A stretch of 63,652 nt of DNA, the filler included, from Choristocarpus tenellus KU-1152 (taxonomy: Eukaryota > Protista > Phaeophyceae), in NCBI GenBank assembly GCA_964200185.2. It is 11 parts of 11 records of this genome, joined end to end, with 100 filler letters (N's around TTAATTAATTAA, not from the genome) between each part and the next. Parts side by side here need not be neighbours in the genome. Positions count along the whole stretch, not along the records: positions 20,258 to 25,171 come from CAXNAD020012557.1; 10 more parts are not named here. One strand, given 5' to 3'. Of this stretch, positions 1 through 63,652 are shown piece after piece. A program made the position numbers and the translations under genes. Below the pieces are notes generated by a model. That model saw nothing but the letters and a program-made list of their open reading frames with translations. It was not told the origin of the DNA and ran no database searches. Every line of letters begins with the position of its first letter. The first letter of the stretch is position 1.

Positions 1-502
1 GCTAATAACGACATGTATATATATAGTTTTCATTGGTTTCCCCCGACACATCTGCAAAATGTCAGAGGGCATAATATATTAAATAATAAAATATAGTTGA
101 TGGATTATGTTCATCGGTAGATCATTCATTCTTTATGAGAATTCTGGTCCCAACGTCCAACAAATTCACTATCATACTATGTATGTATGTTAATGTACAC
201 TACGTTACATAACCAATATTTCTCTTGTAAAATGTATGTACTGTAGGGGTATTATTTTAATGCATACTTTGTACCAGCTCCAGAACACATACCGTATTGG
301 CTGACATGCCTTAAGTGGATTTTCTTGAAAAAAAAATAATGGGTAAGACCTCTCAAGAGAGCAGTACTTTATGAACAAACGTGTTCCACAACCTTAAAGA
401 CTCATATAATAAAATGTTTTGTATGTGCACAGAGAAAACTTTTGGTGGCTCACAGAACAGGAGCAACTGTACAACTGTGAGTGAAGAGAACTAGTATGTC
501 TC

Positions 503-2310
503 TATAGTGTACCAGTAGCTTCGTCAACTGGGGTTGTCCCGTCATAACTTTTCATGTAGATATTGGAATAAAAAATGAAAGCATATTCGTGAGCCCCTCA
601 CAAATGCCCTCCAGAGTCCTGTGTGTTCGCGCACCCACTCTTTGACCTCGCCAAGGATGTCCTCATCGAGGTCCAGGACGAAACGCCTCTTATAGCACCC
701 TTGCTCTAACACCTTGATGTGGCCCTTAGTTAGGAAGTCTCTCTCCCATATACTCACAGTTTCCGACATGACCATCGCGTATCCTGCTGCCATCTCGAGC
801 GCCGTTTGACGGTCTTTCCCGCCGTTCATACACAGGTACAGGATTCGCAGTGTTTGAGCATTAACTAGCACATTTCCTTGTTGAGCGCCGGAAATGGGCG
901 TTGTCCGTGTTTCCTGGACGGGTGATATTTTATCATCAAGGCGCAAGGGCGAGGGAGGACAGGCTTGAGTCGATAGGAAATTGTGTTGATTTCTCGAATG
1001 AATGTAGGCTGGGAGAAACCTTAATCAACTTTATACATCCAACCCCAAGTCCAGGAACAAAATTGAATGTACGGCATCTTACACGGCATCTTCCAAGAAG
1101 TGGGAGACACCAAACTATTGGTGTGCAAATAGTCTCAATCTCACCCCCTCTTCTTCCCTGGCGTCCTTGTCGATGGCTATCTCCACCTGCTTCGTGACCT
1201 CTTCAAAGTAAAGGATTTGGTGGTATCGAAAGGTCTCTATAGCTGCCTTTGTTACGATCACTTTCTCCTCCGCCTTGCGAGCCCTTTCGACCTTCTTTCG
1301 GACTTCAGATCCCTTGTAGCCCAGCCCCAACAGCTTCTTCCTCGTTTCCTTAAGCCACTCTGGCTCACACGACTTCCAAACAGCTAGGGCCTGCTGCGAC
1401 TGTTGACTACTAAGATATTCTAGACCCGGTTTTCGCTTAGACGTTTCCTGAGTGCAATGGCACGCAGTCGCACTTCTCTCTTCCTTGATCTTCCCTTCGG
1501 GCGGCCACCCTTGTTCTCCCTTCGCCTGCCGTGACCAGGCTTCCCCATAGACTTCGTCACTGTACCACCTGGTGATGATGGACTCGCCACTCTCTTCCTG
1601 CTTTCCCGAGGTGGCAGATACTACAGAACAGTGCTCCGACGAGGTTGAAGATCCAACCACGTTTGTGTGGTAGTGCTTTCAATGCATCTTCTCTCAGTGT
1701 CAGCATCGCGGCCCCTTGATACATTTCGTGATTTGATTGTGCTCCTGCACCACAGTACACACACTTTGTCATCGCCCAACTTCGCACTGAGTGTCACACG
1801 ATACTTGCTCTTCCGCCACCTCTCGACAGAGAAGGTACCGAGGGTAGATCGAGGGGGAAGAGTGGCCTGGGCGGCTCTCCTTATCTCACCATCGTGGTTC
1901 ATGTTGGTGTATAAGTCACGCGTGAGTGTGTTCACAAAAAGTCTGGAAAAGGCGTTAAACGATGTCCGGAAATTTGAGTTTTTTTTTCTGGTTTTCCACA
2001 CCCGGCAAACTTGAGCAGCGACGTACTCTGGACCAGGTTTTTGCAAGGAGTTCAGTCAACCACTCATTTTTGTCCGTTTTTTAGTCGTGACCTTCAAAAT
2101 TGCGCCCGAGATATTCCCCCATGTGTTTCCCATTCATTCTTTGATCGGGACAGAGCCCCCGTTCCCTAAAGCCTGGACATTCGTGGATACAAACCTTCAA
2201 AAGCTCTAGTCATATCCTTTCTTTGATATATATATTGTTGTATAACGATTGTGGTAACCCAGTGAAAAAAACTACGATTGTCACAGAGCGAAGCTACTGG
2301 TACCACCTTA
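503..2310 (-). mobile_element. Non-autonomous TIR DNA transposon (probably IS630/Tc1/mariner-like), about 1.8 kb, with decayed coding remnant
   Basis: Perfect 15-bp inverted repeat GTACCAGTAGCTTCG (509-523) / CGAAGCTACTGGTAC (2289-2303), each a few nt inside a TA. The right about 340 bp recurs at 20296-20629 and similarity stops right after CCTTA. It encloses interrupted minus-strand ORFs. The superfamily call is inference. Confidence 0.7.
542..1787 (-). pseudogene. Disrupted transposase-like ORF (N-terminal CxxC...CxxC, then HTH-like region; no DDE domain visible)
   Basis: ORF pieces 1557-1787 (CVYCG...FCSICH), 1115-1660 and 542-946 (ETVSIWERDFLTKGHIKVLEQGCYKRRFVLDLDEDILGEVKEWVREH) are collinear, separated by stops and frameshifts, and lie inside the TIRs. 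Confidence 0.5.
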
Positions 2311-2826
2311 TGCATTACAGGTCTTGAAGAAGCACTCAAGGCTCCATTATGGTCTTGTACGGTAATGTGCGGACCCGATCTAATCCACTCTCTCAAGCCT
2401 TCACCTCCAAATCAGGAAAATATGGCAAAACTTAACAAAAGAAGGCGAAGGAAGGCTCGTCCCTACACCGCCATCACCATCACCTCCTTTTTTTGTTTGT
2501 CATGATCTCTATGGCATTTGGGCACATGTAGGCTGGGACACAATCCTTTGACTTCATACCCTTGACGCCCCTCTGAGGTTTCTTGTTTTCTATATCTGGA
2601 AGAGAGGTCTTGCGTGGGAGCAACTTGTAAACAACTCTGTCTCATCAACGTTGTAGATGTGACTCCGGGGGAATTTATCACAGGTAGGTGGCCTTCACCT
2701 TCTGTGGGCACTCCCTTGAATTGTCGCTTCTTCATCATCAGCACTGCCAGCCTCTCATTTAAAGTGCCCACAGAATCAGTTAGTTGGAAGAAAAACGTAA
2801 CAAAAATTGCAGGAGTTAGTGCCTTT

Positions 2827-2926
2827 NNNNNNNNNNNNNNNNNNNNNNNNNNNNNNNNNNNNNNNNNNNNTTAATTAATTAANNNNNNNNNNNNNNNNNN
2901 NNNNNNNNNNNNNNNNNNNNNNNNNN
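2827..2926. other. Artificial contig-joining spacer (N44-TTAATTAATTAA-N44); identical spacers at 16950-17049, 20158-20257, 25172-25271, 30126-30225, 33286-33385, 36751-36850, 48653-48752, 51587-51686, 60682-60781
   Basis: Ten identical 100-nt N blocks, each with a central 12-mer that puts stop codons in all six frames. Confidence 0.97.
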
Positions 2927-2994
2927 CAAAAATCGCGACATGAAAAAATTGACCCCAAATGGACAGCCGCCACCCCCCACAGATACTTTGAGCC
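2927..2994. mobile_element. MITE family B, terminal fragment at contig start
   Basis: CCCCAAATGGACAGCCG...CAGATACTTTGAGCC matches the ends of copies at 11868-12043, 17050-17245 and 18427-18605. Confidence 0.8.
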
Positions 2995-2999
2995 TATAT

Positions 3000-5900
3000 T
3001 TTCCTTTAACAATTCTCTGCATTCACACTTGCTCCAGTAACGAGTACTTTCTCAACCTTTTCGCCCCCAACTCTTGTATTTCTTACTTGCCCTGCTCCCT
3101 CCCCCCCTCACTTTTATCATTTTCTCTACACTCCATACCCTTTCACTCAATAGCCACTTCCACAATCTTCAATAAAAGTTTTCATACCTTGAAGAATTTT
3201 TACCAGCAGCCTGGATGTACTTCTGTTCTCGAAGAGGCCATGCACTGCAACCCTGGCCCCAACTTCTGCTCGCACTGGCATCTCTTCCCAGTATGGACCC
3301 TTTTTCCTCCTATCTTCTCCCCTTCTTATGGGGGTGCTTTGGTCTGGCGACAACTGGCGGGTTCCTGAGACCTCGTCCATTTCAGCTTCTTCAGGATGCC
3401 TCAAGAGATGTCGAGAAATGCCAAGTTCTATCCCACCATCGTCGTAAGTTACCTTTCGGTTGATGCAGGTGAGTTCAGACCAGATGAAATATATATACAT
3501 CAGATGCATTTCTTGGCCTTTGACCTATGTGCTTGTTGGGCTGCATTGGGTCATATGGATCCATTGATGAAATCTCAGAAATAATTTTGTGGGGATGAAA
3601 AGTGTTTGCTTGCATTTTCACCCTTAGCAGCTGAAGTTACACCTGTCCCAAACATTCTAAGGTAGTACACTTCTCTGCAACGAAGTGCTTGAAAGGGAAA
3701 CCATTTTTCGAGGGGGTTTAGGATCAACGCACCAAGTGTTTATGTCACTGCCACAAGGCATTGCGTCATACCTCCACTAGTGGATCTTGGTTCAATCCTG
3801 TGCCCAGCCCAAGGGAATCTGGTAGAGTTCCCAGCTGCGCAAGGGGCAGCCCAAGCTTTGATGGGTCAAATACTGCAGTCACATGTCCCATCCGCCAACG
3901 GGGTTGTATTCCTGCTTGCCGGACCAGTTCAGGACGAAGAGTACTGAGAGCACGCTTAGCTGCTATCCGTATCCACTCCCTCCCATTCCCATCCTTTACA
4001 TGCCTTTCTTTTCCTGTTTCCCCCTTGTGCCCCCTGTCCACCCTTTCATTTTTTCCTCCAGATCTCCCGATCCCTCCTGTTTGGTTGATCAGCAAGGTTT
4101 CAAGGGAGTCCAGATTCATACCCATACCCCTCTGTTTTGTTCCTATTCCAGCTTGGGACTCAATATCATCCTGAGCAAAGATCCGACTCTTAATCTTGCT
4201 CCACTCTGGCACAACGTGGGGAAGGAGTTCTCCTCCCACATCCCAAACACGTATGTTCTTATCATCCGAACCAGTGAGCAGGTACCTCTACAATGTTTTG
4301 GTATCCCAAGATTAATGTTGGAGGAGGGAAAGGATGAGAGGGTTGTTTTCCGGTCAAAGGCGAGGAGATTGGAACTTCACAAGACTGCATTTCAGGGTGT
4401 TTGACATTGGTTTATTCTGGAGTCACTGGTGGGTGGGCATCTCTTCCAAGTCTCCACAGTTGTTCCTAGGTATGTTGAAGGCCAAAACTTGAGAAACCAC
4501 CTTTCCCAGATTGTGTGTATCTACTCCAAAGTACTGGGAGTTTTGTTGGCATTGAGCAGATTATACTGTATCGTTTGATGAATCAACACTTTGTGGATGA
4601 AGCAATGGCATATTTTTCTCTTTTTATCTCTGTAGCAGTCTCACCATTTGCATCTTCTGCTCCATCTCTCTCCTATTTAGTTCTTCTCTCAACCCATCTA
4701 TACCTCTCTTAATAACCTTAAGGTAAATATTCCATTTTCTGCTACTAGAGTGTCCTCCACCGTTTTCATATTTTTGAGGGCACTCCATTCTTCTAATGTA
4801 GCTGAATTGCTACATCTACATCAACCCTTCCCATCATTGGACTTGTGTCAAAGTATACAGTGTTTTTTTATTTCTTAAAAGAATCCAATCCTCTATCCTA
4901 CTATATCAACTTATTCTTCACCTGACAGAGCACCCAGTGCATGCATATGACACGCAAGGAATGTCCTACGAAAGACGCTATGACCAGGCCTGTCTCTGTG
5001 CAAAATGCCAACACCTGCAGCATTATGGCATGGTAGCACAGGGGTTGAGTATCTTAGATGGATCTCAAAGCCTTTGATGCTTGATATTAATTTGATTCAT
5101 GTGGAACAAAACCTCGCTGTACAATATCTCAACAACCACTAGTTTTCTTAGGAAAGGTATCCTACCTGTGAGTGCCCTCCAACCACACACAGCAGAATTC
5201 CCTCCTCTGCCAGTAGTTCCATGTCTATAACACAGTTTTCAGTGCTCCCACCAACAGCCATAGATGTTGCTAACCTTGACCCGCCCAATGGCTTACCCCC
5301 TGCAGCTCGATTCTCCATTTTCCGCTGATAAAAAAATGGATAGTCACCCCTCTCTCCTGCCACCACCTCAAACAAGCCTTTGTCATCGAATTGGGACGAC
5401 CGTGGGAGTTCTAGGCGGGTCTTTGTGAGTCTGCGGAGTGCATGTGTTTCATGGAATCGTATGCAACGATCTCCAGCAGAGGAATTGACCAGGAGCACCC
5501 CCGACAAAGAACAAGGTAGAAGGATACGGGCTCGTGGGCAGAGAGAGAGTAAATGCCTTGCAAGGTCCTTGGAGACCAACTGTGCATCCGATGGATCTCC
5601 TGTTGTTGGGTAAGGCATGATATGTAAAAGTTTAGAGGTGTTGGGACAACAGCATGCTTAGGAATATGTGTGTGTATGTGATTGTGTTGGGATGGTGACT
5701 GGGTTGAAATGAAAAAATAGTGAAATACACACCGCCCAGTGTAGAGGGGAAGAGATAATGGAGAATCAGAGACATATCCAACAACTTAAAAGCAGCTCTA
5801 TGGGATGGTGGGTCTCTCTTGCCTCCACCACGCTTTTGATAGTGTCCATATGTCTTCATATCTTCCATCTGTTATGAATATCCTAGCCCTCTTGAATACT

Positions 5901-6700
5901 ACCTTCTCCTTTTTTGTTTTTTTCTTGTCCTTGCACTTGACCGTCTTCCTCAGCCATCCTCGTGTTAGGATCTGCTACCACTCCTTCCTTGATCACTGAC
6001 TTACAAGTACACTCTATTTCTTGCCTCTGAAAAATTGTTTTGCATTTGCTGGCAATTTTTGCTCTTCCCACTCCTATGAATACAGACTGTGTTCAAATTT
6101 CATTTAATTGAATTTTTGTCATCACACACTGCTCAACACCTGTCACAAATTCACCCCCAGCACTCAGAGGATACACTTTTATAAACAATATATTTGCCAT
6201 ATTTTTACCCCTGTCAAACTTGTCTGACGACTTGCACTCCCACCCCGTCCTGTATAACCAATTCTCCAAGCCACAAGCAAAAAAACAATGGTGCTGTGCC
6301 TCTGTTCTCTACATCGCTCAAGCTTCAACCTTTTTTCTGACTTTGCCCTTGACACAGTCTCAACTCCAGCCCCTACTCTAGCCTTTTTCAAAGGCACATA
6401 TGCTTCTGACCATATACCTACCGTTCTTGTGACTTTTAGCATCCATTCCTTCCCTCTGCCGCCACTCTACGTGTTTATCCTGTTGTTCAGATCGGCCTTG
6501 TGGGACAGGGTCATGAGTAATTAGCTGCAATGACTGCAAAAACTGGATAGATTCGCCACCTCCAGCCTGGTAGGTACAGAGCTCTCCATCAATGAATAGC
6601 ACATACAGGATCCCCGATATTTTGTCCATAGCGATCTCATACACCTTGAGGTTTTGACCAAGAATTAATAAGTATATATGTTAAGGAGCAATCAGATCTT
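3000..6700 (-). mobile_element. Highly degenerate retroelement-like remnant (possibly non-LTR/LINE)
   Basis: Long stretch of fragmented, stop-riddled minus-strand ORFs with no splice-consistent exons. Only a weak RT-like peptide (LRKLVVVEILY near 5120-5150) is visible. Boundaries are approximate. Confidence 0.3.
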
Positions 6701-7380
6701 GAGCTTATATTTAATTCCAAAGTATACAATAGCGATGCTACCCTTCACAGCAAAGATCAGCCCATGCACTGTTTGATCCTTTTTCACGCGTCAATCCTTC
6801 GATGTACCCTCCCCATGCGTTGTGCCTACCGCTACATCACACCACGCATCCCTACCTGTGTTCTCACATCTCTTTCCTCTGCTTGTTTGTCTGGGAAGGC
6901 TGAAACCCCCAACGACTGGGTCAAAGCTGGCCTTTGGAACAGTTTCTCAGGTGAATGAAAAGATCCAACCTTGTTTGGATTTCCACAAAACAAGAGACTC
7001 TCCACTGAGTCCCACCTAAGACTTCCAGCATGCCCACTACCGCCATCTAGTGCCCTGATGGCGTCACGAAGTGTCATATGTCTTTCCTCCATTTCTACAT
7101 CCTTCAGATTCTTCTTAAACTTATTCCAGTTACTCCTGGATTGTTTTGGGTCAAAGTAATGTACAACTGTCGTGGGCATGCCTAGGAAGCATCTGATGGA
7201 ATGGTCTGCATTTACTGCTGCTGAGAAAGAGGAACATTCTACACCATCTTCCATCAGAAAGTTGTCAATCTTCCCCAGGGCAACATTTCTGTTGCCACTG
7301 TAATCACTGCTCTTCGAGCTGCTAGTCTCCCTTGTTCCACTGTTGTGCTTCAGAGTGGTCAAATATATCCTGTACATTAC

Positions 7381-7482
7381 ATCGGAGTCAGAGTTGAGCA
7401 TAAAGTTAGACTTAAGGAAGGACAGGAGGTCATCGGAGTCAGAGTTGGGCATAAAGTTAGACGTAAGGAAGGACAGGAGGTC
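7381..7482. repeat. 51-bp tandem duplication
   Basis: ATCGGAGTCAGAGTTG(A/G)GCATAAAGTTAGAC(T/G)TAAGGAAGGACAGGAGGTC occurs twice and gives the repeated DLLSFLxSNFMxNSDSD in ORF 6832-7497. Confidence 0.9.
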
Positions 7483-8325
7483 TGAGTCTGGAAGCATGCA
7501 TATTCCATAGTAGTTCGAAGGAGGATCAATTAAGGGGAGTGAGAAGTGAACAGAGGAAATGAAAAATAAGAGAGGAATGCTGACTCCTGATGCCGCATGA
7601 GGGGTAACTTCTGTGTATGCACTTTTTCAATACTTTTTAAAGGACATTTTGAAGAGATGAGGACCAATTAGACTGAGAGGAGGTAACAATGAATGCGGCA
7701 AATATGGCTTTGTTGGCTCTATGGAACAGATATATTGGTTCTGAATATCTCAAGTGTACTTGAGCTCATGCCTGTGTTACAGAGCTGAGTTGAGACCAGC
7801 CCAACTCCCTGACCCTAGAACATCTTCAACAAAACCCAGACTTTTTACAGTCCAAAGTTCACTTCCAGTCTAGATATTTTCATTTTTTTCCTGGGTGTAA
7901 CTTAGTATAGTACTGCGTACAAGCTAATTCCCTAACCTCAACTCAACATTCTTCACTGTAAGAATGTTCAAACATATCTGAACCCTCCAGTCCATATGAT
8001 CTCCCTACTGAATCATAGTAAAGTTGACAAATATTTTCAAAATTTGACTTTTGATACCAAAGGGTATTGGAAATCTTCTTATTGTGGAAAATTTAAAAAC
8101 AATGTAGAAATCAACAATCCCAAGTCAAACTAGAGTTTTAACCTTAGAAATAAAGATTGGAAATCTGGCTTTAGGTGCAAAACGACCAAAACCTTGGTAC
8201 CTCTCTTTTACTTTGTCGCATTCCAACTTCTTTCCCAACTATGCAGCAAATCATGAGTACTCCCAGAGTGCTTGTGTAACAGACCTTGAACAACCTCCTC
8301 TCTCAAAAATCCCCCACATACTAAC

Positions 8326-11300
8326 CTGCGGAGATGCTTGAGGGCAGATAGCCTCCATCCGGCAGCAAAGCCTGAAAGATCGTTAACACTGGGGGCAAGG
8401 TCTTTGGCAACAGCAAGACGGAGGCGAACAAAGTCCCGAAAACTATACAAGCGCAATGAGCGGCCACAAGTCTTCCCCTCATCTGACTTGAATGCATAAA
8501 TAAGGCCATTTATTAGGAATGGAATTAAAAAGTGGGGTCAGAGAAGGTGCCATGAAATACAAAGGAACGGGGTTAAGATGGAAAGGAGAGTGACAAACGC
8601 TGAAATGAAGGGAGAAGAGGGACAGGGGAAGGGGGTAGAAGGAACTTGAGCTGTAGGGAAGATTGAACCTAAGAAAGAGTATGTTGGGGTGAGGCATGGG
8701 AGCAGTTATGAGGGAGTAGGTGTGTATAATGTCATGAGCCGCTGTGAGAAACTGTAGCAATATTTTATAAAGGCCCTTACTGCAACTCGAAGCATGAATT
8801 TTAAACATGTCCCTTTGAGGGGAATATAGACTTGACTTACCCCAAGGACACCACGAACATACACCTCTGGTAGCATTACCCCGTCTAACTCTGCTGAGGC
8901 ACTCCTCAGTGCCAACTCAGTTACACCAGAGCCCCCAGTTCCATGGACCACTGATGAGAATGCCGTCTTGAGGCAGTTCAAATCATCCTTCTCAAGGCCC
9001 TCCTCCACCCCCCAAGGCTGCTCCATCTCGGAATGTTCCTGCTCATCATCCTCAATTGGAACAAATGCACTTACGAACTCTTGCCATTTCAAAAATTTCC
9101 TTTGCTTGTCCTTAGTTCCACTCTTCATCATATTCTCATTTCCATTTCCATTTCCATTCTCAAGATTGATGCCCTTGGTTGGAAAATTGTTGTTATAATC
9201 TGCTCCACTCCGACCATATAGGATAAGACGGATAAACCTCTCCAAATGTTCTTCCTTTCTGCTTTGCACCTCTGTGCCATCTCCCTGTTGCTGATCTTCA
9301 AAAGAATCAAGGGCAGCAGCAAACACAGGTTCTCTTTGCAACACACTAGTCAGGCTTGCCAGAGATACCTATCAAGTTCAAGTTTTTGGGTGGGATATTC
9401 AAATATGATTTGGTGAATGAGAGAAATTTTGATTGAAATGCCTTGAGGGGGGTTGCACAGTTTGGTAATGTTTGGGGCTAATAGTACAAGCATGCACTTT
9501 GTGTCACTTTCTCATCCTAGGAGCTATAAAAAAATACACTATATGCACAGAAGGGGAAAAAAGGCAATTGATTCGTGAATACACACACAAGCCCCTTCTC
9601 ATCTTGGTGTTTCTTGGTGTTCTACTCCCATAGAGTGAAAGTATCGTAGAGGGTTCGAGTTTTGCCCTGTTTGTCCGTTTGGGGCTCGGCTTCCCATGCG
9701 TTTTTTTATGACATTTCCCACTCTGAAATATTTTAGAGTAGGTATCATGTATACATTGTGAAAAGGTGAGTCTGGAACAAGGATATCGACGCTTCCTAAC
9801 AAACAAGATAGCCAAAATTACATTAAAATCGTAACATTGGATCTTAGCCCCCAAACGGACGCAACTCTACCCTTTGAGATACTTTGACTCCATACTTCAT
9901 ACTCCGGAATTAGCGAGAAGAAACAATCTCACCTCTCCCAGTCCCGTGCTATCAAGTCCTATGAAGATCCGACGGAGGTCAGTGAGCCCCAGGCCTTCCC
10001 TTCTCACCACAAGCGTTGATGGTCCACGGACAGTCATCACAAGTCCCAGAGCAGGGAGGCATGCCAACCTGCGGAAATATCCCCTTTCTCGCCCCCCTGG
10101 TGCAAGTAAGGACAACTGTTGACCCCCTGGACCATTGCTCACATCTATTCCTCCAACTGGATCACTGTTACAATGACCCCCCCACACTCCACCTGCCTCC
10201 TCACGAAATACAGGGACTGTAACAAAGGTGAACTTGTCCACTGGCCTGCGCTCAAACTTACGCTGGGCTTCCCGTGCCCTTACCACATCTTCACCCTGAA
10301 GGGTGGCTGTATGCACGATTTTATAAAGAAATTCGAAACGAATGAGTGCCTCCACCTGTTATTGGGAGGGGGGATCGGTTTGGAGAACATGGGGTTGGGT
10401 GGGCTTGATTTGGATATGTAGTGATGGGTGAGTGAGTCTTGCGAGTAAGGTGTCTTATAGGTGGATGAACCACAATTGAAGTTGTAAATATGCTCAGGAG
10501 TTGTTAGATTGTGTGGATTGAGAACACAAGCAAGAGAGTATTGGGAGGGATGGAGTAAGTTGGTGTGAAATGCATTGGAATGGTGGGGTAGGACATGATG
10601 GAGGGTGATTAATGATTGGCTAAGGAGACAGGTTCAATCTGTAAGTGCTGCAGCTACTCTAGGCCATGTTAATAAATTTAGATTGTATATGGTAGCATTT
10701 CGAGTGTCAAGTGAATTGTGAAGGTGGATGTGATCAACCGAAAGTCTAAATCACTATGGGAAAACCTCTGTAATGAGGTCAAGTCCCTGATCCCACCACA
10801 GAAGGATGATATTCACTGTAATTATTAACCTTCACTATGTTGCCATTCACACGCACATGCACATACCTGTCGTTGCTGAAATGCCTTGGCCTCTGCCTTT
10901 CCTGGCCGTATGGCAACGGCCACCACTCCTTCCCTATGAGACCGCATGAGGGGAGTCTCCAGTGTAACACTGGCAGCACCAGTCGCCAATCCCTCCTCCA
11001 TACTGCCTACTTGAGGCGCTGTAATTGCAGAAATGAATTGCATCTCCTCCATCTCCCCAGACCCAACCACTGCCTTCCACCCAACACAGAATACCTGTTC
11101 ACAGAAAAAGAGATGTGGATTATGTTGAGGTCCAGGGATAATTTGAAGGTGCTCTCCATTGGCATTCATGCTTGCAGTGCTTGTTGCCACTGACTACTGT
11201 TTTAGAGTACATAATGGGAGCATTACTCTTACCCTCCAATCCCAAACCCACCAAGTTCAAGCGTTTCTACATCACTGTTATAGAACTCTAGTGACACATT

Positions 11301-14300
11301 GTATATTTACCAACTTCACGGCCAAGTGATTTGTATGATACACAATATGTTGTATCTGTACTATACTGAAAATTGTTCGTTTTTCTTAGCAGATGTAACC
11401 TCAACTCCTCTTTTGGTCGAACACAGAATTAATCCTAAACACCATAATCGCAACCTCCATCCTCATAGACCAATTCCACCTAAAGTCGCATTTTATTCCA
11501 ATCTTCAATGGAGACTAGTCCTCTACAAAAGATTAGGACTCCCACCTGTGGCTGTTCGACATGCAGGAATTTATCCCCAGCGTGTGCCTCTGACACTAGT
11601 CGTGTTGATCCTCCTGGAACACTTGACCCTGTATTGGGCCACTTCCTCCTCCTCCCCCTCTTCTTAGAGCCATTAACAGCAGATGCCTTACTCCTATCCG
11701 TCCCCCCCTCCACCTGCCCTCGGCCAGGCCCTATGGGTCCTCCCAAAAGGGAGGTAATGGTCTGCGATAAACCGAATCAAGGTAGTTCTTCATATGAAGT
11801 TTATTTTCATCGACAAAGCAATGGTTCTACAGCTGTATGGTAATGCCATGATGCTGGAGGAATAAGTGGCTTAAAGTATATGGGGGGGGTGGCAGCTGTC
11901 CTTTTGGGATAAATGTTTTCATGTCGCGATTTTTGGGTGATTTGGTTGCGTACTTCGGATGGATAATGTAAATGCACTTTTCCTGATTTTGGGCCAAATG
12001 GACACCCTGGTGTAGACCCCCTCCCCCCCAGATACGTTGGTTCAAGTGGGACATGAAGGCATTGCTTTAATCCTCTCCAATAAATGTATGAATCCGGTTT
12101 TGCCCTTGCTGACCTATAACAGTACCAGTTAACCAACTCAAACACATCTCTGTCATTGCATACACTGTAGGTTACAGTTAGCTGTAAGTGAGCCTTGTCA
12201 GAGCCTCAAAACGAAATGCTGTCCATTTTTTCTTTTTCACTGCTATATTCCACAACCTTGCTCAAACTTCCAAAACCTCTACAGTGATTACCAACTAAAG
12301 AACTGTATTGTGTAAGAACCCCAATTGTATTCTTGGTGATCTCAATAGCCAAAGATCTGTTACCCAATGAATATACATTAGAGTTTACATTAAGTGGAAG
12401 GGCTAATTCTTACAGCGACTTGGTATCCCCGCGTTTGTTCCCCTAGGCAAACCCACTTCTCTTTCAGTGCCACCATGAAATAACTACTGTAGGATACTAT
12501 AGAATCCGTTATTACATTAAATATATGAGCCCCCATAGTCCACATGGGCCTTCCTCCCTTCCAGGAAAAAGATTTTGTGTACTTCAGGTATGCTGATAGG
12601 TATGATCCTGTGCATTCTGGAGAAATTGTTAAGTATGCTAACCCTGTCAGCACTACTTCCTACATTTTCAAGTGCAATATACATGAGTGTTCAAGAAAAA
12701 AATGAGCTAGTTGCATACTGACACTGCCCAAACATGTGAGATCTGTGCTGAGGATGTTTGAGGAGGGGGGGGGGGTAGCCCATATGGTCCAAAGTAGTAT
12801 CCCTAATTTTTTTGAAGGAGAGTTTTGGAGGTGTGACATGCACTACCTGTACCACTGTCATATGATGTAGCTTCAGATCAGTACACCCTCTTGATGCTCT
12901 GTATTCAAAGCAACCAGCTGGTTTTGGGGCATGTATAGTCATCAGCATGTATTTGGGGGTGTTTTGGACCGGCAACTGCGATGTACAAAGATACACTCAA
13001 ATAGTGAATTGCTACTAAGCATAAAAATTAAATTGAAAAGGCTGAAAGTGACTATATTCCTTTCAGTAGAGCAAACCCTCTTTAATATGCCTCCTGAAAA
13101 GAAATAATAATGTAAATCCTTCAGTGTGTGCAAGGCGTTATTCAAACACTGAATATGAACAGTGAGTAATGACCACCTTTGAACATCAAACACATCCACA
13201 AGAAGTAGGCATATACACTATTGGTGTAGGATTTACGTGTAAAATATACACAGTATCACCCTCGCTTGTTATATGCTTTGATTATCATAGTTAGGATACC
13301 TTGCATTGGAAAACCATTGTCGTTTTGCTGTGTGGTCAAAAAGCAGTGCAGAAAATGTATGCTGAACTACATAGCACGTCTTCTTTGAGGGGTGGGTGTA
13401 GAAAACTGACCGTGGTTGCTAACATAATGACATGCATCTGTCCAGGGGGGGACTTCAACAATTTCAATCCTATACAACACTGTAGATGCCCTGGGTAAGA
13501 CAGGGAAAATTGCTATAGGTGCTCCGAGTACCTGAGAGGCTGGTGTGGTGTCAATGCCAGCTTCAGAGGCTAAGTGACCAACCATCGACCTTTCCTGCGC
13601 ACACAACAATTAAAGAGAGATAAGGAAGAGTGTCAAGAGTCCATGCCTACCAGTGTACCTCCTGTTTTGCCCTTAGACGAACTCTCAGGTTGATTATCCG
13701 TTCAGTGGCTGTGTGTGACTATGCACCCAATCGACTGAGCCCTTCATGCCTCTGCCTCTACCACACATGGGAGCACAGGCAAGAACCTATGAAATGTCAA
13801 TGGGCAATGTACATGAAAAATAAACTTGAAAATTCATCACCTATCCGTCTTATTATTCTTGTGTGGATTTACGTTGGAGTGGAAATTTAACAAGTTCCAT
13901 TGCAATCATAAGTATGCTCTCTAGCTGACTACTACTCACCTTTTCACTCATCCGTGCTATTGTGAACGCATCCCTCAACATCAATTTTGTTGCCTCTTTG
14001 TTCTATTGAAGGTGGGATAAGGAGATATTGGGAAAAGGAGAAGTGGAGATGGGTATGGAGAGCAACAGTTGTCTTCATGGATTGGGGTCCTATATTCACA
14101 TCCATTACAATGAAGGCATGGCAATGTAAATATTTTGGACTATTTTTTTTAGTATTAACTTCTTACCCTGTCAAAGAGTATTTGCATGATTTCATAGGTG
14201 TGATAGCACATCATTGGTGTCCAGTCCTGGTATGATTATATGATATTATATTTTGCAACCGGTGGTAAGCTCCTAAAGTTTGAGCATTCCACTCAGGCAT

Positions 14301-15911
14301 GGACCCCAACTCTAACATACAAACAAGTCACATCTAACCCATATCAGGGAGACAAGGTAGGAACACTTCCTAGGTGTGAGCAAAGGTTTGACCCTTAACC
14401 ACTTCAATAGCTATGAGTCATCTTTTTGTCCGTGCTCATAGTAGACTTTCCCCCTTCTCAAGCCATGTGGAGTGACGTACTTGAAATTATGGATATCATC
14501 TTACATTCACTCTCTCTCTACCATTTCACACTCTGTCTACAACTTCACCTTGCCTCCCCTTAATTTGTTTCTGTTCAAATTACCTGCATGCCTTCCATGC
14601 GCTCCTTCAGCCGAACCATCTCCTCCTTTCCCCTTAGCAACGCTATTTCTGCCGCCCTGCGAGACCGATTTTCCCTGGCAAGGCTGTGCTGAAGTCGCCG
14701 GGCCTCTGCAAGCCCTGTCCTTTCAGGAGATTCCGATTGCCTTCGATCAGACCTCCTGCTTTCCTCCCTACAACAATAAATATATTCTTGATTGAGATGC
14801 TATGGTTGGAAAAAGCTTGTTGGCTATGAGTGACACACAGCGTATCAATTGTGGATAGAGTTGTGATGAAAGAAGAACACAGAGGTATTGCAAGAATTGC
14901 TAAAGAAGTCACACACCAATACCTCACCTTCCATTTCCCACATTGGAGGGGAAGGGAGCAGTTTGACTCAAGGTAGCATCTCCACCACTCTGATGGCGTA
15001 CATGCCCAACCTCATTCCCCACCCCCACAGCCACTTTCCCTCGCTTCTCTTCCACCTCCAACCCCTGTCCCTCAACAATGCTCTTTCCAGAGGTAGTTGG
15101 TTCTACACCAGCAATGACCCTCTTCTCAGCTCCGGCTCTATCTCCATCTCTGACCCTAGATTGGATAGATTTTTTCTCTACTGTGGCAGTGGTAACTTCT
15201 TTGAATTCAGCTGGAGATGTTTCTGCAGCCCTACACAGCCAAATCAGACCTGCCTCTAGCTCCAGTTTCCTTGCCGCTAGGTGGTTCAAGTTGGCATCCT
15301 TAGACAGGCGTGTAAGTCAAGTGGGACAAAGTGTATGATGGAAACATCGAGGTAACACATGATTGATGACAAGGGGCTGAAGGTATGGACTTTGAAGTGA
15401 AGTAGGCAGTGGAAGGGGTGCAGCACAATTTTGAGTCAATTTGTACTGTTTCAAGTTCTAATTGGCGCATAACTCCACAAATTCATGTCAGTTGGCACTC
15501 TAGCCTACTATCTCAGTGCTCCAACCCCTCTCGTATCCATAAAAGAGGAGTAGGCACGTCAGTAACACAACTCATTTGTAAGATCCTTGTCACATCAGAT
15601 TTGTACCTATCATGCAACAATTGTCTGAGCCTTCCAGAATTTGAGCATGCTTGTGTGGGACCACTCTGCCCTGTCTACTCCCTCTGTAGCCCATATGCCT
15701 ACCCACCTAGTACAAAGGAGAAGCAATACAAACATAACAGCTGAGTACTATCCATAAGTGAAGTTGCCCAAAGGCGTTGACATACCGGTGGGAAAACAAG
15801 CTGTCCCTCCCTGCCCTCACGGAAGCCCATGGACACCATGAGCTCAACTCCTCCCTCAGCTGATCCAATGGACCTCAGGAAGGTTGGATTCACCGTGTTG
15901 ATGACACGATA
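8326..15911 (-). CDS. Partial multi-exon gene: PUB domain (C-terminal half), coiled coil, beta-rich module and EF-hand-like motifs
   Basis: Phase-consistent GT-AG exons on the minus strand: 15911-15786 (YRVINTVNPTFLRSIGSAEGGVELMVSMGFRE, PUB-like), 15298-14928, 14767-14584, 13594-13532, 11761-11546, 11094-10867, 10355-9933, 9368-8841, 8486-8326 (last acceptor less certain). The 9933/9368 junction builds an EF-hand-like LRRIFIGLDSTGLGEVSLASL. The 5' and 3' ends were not found. Confidence 0.8.
9633..9890. mobile_element. MITE family A (about 258 bp), intronic, TSD CATA
   Basis: GAG...CTC termini, imperfect TIRs (GAGTGAAAGTATC / GATACTTTGACTC), CATA at 9629-9632 and 9891-9894, several homologues in the window. 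Confidence 0.9.
11868..12043. mobile_element. MITE family B (about 176 bp), intronic, TSD AAGT
   Basis: TIR-like GGCTTAAAGTATATGGGGG / CCCCCAGATACGTTGGTTC, with AAGT at 11864-11867 and 12044-12047. Confidence 0.85.
12100..13480 (-). mobile_element. Degenerate retroelement-like remnant inside an intron
   Basis: Fragmented minus-strand ORFs with only faint RT-like character. Not part of the spliced gene model. Boundaries are approximate. Confidence 0.2.
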
Positions 15912-16154
15912 CTGCTCCAGGCGTAGATAGAGGAGGAATGAACAAGTGAAATCAATGAAGAGCACCATAAAGAAGGTACAGTGGCAGGCTGGGGAGTAGA
16001 TGTAGGTGGAGTAGAGTGGATGTACACAAGCTTGAAAAGGGTACAATGAATCTCAGGTAAGACCTGGATACAAACGTCTCAGGCAAGCATGCTTTCCTCA
16101 ACATTTTCCCATTGGTCTTAAGTTCTGGCCTATAGTATCCTAGAGGGAGGTGGA

Positions 16155-16413
16155 GAGCAAATTTATCTTAGAGGGTACGAGTTTTGCCCTGTTTGTCCAT
16201 TTTTGGGCTTGGCTTCCCTCGGGGTTCTTACGACATTTTCCTACTCCAATATTTTTCGGAGTAGGTAAAATGTATATACTACTAAAACGTGTGTCAGGAA
16301 CTAGGATATTGACACTTCCTAACAAACACGATAGCCAAAATTACATCGAAATTTCAACAATGGATTTTGACTCCTAAATAGACGCAGCTCAATCCTCGAA
16401 GATACTTTGGCTC
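16155..16413. mobile_element. MITE family A, TSD TGGA
   Basis: Full-length homologue of 9633-9890, with TGGA at 16151-16154 and 16414-16417. Confidence 0.9.
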
Positions 16414-16850
16414 TGGAATGTTTAGCCCAAGTGGTCCATTTGGGGCTTGACAGGGTGTTGTAAGATACCCCAATATAAGGCCCATTTTTCTGGAGATATT
16501 CCCTCGGATTTGGTCCAGGCAGGAGGATGGAAAGGAAGGTGTGCTCAGATAAAGGAAATTGGTCTTACACCTGAAATGTCCTCTCATATGGCATGAAATC
16601 ACTACACAGTCACACAGGTCCCAATTGGATGCCTAACCTCACCTCTAGGATACTATGGACCTCTTGAGGCCCTGAACTATTCGCTGTATGTATATTTTCT
16701 CAAGCATGCTCACAAAAACCGCATATCATGTCACATACTTCACACGCACAAAATAGAACTAATGCAGAATGAGGTATTCTTTCTCCCTTGAAAACAAGGC
16801 CAAGAAAAAAACTCACTGATGACTGAATTTCCCGATAAGAAACAAAATAT

Positions 16851-16949
16851 GGCTCAAAGTATCTGGGGGGGGGGGGGGGGCGGCTGTCCATTTGGGGACA
16901 ATTTTTTGATGTCGGGATTTTTGTGTTTATTTGTTTCAAATGTGGGGTG
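16851..16949. mobile_element. MITE family B, truncated by contig end
   Basis: GGCTCAAAGTATCT-polyG-CGGCTGTCCATTTGGGG terminus. Confidence 0.8.
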
Positions 16950-17049
16950 NNNNNNNNNNNNNNNNNNNNNNNNNNNNNNNNNNNNNNNNNNNNTTAATTA
17001 ATTAANNNNNNNNNNNNNNNNNNNNNNNNNNNNNNNNNNNNNNNNNNNN

Positions 17050-17245
17050 GTTGTTGGTCGGGGCAACCACAATTTGGGGGGGGGGGGGGGGGGGGTCTAC
17101 AACGGGGTGTCCATTTGGTCCATAACCAGGAAACGTGCACGTACATTATTCATACGACGTATGCAGCCAAATCGCCCAAAAATCGGGACATGAAAAAATT
17201 GACCCCAAATGGACAACGGCCACCCCCCCCCAGATACTTTGAGCC
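17050..17245. mobile_element. MITE family B at contig start
   Basis: Internal sequence is homologous to 18427-18605 and ends CCCCAGATACTTTGAGCC. Confidence 0.8.
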
Positions 17246-18426
17246 TGAACATATAATGAATATTCATTATCCGCTGGACCTTTGCCTTAGCCATCAATTA
17301 TCTCTGAAATAGGACCAAATACTGACCCATCATACCGCCATGTACGTTACTACTTTGTATTGTACCGAACTAAAGATAAACGTATACGAACCTATGTTAC
17401 ATAACTTTTGTCAGCACATAAAACATAAGAATAACATCAAGTTATTCGACATTGTGATGAGAAGAAGAGTGACGACAAGGGCAGCAGTGATGATGAGTCT
17501 GTTGTTGTGTCAGTGAATTCTTCTCGTCCAACTAAGAAATAGCCTTGTCGCTTCCAATAAGTTGTAGCTATTCGGCACAAGGTCAGCTTCGAGGAAAAAA
17601 AACACGGTTGGGGGCATTGCCTTGTCCCGCACAGTAAAGCGCACAGAGAAGTGTAAGGATGACACTCCAGGTTAGCGCCAATAAAAGGCGGTGGTTATCT
17701 ATGACTGAGAAAAGTGATTTTCTAGACTTGCTAGGTAGGAAACAAAACGCTGGCGTAAGGACCATTTCATTCATCCAATCTTGTAAGGAGGAGATTGAGA
17801 AGCAAACTTGTTGACAGTGGAAAGGGCGATGAGAAGGTGACTAGGAAACCACAAGCGGTTAACATATATAATTACTAGTATATGTTTGTTTTGTGATAAT
17901 AATGCCTGCACTACACCAATAGTTTGTGCTGTCCAACTGCGTACCTGCTGCGAATAAGCCCTATGTCTAGATCTAAGACACTTTCCAACAAACTAATCGC
18001 TGACTGTTTTTGTGTTGTTGTTGCTGGTGAATCAGGTGAGTATCATGGTCACGGGCGCCGTGGAGGAGGCCAAGAGAGATCCGCCGGTGATCCGAGACAC
18101 CATCGCATGTCATTTGGTCCAAAGCCCAAAGCCGAATTTCTTCCAACATTGCTGCCTGATGTATATGTCAAGGCCTTGGAGGATTTGATAGTGAGGAAAC
18201 GTGGGCGAGAAAGTGCTGTTCAGAAGCTTTACAATTGGACACTGACAAGGAGGGGAGGGAGAAAGAGATCGTGATTTTGACTTGGAGAAAGCATTGGAAG
18301 ACCTTGAGATGAAGCCTTGAAAACTCCCGACCAACAACAGCATCGCTAGAGCTCACGAATGGCTGCGACTAGAAGAGCAGGAGAACATAGTTAAGGCCTT
18401 GGTGCAGGACCTCAGGGATGGACTAG

Positions 18427-18605
18427 GACTCAAAGTATCTGGGAGGGGGGGGACTTCTACACTAGGGTGTTAATTTGGGTCATAACCAGTAAAAGTGCAC
18501 TTACATTATCCATCCAACGTACACAACCAAATAACACAAAAATCATGACATTAAAATATTGGCCCCATATGGACAGCCGTCACAAACCCCCAGATACTTT
18601 GAGCC
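18427..18605. mobile_element. MITE family B, full length
   Basis: GACTCAAAGTATCTGGG...CCCAGATACTTTGAGCC. Flanks share TAG (imperfect TSD). Confidence 0.85.
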
Positions 18606-20062
18606 TAGTTGAGGTAGTTCATGCTACGAGCTCTGCAAGTCTGGCTGGGGAGGATGGGGAAGGACTATCCGGAGACTATATTGTGACAAGGATGGTGATG
18701 GTAATGGTTATGATTGCGGTGGAGGGGCGAATCTTCCTCCCCCCCCTTTAAGTCGAAGAACCACTTATTTTTTTACTGGAGGCAAAGGTCGAAGAGAGTT
18801 GGATAAGGTCAGGCCTGCACATTGTTACACGGATCAAAAACAGAGTTCTTGGGTGATTTGACCTTGAGACCATTAATGCACACAGATATCGATTCTTTGA
18901 CAGATGGATGTTTCAATATGTAGTTATGTTCTCTTCGCAAATAACCTTCATGACACAATGGCATTCAGTGCTTGGGTGAACAATCAAATCATAAACACAT
19001 GGGTCACAGTTGTTTCCAAAATGCCCCCCAATTGAGCGGTTACAGCCTGTTTTTGAAAACTACTAACTCTAAGGTAAGTAAGCCCTAAATATCAAAACTT
19101 CTTTTAAATGGAGTTTCGTCAATGCGATTGGTCAGTATGGTTACCCATTTTGGATTAGCATAGTGTTGTTTTAATAGGGGCCACCCACTGAAGTCCCAAG
19201 ACAAAAGATTGTTTTAAATTCTCATACAAGAAAAATAATTACGAAAGGAAAAGAATTCCTCGAAGGCGAGATCTTGTGTGTTCTTCTGGACTCGCAACTG
19301 TGGAGGACCCTCAAACAAGATTGGTGTCGCTGTAGCTACCTCCTATTGTGACAAAATTAAGCTATCGTTGTCCTCCCGAATTTTTAGTCCGATAAAAGGG
19401 GGGAAAAAAGTAAAATCTCACTATGCTACCCAGAGTCACCTCTTGGGTATACTTACCCTTCCTTACACCTGATGTCACACTCGGGACAGACAAGCATCCC
19501 TTGGTGATAATTGACTTGGTTTCGACTCGGTATCCTCGGCAGCCGATTTTTATGACCAGTCTGACATTACTTGCCCCTCTGCTTGTACTCTTTGCTCCCA
19601 GTGCGGCAAAGCTACTTGCTACAAGGGTTTAGGCAATCGTCATACCGAAGACTACTTTTACAACCTGCTTCCTTCCACTCAAACTGTGTGCAACGTGAGA
19701 GGGTTTTGTTAAGGGTCTGTGAGGGCGAATGGGGGTAATATCTCCTCCCTCTATTGGACCTTCTGGTCCGTGGAAAATGCCACAGGTCGACGCTGCAGGA
19801 TTCAAGGGACTGAAGTGGAAGAGTGGCCTGTATTAGATTTTCTGTTTTTCTGTGTTTCTGTGTTCTTATCTATATCTGCACCTCCGACTTACCTGTGGCG
19901 AAGATGCTCTCTCTCTCTTTCCTGGGTGTCCCTCGCAATAACATCCTCTTGTGTATTTGGTCCCTGCACCTCACATCACAATCATTTCGTTATGGTATGT
20001 CATTAGAAACACACCCACCAAGAAATGCACGCACTGACACAAACTTGTTCTAACAATGCTGT

Positions 20063-20157
20063 GGGTCAAAGTATCTGGGGGGGTGGGGGGTTGTTTGAGA
20101 GGGGGCGTCCGTTTCGGTCAAACAACTCTTTTTTTTGCTGACATTGCCAATCCGACA
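20063..20157. mobile_element. MITE family B-related end at contig end (other end fragments at 20258-20293, 33386-33406, 63600-63652)
   Basis: GGGTCAAAGTATCTGGGGGG terminus. The matching fragments carry CCCAGATACTTTG or its complement. Confidence 0.7.
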
Positions 20158-20295
20158 NNNNNNNNNNNNNNNNNNNNNNNNNNNNNNNNNNNNNNNNNNN
20201 NTTAATTAATTAANNNNNNNNNNNNNNNNNNNNNNNNNNNNNNNNNNNNNNNNNNNNGTGTAGACCCCCCCCCCCTCCCAGATACTTTGGGTCAA

Positions 20296-20629
20296 ATTTG
20301 ATTTCGGTATCTCCACACCGACCAAACTTGAGCAGCGACGTACTCCAGACCAGTTTTTTGCAAGGAGTTCAGCCCTACCAATTCATTTTTGTCCGTTTTG
20401 AAGTTGTGGCCTTCAAAATTGCGGAGGTATTCCCCCGCGTTTTTGCCATTCTTTGATCGGGACATAGCTCTCCTTCCCCGAAGCCTGGACATTCGTGGAT
20501 ACAAACCTGGAAAAGCTCTTGTTATACCCTTTCATTTGATATATATATATATTGTTGTATAACTATTGTGGTAACCCGGTGAAAAAAACTACGATTCCCA
20601 CAGAGGGAAAAGCTACTGGTACCACCTTA
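20296..20629 (-). mobile_element. Second copy of the right end of the 503-2310 TIR element
   Basis: Collinear homology with about 1975-2310, including AAGCTACTGGTACCACCTTA. Confidence 0.85.
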
Positions 20630-21686
20630 CGTAATCGAAAGCATTCGGGACCATTCAGATATGCAGTGTTGATCAAGTTGTAGATGAATTTCGTTCTGAC
20701 TACTATATATATGTATATATTTAGTTTTGAGAGCTCCAGCACCCTTCGTTGCCTGCACTCTCATGGGGGAGTGTGCAAAATAGGACAATCATGAGGTGTA
20801 CTCTATTTTTGAGTATGTGAGATTATGGTATTGGATTGAGTCCATGTGATTTAACTAATCAGATAGTACATCTAGATTATGTATGGGGTTGGGTTTTGCA
20901 ATTAAAATTCTCTGGTATAGCTGTTGACTTACATCTGAGGCACAAATAATAATATAAAAGCAATAAGAAGACACCCCACAAGGTCACTCTTCTTTTCAAG
21001 CATGTAAGGATATTGAGCAATTGGGAATCGTGTGAGACTCCACACCTTCTTGTCTTCACTACATATATACCGATCAAATAGCAATAATGCCTTTGAAGGT
21101 TAATTTCACACAACATAAGCCCTTGACAACGAATATATATATATCTACATGGAAAGGAGGATGTGTGTGTCGACCTTTTGTTTGAGACGAGTTAATGGCA
21201 GTTTGGGGATTGTAAACAGTTTAGTAGAGATCACCGATTCTATATACCTAATTGGCACCACATTTGAATACAAGGCAATATGATACCTTTCTCCGCGTTT
21301 GTTAGAAGGATGTTGAAGCCTCTCCTTACCTTTCCTTGATCTTCTCGACGTAGAAATGCCTACACTCCACGTAGGTTGACTGTCAAGGCAGCGGCCCTAC
21401 TCGCCTCCCCCTAAAATCTCGCCTTCAAAGAGGTAACAAACCTCCTCATCCTAGTCCTTCTCAATCTGCAAACTAATAAAAGGATGGAACAACCCACTGG
21501 TTGAACACAAAACATGATATATTCCTATAGATACGGTTTCATTTCATAATTATATTGAAATAGTTAATACATGTATTACAACAGTGGGGGTACCCTTTTA
21601 AGGCATGGTCGTCCCAACCAAGATCAATACTTGTTGCATCATAGTACTAACTATACTAAGGGGGGGGGTCAACAGCAACAGTCCCC

Positions 21687-24353
21687 ATGAGTCGTCAGAG
21701 CCGCCAGAGCCGTCAGAGGGGGCAGAAAGCAGTGTCTGATCCTTACACACAGGGGCTGGGTGCTCACGGGAGACAACAGAGCCCACCGAGGGGGTCACGC
21801 GACACGACTCATGGCGAAGCCATTGAGTCTTCAAGACCCGACCCTGTACGCAATGGTATTGGGCGGCACGGCCTTCATAAGGACTGTGGACGTGGTAGGC
21901 CTTCTATTTCGAACAAGGGATTTGGCAGGAAGTTAAGCAACAATCAAAATCACCCTGCTGATCGTGCCAATAACCCAATACAGCTTGGGGGACGAAGATC
22001 AAATGGGGAAGAAGATCGTGGTGTTCCAGATCAACTGATGGCAAGAGGATCGACGAAGTGCCAAAAGCAAAGGTCACAGGTGACAATTTTTGATCACCTC
22101 GTCGCCGAGAGTACCAAGCTTGTTCAGCAGCCAGTTAGGGACAGTACCGAGGGGATACACACGCCACAACGAGAACAAGGAAAGGGTGCACCTGGCCTCA
22201 AAGGTGAAAGAATTGTCAGTGACAGGACTCATCACAACCCTTCGATGCGGGATGGGGTTGTAACGCAGTCTATCAAGCCGGGAAAGAGGCGGTTTGGGCC
22301 GACAAAGAAAAAGCTTTCGGTTCTGAAAAAGCGCATTCTGTTGGACCGGGCAGAGAAGTGGCGTCTGCTCTTTGCACAGACAGATGCAGACACAGTAATG
22401 GTTACAAAGGGGATACCAAGCGAGACCGGGTCTACGGTAGGGATTGCACAGGGGGCAACCGTGGGGTTACAGCAAATTGCCAACGGAATAGACCATGGGA
22501 AAGTTGAATCTATTGAGTGCAGCAGTCAGGCGACTAATCCTCTCTTGGCTAAGGGTTCACAGGAGAAGGATGTTGGTACATTCAGAAGCATTGACTTCAG
22601 TGGCAAGCATCTCAACAATGGACATATCGCTGGGTGGAAGGTCTCGATCAGCAACCTGGTGACCGAAGAGGACATCGAAGATGATGACGAATACGAAGAG
22701 ATTGTCAAAGATACAATTGCCCTGGCAGGGCGCTTCAGTCAGGTGACCTCAGTAAGTATTCCCCGCAAGGGGGAGGATGGCGTTGGGATGGTAATCGTAG
22801 GACTTTCTTCGAAGGAAGAGGCGGAGGCAACTGTGGACGGACTTCATGGTCTCTTGGTGGGAGGTCTCACCCTCAGCGCTGTTGCTCTCCCCAACCAGGA
22901 GAATGGGGATGGGGATTCTAGAAAGCAAACGCTTGTGAGCCAGGAGGTACAGCACCAGTTCTACCGTAGCTCAAAGGAGACAATACTGACTGATGTTGCT
23001 TGTGGAGAAAGTGACGCCATTGGAACTTGTCGTGGGGGTGAAAGAGACAAGTGGGTTGTGAAGGTGATCAATTTAGTGAGTGGGGAGGATGTTGAGGACG
23101 ATGATGAGCACGCAGAGATTGTCGACAATGTGACTGTCTTGGCCAAACGCTTTGGTCGGGTTGCCTCAGTCTATGTACCTCGTGGTGGTGAAGATGGTGT
23201 GGGGACAGCAATGGTGGAATTCACATCCCTTGCAGATGCAGAGTGTGCTGTGCAAGGCCTCCACAGCTTGGTGGTGGCAGGACAAACCCTTGAAGCTGTC
23301 TTAGAGACTGGCACTGTGGGTAGTTCCTGGGCTTCCGGTGCAATTGGGAAGGGGGAGGAGAGAAAATGGGAGGGAAATGGAGCTGGTACAAACCGCTCAG
23401 GCAATGGAGGGTATGATGGGAGGAAGGGTGCTCACTGGTGCAGTGATGCAATGGTGAAAGATAGTGTAGCCACAAGTCGCAGCAATAATGTTGTAGAGGG
23501 TCTCAGGGAGGGAGAGGCCACCAATATCGGCAGAGGTATTGATGAAAATCGAGGCCACTGGAGCAGTAAAGGCTGTAGTATTGGTAATTGTGAGGGCTGG
23601 TATGTGACAGTGAAGAATCTAGTAAATGAGGGAGACCTAGAGGAGGACGATGAGTATGAGGAGGTGTGCAGAGATGTCGTGAATATGATAGGCACTGTTG
23701 GCGGTCAGCCACTTTTGTTGGATATCCCCAGAATGGGGGATAGTCGCATGGGGACAGTGTTTGCTAAATTCCGATCAGGTAAGGAGGCAGGAATAGTTGC
23801 AGAGGGTCTATGCCTCCTCAAGGTTGGGGGTAAGCTGCTTAAGACTGAGGTTCTGTGCCTTCCACCTGGTGCATCAGAGTGTTCTTCTGAACCCCTGTCG
23901 ATCAGTTCGGCTCCATTACCACTCCCTTATCGAAGAGCCCCCTTGACAACAGATAAGAGAGGGGTCCAAGGAGAGCACACGGTTGAATCTGCTCTTGGCC
24001 CTATTTCTAACTACCCTCATAGTATGGGTAAAGATGGGATGGGAGAAGAATTATCTGTGGGGCCTGGGGAATCAGTGAAAGGCTATGGTATGTTGTTGGG
24101 CGAAGGAGGACAGGCCTCTCCACCTGAGGCTCATTATGAAGACACTAAGTGTTTACCTGCTGCTGAAGAAGGTAAGGAACTGTTGGGTATCAAGAGAGTA
24201 GATGGTGTGGCTGCAGCTAGGGCTGTGGTGAGATCAGCGGAGAGAGGTGTAACGAAAGGAGGAAGCGGGAAATATTTTCCGCACAAGTACAGGGAGGCAG
24301 CGGATCTGCCCAAATTTCCATTGGATGGTTCAACCCGGGAATATGTGAACCAG
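21687..24353 (+). CDS. SECISBP2: SECIS-binding protein 2 (SBP2/SECISBP2)-like gene, large 5' exon with three U2AF65-RRM3/UHM-like repeats; the L7Ae domain is expected in downstream exons outside this contig
   Basis: 912-aa ORF. K-rich motif KPGKRRFGPTKKKLSVLKKRILLDRAEK (22275-22361) resembles the SBP2 Sec-incorporation domain KKGKQRE.PK.KKPTSLKKIILKER. REYVNQ (24336-24353) resembles the R(D/E)YCSQ motif just before SBP2 L7Ae. Donor CAG|GTAGGG at 24353/24354. Three repeats W.V.I.NLV..ED.EDD.E..EI..D......FG.V..V.IPR.GE.G.G...V.F at about 22635, 23052 and 23598. Confidence 0.75.
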
Positions 24354-25271
24354 GTAGGGAAGTTCGTCTGGTACTTTGCTGTTACCCTTTACTTTCCACA
24401 CAGAGCACTTGTGAGTACTTGGTAGGGTGAAAATGAACCTAAAGGCTATTTGGAGTATCATAACCTGGGTTGATTTTAAGAGTCAGGCTCTACGAATGTG
24501 ATATTGAGATGTAGCCCTGTGTGTATGTGAACGCTATGCAGGGTCTGAGTTTCTACCTTGTCCACATTGGTTTTATTGGTTGGTTTCAAGGCATGGGTCA
24601 GGCTATGTAGGTGCATGGTTGCAGTTGTAGAGGTTGCTGCATGCGTGGGAGTGGAGCAGTGTTGTTGAAGAACATCTCAACGAATACGCCTTCACGTTTG
24701 CAGTGCAAATGTCCATTGTTCATGTTGATGCAAGTCTGACTTCTACACTGCAGTTTGTATACAAGGAGCTTCCACAGTGCTGTTGCGCTTCCTCGAACTC
24801 CCCTCCCCCGCCCCCCCTTACCTGTACAAATTATTTGCAGGCAGGGAGTGCCAACGCACCCAGACACAAGGCATACTGCTTTCTGCGTGTGCCCAGCAAC
24901 AGATTTTGTTTTTGTTGTGATTTTATTTTTATTTTTATTTTTATTTTTTCGCTTTTAGGTTCAGATTGTTTCGTTCTTTTTTTTTTTTAGGCGCTCTGTT
25001 CTAGCATCTCATTAGGAGGCCTCTTATTACAGTCGAGAAGAGTTATTCCCTGAAAATCTCAACATCCTTTGCGTGTATGTTTTTTTTTTTTTTTTTTTTT
25101 TTTGGGGGGGGGGGGTTTTTTTTGTTTTTTTTTTTTTTTTTTTTTTTCTTGACATCTCCAACCGCGTTTTTNNNNNNNNNNNNNNNNNNNNNNNNNNNNN
25201 NNNNNNNNNNNNNNNTTAATTAATTAANNNNNNNNNNNNNNNNNNNNNNNNNNNNNNNNNNNNNNNNNNNN

Positions 25272-28200
25272 TCCCCACCCCCACCCCCACCAACTCCAGC
25301 AGCAGCGGCGGCAGCTGCACGTCCCGCTGCTGCTGCCGCTGCTGCTGTAACTGCTGCTGCTGAGCTCTTGGCTGCCGCATAGGCTGTGGCACCAGCTGTG
25401 CCCCCTATCCCTCCAACCCCACCTCCTCCAGAACTATTTGAGCCTCCGCCGGACATGGTGGGAGGGGTCTTGGCTCGCAGTTCCGCCGGAGAAAACTTGG
25501 GAAGGCGTGTTTTTACGAAAAATAAGATAGGATTGGAGATTCTTACAGCGATGGCAGTATTGTTTGTGTGTAGTGTGTTTGTGTGTAGTGTGTGTATAGT
25601 GTTGGGGTGCAAGAGTGTCAGTGGGAGAGAGTGGGAGAGTACAGTAGGTGAGGGGTGTGTGCAATAAGACAGAAATATCAAGGGAGGCGTGTGCTAATGT
25701 GTATGGTAGGGTTAGGGTTAGTGCGTGGACACAATCAAGATCAAGAGGAAAAACACTTTCTCCTAAGGACAGGATAGGCATAGTGGTAGTGATAGTAGTG
25801 ATAGCAGTAGTGATGAGTCATGCCAAAAGGGTGCAGAGACTGGAAATAAAAATAAGAAATAAGATTGATTAATAGATTCATTGATTAATAGATCAATTGA
25901 TTAATAGATTCATTGATTAATATAATAGATCAATTGATGAACAGATTCATTGACTAACAGATCAATTGATTAATAGATTAATCTATCGCAACACGAATGA
26001 AAAAAACAGGCTTGTTCCAAGGGAGGAGGATACTCAAGCACGGAAAGGGGTTAGGGTATGGCAGTCAAGTTCAGAAGAAGGTATAGCTACGAGTGCATTA
26101 TTGTTCAGGGGTAAACAGATTCTTGAAACACAAAGCACTCCTACCCATCACCCCAGACCTGATGCACTGAACATAATAACACACCATCCACAATCCACCA
26201 TAAAATAATTCAAATCAACAAAAAACAACCACCCCCTTTCGACTTTCCCACCTAGACTCTACAGCAACAAGTGTCCTCTACATATATACTTCTGTCTCAT
26301 GACCCCATCACTAATGCGCTCATCAACCTCTCCTACATACTACGTACTAAATACTATATACTACATACTACATACTCACCTCCAACAATTTACTGCGGAG
26401 CTTGTTTGTTTCCCTCTCTGGCATGTGTGGACGCCTCCTGGGTGCCCCCCTGTGTGTGTGTTTGTCCCAGTAGTGTTACGATACAGTATCATACAGTGTG
26501 ATACATTACGATACTATGCCATACATTACGATACTATGTGCTATATTAAGATACGATGCCATACATTACGATACTATGTGATACATTACGATACTATGTG
26601 ATACATTACGATACTATGCCATACATTACGACACTATGTGATACATTACGATACTATGTGATACATTATGATACTATGTGATACATTAAGATACGATGCC
26701 ATACATTACGATACTATGTGATACATTACGATACTATGCCATACATTACGATACTATGTGATACATTAAGATACTATGCCATACATTACGATACTATGTG
26801 ACGCATTACGATACTATGCCATACATTACGGTACTATGTGATACATTACGATACTATGCCATACATTACGATACTATGTGATACATTAAGATACTATGCC
26901 ATACATTACGATACTATGTGATACATTACGATACTATGTGACGCATTATGATACTATGTGATACATTATGCTACTATGTGATACATTACGATACTATGTG
27001 ATACATGATATGCAGCATCATGTTATGATTTTGGGAATGTCCGGCCCACCGACTAGCCCGACCAATTAAAATTGCCACAGGCCGGCTACGTTTGAAGAAG
27101 TGTCAACCATGGACAAGGCAGTGTAAAAGCACTTCACCTATAGCCACCTGTGTAAAAATTTGTACTGGACATGGTCCAGACATGTCAGGAAATGTTGGAC
27201 CAGCCAGCGGACATGGACCAGTACAGTACTTACTACACACAGTGAGGATAAGTTAGACAACCTTACACCCAGAACTGGACTAGCAGACATGGACCAGTAC
27301 AGTACTTACTACACACAGTGAGGATAAGTTAGACAACCTTAGACCCAGAACTGGACTAGCAGACATGGACCAGTATATGTCAGATAATTGTGGGATTGGT
27401 CCAGCCATCATCAGACATGACCATTTTCATTTGCCAGCCTGGTGAATGGGTCTGAAGGTTGTATAGAGGTACTGTCCAATCCCATTATCATGTAGCCATG
27501 TCATGTTGTAGTATGTTGTACCATATTGTAGTATGTTGTAGTATGTGGTGTTCCCTCTGTCCATCGGTATAACTGTCCCTCAAAGGAGGAAGGATAAGTA
27601 ACAGGCGACCATCAAAACAGGCAATCACTGCAGACACAAACACCAGGGAAAATAACTAAAAAATCTACACCAAAAATAACCAAATATATGTATATATGTG
27701 TATGTTTATATGTTTATCCTCCATTAGTGTCCACCTCCGCATCAACTCATCAACACACATTACTGTCTCTTGTGATACAAACATGCAACAAGTGGCTCCT
27801 TCGATAACAACAATAAAACTCCTTCTTCAACGGAAAATAATAATAAATAAAACAAAGTAGATCGCATCGACCCCTCTGTATGATAAAAAAAATAAAAAGT
27901 AAAGTGACAAAAAAAAAAGGTTACAAAAAAAAACTGTACCAACTAAGACTTCAAAAAATACACATCAACATCATTTTTCATTTCTTCATCATACTACACG
28001 CAAATAGATTAGATTTAAAACACTCAACCAATCACCAACAAAATATAAATTAAATTGAAATTTAAAAAATTCAAAATGTTAAAAAAATAACAGAATAATA
28101 ATAATGCACGCACGCAACACACACACACAATTAAAAAAAAAAACTCTAAATAAAAATTATCAAACGTTCTCACACATCTTCATCCAATCCAAGATCCACC

Positions 28201-28304
28201 ACATCTCTGTCCAAGTCCACAAAGACCACTCCCTGCGGCCTCCTCTCTTCAGGAGTCTCTCTCAGATACCTCGAGTGGAGGCCTACCAAAAATGGCACAG
28301 GAGC
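25272..28304 (-). CDS. DENN-domain protein (Rab GEF family), internal exons
   Basis: Phase-consistent exons 28304-28174 (APVPFLVGLHSRYLRETPEERRPQGVVFVDLDRDVVDLGLDED, core DENN motif), 26449-26380 (GAPRRRPHMPERETNKLRSKLLE) and 25495-25272 (FSPAELRAK followed by a Gly/Ala tract running into the gap). Confidence 0.8.
25862..25985. repeat. About 18-bp AT-rich tandem repeat
   Basis: Units like GATTGATTAATAGAT(T/C)(C/A)A, about 6 copies, intronic. Confidence 0.8.
26476..27006. repeat. 20-bp minisatellite, about 26 units, intronic
   Basis: ATACATTACGATACTATG(TG/CC) units in exact 20-nt register. Confidence 0.95.
27210..27375. repeat. About 76-bp tandem duplication inside a dispersed repeat (about 27020-27480; inverted homologue about 38630-39140)
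   Basis: GACATGGACCAGTACAGTACTTACTACACACAGTGAGGATAAGTTAGACAACCTTA...CAGAACTGGACTAGCA occurs twice. Flanks match the reverse complement near 38755 (TGGACCAGTCCCACAATTAT) and 39070 (GGTCCAAACATTCTCTGACATGTCCGGACC). Confidence 0.75.
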
Positions 28305-29940
28305 CTATGCACCAAGACACCATCATCATCCAAAATTTTGGAGACAGCGAGGAGAGGGGTAGGGGGGGGGGGTGGGGGTGGGGGGGGATTTCAGGTCAAT
28401 CATTAGACATAAAGTGGCGGATACTTGATATTATTGGCTCACACCAATACCCTCCCCTCTCACCTCTGTAGTCATCCAAAGCAATATAAATATATGAATG
28501 TGTATCAACTGTAAATTTTCCTCCTTAGCTATTTGAAAAGATAAAACGTACCTTTTCTTGTCAGAATGGTCTTAACCTATATATTACCTATATAGTACCA
28601 ATATATTACCAATACATTACCTACCAATATATATATTAATTTATTACTAGACTGTGCATCACCTCAAATTTGTACAAAAAGAGTATGTCAATGACCACAT
28701 CAACTTGACAGCAACCCAGACCAGTCAGGATCGATCGATATGTTATTTTATTCATTGTCACTCTACTCCTACGTCTATAAAACGCACACACACACACACA
28801 GTACTCTAACCCACCCCCAAAACAACATTAACAACATTAACAACATTAAAAACATTACAAAAATTAACAACATTTTCTTCTCGATATCTAAGGGTTAGGG
28901 TTAGGGTTAGGCAATCTAATCCATTACTCAATAACACCAATAACACTACAACTACTGCTACCAATAGTAATTAGAAGAAAGCTGTAACATAATAAATTGA
29001 TGGAAAGGGACACAGAATGAACAGCAACATACAAACCAATAACAATAACACCGCCCATACACTGCATAGAGCCAACGAGATGATGCCTTCTTCTCATCAT
29101 GCAAAACCTCCCTAATATTCCCTCAGTACTCCATCATGGGACGTCGATTTTTTTAATTGTGATTTTTTTAGTTGAGATTTCTTGAATTATGATTTTTTTT
29201 AATTGTGCAAGCAATGATAAAAAAAAATAGGGGATCAAACATGTGTATAAACCCAAATGCTATGTATGTGGGGGGGGGGGGAGGGTGGTTGGGCTAAGAC
29301 CACACTTAAACATCATTTTTCGCCCTTCTCACAAAAAAAACAACGATGACATCAAAATCAAAACATGCAACCCACATGTCCAAATCAATCAATCAACAGG
29401 CTTAACAACAAGCATACACCCACAAACACAAGCATATCCCTTTGAAAGTGCAACACTCTGGAGTAGACCCCAACTGCCCTAAAGCCCTACTAAACAAAAC
29501 AACACATCCTTGTACACCGCCTTCGAAGCCTCACGACCAAAAAAACGCCTCCAAATCTTCAATACGGTTGTTCTTACCCATACTAAATACAGCAACGCCT
29601 CCAAAAAGGTACTTTCATACGTACCCTTTTCCATCACACTAACAAAAAGCAACCAACACTCCCAAAAAAACTTCCTCAGTATATTATTATTTATTACACA
29701 ATGGTAAAAAACAACAAACAACACTTCACACTCGAATTGCACCCAAGTAAAGTAGAAGTAGCTTGCTCACCCCAAAAATAATTAGAAATCACCACAAAGA
29801 ACACACACACCAGAAAAAGAATAATCAAAGGAGACCTCCATAAATATATATATATATATATATACTTTTTTATTTATAGATTTTTTTTTTAACAACCGAG
29901 AAAAAAAAAAGGCTCCTATCAACAGAGGGTTTCAGTTGTT

Positions 29941-30046
29941 CAGGCTAGGGCTAGAACTAGGACCAGGACCAGGATCAGGACCAAGATCAAGATCAGGGTT
30001 AGGACCGGGACTAAGATTAGGACTATAGGGTTAGGGTTAGGGTTAG
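29941..30046 (+). repeat. Interstitial telomere-like hexamer array, degenerate and grading into TTAGGG; short TTAGGG runs also at 28891-28911, 34845-34872, 43885-43909
   Basis: Direct reading of (TTAGGG)n and variants. Confidence 0.8.
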
Positions 30047-30059
30047 GAAAACAAAAACT

Positions 30060-30095
<36 letters not shown>

Positions 30096-30225
30096 AAAAA
30101 ACACACACACCCCAACCACACACCCNNNNNNNNNNNNNNNNNNNNNNNNNNNNNNNNNNNNNNNNNNNNTTAATTAATTAANNNNNNNNNNNNNNNNNNN
30201 NNNNNNNNNNNNNNNNNNNNNNNNN

Positions 30226-30418
30226 GTTCTTTTATGACATTTTTTCTACTCCAAAATGTTTAGGAGTAGGTAAAGTGTGTATGTTATGAAAAGGTGTGTC
30301 CAAAACATAGATATTGACACTTCCTAACAAATACGATGACCAAAATTACATCAAAATCGCAACGTTGGATTTTGGCCCCCAAATGGACGCGGCTCTACCC
30401 TCTAAGATACTTTGGCTC
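30226..30418. mobile_element. MITE family A, truncated by contig start (another end fragment at 60782-60827)
   Basis: Homologous to 9633-9890 and ends CTCTAAGATACTTTGGCTC. Confidence 0.85.
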
Positions 30419-31893
30419 GAATATTTGCCACCATTTATTTGGGTTTGGTTAGGAGGTTCGACGCTTGCTTGTGTTAGATTTCGAGTCTGTTCAAACTGGA
30501 TTATTGGTTTAATGATGTTTGGTCGTGCAGTTACGATGAAGAATAAGAGTTACGGGTTAGGTTGTTCCAGGGCTGATTATTGGGTTTTTTGGTTGCATGA
30601 GTGGGATTTGGTTAGCACATAAAGAGGGCTGTCGGTTAGGTGTGTTTTTCCACTGTTATAATGAGTAATTGAAAGAAAGACAATGGACTGTTGCGAGGTT
30701 GGTTTTTTCGTTTATTTGCTTGCGCATGAGTCGTGTCTGGTATGTACACAAAGAAGGACTGTCAGTTAGGGCCTGTTCTCCCGGTGTGTGCACGAGGAAC
30801 CAAAACATATATCATGTACTGTTTTAAATATATTACTTCGTTTATTTGCGTGCATGTGTCGGATTTTGTACGTAAACAAACGTGGTTGTCGCTGAGGGTG
30901 TGTTAGGGTTGAAGTTGTTGGTATAAAGGGAGGGAAAAGGGTCAGGTTTTTTTTTCGGGTTAATGTACCGTATCTTTCATGTAATGTGTGGACGGATTGT
31001 GGAGGTGTACGTGAATGGTTATTGGTCAAGGTCTATTGCCGTACGTTTCTCTGAAAGTATTTCAAGATACAATTCCAGAGGTCCTGGGTTGGTGCTGTGC
31101 TTAGGAGCATCGTGCGTGGACTTCGGTGTATGATCCTCCAAGATTCGAAGGAGGACGAGATCGGTTCTAGTGTGTTGACACTTGGACAAAGCATGAGATG
31201 GTGTATAGAGTATTCAAAAGCAGAGGGAAGGTGCGTTATAGTGTTCAAGGAATAATTAGCAGCTTTGAAAAGGACAGGGTATCCATAGCAGGCCTTGGCG
31301 AATTGTTTGGAAGGGTTAGCTGAGAAGATGGAGAAGTGTTGTTTAATTGATGTTTTATATTTTAGTAGTCTAAGCCTTGTATTGGACACGCTCTTTTAAA
31401 CAAAAAATAACACAGGTCTAATCCTCAACATCAGCATGATATATGATACGCTGACGACTCTGACTGGTAGCAATGTATCCGATACCACTGTCTAAATGCA
31501 TAACTCATCGAATGGAAAGTGCATGAACATGGTAGTTGAACACCAAGGTAAGGTACACTGATGCATAAATCAGTGTACCTGTAACTCGATCCGTACCTCA
31601 ACAAAAAACTGAAACGACTGAACCCCTATTCCAATTGGTGGGCGGACTCGAAATTGCATTCGTCACTCTTCTCCCACCACGCTGCAAGCTTAGGGTATGC
31701 CTAGACAAGAAGGTGCCAGAGGTTTAGGCATGTACAGTGCCTGCCGTTCCAAGGTTCAGGCTTCACGAGGCTTGAGAAGATGGCCTTCTTCGCATGGAGA
31801 GCTTCCACATGCTCGGGACGCAACGTGTTGCCTGGCTTCCCTCCACGATCGCTGAGTTTAACCTGTGTGGGCTCGTGGACGTAGCATTCATCC

Positions 31894-32412
31894 GAGCCAA
31901 AGTATCTTAGAGGGTAGAGCCGAGTCCATTTGGGAGTCAAAATCCATTATTGTGATTTTGAGGTAATTTTGGCTAAAAGGTTTGTTAGGAAGTGTCAATA
32001 TCTATGTTTTGGACACACCTTTTCATAACGTATATATTTTACCTACTCCGAAATATTTTGGAGTAGGGAATGTCATTAAGAAACCCATGGGAAGCCAAGT
32101 CCTAAATGGACAAACAGGGCAAAACTCGTACCTCTAAGATACTTTCAGAGTCAAAGTATCTAAGAGGGTAGAGCCGCGTCCATTTGGGGGTCAAAATTCA
32201 ATGTTGAAATTTCGATGTAATTTTGGCTGTCGTGTTTGTAAGGAAGTGTCAATATCCTTTTCCGGACACACCTTTTCATAACGTTTACATTTTACCTACT
32301 CCGAAATTATTTTGGAGTAGGAAAATGTCATAAAAACCCCGAGGGAAGCCAAGCCCCAAATGGACAAACAGGGCAAAACTCGTACCCTCTAAGATACTTT
32401 CACTCTTCACTC
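31894..32412. mobile_element. Two nested MITE family A copies; inner copy 32148-32405 with TSD TTCA
   Basis: Outer TIR GATACTTTCA|CTC is split by a complete second copy flanked by TTCA at 32144-32147 and 32406-32409. Confidence 0.9.
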
Positions 32413-34135
32413 TCCCCGAAAACAACAGAAACGGCCCCTTTACCGACCTTGATGAGCCTGAACCCATGGTCGTATATGACTTGGGTGAGGATTTGAGTCT
32501 GCACTTGATACTGCGAAGAGCAGGTTTCGTTGCCAATCATAGGAGCTCGGTAATGCACGCCTCCATGAAGGCTTCGATGATCCCCACATCAGATGCATCA
32601 CTGGAGTCAGCCGCGTCCTGTGTGACGCAATCGTCAGCACCATACGATGACCTTTCGTCATCATCATCGTACCTCGAGGTAGATGAAGACGGATTTAACG
32701 CATATTTGCCCTTTTTGGCAGAAGCGAAGATGTCTGCGAAGAAGCCAAGTTCTAAAGCTCCGCCATCAGGACCTCGAGGCTGTTTGAAGGGTCTCATCCG
32801 TCCAGCACCTTCTTTCACCCTCTTCTTCCTAACTATTATCCTTTTCCCCTTTCCTTTACCCTTCTCGGAAGGCTTTTCCCTCGGTGTTGGGGTAGGATCG
32901 GCATGGACGTGGTTCTCACTTCGCCTCACAGTATGGTCGTAGGTGCTCCCTGGCACTTGGGACTCATCGCCGCCGCTGCCCACCGAATGGGTGTTTTGGG
33001 ACATTCCGGGGCAACTCCTGACAGGCGTGGACTCTGAGTCCGTGCCTAGCCACCCACCCACGTCCTCCTGTACAAGTTCCTCTGGACCTGACAAAGCGTC
33101 ACGATTGGGTTGGTCCCCATCACCTTTCAGAGTCTTCTATCAACCTCTTCTTCCCAATTATCGTCCTATTCCTCTTTCCGTTACCTTTCACAGAAGGCTT
33201 GTCCCTCGGTGTTGTGGTTGGATGGGCATGGGCGTGGTTCTCACTTCGCCCCACAGTATTGTCGTAGGTGCTCCCTGTGACCTTGNNNNNNNNNNNNNNN
33301 NNNNNNNNNNNNNNNNNNNNNNNNNNNNNTTAATTAATTAANNNNNNNNNNNNNNNNNNNNNNNNNNNNNNNNNNNNNNNNNNNNCCCCCCCAGATACTT
33401 TGAGCCATTTTATTTATTTCAAGGTACGATTATGACAGTTGCATTACTTTACGTCTCAAGTTGAAAAAAAAATCGTTGTGGTGGAGAAGGGACTCGAAGA
33501 ACATTCTGAGAATGTTCTCATGCTGCAGGCACGTCAATGTTTTAATCTTTTCTATTGTTGTGTGCTGTTCACAATCACAGGCCAATCAGCTAACAGCAAT
33601 GAGGTACATTTTTTTTAAAGAAGTCCTGGGAGAAACGCAGAACGATCTCCTTACATTTTTACAACTTGTAGCACTTAGAAGGAAAATATTTCTCCTTTTT
33701 TTGTATATTTAAAAAAAATTGAAGTGTGTATCAAAACCCCATCATCGTACATATATACATACTATGCTTATATATGTGTGTGTATGATGGCAAAAAGGGA
33801 CTGTTGAAGGGAACGCAGAACAGGTAGAAAAAAGATGCAAGAAAAGGGGGTTTGACCCCAATAGAAGGTATACCTTTTTTGGAAGGCAACTCTTTTTTTA
33901 ATCTTCCCTTTGTTCTGCCTTTTTTTTGCAGGGTCATTTTAAAAATAAGTAATTAAACCTGAAACTTAAAAAAATATATCCCTCCCCCCCCCCCCTCCCT
34001 CGTGCTGATTACCCTGTATCCTTATCATCTTGCCTTGTGTGTCAATGTCTGGTGGGGTTTTTTACTGTGTAACTGTGGACTCCAGGGTGTGCTACCTCTC
34101 TCTCTCTACCCTTCCTCTGTGCACACCTGACAACT

Positions 34136-34380
34136 ATACACACATACAAACATACTAAATACATACATAATACATAGACACATACAAACTAACATACAAA
34201 CATAATACATACACACATACAAACATACTAAATACATACATAATACATACACACATACAAACTAACATACATACACACATACAAACATACTAAATACATA
34301 CATAATACATAGACACATACAAACTAACATACATACACACATACAAACATACTAACAAACATACATAATACTTACATGCA
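34136..34380. repeat. Degenerate ACAT-type microsatellite with higher-order units, directly upstream of an exon
   Basis: Repeated ACACATACAAACATACTAAATACATACATAATACAT blocks. Confidence 0.85.
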
Positions 34381-34397
34381 CATATGGCATGTAACAG

Positions 34398-34469
34398 ACA
34401 AAGCTGGTGTACTATGCTGCTCACGATACCAATCTCCTCTACGTGGCGGAGCTGCTGGACCTTAAGTGG
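34398..34469 (+). CDS. Single internal exon of a histidine acid phosphatase (AppA/Agp phytase-like HD motif)
   Basis: CAG|TKLVYYAAHDTNLLYVAELLDLKW|GTGAGT, 72 nt, phase 0/0. Resembles the AppA-type LFIAGHDTNLANLGGALELNW segment. Confidence 0.7.
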
Positions 34470-35465
34470 GTGAGTCTTGTCTTCATTGTGGTTAGTGGGG
34501 CATTCGAAGAACGCCTGCCTTCAAGACCTTTTCCACTGCAGTGAGATATTGCAACTTCTTGAAGTATGTTTATACAAAAAAAAATCTCTACGGGATTGAA
34601 TGAAAGATTTTGACTCCCCCCATCTCATCTCAGCTCCGACTTAAAAACAATAAAAATCAAAAAAAAAACTACTGGTATCAGCAAAAAAAAATTTGTCTCC
34701 CCCCCCCCCCCCCCCCCTTTTTTTTTTGAAGTATTTGTAGGGAAAAAAAAATGGTCACTTATAAAAAAAAGTTCAATGTATGTTTTGTATGTGTATTTAG
34801 TAAATTGCTGGTTGCGTTTCTTTTTATTGCTTGTGCGTTTTGTTTAGGGTTAGGGTTAGGGTTAGGGTTAGGTTTGGGATGCTATAATCTTCTGTCAGTA
34901 GTAGTAAGTATTTAACGTGCCACATGTATCATACCTTCTGTTTATTTTTTTTGCCTGGGTCTCCTCGGTGATTATGTAAAAAACGTATCTTCCCTTAGTT
35001 ACGAGGTGAACTCTAGTAATAGTACTACTACTACTAATAATAATAGTTAGTAGTTAATAGTTAATATACCATGCTGGCAACCTTTTTTCGGAGGAGTTGT
35101 AGAGAGATAGAAGTTTCGGGCGTAAAGCACAGTCCAAATGAACCAGTTCAGGTACCTTTGTCTTACCTCTCCATCCAGTTTGCAGACGTTATTGAGTCTG
35201 TCCCTGGAATTATTCCAAGGACAGGTTTGATTTTTATTTTCCTGCTCACCCCCCCCAAGAACACACATACATACTCTCATACGAGCTATCTACCACCCAC
35301 CCCCACATAAAACACGACTGTTAGTGTAGCTTAGTGGTTAAAGACAGGAAGATGTCATGGGTAGGGAAAGACGTGCCCTCAAACAAGGTGATGCTCAACA
35401 GTTGGGGGGGGGGGTATCGAATCAATAGCATCGTCCCGATAAAATAAAAATCTTTTGAGTTTTAT

Positions 35466-35610
35466 ACTTGGTACTTGGGTACTTTTACTTGGTACTTGGG
35501 TACTTTTACTTGGTACTTGGGTACTTTTACTTGGTACTTGGGTACTTTCACTTGGTACTTGGATACTTTTACTTGGTACTTGGGTACTTTCACTTGGTAC
35601 TTTCACTTGG
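35466..35610. repeat. 21-bp minisatellite, about 6.5 units
   Basis: CTTGGTACTTGGGTACTTT(T/C)A units, which produce the spurious repetitive ORFs at 35379-35683. Confidence 0.9.
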
Positions 35611-35799
35611 CTCATCTTTTGGCCTCTTGAGGCTGTCGACGGCGTTGGTCGTTAAGGTTAGGGCTACAGTGACGGGGTATTGATTCCGTGCACTTCCAAA
35701 AGATATTATATATATATATATATATTTATTTATTTTTTCTGAATTTTCTCAAAAATAAGAGAAAGAAAAAGGGATCGATCTGCAGAGGTATTCACCTCG

Positions 35800-35833
<34 letters not shown>

Positions 35834-38800
35834 ATATGTATTATTCATATTTTAAATGAATTTTTTGTTGTTGAGAATCGGTTCTGAAGAGCAGAAAATA
35901 ATAAAATAATGTAAAATAAAAATGTAGCTAAATGTTATTATAAACTATTTTGGTGATTGTTCTTTTTTAACGGTTTGTTCTGTTTTGTTTTTGTCGAGGA
36001 AGAAGAAGAAGAAGATTCCCTCTTGAACGGTAGGGTATCTATCTGAACAGGACTCCGGGTCCCGGGTTGTGAGTCAGCAAGCAATGGGGTACGCTTTTGT
36101 GTGTTGATGTGTACGATGTTGATGCTGCCTGTAAAATGTTGGGTTGTCTGAGGCAATTCTTTTTGTCTAGCCTACTCCTCTGTCGTGATTATTGTGAAGG
36201 CTAAGTTTGGAGGCGTGTTTTGGTGTAAGACGCCTGTTGCCGTTTACTCTGTAGTGTTTTTTGGAGTTTTCCAGAAGAGGCTCTGTTGCATGTGTAATGC
36301 ATGTAGTTGGTGGACTGTGAAGAGGTGGTGGTGGTGGTGGTGGTGGTGTGTACTTGAGCATATTTTGTTGTTGGAGGTCCGGAGGAGGGATGGATTGCTA
36401 GAGGAGACATGCGTGTCATGCGTGTATCTCATCTTGCGTCGTCTTCTGCTGTTTGTCTGTTGTGTATACAACTGTCATCTCAAGTCCTCGTTAGGGATAG
36501 GGCTATCTCTTGTAGTTTTATTATTTATCATTTATTTACTTGTTTTATTGTTTATGCTTGTAGTGGCAAACACAGTACGATATCGTGTCAATCTTGTGTG
36601 TGTGTTGGATCTTATTATTTTTTGTTTTTTCACATCCATCCATCCATCCATCCATTCATCCATCCACCTTTCTGTTCATTTTTTACCTAAGACGATCCAG
36701 CCCAGACCCTCACCACGCGTACACTAAACACTATCTTATATTTAAATGAANNNNNNNNNNNNNNNNNNNNNNNNNNNNNNNNNNNNNNNNNNNNTTAATT
36801 AATTAANNNNNNNNNNNNNNNNNNNNNNNNNNNNNNNNNNNNNNNNNNNNGAGGCATGTTGGGTGTATGTTGACAACCTCAGATTGCCATGTAGATCAAT
36901 CTTCAGTGTGATTGGTTGTCACCAGCCAGAACAGAAAACACAATATCGGCTTTGCTGGTTTGAATCCACTGTTCATGTCGGGGTTACCGCATGCCAGCCG
37001 TGCGTCTGACCCGCCACACATCACCTGCACCTGCCTGGTCTCAATCTCAAAAAGTGACGCGCGCAAATGTGTATGGCCACGCGTATTATCCTCGTCAACG
37101 TCGGAGATCCCCAAAAAAGTGACATCCCTCACATATTTTGTAGTATGTGACGACAGGTGGGAGGGAATAGTCCATACAGAAATATAGTGAGTAATGATTA
37201 AATAATTAGAACCATTTTGATGAAGATGCAAACTTTTTCTTTTCTATCTCAAAATGGTGATTGGGACTCTGTGGTTGAGGCGACTGTTCCCTCCATAAAT
37301 TTTACTGGTTCAAACCCCTTCGACGCCAGACTTGATTTCACGGAAATGTGATTTCAATGATCCAATTCCACGTGGCAAGCGCAGGTTGCTGTACAAGTGT
37401 ACTATATGCTGGGTGTTCCTATACCAATAAACGTTGGACCAAGGCTGGTGTGTGGAAACTTGGAGGCGTGTCCAGCACAACTATGAAGGGAGGGGATGGA
37501 GCGATGAGAGTGCTGAACCCAATGTGCGAGAAGCAAGGCAGGAACGGAGGTTGTATAATTACTTGCAATGCAACAGTAGTTAGTCGGTAGTTAGTATGAT
37601 AAGTAGTAAAGTGTGTAGTGCCTCTGACTATGGGTCAGGATATTCCCCAGACTAATGTGAAGACAACAATTTTAGCAAAAATAAGAAACATAAATAATAC
37701 TATAATAATATCAATCATAGAGAAAGAAAGGAGGGCGTATGACAACACACACAGGTAGGAGGGGATGAGGGTGACATGACAGCAATTACAGCTTTCCAAT
37801 GCTTTGTGCCCAGTAATGGCTATTTATTTCTTTATCATGCTACTGTCTTCGCTTTAGTTGGGACTAACAATAATGTAGGAAGTAGTTTGACCCCCCACCT
37901 AGTCTTGACTCGTCATCAGAGGCACTATTTGTCCGACTTTTTTTCATTAGCTGCAACTAACTACTATTGCACTATGACTAATTGCACTGCCACATGCACG
38001 TCTTGCTTTTCTCCTTTTACGCAAGGTTCATCCACCCCGCCATCCATCGCTCTGCCTCCTCCCTCACACATCCTCTGCAGTACTACTTGCTTGACCGAAA
38101 TGAAGCCTCACCAACACAAATCAGTCAGGTTTCTCGCGTACTTTTTTGTGGTGTAGTGATAGGAGGGTAAAGGTGCACCATTCCGCTGTGCTAGCCACAT
38201 GTTCAATCAAACCCAGATTTCCTTGAAAAGAAATCTGACCATGACCAAGCATGAATCCACACATTCTTGTGATGAAAGCTGGTACAGGGCTATTTCATAC
38301 CAAGAACACCCAATATAGAGCCCTGGAGTACAGTGGTGGTAAGTCAGCTCATACGACTTGGTCGAAGTGTAGGTGAAAGTGGGAAATGGATATTCATTGC
38401 CGATAGACTTGATGTATGGGGTTGTCCAAACCAAGACAATGTTCCCGGGTAGCACCACAAGCACAGTGAGTGGTGCTGAGGAAGACCGACACATGCCAGT
38501 ACTGGGAGGAACAAAAGTGATAATTTTGTTGTTATGCGAAGGAAGGAGCCATTGTGTGGCCTCCCAGTCAGCCCGTCAGCCAAACCAACCCTACCCAAAC
38601 CACTACAAAACCCCAATCCAAAAGTGTTTTTCAGGGCTTTTCACCAGGCCAGCAATTGAAGAAAGTCCTGTCCACCGACCAGACCGATCCCACAATTATT
38701 TTACACGTCCTACTCTATGTCCACTAGGTATTGAACTGGTTCATGTCCATGTCTGGACCAGTCCCACAATTATTTAATAAGTAGTGAGTCAAAGTAAACG

Positions 38801-41539
38801 AGAGGTGCCCACAGTTGCAATATGTTTGTGCTGACAAACATGTCCAAACTTCGTTTTTTTTCAAATGTGCAGAGGATATTTTCAGAAGTATGTCAAAATA
38901 GTTTCAAACAATAGAGAATTAAATGCTATCAAGTCAAAACTTAGAACTTCAGTAGATCTATGGGCGAATGACAAAAGATTCAAAAGCAAATATAAAATGC
39001 AAATCGTCCAAAACCGAAGTACTTCTTGCTTACTTCGACTCTCCTGGTCCATGTCCGCTTTGCGGACCAGGTCCAAACATTCTCTGACATGTCCGGACCA
39101 CGTCCACAGGGTATTGTACCGATCCATGTCCACTACCTGACCATCTAACGTTTTTCTTTGATTGCCCCGCCCATGGCCACCATCATCAGTTCAATTTCCT
39201 GGCATTTATGTCCATTATTACGTGTTACAGAACTATAAATTTGAGACATTCATACACACACACAGAGAGATCAAAAATCACCTCAAACATGCAACAAGCT
39301 AACTGATTAAATTGTCAGAGACAGGTTCCATTTTGGGTTCTCCGATACACACATTTGTGGGTATGACGCGCGGTCATATACAGTTGCGCACGCCACTTCC
39401 ACAAAATTTTCTTTTTTTAAAATTCTATGTAACACAATATAAAATAATATTGTATGAAATACTCGTGTACTACTTACAGTAGAAATTTCAAATTTAGGAT
39501 ACAAAATTCAAGAAGGGTGGTAAAATACAAAATACGAGGCATGGTCATGACGCGCTCGACTCAACTATGAATATATTATTACGTCATTGGCCATAGATAA
39601 AATGTTCTAACATGGCCGAGTCCATCGCCATCACTTACTCAGCATGACCGTGGTCGCTATAGCCATGCATAACCAAGTTCGACCAGACAGGCCCGTGGCC
39701 ATATGGCCAACAGTGGACATGATAACTGCCTGGCCCGATGAAAAGCCGTGGTTGTTTTCTAACAGAAAGAATAACCTTCCTAATAAACCAGTAAGCTCTA
39801 CATCATGTATGTAATCTGGTCTACTGCTTTTATTGAAAACAGATTGAGGGTGCACAGAAGGAACAAGGCCAAGATGCTAGGAGGTCTACTTACTTTTTCC
39901 TGACTGCATTCTTTCTTCTGGAAGACATCGACAACAGTGATAATTGTGCTCAGCACCTGTCAACCAACTGGAACACAGCAAATGACGCCATCCCCACACC
40001 TACGTTTGGACTGGACCTCAAGAACCTGCTCCTACAAGATTACATCGATCTCTCATCCCAAGAGGCACATAATTGTCCACAAGAACATGACAAAACCAAT
40101 AACAACTTTTTCTGTGCTTCCAGGGCCAATAGTCTTCCTCTTTCCTATATATATACTAAACATTTCAGACAGCACTTGCGCAAACGAACCCACTAATGCC
40201 TGTTCATGATTGTGCCGTACGCACATGGAGAAACGTTACTTTCCTGTTCAACCATTTGTTCATTGCACATGCTCATATTACAAAATTGGGAACAGTTGCC
40301 TTACAGCCGAGTGCCTTTAACACTTTACTTGGAGAAGGGTGGGACAATAAGGTTCAAGGACAGCTGAAATCAAACCTTTTTCACCTCACGACGACACAGT
40401 CCCACCTTTGTTACGTTTCTGTATCTTCGCCTTTTTATCAGATATTACTTTGTAGTAAACAAATGACTCTACTTTCACTTTTTTCTTATCTTGGATCACA
40501 GGTCCGAGCATGCTATTTGTTGTGCCTTTCTCCGTAACAATACCTGGAGAACGTATGAGCATAATTACTTATCCTGCATCAACAAACCACAATAAAGCCA
40601 TTCTCCCTCATTGCAATCAGCCCCTCGGTCACGTATTATTCAGCCTTCTCTTGAGCAAAGGAAGAGCATCTATCTCTCCGACACTACAGGAGATTATGCT
40701 TCTGGTGATGGTGAGAGAGTACAGGAAAGATTGGGACTGAAATTTACATCCCTCCTGCGGGACCTTTTGCCTAGGGGCCTTAAGCACCACTCATGCATCT
40801 GATCTTGTTTGCCAACAGTCTTGACCAAGTCAATCAAACATTTTCTCGCTTATAAAATTTGAACCATGGACTCTTTCGGTCCATAACACCAGACAATAAC
40901 TACCTTCATGATGCTCGGCCTTCACATGCTACAGATATTCAGTACTCTTCTACAGCGATTCAAATGACACCAACAACATGCAATTCTCTGTGTCTTTCAC
41001 CTTCTTCTCACCAACTCATGTTTTTGGTTCGCCACACACCTCACTCCCTGTCTGTGATGATCATCGACAATGTTACATTAAAAGTTGACAAGGTCTCCCT
41101 CCTCTCCACAGCAGAAAAACTACATACCTAGCAGCCATTGGCAGTGAGTCCGTTTTCATAGAAGTGCCTGCATCAGAAAGTTCGCTCAATTCGTTCCACA
41201 AGGTCAAAGCAAAGTCCTCTCATCCCATGGCCTTCTTCAACATTACCAACCCCCCAAAACGAGTTTTATAGCACCTTTATCTTACCAGGCGGAAGCTGAG
41301 AATTTTCTGGATTTACTCAGCAGGAACATCTTAAACAATGCCCCGATTAAAAACCCTCCTTTAAAACCAATAGAGTGCTCCATACACAAAACAGAGAGAG
41401 TCAGTCAGTCAGTCAGTCAGCAACATGCAAGGGAATCACCTTAATTTAAAAAAAATGGAGTTCCCTCTTCCTATCTATCCGTTAAGCATGAATATTGACG
41501 GAGGAAAGGAGAGATTCCAGGGAACAGTACACCATGTTT

Positions 41540-41828
41540 GGTTTGACACAAGATACCGTTCACCCCATTGGTTCTTGAGTTGCGGTCTTCATCCCATTGG
41601 TTTGACACAAGATACCGTTCACTCCATTGGTTCTTGAGTTGCGGTCTTCATCCCATTGGTTTGACACAAGATACCGTTCACCCCATTGGTTCTTGAGTTT
41701 CGGTCTTCATCCCATTGGTTTGACACAAGATACCGTTCACCCCATTGGTTCTTGAGTTGCGGTCTTCATCCCATTGGTTTGACACAAAATACCGTTCACC
41801 CCATTGGTTCTTGAGTTGCGGTCTTCAC
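41540..41828. repeat. 59-bp minisatellite, about 5 near-identical units, each made of two related half-units
   Basis: Unit GGTTTGACACAAGATACCGTTCACCCCATT-GGTTCTTGAGTTGCGGTCTTCATCCCATT starts at 41540, 41599, 41658, 41717 and 41776. Confidence 0.95.
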
Positions 41829-42038
41829 ACCTGAACAAAAAATGATTTTCTAAAAATGATTTTTTCAATAGCGACTCAATGTGTTTAGGGATAGGGCTAG
41901 TACGAACATCCTCCAATCCCTCTCAACCTCAACAGCTGACTCTTCACCTACCACGGATACCTTCCAGACCCAACAACCTCGATAATACATCATACAGCCA
42001 CATGTACCTAGCATTTTAGGGGCTTACCCACCACCTGC

Positions 42039-45000
42039 TCAAAGGAGCAAGGTGGACTCCTCCTCCAACAGTGCCAACATGCCTTTAAGCACCTCCAGAG
42101 ACACAGAGTCCTTTGCTAAAGAACCTAGTTCTACCTTCTTGCCACCCAGTCCAACACCTTGTACCCTTGGTACAACAGTTGGGGTACAACCAACACTCCT
42201 TTCAGGGTCGGATGTGGTACTCAACTGACCAGAGTGTCCATCATAACTGGCAGTCCGAACTTGTATAGATGTAATGGGCCCCAGCACCCGCCCCGTGCCT
42301 GATAGGGGCAAACAGGAGCAGTGAAGGTCATTGTATCACTCCTGGTGTGCTTTTCAACAAAGTAGATAAAAAGAAATAATGTGCAAGGAAAGAAAAGCAA
42401 TGGACCTTTGATGAGGTGCGCTCTCATATCTGAACCTTTGATGTTACCTTTGATGTTACAACATTGGTGCCTGGCAAGTAAGGAGTGTGTTGTACGGTGT
42501 GTGTGCACTATCGTCTCATCCAAAAAACACTTCACTCTCTCAAAATGGAGAAAAAAAAAACCCGATTAATCTTTTAAAAAAAACGTAAGGATTTTACTTC
42601 AATCACAAGCCCCTCTAAATCAACGTCACAACAACGGAAAGTTCAAAACAGATAACATAAGAAAAAACAAAGGCACTAGTACATCTTACTCCAAATGAAA
42701 TGAAACGGAATCCAGCAAACAAGCAACACGCTACACAACAGAAAACAACAATCTCAATAGTAACCCTAACCCTAAAGTCATACAACCTCGAGACCAATAA
42801 AAAAATAACCAATAGGATAAAAACAATAAAAGTCTCGCTCTGGTGAATACCCCGCATCCGCACCAGTCACAAACGCCTCCCTCCACAAGTGTACCCTATC
42901 CACAGAAGGTGCCTGCAGACAAACTGGCAGTCCTTTCTTCTTACAGACTTGGAGACATAGCTCCCTCATCCCTCCAAGCAGGACCCCATCAGGGGAAGTG
43001 GTAATGGCACCATCCTCCTCCACAACAAAGAGGTTCGAAGTGAGCCCTTGATTCAAGAACAAATAAGGCACATGTGGGGCCCTAGTTTGCTATTGCGCTG
43101 TTTTAGGGGTGTTGCTAGTGTTGCTGAGGCGGTTACGAGACCTGCATCGTTTCCTCCCACGTGTTCATGTGGATGGATGCCTTTAAAAGCCTTACCAAGT
43201 ACTGGGCTCCACCCACGCATTGGGGGCGTGGGTGTAGTAATGGTGTTGGATTGTACTCCACGTTGCGGATTCCGTTAAAAAAATTTCCCTTTCATATTGC
43301 TTGCTTCCCTTTTTAGTTCTTCTCTTTTGCATTTTTTTTCAGAGCATACACAAGATCAAGCTACACTCTCAAGCAAAAAATATAAATATTTTTATATGCA
43401 CCTAAGACAATAAGAGTGAAGATTATATATAACACCAACACCCAAAAATTTTACTTCCCAGCCTGACGGAGTGTGAAAAGGTTCAAAGAGAGTCGGGGGG
43501 GGGGGGGGTTCCACACCGCAGGCGGTTACATGAAAAATCACCGGTGAAGTGAAGGTACATGAGTTCTGTCACAACATCAAGACCAAAGCTGGGCAAGCAC
43601 AGGGACAATGGCGATCACCTCCTACGCTTGCCTTCCCTCCAAGATGGGACTACACAAGCAAAAACATGTGCTGATAGGTACTCAAGACTAACTCAAAGCC
43701 CTACTACAATGCAAGAGGTGCCCTAAATCTACAGAGGCCTCTTCAAAAAAAATCCTTTCATGTATGTTTCGATAGCACCCTTCCTCACAGAATAGGGTCG
43801 GAGCTCTCCCCACGCTAAAAAAAAATCTCAAGAAAAAAATGAACTACTTCTTAATACTACCAAGCCTATCATAGTAAAAAAGAGGTTAGGGCTAGGGTTA
43901 GGGTTAGGGTCAGTCAGGGCAGTCCACAAGTTCTTCCAAAAACTACAATTGTGTAAAAATAAATAATTTGCAGTTTGAACAAAAAAAAAGGATTAGAGTC
44001 TGCCACGTCTTTTTCAGCGACCATCAAAGATTTTCATTCTCTCTTCTTTTTTTTCATTAGTGATTGATTGGTGTGGATACAATTGTCGAACCAATCACGC
44101 CAAATTTCATTCTCATACATACACATCACATATAGATGATACACACATACACATATATATATATTAATTCATATCACCTTCCAAGAGCTCACGTCCACTT
44201 CCATCAATTCCACAAGCTTTAGAAGTCGGCTCTCGTTTCCCAACTCTGGAGAGGATCACTTCCTGCACACCTTCCTAATATATGCAAAACAATCCGAGGT
44301 AAACATCATCAAGTTCAGCAGGGAATGGGAAGGGTTAGGGTTATAGGGGGAGGACCATTCCGGCGAGCACATCGCAGTATCTCCAGTAGTCACATTCATG
44401 TTGCACACATCATCACACATCATCATACCAGCACTTTGTACTTCCAAACCAAAATTCAAATCCGAACAAAGTGCTGGTATCACAGTAGGGCACAACAGTA
44501 CTACTGAATTGAGTCAATTACAACAGTAGCCAGTCCTCCTCAACATGCACATCTCCATTGTAAATAAGCCAACAGTCAAACAACCACAATCAACACTACA
44601 CAAAACGGAGCCCTAGAGCACTGCAAATGTAATAATTGAAATAATAATAATAATAATAATAATAACAACAACAATAACATAAATAGTGCAGCCAACAGCA
44701 GTACCCTATCCATGGACTCAACAAGGCGGTGATGGGAATCTATGTGCTCTTGGCTACCATTGTACCTTCTCCATCTCCTTTTTATCTGCATTATACCGGT
44801 CTATTCTCACACTACCCTCCTTTCTATCTACCTATCTCTGTAGTCACTCCAAGTGATAGGGCAACAAAAAAAATAAAAAGAGAATGCACTGTATCTCTTG
44901 TCAAATTCCTACTGTATTGCTATGAAAAAAAAAGAGAAATCAAGTAACCCACCCTTGTGCAAATGACTGCCCCATAATGACGCCACGCTACTTACCTTCC

Positions 45001-48000
45001 TACATACCTGCCTACCAACCTACCCAGCAACATAACTAAAAAGCCAGCCACATAGGGACGACATTTTTGCTTTAAGGTCGTCCCTACAACTGTGCTTCTG
45101 CAAAAAAAACATCCTACCATCCTTCTGCGACTTAAGAAGCTTTGGTGCGCCCTGTAATACATGAAATAAAGTAGACACAAGTTGAACCACTGAGACAGAA
45201 AGAGACAGGTTGAGGGAGGATACACCCCTAGTTCACGGTTACAGCTGAACCTATTAACTACTGCAATTATAACCCTAACCCTGACCCTCATCCTAGAGTA
45301 TTAATTACTGCAATTATAACCCTGACCCTCATCCTAGAGCATTAATTACAACAATTATAACCCTAACCCTGAACCTCATCCTAGACCACTGAGAAAAAAG
45401 GGAACAAACAACCCCTGCAAACACCCAGCGGTAGACAAAAATTATTCTTACAAAAATTAACGCCATTAAAAAAAATAGCAAGTACTTTTTTTTTATTAAA
45501 CAAAGGAAAAAAAATATTATCCACTCTCTTCAGTATCAATAGAAGCACCGGCACATCCCCATCATCAACAAGCACGCCTCCTTGCGAGATGGCCCTAACC
45601 CTGTCCTGCAACTGGAGCAAACTGTCAACAAACATCAATACACCAATCCTTTCCCCCCAAGAAGCATTGCATTTTGAGGCTTAAAAAAATAAATAACTCC
45701 TATATTTTCCTCTTGCATCTCTAACATAAATAAACCTAACCCTAACCCTTCCTGAACTCTGCCTAACTTCTGAAGGACTATTGATCTCGTTAACTCTATG
45801 ACAACATACCCCCTTCGTTACTGATCCCGGGAATATGCATGCAGCGATCATGTTCATTGATTTTCTTCAACACACCTCTTAACCCCAAGCACGAATGCCC
45901 ATCACGCCTGCAGTGGCCCTACATACCAATTTGTGTGTCCACACAGCACTACCCAATCGTCTACCATTTTATCTTCTTCTTTTTTTAACTGACAGTAAAA
46001 CCGGGCCAAGTACACCCACCCTCATCGAAAAACGCCTTCATTGGTGATCGAGAAGTTAAAACGTATTCGATTTTTAAAATACCTTTGTACTGCATGATAG
46101 GCCACACACGCATCTCCAGCAATAATAATAATAATAATATATAAATACCACACCTACTCCTTTCAACTCAAGTGCACAAGTCATTAATATGGAATTTGAA
46201 TTTCAAGACACATCAACTCACGTCAACTCATGGGGGCAATATAGAAAAAAAGAATACGTGCTCGGGGTGATATGAGGCAAACAAGACAAGAAGCCTTCAT
46301 CACTTCAACTGGGCAGAGGCGACTGACTCACCAACACTCTTGTCTCCTTGAGCAACAAACAAAGCTTCCACCACATGTGCAGCCCTTTCTAAACTCTAAC
46401 CCTAGCCCACACACACTTTGGTCACACCACCTAACTGCAGCCCTAATCCTAACCCTAAATCTCTTAAGCACCATCTAAAGGTTCACTCACGCCTCCCTGG
46501 TGCAACAAAACAGCAGAGCATCATCTCTCTATAAAAAATATAAAAAATACAAACAAAAAAAACAATTTGAACCTGGCGTTTTAATTGGTCCAGAGGTGCT
46601 CTCTCCCTTAGCCAATTGGAATGCTTTGCTTCTGCGCAGGATCTCCCCCATCCAGCAACCAGTACCTCTAGGCCTGCTCCCCCCTCCAAACTCCTGAGCA
46701 GGGCAGGAAAGAGGGGTAGGTGGGTGGGGGGGGGGAGGTAGGACTCTGAGATGTATAGCAAGAGATGCATGGTTTAGACCTAGCTATTGCAGGGCATAGA
46801 TGAAATTAGTTAGAAATTATCAGTTGTCATTGTGCAATAGTTCCTTTCAGAGGACTGCTTTTTTCTCCATGCCAGAATACACAAAAATAGCACACACACA
46901 CACACACACACACTGGTAAGTGACCCAGAATATTATTGTTGAAGCTGACTCGGGCTGGCTGCCTGGTGTCAGTGTATACGGCCTGCTCATGGACGTTTAC
47001 TTCTGCAACAGGAACATGCAGATACATAATGGAAGCACTCTGGGTCAACCATTCCAGTTCAGGGAGGGAGGGGGTGGGGGATGGGGGGTGGAGGGCAAAG
47101 ACAGTTACACCTATCCACACAACTTCACTTGTACCAAAGACTAAAAAACGACATGGAGTTTCTTTCAGTATTGGGGTACACTTCATTACTTTGTAGAGAG
47201 TGGGATGTGGGTTGGTGTCAGATCAACCACCATAAAGAAATAAGATATGTCAACGCCATATTCATGTATATGAAACCCCCAGTATTGATGTACGGTACAG
47301 CTTACAGGATCTGTCTAGTACATACATTCACTGGAACAATTCTCTTACCCTAACCCTAACCCAATAATAGAGTGAAAAAAAGCACGATGCCTTTGTGAAC
47401 ACAACGGTAGAACCAAGAGGAATAATTTGTAATAATAAAAACACAGCTATGTAAAAATAGTAATATATTACCATTCATTAGCAAATATCTTTTTAAGAGG
47501 ACCAAAGGGAAAAAATACACAAAAAAACTGAAACATCAATAGAATCGATCCATCTCCAACATATCACGTTGATCCGGTCACACACAACAAAAACCTCCAA
47601 CCCTAGCCCTATCCCTTCAAAATAAAAAATAAAAAATATATATATATTTATTTTTAAACGTGCAACCTTGGCACACAAAAAAAATCTACCATAACGCCTT
47701 AATAGAGATAGAGAGTGTTTGCATAACCAACATCAAGATTCAATTCATTATAAACGCCTCCAGAAATCAACAAAAAAAAAGTCTTTTTTTTTCAAACCAC
47801 CCAAATCTCATCCCTCTCTTACCTATAACTAACACAGAGCCGCAGCAGGGTAAACTCACTCTCTCACTCTCTCACTCTTTCAAGCACTGCACGACAATAG
47901 GTTTCATTTTTTTTTGAGCACATCTTTGTTCCGATCTTGTTTTGTTTTTTTTAAGTAGTAGCAAGAGGAACGCTTTTTGTACAGGGTGCAAACACTCTAA

Positions 48001-48447
48001 AATCATCAAAATAGAACAGATTAGACCAAGGGAGGGGATCAAGAACAGAACTACTAAGATTAAAAAAAATAAACAAAAAGTCTGCAAAAACAAAAAACCG
48101 ATATTCTAACGTTCATCTAGAAAAAAAAAAGTCTAAAGGGAATCGACAGGAGTCAGGAGGGCAAATAAATAAATAAATATATATATACCCGCTAAATCTA
48201 TCAAGAGTCAAAAACCTTCACGGGACAAATTGGAGATTACTCCCCAACAAAATACTGGGAATTTCAGAAGATCATTTTGTTCTGACGTTGGAAGGTGTAC
48301 CGTTAATGGATCTACACACATAGATACACACATAGATACACACCACTGATGTTACATATTTTCAGCCCTTTTTTATCGCCATCCATTTCCATCACGGCTG
48401 TAGAGTTATGCACTGAATCCCCCATCACTTCCTGTCCACTTGCCCCC
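42039..48447 (-). CDS. Class IV PLP-dependent aminotransferase-like protein (BCAT/D-AAT/ADC-lyase fold), 3' part
   Basis: Phase-consistent exons 48447-48344 and 47110-47050 (both tentative), 46693-46573 (GRSCAEAKHSNWLRER), 44274-44178 (EVILS...RELLE), 43046-42864 (GLTSNLFVV...GVLLGGMRELCL...WREAFVT) and 42298-42039 (GTGRVLGPI...stop). The EGxxSNxF, LxGxxR and EAFxT motifs are typical of aminotransferase class IV. Confidence 0.85.
45253..45385. repeat. About 39-48-bp tandem repeat containing CCCTAA/CCCTGA telomere-like subunits
   Basis: ATTAA(C/T)TAC..CAATTATAACCCT...CCTCATCCTAGA occurs three times. Confidence 0.8.
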
Positions 48448-49864
48448 CTGCTAACTAGGAATGTACACTGTAAGTTCAATACACCCGAAAGAAGCAAGAA
48501 ACACAATATATATATATGAACTTACAGAAAAAAAAATAAAAATAAAAATAAAAAAGTATTTTTATTTCCATCAATTTTTTACAATTTTTTTTTTTTAATA
48601 AACGAAACTGATTGTTGTCGGGGGGGGGGGGGGGGGGGGGGGCCGCATTTTTNNNNNNNNNNNNNNNNNNNNNNNNNNNNNNNNNNNNNNNNNNNNTTAA
48701 TTAATTAANNNNNNNNNNNNNNNNNNNNNNNNNNNNNNNNNNNNNNNNNNNNTCAAAAGTCAGTACAAGCTGGTAGTAATGTGTACCATATCAACAGGAA
48801 ACAAATGAGTAGCCTATGTTTTAACACTCCCCACTTCCTCAGTTCCCCACTTTTTCCTGTAAGTCTTTCAGTCTTGCACTTGTCCAATCTTAACCTCATC
48901 CTCCGGATATGGTTCGTCTTGGTCCGTCTGATCTGTCTTGCCCGGTTATTCTCTTCACCTCCTGCCTGAGTGAACCACGCCGCTACAGAATCACCCAATT
49001 CCTATTGACGACACCAGTGAGCTCAGAGATAAGATGAGGGGTAATATTTGTTTGACCACTTACCAAAAATGCCGAATGCAAGATCTAGAAGAAACGTTGT
49101 GAACAAGAGCATCTGGTCGAACACCTCAAAGAATCAAGAGAAGCAGATGAGAAAGTTGAAGAAAACGAATCAGTAGAGGACATGGACTCCTCAACCATGA
49201 TCCTGATTCGTCGAGTCAATCGTCCACATAGTGTAACGACTTAAGAAATGCGAACCGTAGACGAGTTTCCTCCCCATCTTCCCCGGATCATTGTTGTCAG
49301 ACAGGAACTGTGTCGTCGATCTTTGAGCATTGTGTCAGCTCGGGCGACAGTGACACTCATTATGTGAGCTTTTTCAGGACGATCCTGTCTCTCCTCCAAG
49401 TTCCACTGCTTGTGACGTGGCCATTTCGCAGACTCAGTTTGGCGATGTTGTTCTGGTGTTCATTGCCCACCACGTGAATGAATGCGCGAGAACAAACATT
49501 ATGCTGTCCGAATGGCTCCAGGATCTGTTGGAGCTTCAAACTCGGAGAAAATGCCTCAATCAAGTAAGACGTCTTGAACAGAGTAGTGATTTCTCGCACA
49601 CCCACAACCCATTTCACAAGGGAGTCGTTTTAGATATTTCACTTCGGAAATCCCAACTGTTCTGGCGATCACAGATTCTGAAGAAGATTTACCATTTCTA
49701 TTCTCGAAATGACATGTCGCAATCACTCTGCATCCTTGTCAGTATGGCCCTGCATCCTCTGAAACAATTGATGCTCATTGTGTAGAATTCTTGGCGAAAA
49801 TTCTTCAAGGACCCGCCAAAACACTCAATTTTGAGGCGTTGGTTGGTGCGAAAGATGGCGTTCA

Positions 49865-51586
49865 ATGAGTACCAGATTGCAATTGACCCTTTACAACTCC
49901 GTTGGAGAGGTGGTTAAGACTGATGATGAAGAAGACAGAGGGGCGGTTAGCAGAACCGCACAACAGGGGGCACCAACGGACCGAAGATCAAAACGACTGA
50001 TTCCGTTGCCATCGACGTTCAAGGTCTACAGTGGTGATGATGATGGTGATGGATTTGCCATGTTTAAGTGGAAATTTCTTTCGTGTGCTGCCATGGGGAG
50101 CTGGAAGGACACGCTGTTATCTGATGATACATCAGAGTCAGCAGTGATTACTTTGACGCGTCAAGATGGTCAGAACGAGAAATAGACAAGGCAAGTATGG
50201 CGATGGTTGCTCTGGGGATGACTTTGGACGGGTTTGCTGAAAAGGCGGCATGCAACCATGATAGTCCTTCGGAAGCCTATCAAGCCTTACGGAACCATTT
50301 TAGGAGAAGTGATATCACAGAAAGGGCTACGATGAGATCAAAACTTAATTCTCTACATTTACCTGCTGGTGAAGATCCGGCTACAGTCATCTTGGAACTG
50401 CATAGTTAAGAAAATGCAATCCTTGGATGATGAACCCAGCGAAGAAGAACAACTAAGTGCGATGCACAATTGTTTGACTGACGAGTACTTCATTGAGATT
50501 CGCCAGGTCACAGGTTGCGGTCGGGCAGCAAGGATGGATCTCCAAAAACGAGTTTGCAAAACGTATAAACTTCGCAAACGACAACGTGAACGAAGGATGG
50601 GTAATAATGGAGGTGCATTGATGGTTGGAGGTCCCCGATCCAAGAACGGAAATGCAGGTTTTGAGAAGGATCGGCAGCCAAAATGTGCGGAGTGCTGGCA
50701 GTGTGGAGGACCACACTATCAATCTTCTTGTCCCACCGTTGTTTCATCCCGATCTTATACAGGTTCTTGTTATATCTGTGGAGAACAAGGACACAAGGCT
50801 TACAGTTGTCCCAAACGCTATGGTGGTCTGGGAGAATCGGGTCAACAATCTTCTGGACAAGCTCCCCGAAGGAAGAAGAATGGTAAAGGAAAGGAGAGTG
50901 GCAATGCAAGCAACACTGATGAAACTGGTGATGGTGTACAGACAGGAAGTGGTCCACCAGTTCAGCTTGGAGGATTCTCATCGATGAGCAATGATGGGAG
51001 TATAGTGGAAAGGGATGAACTTTGGTTCTTTGACAGTGGGTGTTCGGTTCATATGACAAATAATCCTACTGCTCTGATAGATCCAAAACCTGTGGTAGGG
51101 TCATCGGTGACTGTTGAGGATGGAAAGGTTCTGCAAGTTTCAGCCATAGGTAATTTGTCACTATCTTGTGTACAGAATGGGGAAGTTTCAAACTTCATCT
51201 TACACAATGTGTCATTTGTTTCTGGGTTAAAATTTAATCTCTTCTCAAAGATACAAGCGGGGGAACAATCTGGGGGAGAATTATAATGGCAAGGGGAAAA
51301 TTCTCTGCGATTAACCCCTTCTTCTGGAGGACCTGGATTGGAATTTGTGAAGACATATGGGAAGAATTATGGATTGTTTACATTGAAAGCTAATCGAAGA
51401 AGCTTCTTGACAATTCCTGACCTGCCCTCAAGACAACCACCTGAAGTACCTGGCATGACAGAGAGGATTGTGTCAGGACTAGTTCTAGCCGAGAGGAAGG
51501 CGGGAACAGACACACTCGCCCTGACAAGGGCTGGAGGAGATACCGTCACAGGTGGACAATCTGAGGAGACTGCAATGTCAGAGGAG
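49865..51586 (+). mobile_element. Decayed Ty1/copia LTR retrotransposon gag-protease region
   Basis: Gag-like ORF pieces (49865-50185, 50197-50409, 50369-51286), two zinc knuckles (CWQCGGPHYQSSC, CYICGEQGHKAYSC), copia protease motif WFFDSGCSVHMT...LHNVSFVSGLKFNLFS. In-frame stops at 50183 and 51284, frameshift near 50400, truncated by the gap. Confidence 0.9.
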
Positions 51587-52765
51587 NNNNNNNNNNNNNN
51601 NNNNNNNNNNNNNNNNNNNNNNNNNNNNNNTTAATTAATTAANNNNNNNNNNNNNNNNNNNNNNNNNNNNNNNNNNNNNNNNNNNNTCTTTTTTTTTTTT
51701 TTTTTTTTGTTTTGTTTTGGTGTTGGCGGGGTGGGGGGTGGGGGGGGGGGGGGGGGGGGGGGGGGGGGGCTAATCCAGTAACAGTGAATGTGATGAGCTT
51801 AGTTCGGTGTTAGTATTTCACAAATGTAGCTCGGTGTTATCAATGTGTCTATCTTTTGAGCTCTATGTGCCAGACTGCATCGTGGCACGTGGAGTGTTGT
51901 AGGGTGTGAGCTGGGCACCCTGTGGAAATTTCCATTGGTAGAGGCCCTCACCAACCAAAGGGCTTTACTTACCTAGCTGGGCACAGTTGTGTGCATTAAT
52001 CCAAAGGATTGATCGAGCAGTATCGAGCCAACCTTGTCTTGAGTTCTACACATGGCTGATCCATTGATGTTCTGTTTGTAGTGTTTTGTGGTGGAGTATG
52101 TTGCAGCAGTGTGTGCCTAGGTAATGTGTGTGTTTGTGTGTGCAGTGGTGGGTGGTAACTTGACATGTTCAGGCAGAATGAGGAGAGAGTTAGACAAAGC
52201 CAGGCATGATGAGGTGGGTGTACATGTATCAGTGTATTCACATTCTCTCTGCCAATGAGAGCATCTGTCAGAATCGCTATCTGACTGCCTTTTTTTGTGT
52301 GAAGTTTAGTATTTTTGGAGGGGAGATCGGCACAACAGATGGCAGAATGAGGACACTTAAGGCAGCTAGGGCTGGGGTGGGCTACTACACCTTTGTGAGT
52401 AGGTGGCTCCTCTGCCAATGAGAGCATATGTCAGAATCGCTATCCGACTGCCCGTTTATTTATTTTTTTTATTCTTGTGGAGTTTTGTGATCCGGCGCTG
52501 ATTAGAACTGGATGCATTCAATTGGTTTTGCAATGTACTCTTTGTTATTCCGCCCGCTAAACCTAACCCTAAGTTCCTGCTCATATCGCACTGTGGTGAT
52601 GCACGTGGATACATGTGTACGGTATTGGCCAATAAACGTTTGCGCCACGGTGGGATCCCTCACCAGGCAAATGGGAGGGCCAACAAGGGTAGATTCTCGC
52701 GGGTCTAATCCTGGATTTTTTGCCTCCCCCCCACCTCCCCCCTCTCTTACAATTCCACTCTTCAG

Positions 52766-55700
52766 ACGTTAGAGATGCCTTCGGATGTCCTTGCCGTTTC
52801 GTTTAGACCAGATGGGCAACAACTGTGTTGTGCCTGTCTCAATGGTACACTTCAGTTGTGGGGGACTGAGGGGGGTGATCTCCATGGTATCATTGAAGGC
52901 AGGAGAGACATTGCTGGTGAGAAGGCTGGGCTCAGAGGGCGGGGTGGAGGGGTGATGGGTGATGAAAAGAGTTTCAACCTCGTTGAGCCTTGTTCGTGCA
53001 TGGAATTGAATACACGTTGTTGATAGTACTCCAGTGTAGAGAAGGAAATACTATTTGGATTAAGGAGTTGGTGGGGAGGGGGCGACAACTTCTGCCACTT
53101 GATGTATGTAAGTTTGAGCGTTAGGTTTTGCTCTTTTGACCTTTTTGATCTTAGATTATTATGTTTGGGCTATTTTTAGCAATTTTGGAGGGGGGCCCTT
53201 CACAACACTTTTTTTTTTTACAAGGGGAGATACACTGAAAGGCGTAACCTTTTTTTTTGTTGCAGTTTAGAGACATCAATGGCCATTCCTGTCATAGATC
53301 TGAGCTATGCATGTTGGGGGCTAACTCTAACTCGTTCATTTGTAGATCCCAATCATTTGTACCCATTCGTATTTCTGAGAGTGATGTAGGACAACTCTTT
53401 CAAGGACCTGGTGGGATGTTGACAGATTTTGGGGGAGGGATTCGACTCAAAGCATTCATACCTGGGAACCATTTGTACATTTTTGGCTTGTATAGTGAGA
53501 AGACGGCCGAATGTTTGCCCATGTGTTTGTACGGGGATTGGTAGCAGATCGTGATACGACAGGACCAACACTGGTAGGGTCACACCTTATCGATTTGACA
53601 AGCGAAGACCGAACCCGCACAGGTATTTAACTATTTAACCTGGGGGCATGACGCACTAGATACATCGTTTCATCCATACGCTGTACTAGCGCCCCCGCAG
53701 CGTGTCCGTTTTGAAAAAAGGGTTAGGGTTGATGTTTATTTGTATTGTCGTAGATTTTGAATCCAAGCACATTGCGAAATCACAGCGATAGTAAGTAAGA
53801 TATCTTACTGCTGTTGCTTCCTGTCGCATCAGAAGGTAAGGAGAGTATGAAGTCCCGACTCACTCTGGTACTTATCCTGGACCGATTCTCTTGCCTGATA
53901 GGTGGTCGGCGGGCGCATGACCTCGTGACTGCAGCGAATTCCTCTCACGGGAAGTACTTCACAAGTGTGGACTACACTGCTGATGGTACTTGCGTTGTAG
54001 CAGCGGGCCACAGCAAGTTTGTGTGTATCTATGAGACCTCTGAGAGGATGCTGGTGAAAAAGTTTCAGGCAAGTCTTCCATCTTCTCACCATGAAGTGGA
54101 CCATATATATATATATATATACATATATAATAGACCAAACACCGCTTGTGTACATTCCAGTTAATTGTTTTTTTGCACAGATGTTTCGAGTTAAGAATTT
54201 TATTCTTACTAATAGCAATCAGGTCGGAGGTGTTGTCCGGTGTAACTAGGTAGGTTACTGCGTGGAAGTCTGTGTTCGATGAATTTAGCTCCGTATCATA
54301 GAAGAGGCAAATATGGCGGTATCAAGGTGTGTGTTGAGGTGGATGTTGATGTGGGTGTGGCAAGACTTGCTCGACTTTTCTCGAACTCCAAAGTCTTCAA
54401 GGTGATGACCTGGTTTGGAAGAGTTATTGGGCAGACCCCCAGGTTTGGTTTGTCAAGTGCAAGGAACGGGTGATGACATTCACTGTGGACAGTGTGGCCA
54501 TCCAAAGGGAGGTGTTGCTGATGGGTCAATGAGAAAGGTTTCGACTCCAGCTTGCTTCTGATTCGGAAGATGAGGGATGGGTCATTAGAGGAGAGCAGGG
54601 ACAAGGAGTCTGATGTCGGGGGTAACCGGGTCAGGTATTGGGGAGATATGTGATGAGGAGGAAGTTGATGCAGGTGAGTTTGGTCTCATCAGAGGGAGCA
54701 CAAGGAAAGACGACTAATGAAGTACCAGCGTGTACGAGTGGTCGATACTAACTACCAGACTGCCAAGAAGTGGGGTTCAGTGTTGTTGGAGTGAAGGGCG
54801 CAATTTCAATATATGGAATACTTGAGGTTGAGTTTCTCTGAGGACTAGCTGGATGAGATAGTAATGGAAACAAGTGTTGGAGTGAACTCTGCTCTTGTGA
54901 GTGCTGGTACAAGAATACAACACCAAGTGACTGTTGCATGTATAGTTTCATGTAGTTGTTAGGACAGTGGTGCTACACCAAAATGGTTTATGGTTAGATG
55001 AGCCAGAGAGTGATGGGGGTTTCATCTGACTTATCACCATTGGTGGAAGGTACCCCATAATTATGTGAAGGGTACCTCATATCCAAATTTATGATTCAGT
55101 GTGATTCAGATCTTTCCCAATTGTTCAAGCTCAGCAACAAGCCCTCATTCTTCGCCATCTCTAGCTGGAGGGGGGGGTACAGCAGGATTGGAGGTTTGGG
55201 TTGACTGACATCTGCACTCAATCCTGGATGGCCTTGAAGTTCTACGCCCCAAAGCTTCCAGAGCTAGCTGCCAATAACTGTGTCAGCTGATTTGCAACCA
55301 CGGGGGGGGGGCAGGGGGGATCTGGACACATATTTCGAGGTAGCTGGCCAGCTTCTGTGAGATCAGACTGCTTCTTCAAGCTGGAGATTTTCAACGGTTT
55401 GGACCATCTCAAGGGTGAAGCGAGCATTTGATGTTCTCATGCCAAGCACAGATGGACTTACACAAGATGTTCTTGAGAGACGATTGCGTCGCCTTCTACG
55501 GCCTGCCTGGGCATAGTTGTTGTGGCACGTTCTGTTGGTTTGAGTAGGAGGTGGCTTGTCCTTAACAGAAAGAGTTCACACTTCTTGATTGCTACAACCG
55601 TAGCTCTACCCACCAATTACATTTTACCTATTTTTTGGAGTATACTTGTATACTCGTACCCTAGATTTGATGGGTCGTTAAATGTCAGAGGAGATGGTAC

Positions 55701-58700
55701 ACAAAGTCATCTGGTGCTTGGCTGCTTCAGCCAGGAATATAAAAAAATTCTAGCACTACTCCAGTGGCACAGAAAGGACGGTTTAGGGTTAGGGAGGTGA
55801 TTTAAGAGACTTGCCGGATTCCAATATGTGGCCATTGAGAATGAGGCTGAGAAACGGTAAGAGTTGGGGCAGGCTCTATCCATCCCCCAGCGCAGTCATC
55901 ATCATTCGAAACACATGTAGAGCAAAAGGTGGAAATGTGGTTGGTGTGGTTCGAGATCGCACAAGACCCTGTGCTGCACATTCAGTGGGGAATGTCTTGT
56001 TTGTAGAGGTAAGGGCATAGTGAATGTTGACGTGACATAGTGGAGGGGTGGCTGTATCTATCGCCTGCCCAGGCAGTGACCAAGCCTGGAGCTGGGCAAC
56101 ACCAGCTTCGCAAGAACACGGGTGGAGGACTCCAGATCAATCCAAACAAAGGGGGGGAATCAACAGGTTATACAGGCATTGTCTCACGGTGGCCAAGAAG
56201 AATTAAGATGGGAGTGCTTGGAAGTTGGAAATATTGTTTGTGATTCAGGAGCTACATAGACAATGCCTGATTATGCCACCTCTGTATATAATTTTACCTC
56301 CAACCACCATAGCAGAAGTATAATTCTGGTATTGGTACTCCAACAGTGATTCAGGATACGGAATGCTCAACTTAAAGATCAAGCTTGGAACAGGCGGGAG
56401 TAGGTAGTCTATGATAGTAGACTTTCACTGAGAGTATTGCATATTCAGCAGCAGAAACAGTCCTATCCCTATCCGTTAACAATATTTCGGAGTCAATTTT
56501 GACCATCTTGAGTGGAGCAATCTAGGAGTAGTGCTAGTGGGGTGTAAAGTAGGAGGGACAGCTTGAATTCTCTGAGTGTAGAACGGCCTGTTTTTAATGA
56601 GCAATTTGGTCTCATGGGATAGAACCTGTTGTGGTCTGTTGTGTACTCTACAAGAGGAAGTGATTGGCAGAGCTCTGTGCAGTGTGATAGTTGAAGGTTG
56701 TCTTAAGGCATCTGTTTGAGTTCCTTGTAGAGAGAGAGGCTTGGGCATTGATTTTTTTGTATTTTACGGCTGCTTAGCAAACCAAAAAGGATGCTTATTT
56801 CTTCAAGGGTGTTTCCTCCTGAATGGCAAGGAGTTGTCTCGGCCAGAACTGGAAGAAGATCGCACCTTGAGGTTTGGTTCCAGGCTGTTTTGAGAATGGG
56901 ATTTGAATTTATCGTCAATACATCGTAATAGAGTATAGACCGTGTAGTGAAATATGGTTTGCACTAAACCAATATTCATTCTAGTGGATGGAAGATGCCC
57001 TTCAAGCTGTATTGAGTGTCTGTGAAAAGGACATGGATGTCTGGGGCCTCCCTCCCGCATTGGTCCCTTTTCTTGCACGATATACCCTTACTTACAAACA
57101 CACAAATATTGGTTCATATCAAATGTAAGTAGACGATGTTTTATGTGTATCTGTACTGCACCATTGCTACTGACCTGTCCCCTTGTTGTGGTAGTGCTAA
57201 TCACGCTCATCACCCATCTGGGGTGCCGTATCTGAATATGGTCGCGACTCTCAGTATCGTGCATCTAGTTGCCGTCATGCACCTGGTGCGCTTGGGATTG
57301 GGTTTTTTTTCCACGTCGTGGGATGGTGACAACTTGAACCCGTCTAGTTTTTGTTGATGAGTTTGGATTGGCGTGAGTGATAGTCGTGTTGTATGGTTGC
57401 TTTAACCTGCTGCCTTGCTTTGGGGAGGTGCTCTTAGTGTTTGCTTTGTGAGGGCTGGTAAGGCTGTGAGAGGGACACATGTAACTAGTGGAGGGATAGT
57501 ATCAGGAGTCTGCAGAATGAAAACCTCCTTGATTTGTCTTGTTCTGGCTTTCTGGTCAGATTAACACTTTCGTCTCTATGGATAGTAGTTACTGCCTCTC
57601 CGTCCCTTACATCCGCTAGCACTGGCCATGTGCTGCAAAGAGTGCCAGAGAGCGAGCAACAAAGCCTCAATCATCAGTTGCAAGATACTCACAGCAAGCA
57701 ATCCCATAGACTGAAAGGAAGAAAAAGAGTCACCCTCTCTTGCCTCCAAGTCCTGTAGTGGGAAGGGGAGGAGGGGGAGGGGGAGGGGTTAGCTGGAGAT
57801 CACGAGGAAAATATCACATTCAAGCCATGTGTTCTCGCCATTGAGTCTAGTTCAATCTGATTTAGATATAGGAGAGAGTCCGTCTCAGTGTGTGATTCAC
57901 CAGGTATGGGGCAACTGTATACTGCACACTTGGAATCCCCTCTTGTACTTTTGTAACCCCAAATGCCACACCTGTTGTGTGCGCTGAAGGTGTTGCTGAC
58001 CTTTGTGCCTTAGGATGTGGTGTGTGTGTGTGTGTAATGGTGTATCAGCCTGACAAATTAGTTGGACCAAAGCCCACAATAGAAATGTGTTCTGACCATA
58101 TGGATCCTGTAGAAAACCTCCATTTTACCACGTGAGTAATTCCGAGTCTTGGCCTGGGACGTGAGAAGCCCAATATGTTAGGCTGTCCTGTTAAAGAGAG
58201 CTTTGGAAGATGGGGGCCTTTTTGTGCTCTTGGCAACTATACTGATCTGGAGCTGGGGGATGTAGATCAACTGGATCAAGTATACCCAAATCATTTCAGG
58301 GTAGCCCGGTGTTGCTTTCTTGGTACCTGCAAGACCTACCCGGTCGACCAGGTGTGCCAAAGAATCAACTTCATGTTTTACAAGAGGGGATGAGAACAGG
58401 ACTGATGTGGTCATAGTTTGGAGCTATAGTGATTTGGTACTGGCAGTGCTGGTTGATTAGATTGTGTATGTCCGCATCCTTCATAAAATGCTTGGTGTTG
58501 TTTTTGTGGTACCTGCGAGGCCTAAACCAGGTCTCAAAAGAGCAATCTCGTGCTTTGACAAGAGAGGACATGGGTGTGGCCAATACGATCACAAATCATT
58601 ACCCTGCACTCGACGATCTACAACATTTGAAGCCTCACTTGGCCACTCAGGGAACCAACAAGGCAAATCTCTTGTGTTGCCGAGAAGGGATGACCAAGGT

Positions 58701-60568
58701 GGTATGCCCGTGGTTCCAGCCAGGACCAGGAGGACTTCAGACAAGAAAAAACAACTATGTTTGGTCTCCTAGGTTTCTATGAAAAAGCCTTTTGATTTGT
58801 AGAAGAGTGTGTGCATTGGACGGGGTTTAGTTGGAGCCGTTGCCATTCCTCCTCTGTTTTCTTGTAGAGAGACCTGCTCGCTTCAGGTCATAGTATAAGC
58901 ATAGAGCAGCAGGTAGTAAATTGGAACAAAATTGAAGTCTCTGAGGTGCTGCACACATTGGTTGCCGCAACACACATCCATACATAACTTAAGAGTATAT
59001 TGCCCCCCCAGCTTTGTAAGTGGTGTTGTGGAGTTAACTGCTTGTGCACCACAAAATGATTTAAATAAAATGCCTGCGGTTTATATCCCAGTTGTTTTAT
59101 GTTTTTGATAGCGTTTGTCGATGGATGATAGCTCTCTATTGAGTAATTTTTCCCCTGGTATTTTGAATTGCGTGCTTGGAAGTACTTGAGGGGGCATTCG
59201 CTTGGTGTAATCACACCGTAAGATAGCTTTCAGAGAGGAATGCCATTGGTGGGAAACATCTTGCTCCAGGCTGGACATGTACTCTGGAGCAAATGTCTTG
59301 AAACCTGTTCGCTCTGCTCTAAGAAAGAGCAGGTTGTCGGTGCCACTGGTGAAATCTTCAGCAATCAATTGTTGTGTAGAAGAGTCCACTAATAGTATGT
59401 ATGCACAACTTGCTTCTCCTTGGAGTGGAGCTAGGAACTTTTCAAAACCTATGCACGGCTACCCTACTCTGTAAGGTGCTTGTCCCAAGCCACATGTGCC
59501 AATACGTTGTGTTGTATATATACACTAGCATTGTGCTACTTACATGTATAGGAAGTTTGCTCTCACAGCAGTGTCCAGGTCGTACGCCCCTGAATTAGTC
59601 CACCGGGATAGTGGCACCTCCAGACCAAGTGTGAGCACAATGGTCTATTGGTAAAATTGGCTGAAAATGAAATGTATCTGTGATATGCCACAAGTAAGAT
59701 ATTCCTCTCGATAATCATACTTTTTTTGGTTATACTACACTAACACCATACTGCATCAATTATTTTGAGTTTTGTTTTTTGTTTCACTTGCAGTTTATGA
59801 TATACTCGGTGAAGTCCTTTGCATGTGGTGTGGAGGTTTTGTGTGGTACTTAACGACCTGTATGGTTGGAAGTACATTTAGGTGCAGTAGACCTGATCAA
59901 CACCATGTGCCATTGGTGGACACCCAATACAGGTATCCCACAATAGGTCCCTTGATGGTGTTCTGGATCAGCTCAACAGCTCCCGCATGACAGAGGCAGG
60001 CTCACTTGACCTCCTTGATGGTTCGGACAGTGAAGGGGAGAGGATTGCTCGAGAAGATGTGAAGGCGTTGCCAGGTAGGGGAGGGTTAGTGGACGTGTGA
60101 GAACGGACTACAAGGCTGCACTAAATCTCCAACGCCATCATCTCCCTATCAGATTTTTTTGAATTGTGTTTTTTTTTTTAGTAATTGTGAAAAGATGTGT
60201 TGCGAAATTCGTGGAATGAGGAATGCATGCATACAGGGTTAAAATGATCTGAGAATATATTTTGGGAGAGATTGGTGATACTACTATTACTCGTAGTAGA
60301 AGTTACAGTTACAAAAAATACATAATACATAATTTTCTTTCTTTCTTTTTGGGACGTGAACGCCTGTTGCGAAACAGGCGCGTCCCGAGGTAAAGATGGC
60401 TCACGGCGTGTCCGGGAAGAGGTTAGGTCGAGCTGTGTACGCTTTAGTCCAACTGGTCGGGAGTGGGCTGCGGCAACAACTGATGGTCTGTTGCTGTATT
60501 CCCTTGATGATGCGGCGGTGTTCGACCCCTCAGATTTGGATGAAAGTGTCACGCCTGAGTCTACCGAG
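52766..60568 (+). CDS. PWP2: Periodic tryptophan protein 2 (PWP2/UTP1, WD40 SSU-processome subunit), internal exons
   Basis: Phase-consistent exons 52766-52916 (SDVLAVSFRPDGQQLCCACLNG...IEGRRDIA), 53902-54068 (GGRR...FTSVDYTADGTCVVAAGHSKFVCIY...LVKKFQ), 59933-60074 (VSHNRSLDGVLDQLNSSRMTEAG) and 60378-60568 (VRFSPTGREWAAATTDGLLLYSLD...FDPSDLDESVTP). All are hallmark PWP2 C-terminal motifs. Confidence 0.93.
54250..59700 (-). mobile_element. Degenerate TE-like sequence filling the 5.9-kb PWP2 intron
   Basis: Coding-like but stop-riddled sequence with no PWP2 motifs. Family not identifiable by eye and boundaries are approximate. Confidence 0.25.
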
Positions 60569-61433
60569 GTGCGCTGAATAGGGGGGGCGGGGGGGGGGGG
60601 GGGGGGGGGGGGGGGCTTTTGTGGGGTTGTTTTTTTAGGGGGGGTCAAACCAAAAGATTGGGGGGTTGGTGGTTTGTTTGGNNNNNNNNNNNNNNNNNNN
60701 NNNNNNNNNNNNNNNNNNNNNNNNNTTAATTAATTAANNNNNNNNNNNNNNNNNNNNNNNNNNNNNNNNNNNNNNNNNNNNTGGCCCCCAAATGGACACA
60801 GCTCTACCCTCTAAGATACTTTGGCTCCAGTGCCTAGAAGTTGAGAGATCGGTGTGGGGATTGACCTCGGTTGGGAATACTCGACCTGATGACATCTTAT
60901 TAAGCAACGGATACATTTATGAGGTAGGTGGGAACTGTGTGGGGTGCCCCACAATCTGAGATTAACATATTTCCACGCCGTTCACGAGATTCAAGTAAAC
61001 CCGCTCAGAGATATCGTAATTGGGGTTCTGAGGACTTTGCAATGGGCTGGATCATGGGGAATGAAGCCTCAGAAAGAACGTGGGGAAGGAGCCAAATGCA
61101 TGAAAAGAGGAGAAGGCTAGTCCTGAGTCAAGCTGCACAATGTACTTGGGTAAAGAAGTTGAAGCTGAAGATGATCAAGGAGGATGAAGAGAGGGAGCAG
61201 GCGGAGGAGAATATCACTACTACTCCTGGGACAGAGGATGACATTCTTAAGGGTTAAGAGATGGAAGAGGATGTGGACGAAGAGTTGGATGGAGAGATGG
61301 CAGCCCGTGTAGAGAATAAAAGAGGTGATGAGCCTGCATGATGACGACCAAACATTTCAATGCTTTGATTCTTCGGTGACCTAAGCATCAATAAGCAGGC
61401 CCTGGAAGGTCAGTCCCACACAGTAACATGCAG

Positions 61434-61464
<31 letters not shown>

Positions 61465-63652
61465 TGTGTCTGCCACTAGTAGAACGCACCAAATAAATGT
61501 CAATATCCATACAACAAGCGTCTTAATACATGCTCTCCGCTAATATAACTCCCTCGTGTAAAACCGTAACATGTACCTATTTTTTCCTAGCAACAATACA
61601 TAATTTCCACCCCATTCCAACAGTATCAAAATGCCTGCAATAGGTTTTATATCATAGGTTACTTACGAAAAATATTTTATTTTCCAATTATATCACCACA
61701 TGGTCCTTCTTCTCAGCTTTCACCTCGTATATGTTTTACCCGATTTGAGCAAGCATTAAATGGCCAATGACTACCTATCAGTTCCTTCTCTGATATTACG
61801 TCACATATCATCGACATTGATTGGCAGGAGCAACCTTCTAGCTTCACAATGGTATTTGACTGTATTATTAGATGATAGACAAGTTCGGTTACAGTTGAAA
61901 TTTCATGTGCTGAAGGAAGAACAACTAACTAAGAACATCGAAACATCGAAACGACAACAAACTCGTCATTGCCGTTCTGACATTATGTACCTATCCTTTT
62001 TGAAAATTATACTGCACCTGTACTATGTAGCGAATATCACCAAAAATGGAACTAGTAATGGATGTCACATGTGATTCAGGTGAGGGCAGGTTGGAGTAAC
62101 GGTTCGTTCAAAACTCACCCTAAAGTTCAATCTACCGCATCATGCCGATCACAGAGTTTCAACTAACCTCTCTCCATACACAATGCTTCCATAAAAGCGA
62201 TAGGGTCAACCTACCTATTTATCACGGTTCATTGACTCAGTCAGACATATCACCTCAGATTTGAAGTTCCAGTAATCTTTTCCCACATCTGATGATATGA
62301 TTCGGTGTTCGGATTAGAATTCTATCGTAGATAATGGTGTCTTGTCTGTATTGAGTGGGTCAGGATTCAATCCCACCACAAACCTCCTTAAAGAGTGGTG
62401 GTTGAGGATGGCGAATGGAGAGAATAACAGGGAAAATAGCCTCCAGAATCGTCATTCCACTTTCGTGCCTATTAATATTAATAGTCGGTCTGTGACACAT
62501 ACGATCATACACCTTTAGTACTGTTGTAGGTTAACCTGTAGTACTTGATTGAACGACATAGCACGTATTTTGCGTTATCGATCACATACACTGCCTCCCG
62601 CCTAATCCAAGTAGAAGCTTAAAATCTTAAAATAGATGATATAATAGCTTCCAATGACAATGAAACGGTCTTTGCTGAAAAGAATAAAAATAAGTAGAGA
62701 CTCAAATGAAGTTTAAACCAAACTATAAATGCCCCCTTGAAGGCGCAAACAAGTTTACAGGTGGTGAATATGCCGCACTCCGCGCTCATGTGACACTGAT
62801 ATAATATATTATGCCTAGACGAACAATGAACCATCTAGTTGCTCTCATCCTTGTCCGCCTGATGTCTTGGGTGGCAAAGATGCCCAGCTCCTGTACTGGT
62901 ATCAATAGCAACGAGAATGTGTTTGAGACTAATAGTACGCCTCTTTATTCTTGGTTGGTCTGTCTTGGGGATTCCACAATTGTGCGGTTCTCATCTCATA
63001 CACTTCTAATCATGCAACACCCAACCTCAACCTCACCTAATGGGATGGTAAGGTAAGAGAATGGCGGGCATAATATGCCCCCTCCCATACAAGACGAATG
63101 ATGGAGACCACCCAGGGTATGAAGATATATAGATATATGTATGTATCACTTGTGTAGTAGGTGCTTTACAATGTATCATACAGTCGTGCCACACAGCTGC
63201 CACACAGCTATTTTTGTGCACCAAAAGAAAAATGTGGTAGGAGGATTGAGATCCGGTCCATGTGTATGCCCACAAGGAAAGTGAAGTGTGTTTTTGTAGT
63301 ATATGATATAAGAGCAAAACGTTGGTGTTAATAGTCATGAGATTGGAAGGGTGTAAACTATATAATGCTATGTTTAGGGTGGGAAAGAGATGAAACGAAC
63401 ATATGTTCGACGATAATCCATGAAGTATGTACTGCAGCACGCTCCAGCAATGATGGAGGTAAGACATTTTCCTACCTTGCTGCGAGCAACGTGTCAGGGG
63501 CACGGTAGAAGATATCCTAATCAGTCAGCTAATATGCACATATTTTCCTCCCCATGGTCAGTAGTAAAAATAACTACGTAGAATCAAGTGGATACAATTG
63601 GCCCTAAGTATCTGGGGGGGGGGGGATGGCGGCTGTCCATTTGGGGCCCACT

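Follow-up and report, generated by a model that had tools for sequence, protein, structure and literature searches.

A probable SBP2 of the brown alga Choristocarpus tenellus with three UHM-like RRM modules between its Sec-incorporation core and its RNA-binding domain

Eukaryotes insert selenocysteine (Sec) with SBP2 as the central trans-factor, a protein that binds SECIS K-turn RNA and acts with eEFSec in UGA-to-Sec recoding. In the human protein, a domain for Sec incorporation (SID, residues 408-545) with a conserved core at K517-R543 precedes an RNA-binding domain (RBD, 623-784), and the stretch between the two is degenerate and dispensable, SID and RBD being able to work in trans (PMC2746813). 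The origin of the SID has been described as unknown, and the communication between SID and RBD as not settled (PMC2746813). Some stramenopiles have a very large selenoproteome, with 20-44 selenoprotein genes in diatoms and 82 in Aureococcus (PMC7539508).

Here we describe a locus of Choristocarpus tenellus KU-1152 (GCA_964200185.2) in which the linker between SID and RBD is occupied by folded modules. The window, that is, the whole stretch of DNA analysed, comprises 63,652 nucleotides in 11 parts joined by filler letters, and the locus lies in the piece at positions 20258-25171 (CAXNAD020012557.1); all positions are those of the window. We are confident, short of certainty, that one large exon of this piece encodes most of an SBP2, namely the SID core, three UHM-like RRM modules and the first residues of the L7Ae domain.

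The large exon and its assignment to SBP2

The sole long ORF of the piece, 912 aa on the plus strand, extends from 21687 to 24425, and G+C amounts to ~50% in its coding part versus ~40% in the flanks. As the initial annotation had proposed, a single uninterrupted exon of 2.7 kb carries both a K-rich motif (KPGKRRFG..., first residue aa 197, nt 22275) and the motif REYVNQ (aa 884-889, nt 24336-24353), immediately 3' of which stands GTAGGG; past this donor, the frame ends at 24423-24425 after unrelated residues. A gene on the minus strand was rejected, the ORFs overlapping the exon there reaching just 60-89 aa, and an Rfam scan of the piece returned no match. Apart from the modules, which are given below, the gene has these features:

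21646..21660, plus strand: likely branch point (TACTAAC) and 3' splice acceptor (TACTAAG/G, the slash marking the cut), read from the sequence 5' of the big exon
21661..24353, plus strand: large exon of the probable SBP2 gene, delimited by the ORF (listed from ATG 21687) and the X2 contig
22275..22364, plus strand: SBP2 SID core (K-rich) motif KPGKRRFGPTKKKLSVLKKRILLDRAEKWR, aa 197-226, found with profile A2 and ending in a family-specific Trp
24267..24353, plus strand: conserved pre-RBD segment GKYFPHKYREAADLPKFPLDGSTREYVNQ, the entry to the SBP2 RNA-binding domain, aligned to P0010 603-634, P0035 and the exon ends of L001/L002
24354..25171, plus strand: 5' splice donor GTAGGG and incomplete intron to the end of the piece, placed by the frame, the X2 contig and the L001/L002 intron

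Since the frame is open from 21660 to ATG 21687 and an acceptor-like sequence precedes it, a further exon upstream, coding or UTR, is likely, and the true start may be other than ATG 21687. The TACTAAC element is a yeast-like branch-point sequence 8 nt upstream of the TAAG/G acceptor (21646-21660). Upstream of the gene, 20258-21077 is a high-copy repeat, where the summed contig depth in the public runs X1-X3 amounts to thousands and joints and loose ends are numerous, against a depth of 5-15 over the gene.

These three runs, all of one organism, contain the stretch. X1 and X3 show even, DNA-like coverage over the exon and its flanks, and an X1 contig runs unbroken over 21033-25067. In X2, a single contig spans exactly 21659-24353 at a depth of 73.8, with flanks at 0-1.4 upstream of the exon and 10.3 downstream, in the intron; a second X2 contig begins at 24324 and overlaps the first by 30 nt, as expected at a graph branch. 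This depth profile indicates that X2 is probably RNA, which would mean that the exon is expressed and that its donor lies at 24353.

Searched singly against the PDB with phmmer, the K-rich and REYVNQ segments gave nothing meaningful, so that a family profile was needed. The resulting profile A2, built from 48 K-rich motifs including that of the window, had a single match in the PDB, human SBP2 (7zjw_B) at residues 513-552 (E 4.5e-7). Against A2, the window motif reaches 71 bits; it shares 77% identity with the motif of Ectocarpus P0010 and contains the SID core as known from human SBP2 (KGKQR..KK.TSLKK.ILKER). Within the family, L, K, K and L of the core are invariant, and AF2 places a helix at aa 212-236 (pLDDT ~88). 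A Trp stands right after the core (..ERLxKW..) in at least 90% of the UHM-bearing members and is absent from human SBP2 and from the UHM-less proteins P0183, P0186 and P0189.

The piece itself contains only the pre-RBD segment and the first residues of the L7Ae domain (REYVNQ), and the domain as such is seen in orthologues. The window protein is collinear with Ectocarpus P0010 from module 1 through YVNQ; P0010 scores Pfam L7Ae, and its C-terminus matches human SBP2 (7zjw_B) 632-761 with E 1.9e-31, the runner-up in the PDB having 0.0047. Its YVNQ aligns with YCSQ of human SBP2 at residue 632. The two closest relatives that have long contigs, L001 and L002, show the same YV[DN]Q at the end of the big exon and, after it, four small exons that encode the L7Ae domain; by codon, the position of the first intron is that of the window. 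These L7Ae exons (L001, 7910-10000; L002, 3585-8258) measure ~22-45 codons each and are separated by introns of 0.3-2.2 kb. With the K-rich profile matching human SBP2 alone in the PDB and the orthologues running into an SBP2-type L7Ae domain, the identity first suggested by the two motifs is well supported.

Whether the 24353 donor splices to an L7Ae exon was a check proposed in the initial annotation. In L001 and L002, the same intron is followed by L7Ae exons, but tblastn and by-eye reading of all frames found no L7Ae-coding exon in 24354-25171. The comparison predicts that the remainder of the gene's L7Ae domain lies in small downstream exons past the end of the piece. The piece closes with a TTTTAT microsatellite and extended T/G homopolymer runs (24902-24948, 25068-25171), which are probably the cause of the assembly break within the intron.

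UHM-like modules in the linker between SID and RBD

The initial annotation had located three repeated modules inside the Sec-incorporation region. Their starts at nt 22635, 23052 and 23598 were recovered exactly. The modules do not, however, fall within the SID proper, since the K-rich motif that precedes them is itself the SID core (human K517-R543), and their place is the SID-RBD linker. Their HMM envelopes are as follows:

22620..22910, plus strand: UHM-like module 1, aa 312-408 (AF2 pLDDT >90, beta-alpha-beta-beta-alpha-beta)
23037..23312, plus strand: UHM-like module 2, aa 451-542 (also recognised by phmmer, Pfam RRM_1, AF2 and Foldseek)
23583..23867, plus strand: UHM-like module 3, aa 633-727, the most divergent (AF2 pLDDT >90)

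Pairwise identity among the three is 40-52%, with 24 invariant columns, and in a tree of the modules, whose sequences are short, support for any order of duplication was low. Pfam RRM_1 matches the whole ORF with E 8.5e-7 and module 2 with E 3e-5. In a phmmer search of the ORF against the PDB, module 2 matched the UHM (RRM3) of U2AF65 (E 2.7e-7) and module 3, weakly, that of SPF45. A profile of the three modules retrieved the U2AF65 UHM first, at an E-value of 1.5e-10 that places the likeness far beyond chance, and then the UHMs of U2AF35, SPF45, RBM39, Tat-SF1 and PUF60. The profile of a 128-module family reached E-values down to 7.5e-17 on the U2AF65 UHM; with this profile, UHMs alone aligned over the full module including helix A, and ordinary RRMs from beta2 onward.

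AF2 models all three modules with pLDDT >90 in the order beta-alpha-beta-beta-alpha-beta, and module 2 alone with pLDDT 87. Because multi-RRM proteins (raver1, Prp24) dominated the Foldseek output for the 553-residue three-module model, the single-module model was used instead. The 13 top matches of module 2 were all UHMs (U2AF65, Tat-SF1, PUF60), with TM 0.69-0.77, rmsd 1.5-2.4 A and 34-36% identity to the U2AF65 UHM, and the RRM fold predicted for this module is thus nearest to known UHMs. ESM Atlas feature searches, which returned RRM or L7Ae clusters at 0.8-0.9, were uninformative.

In canonical UHMs, an R-X-F in the alpha2-beta4 loop packs against the Trp of the ligand (ULM), a peptide consisting of a basic run and then the Trp. 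The acidic helix A of UHMs is present in the three modules, which read EEDIEDDDEYEEI, GEDVEDDDEHAEI and EGDLEEDDEYEEV. Over 356 family modules, its acidic residues D15 (96%), E21 (97%), D12 (80%) and D25 (78%) are the best-conserved residues of the module and lie on one face of the helix. RNP1 and RNP2 are degenerate, with V/I/C at RNP2 position 2 and V/L/T/E at RNP1 position 3, and F/Y is kept only at RNP1 position 8 (78%). The R-X-F is absent: the aligned residues are LLV, LVV and LKV in the three modules, and of the 356 family modules 88% have I/V/L and 7% have F at the Phe position, the Arg position being M/L/R/T with R in 14%. The modules are UHM-class RRMs, and we call them UHM-like rather than canonical because they lack R-X-F despite their acidic helix A and degenerate RNPs. 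The likeness to the U2AF65 UHM noted in the initial annotation was upheld by the profiles (E 1.5e-10 to 7.5e-17) and by Foldseek.

Distribution in stramenopiles and elsewhere

An exhaustive search of cluster representatives gave 209 matches, the best 150 of which were examined for domain order. An SBP2-type C-terminal domain was found in 110 of these 150, most of which show an LKKxIL motif, then 2-5 modules and then the L7Ae domain. By domain order, the layout appears to be common to at least 110 cluster representatives, whose sources are brown algae, diatoms and oomycetes. Named members include Ectocarpus species, Laminaria digitata and Hapterophycus canaliculatus among the brown algae, as well as Chrysoparadoxa australica, the diatom Corethron hystrix and the oomycetes Aphanomyces and Saprolegnia. 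Oomycete proteins have 2 modules, those of brown algae 3 and those of diatoms 3-5. A tree of the L7Ae domains consists of one large clade with the Corethron sequence, two outliers and a pair formed by a brown alga and Chrysoparadoxa. Where a narrow lineage-specific fusion had been envisaged, the recurrence of 2-5 modules in brown algae, Chrysoparadoxa, diatoms and oomycetes argues instead for a stramenopile-wide layout.

Beyond these members, P0176-P0178 and P0193 are SBP2 homologues with the SID core and Trp, two UHM-like modules missed by Pfam, and an L7Ae domain. In EukProt, P0176 is labelled as the foraminifer Bolivina argentea; either the layout extends to Rhizaria or this sequence is a contaminant. 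SBP2s without UHM comprise P0183, P0186, P0189, P0190 and one fish protein. Among them, the protist proteins P0186 (550 aa) and P0189 (517 aa) have PAM2-like motifs in the SID-RBD linker (DAPEFVP twice; PF07145 precomputed for P0186), which may be a PABP-binding add-on, and both have a long charged C-terminal tail. P0190/P0195 (EukProt), an SBP2-type L7Ae protein lacking UHMs, has zf-C2H2_jaz domains (PF12171, PF12874), another lineage-specific add-on, and a Q-rich N-terminus.

Word-indexed searches returned the query alone for the whole ORF and close relatives alone for the L7Ae region of P0010. In databases, the UHM-bearing proteins are named 'RRM domain-containing protein', 'L7Ae-like K-turn-binding protein', 'hypothetical' or 'unnamed', and never SBP2. 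A full-text literature search (SBP2 with UHM or RRM; SBP2 in stramenopiles) found no description of the architecture and no paper linking SBP2 with such domains, in keeping with the initial annotation, and algal selenoproteome papers score SBP2 just as present or absent. The architecture is apparently an undescribed variant of SBP2.

Possible roles of the modules and comparison with known systems

We tentatively propose that the modules are protein-binding units of the SID-RBD linker whose acidic helix A takes a basic ligand, thereby tuning or scaffolding recoding; we regard this as a real possibility that falls short of being probable. Placed between SID and RBD, the modules would bind protein rather than RNA, because the aromatic residues of RNP1 and RNP2 are mostly absent and the acidic residues of helix A are conserved. 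The ligand to which each module would present this helix (D/E 78-97% on one face) would be basic: in the simplest case the protein's own SID core helix, itself basic and ending in Trp, or else some basic partner, for example eEFSec or a ribosomal protein. The modules would in this way tune or scaffold the interplay of SID, RBD and ribosome behind UGA-to-Sec recoding.

The presence of the Trp in UHM-bearing SBP2s and its absence from UHM-less ones suggests the basic core helix, which ends in KW, as a candidate cis ligand of the modules, with the caveat that this co-occurrence concerns few, related lineages. AF2 places the Trp within the helix, whereas known ULMs bind in extended form, and the modules have no R-X-F, which in canonical UHMs grips the Trp of the ULM; the AF2 pTM of 0.39 corresponds to no confident inter-domain packing. 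A more specific version, in which modules lacking R-X-F bind the Trp-ended core helix in cis as a switch that gates SID-RBD contact and hence eEFSec or ribosome engagement, is rather doubtful.

Other readings of the locus were weighed against this proposal. The ORF would not encode a functional SBP2 at all if it belonged to a paralogue or truncated copy without L7Ae, or to a chimeric assembly, and the piece does end in low-complexity sequence without an L7Ae exon. We consider this very improbable, since the 2.7-kb ORF is intact, conservation extends to both the SID core and the pre-RBD motif, L001 and L002 have their L7Ae exons after the intron position at which this exon stops, the X1 DNA contig is unbroken from 21033 to 25067, and X2 depth is high specifically on the exon. 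If the protein is an SBP2, its modules could still act as canonical UHMs that dock Trp-containing ULMs (SF1, SF3b155, U2AF65) and so couple nuclear selenoprotein mRNP assembly to splicing or NMD avoidance, a connection already raised in the initial annotation. The conserved acidic helix A fits such a role, as do the top sequence and structure matches, which are the UHMs of U2AF65, Tat-SF1, PUF60, RBM39, SPF45 and U2AF35. The replacement of R-X-F by LLV, LVV and LKV, with F in 7% and R in 14% of the 356 family modules, nevertheless weakens the proposed tie to canonical ULM-bearing splicing factors, and we consider this role unlikely.

A role as extra RNA-binding RRMs, contacting SECIS, selenoprotein mRNA or rRNA expansion segments and raising affinity or selectivity, seems no likelier than the splicing connection. 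It would suit the RRM fold and the fact that SBP2 itself binds RNA and the ribosome, and the deeper profile also matches many RNA-binding RRMs over beta2-beta4. Alignment over the whole module including helix A is, however, restricted to UHMs, the aromatics at RNP2 position 2 and RNP1 position 3 are mostly absent, and the surface is highly acidic. Protein binding through the acidic helix A remains our preferred, if tentative, reading.

Where the animal linker is dispensable, stramenopile SBP2s have 2-5 folded and strongly conserved UHM-like modules, which suggest that the recoding machinery has unknown partners or regulates itself, and which provide folded handles for pull-downs. The finding extends the UHM class beyond splicing factors into translation, in a form lacking R-X-F, and allows stramenopile proteins named 'RRM domain-containing' or 'hypothetical' to be annotated as SBP2. 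If the switch doubted above were true, it would be a regulatory layer of Sec recoding that animals lack, present in lineages among which are the largest eukaryotic selenoproteomes known.

The closest counterparts of the window protein are Ectocarpus CAM9808295.1, Corethron hystrix A0A7S1B9S1, Saprolegnia diclina SDRG_07389 and Aphanomyces RHY28742.1, which share the SID core with its Trp, the UHM-like modules and the SBP2 L7Ae domain but differ in module count, with an overall identity of 30-47%. The modules resemble the UHMs of U2AF65 (RRM3), Tat-SF1, PUF60, RBM39/CAPERalpha, SPF45 and U2AF35 in their RRM fold, degenerate RNPs and acidic helix A. Unlike those UHMs, they lack R-X-F, and they form an array of 2-5 in a translation-recoding factor, whereas the UHM of a splicing factor is single.

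With metazoan SBP2/SECISBP2 (human 7zjw chain B), the window protein has in common the SID core (human 513-552, aa 197-231 here), the start of the RBD (human YCSQ at 632, YVNQ here) and, in its orthologues, the L7Ae domain (E 1.9e-31). It is without similarity to the metazoan N-terminal half, and the Lys that follows the core in the human protein is here a conserved Trp. The distance from the core to the RBD, ~80 aa in human SBP2, is ~650 aa in the window protein and accommodates three folded UHM-like modules.
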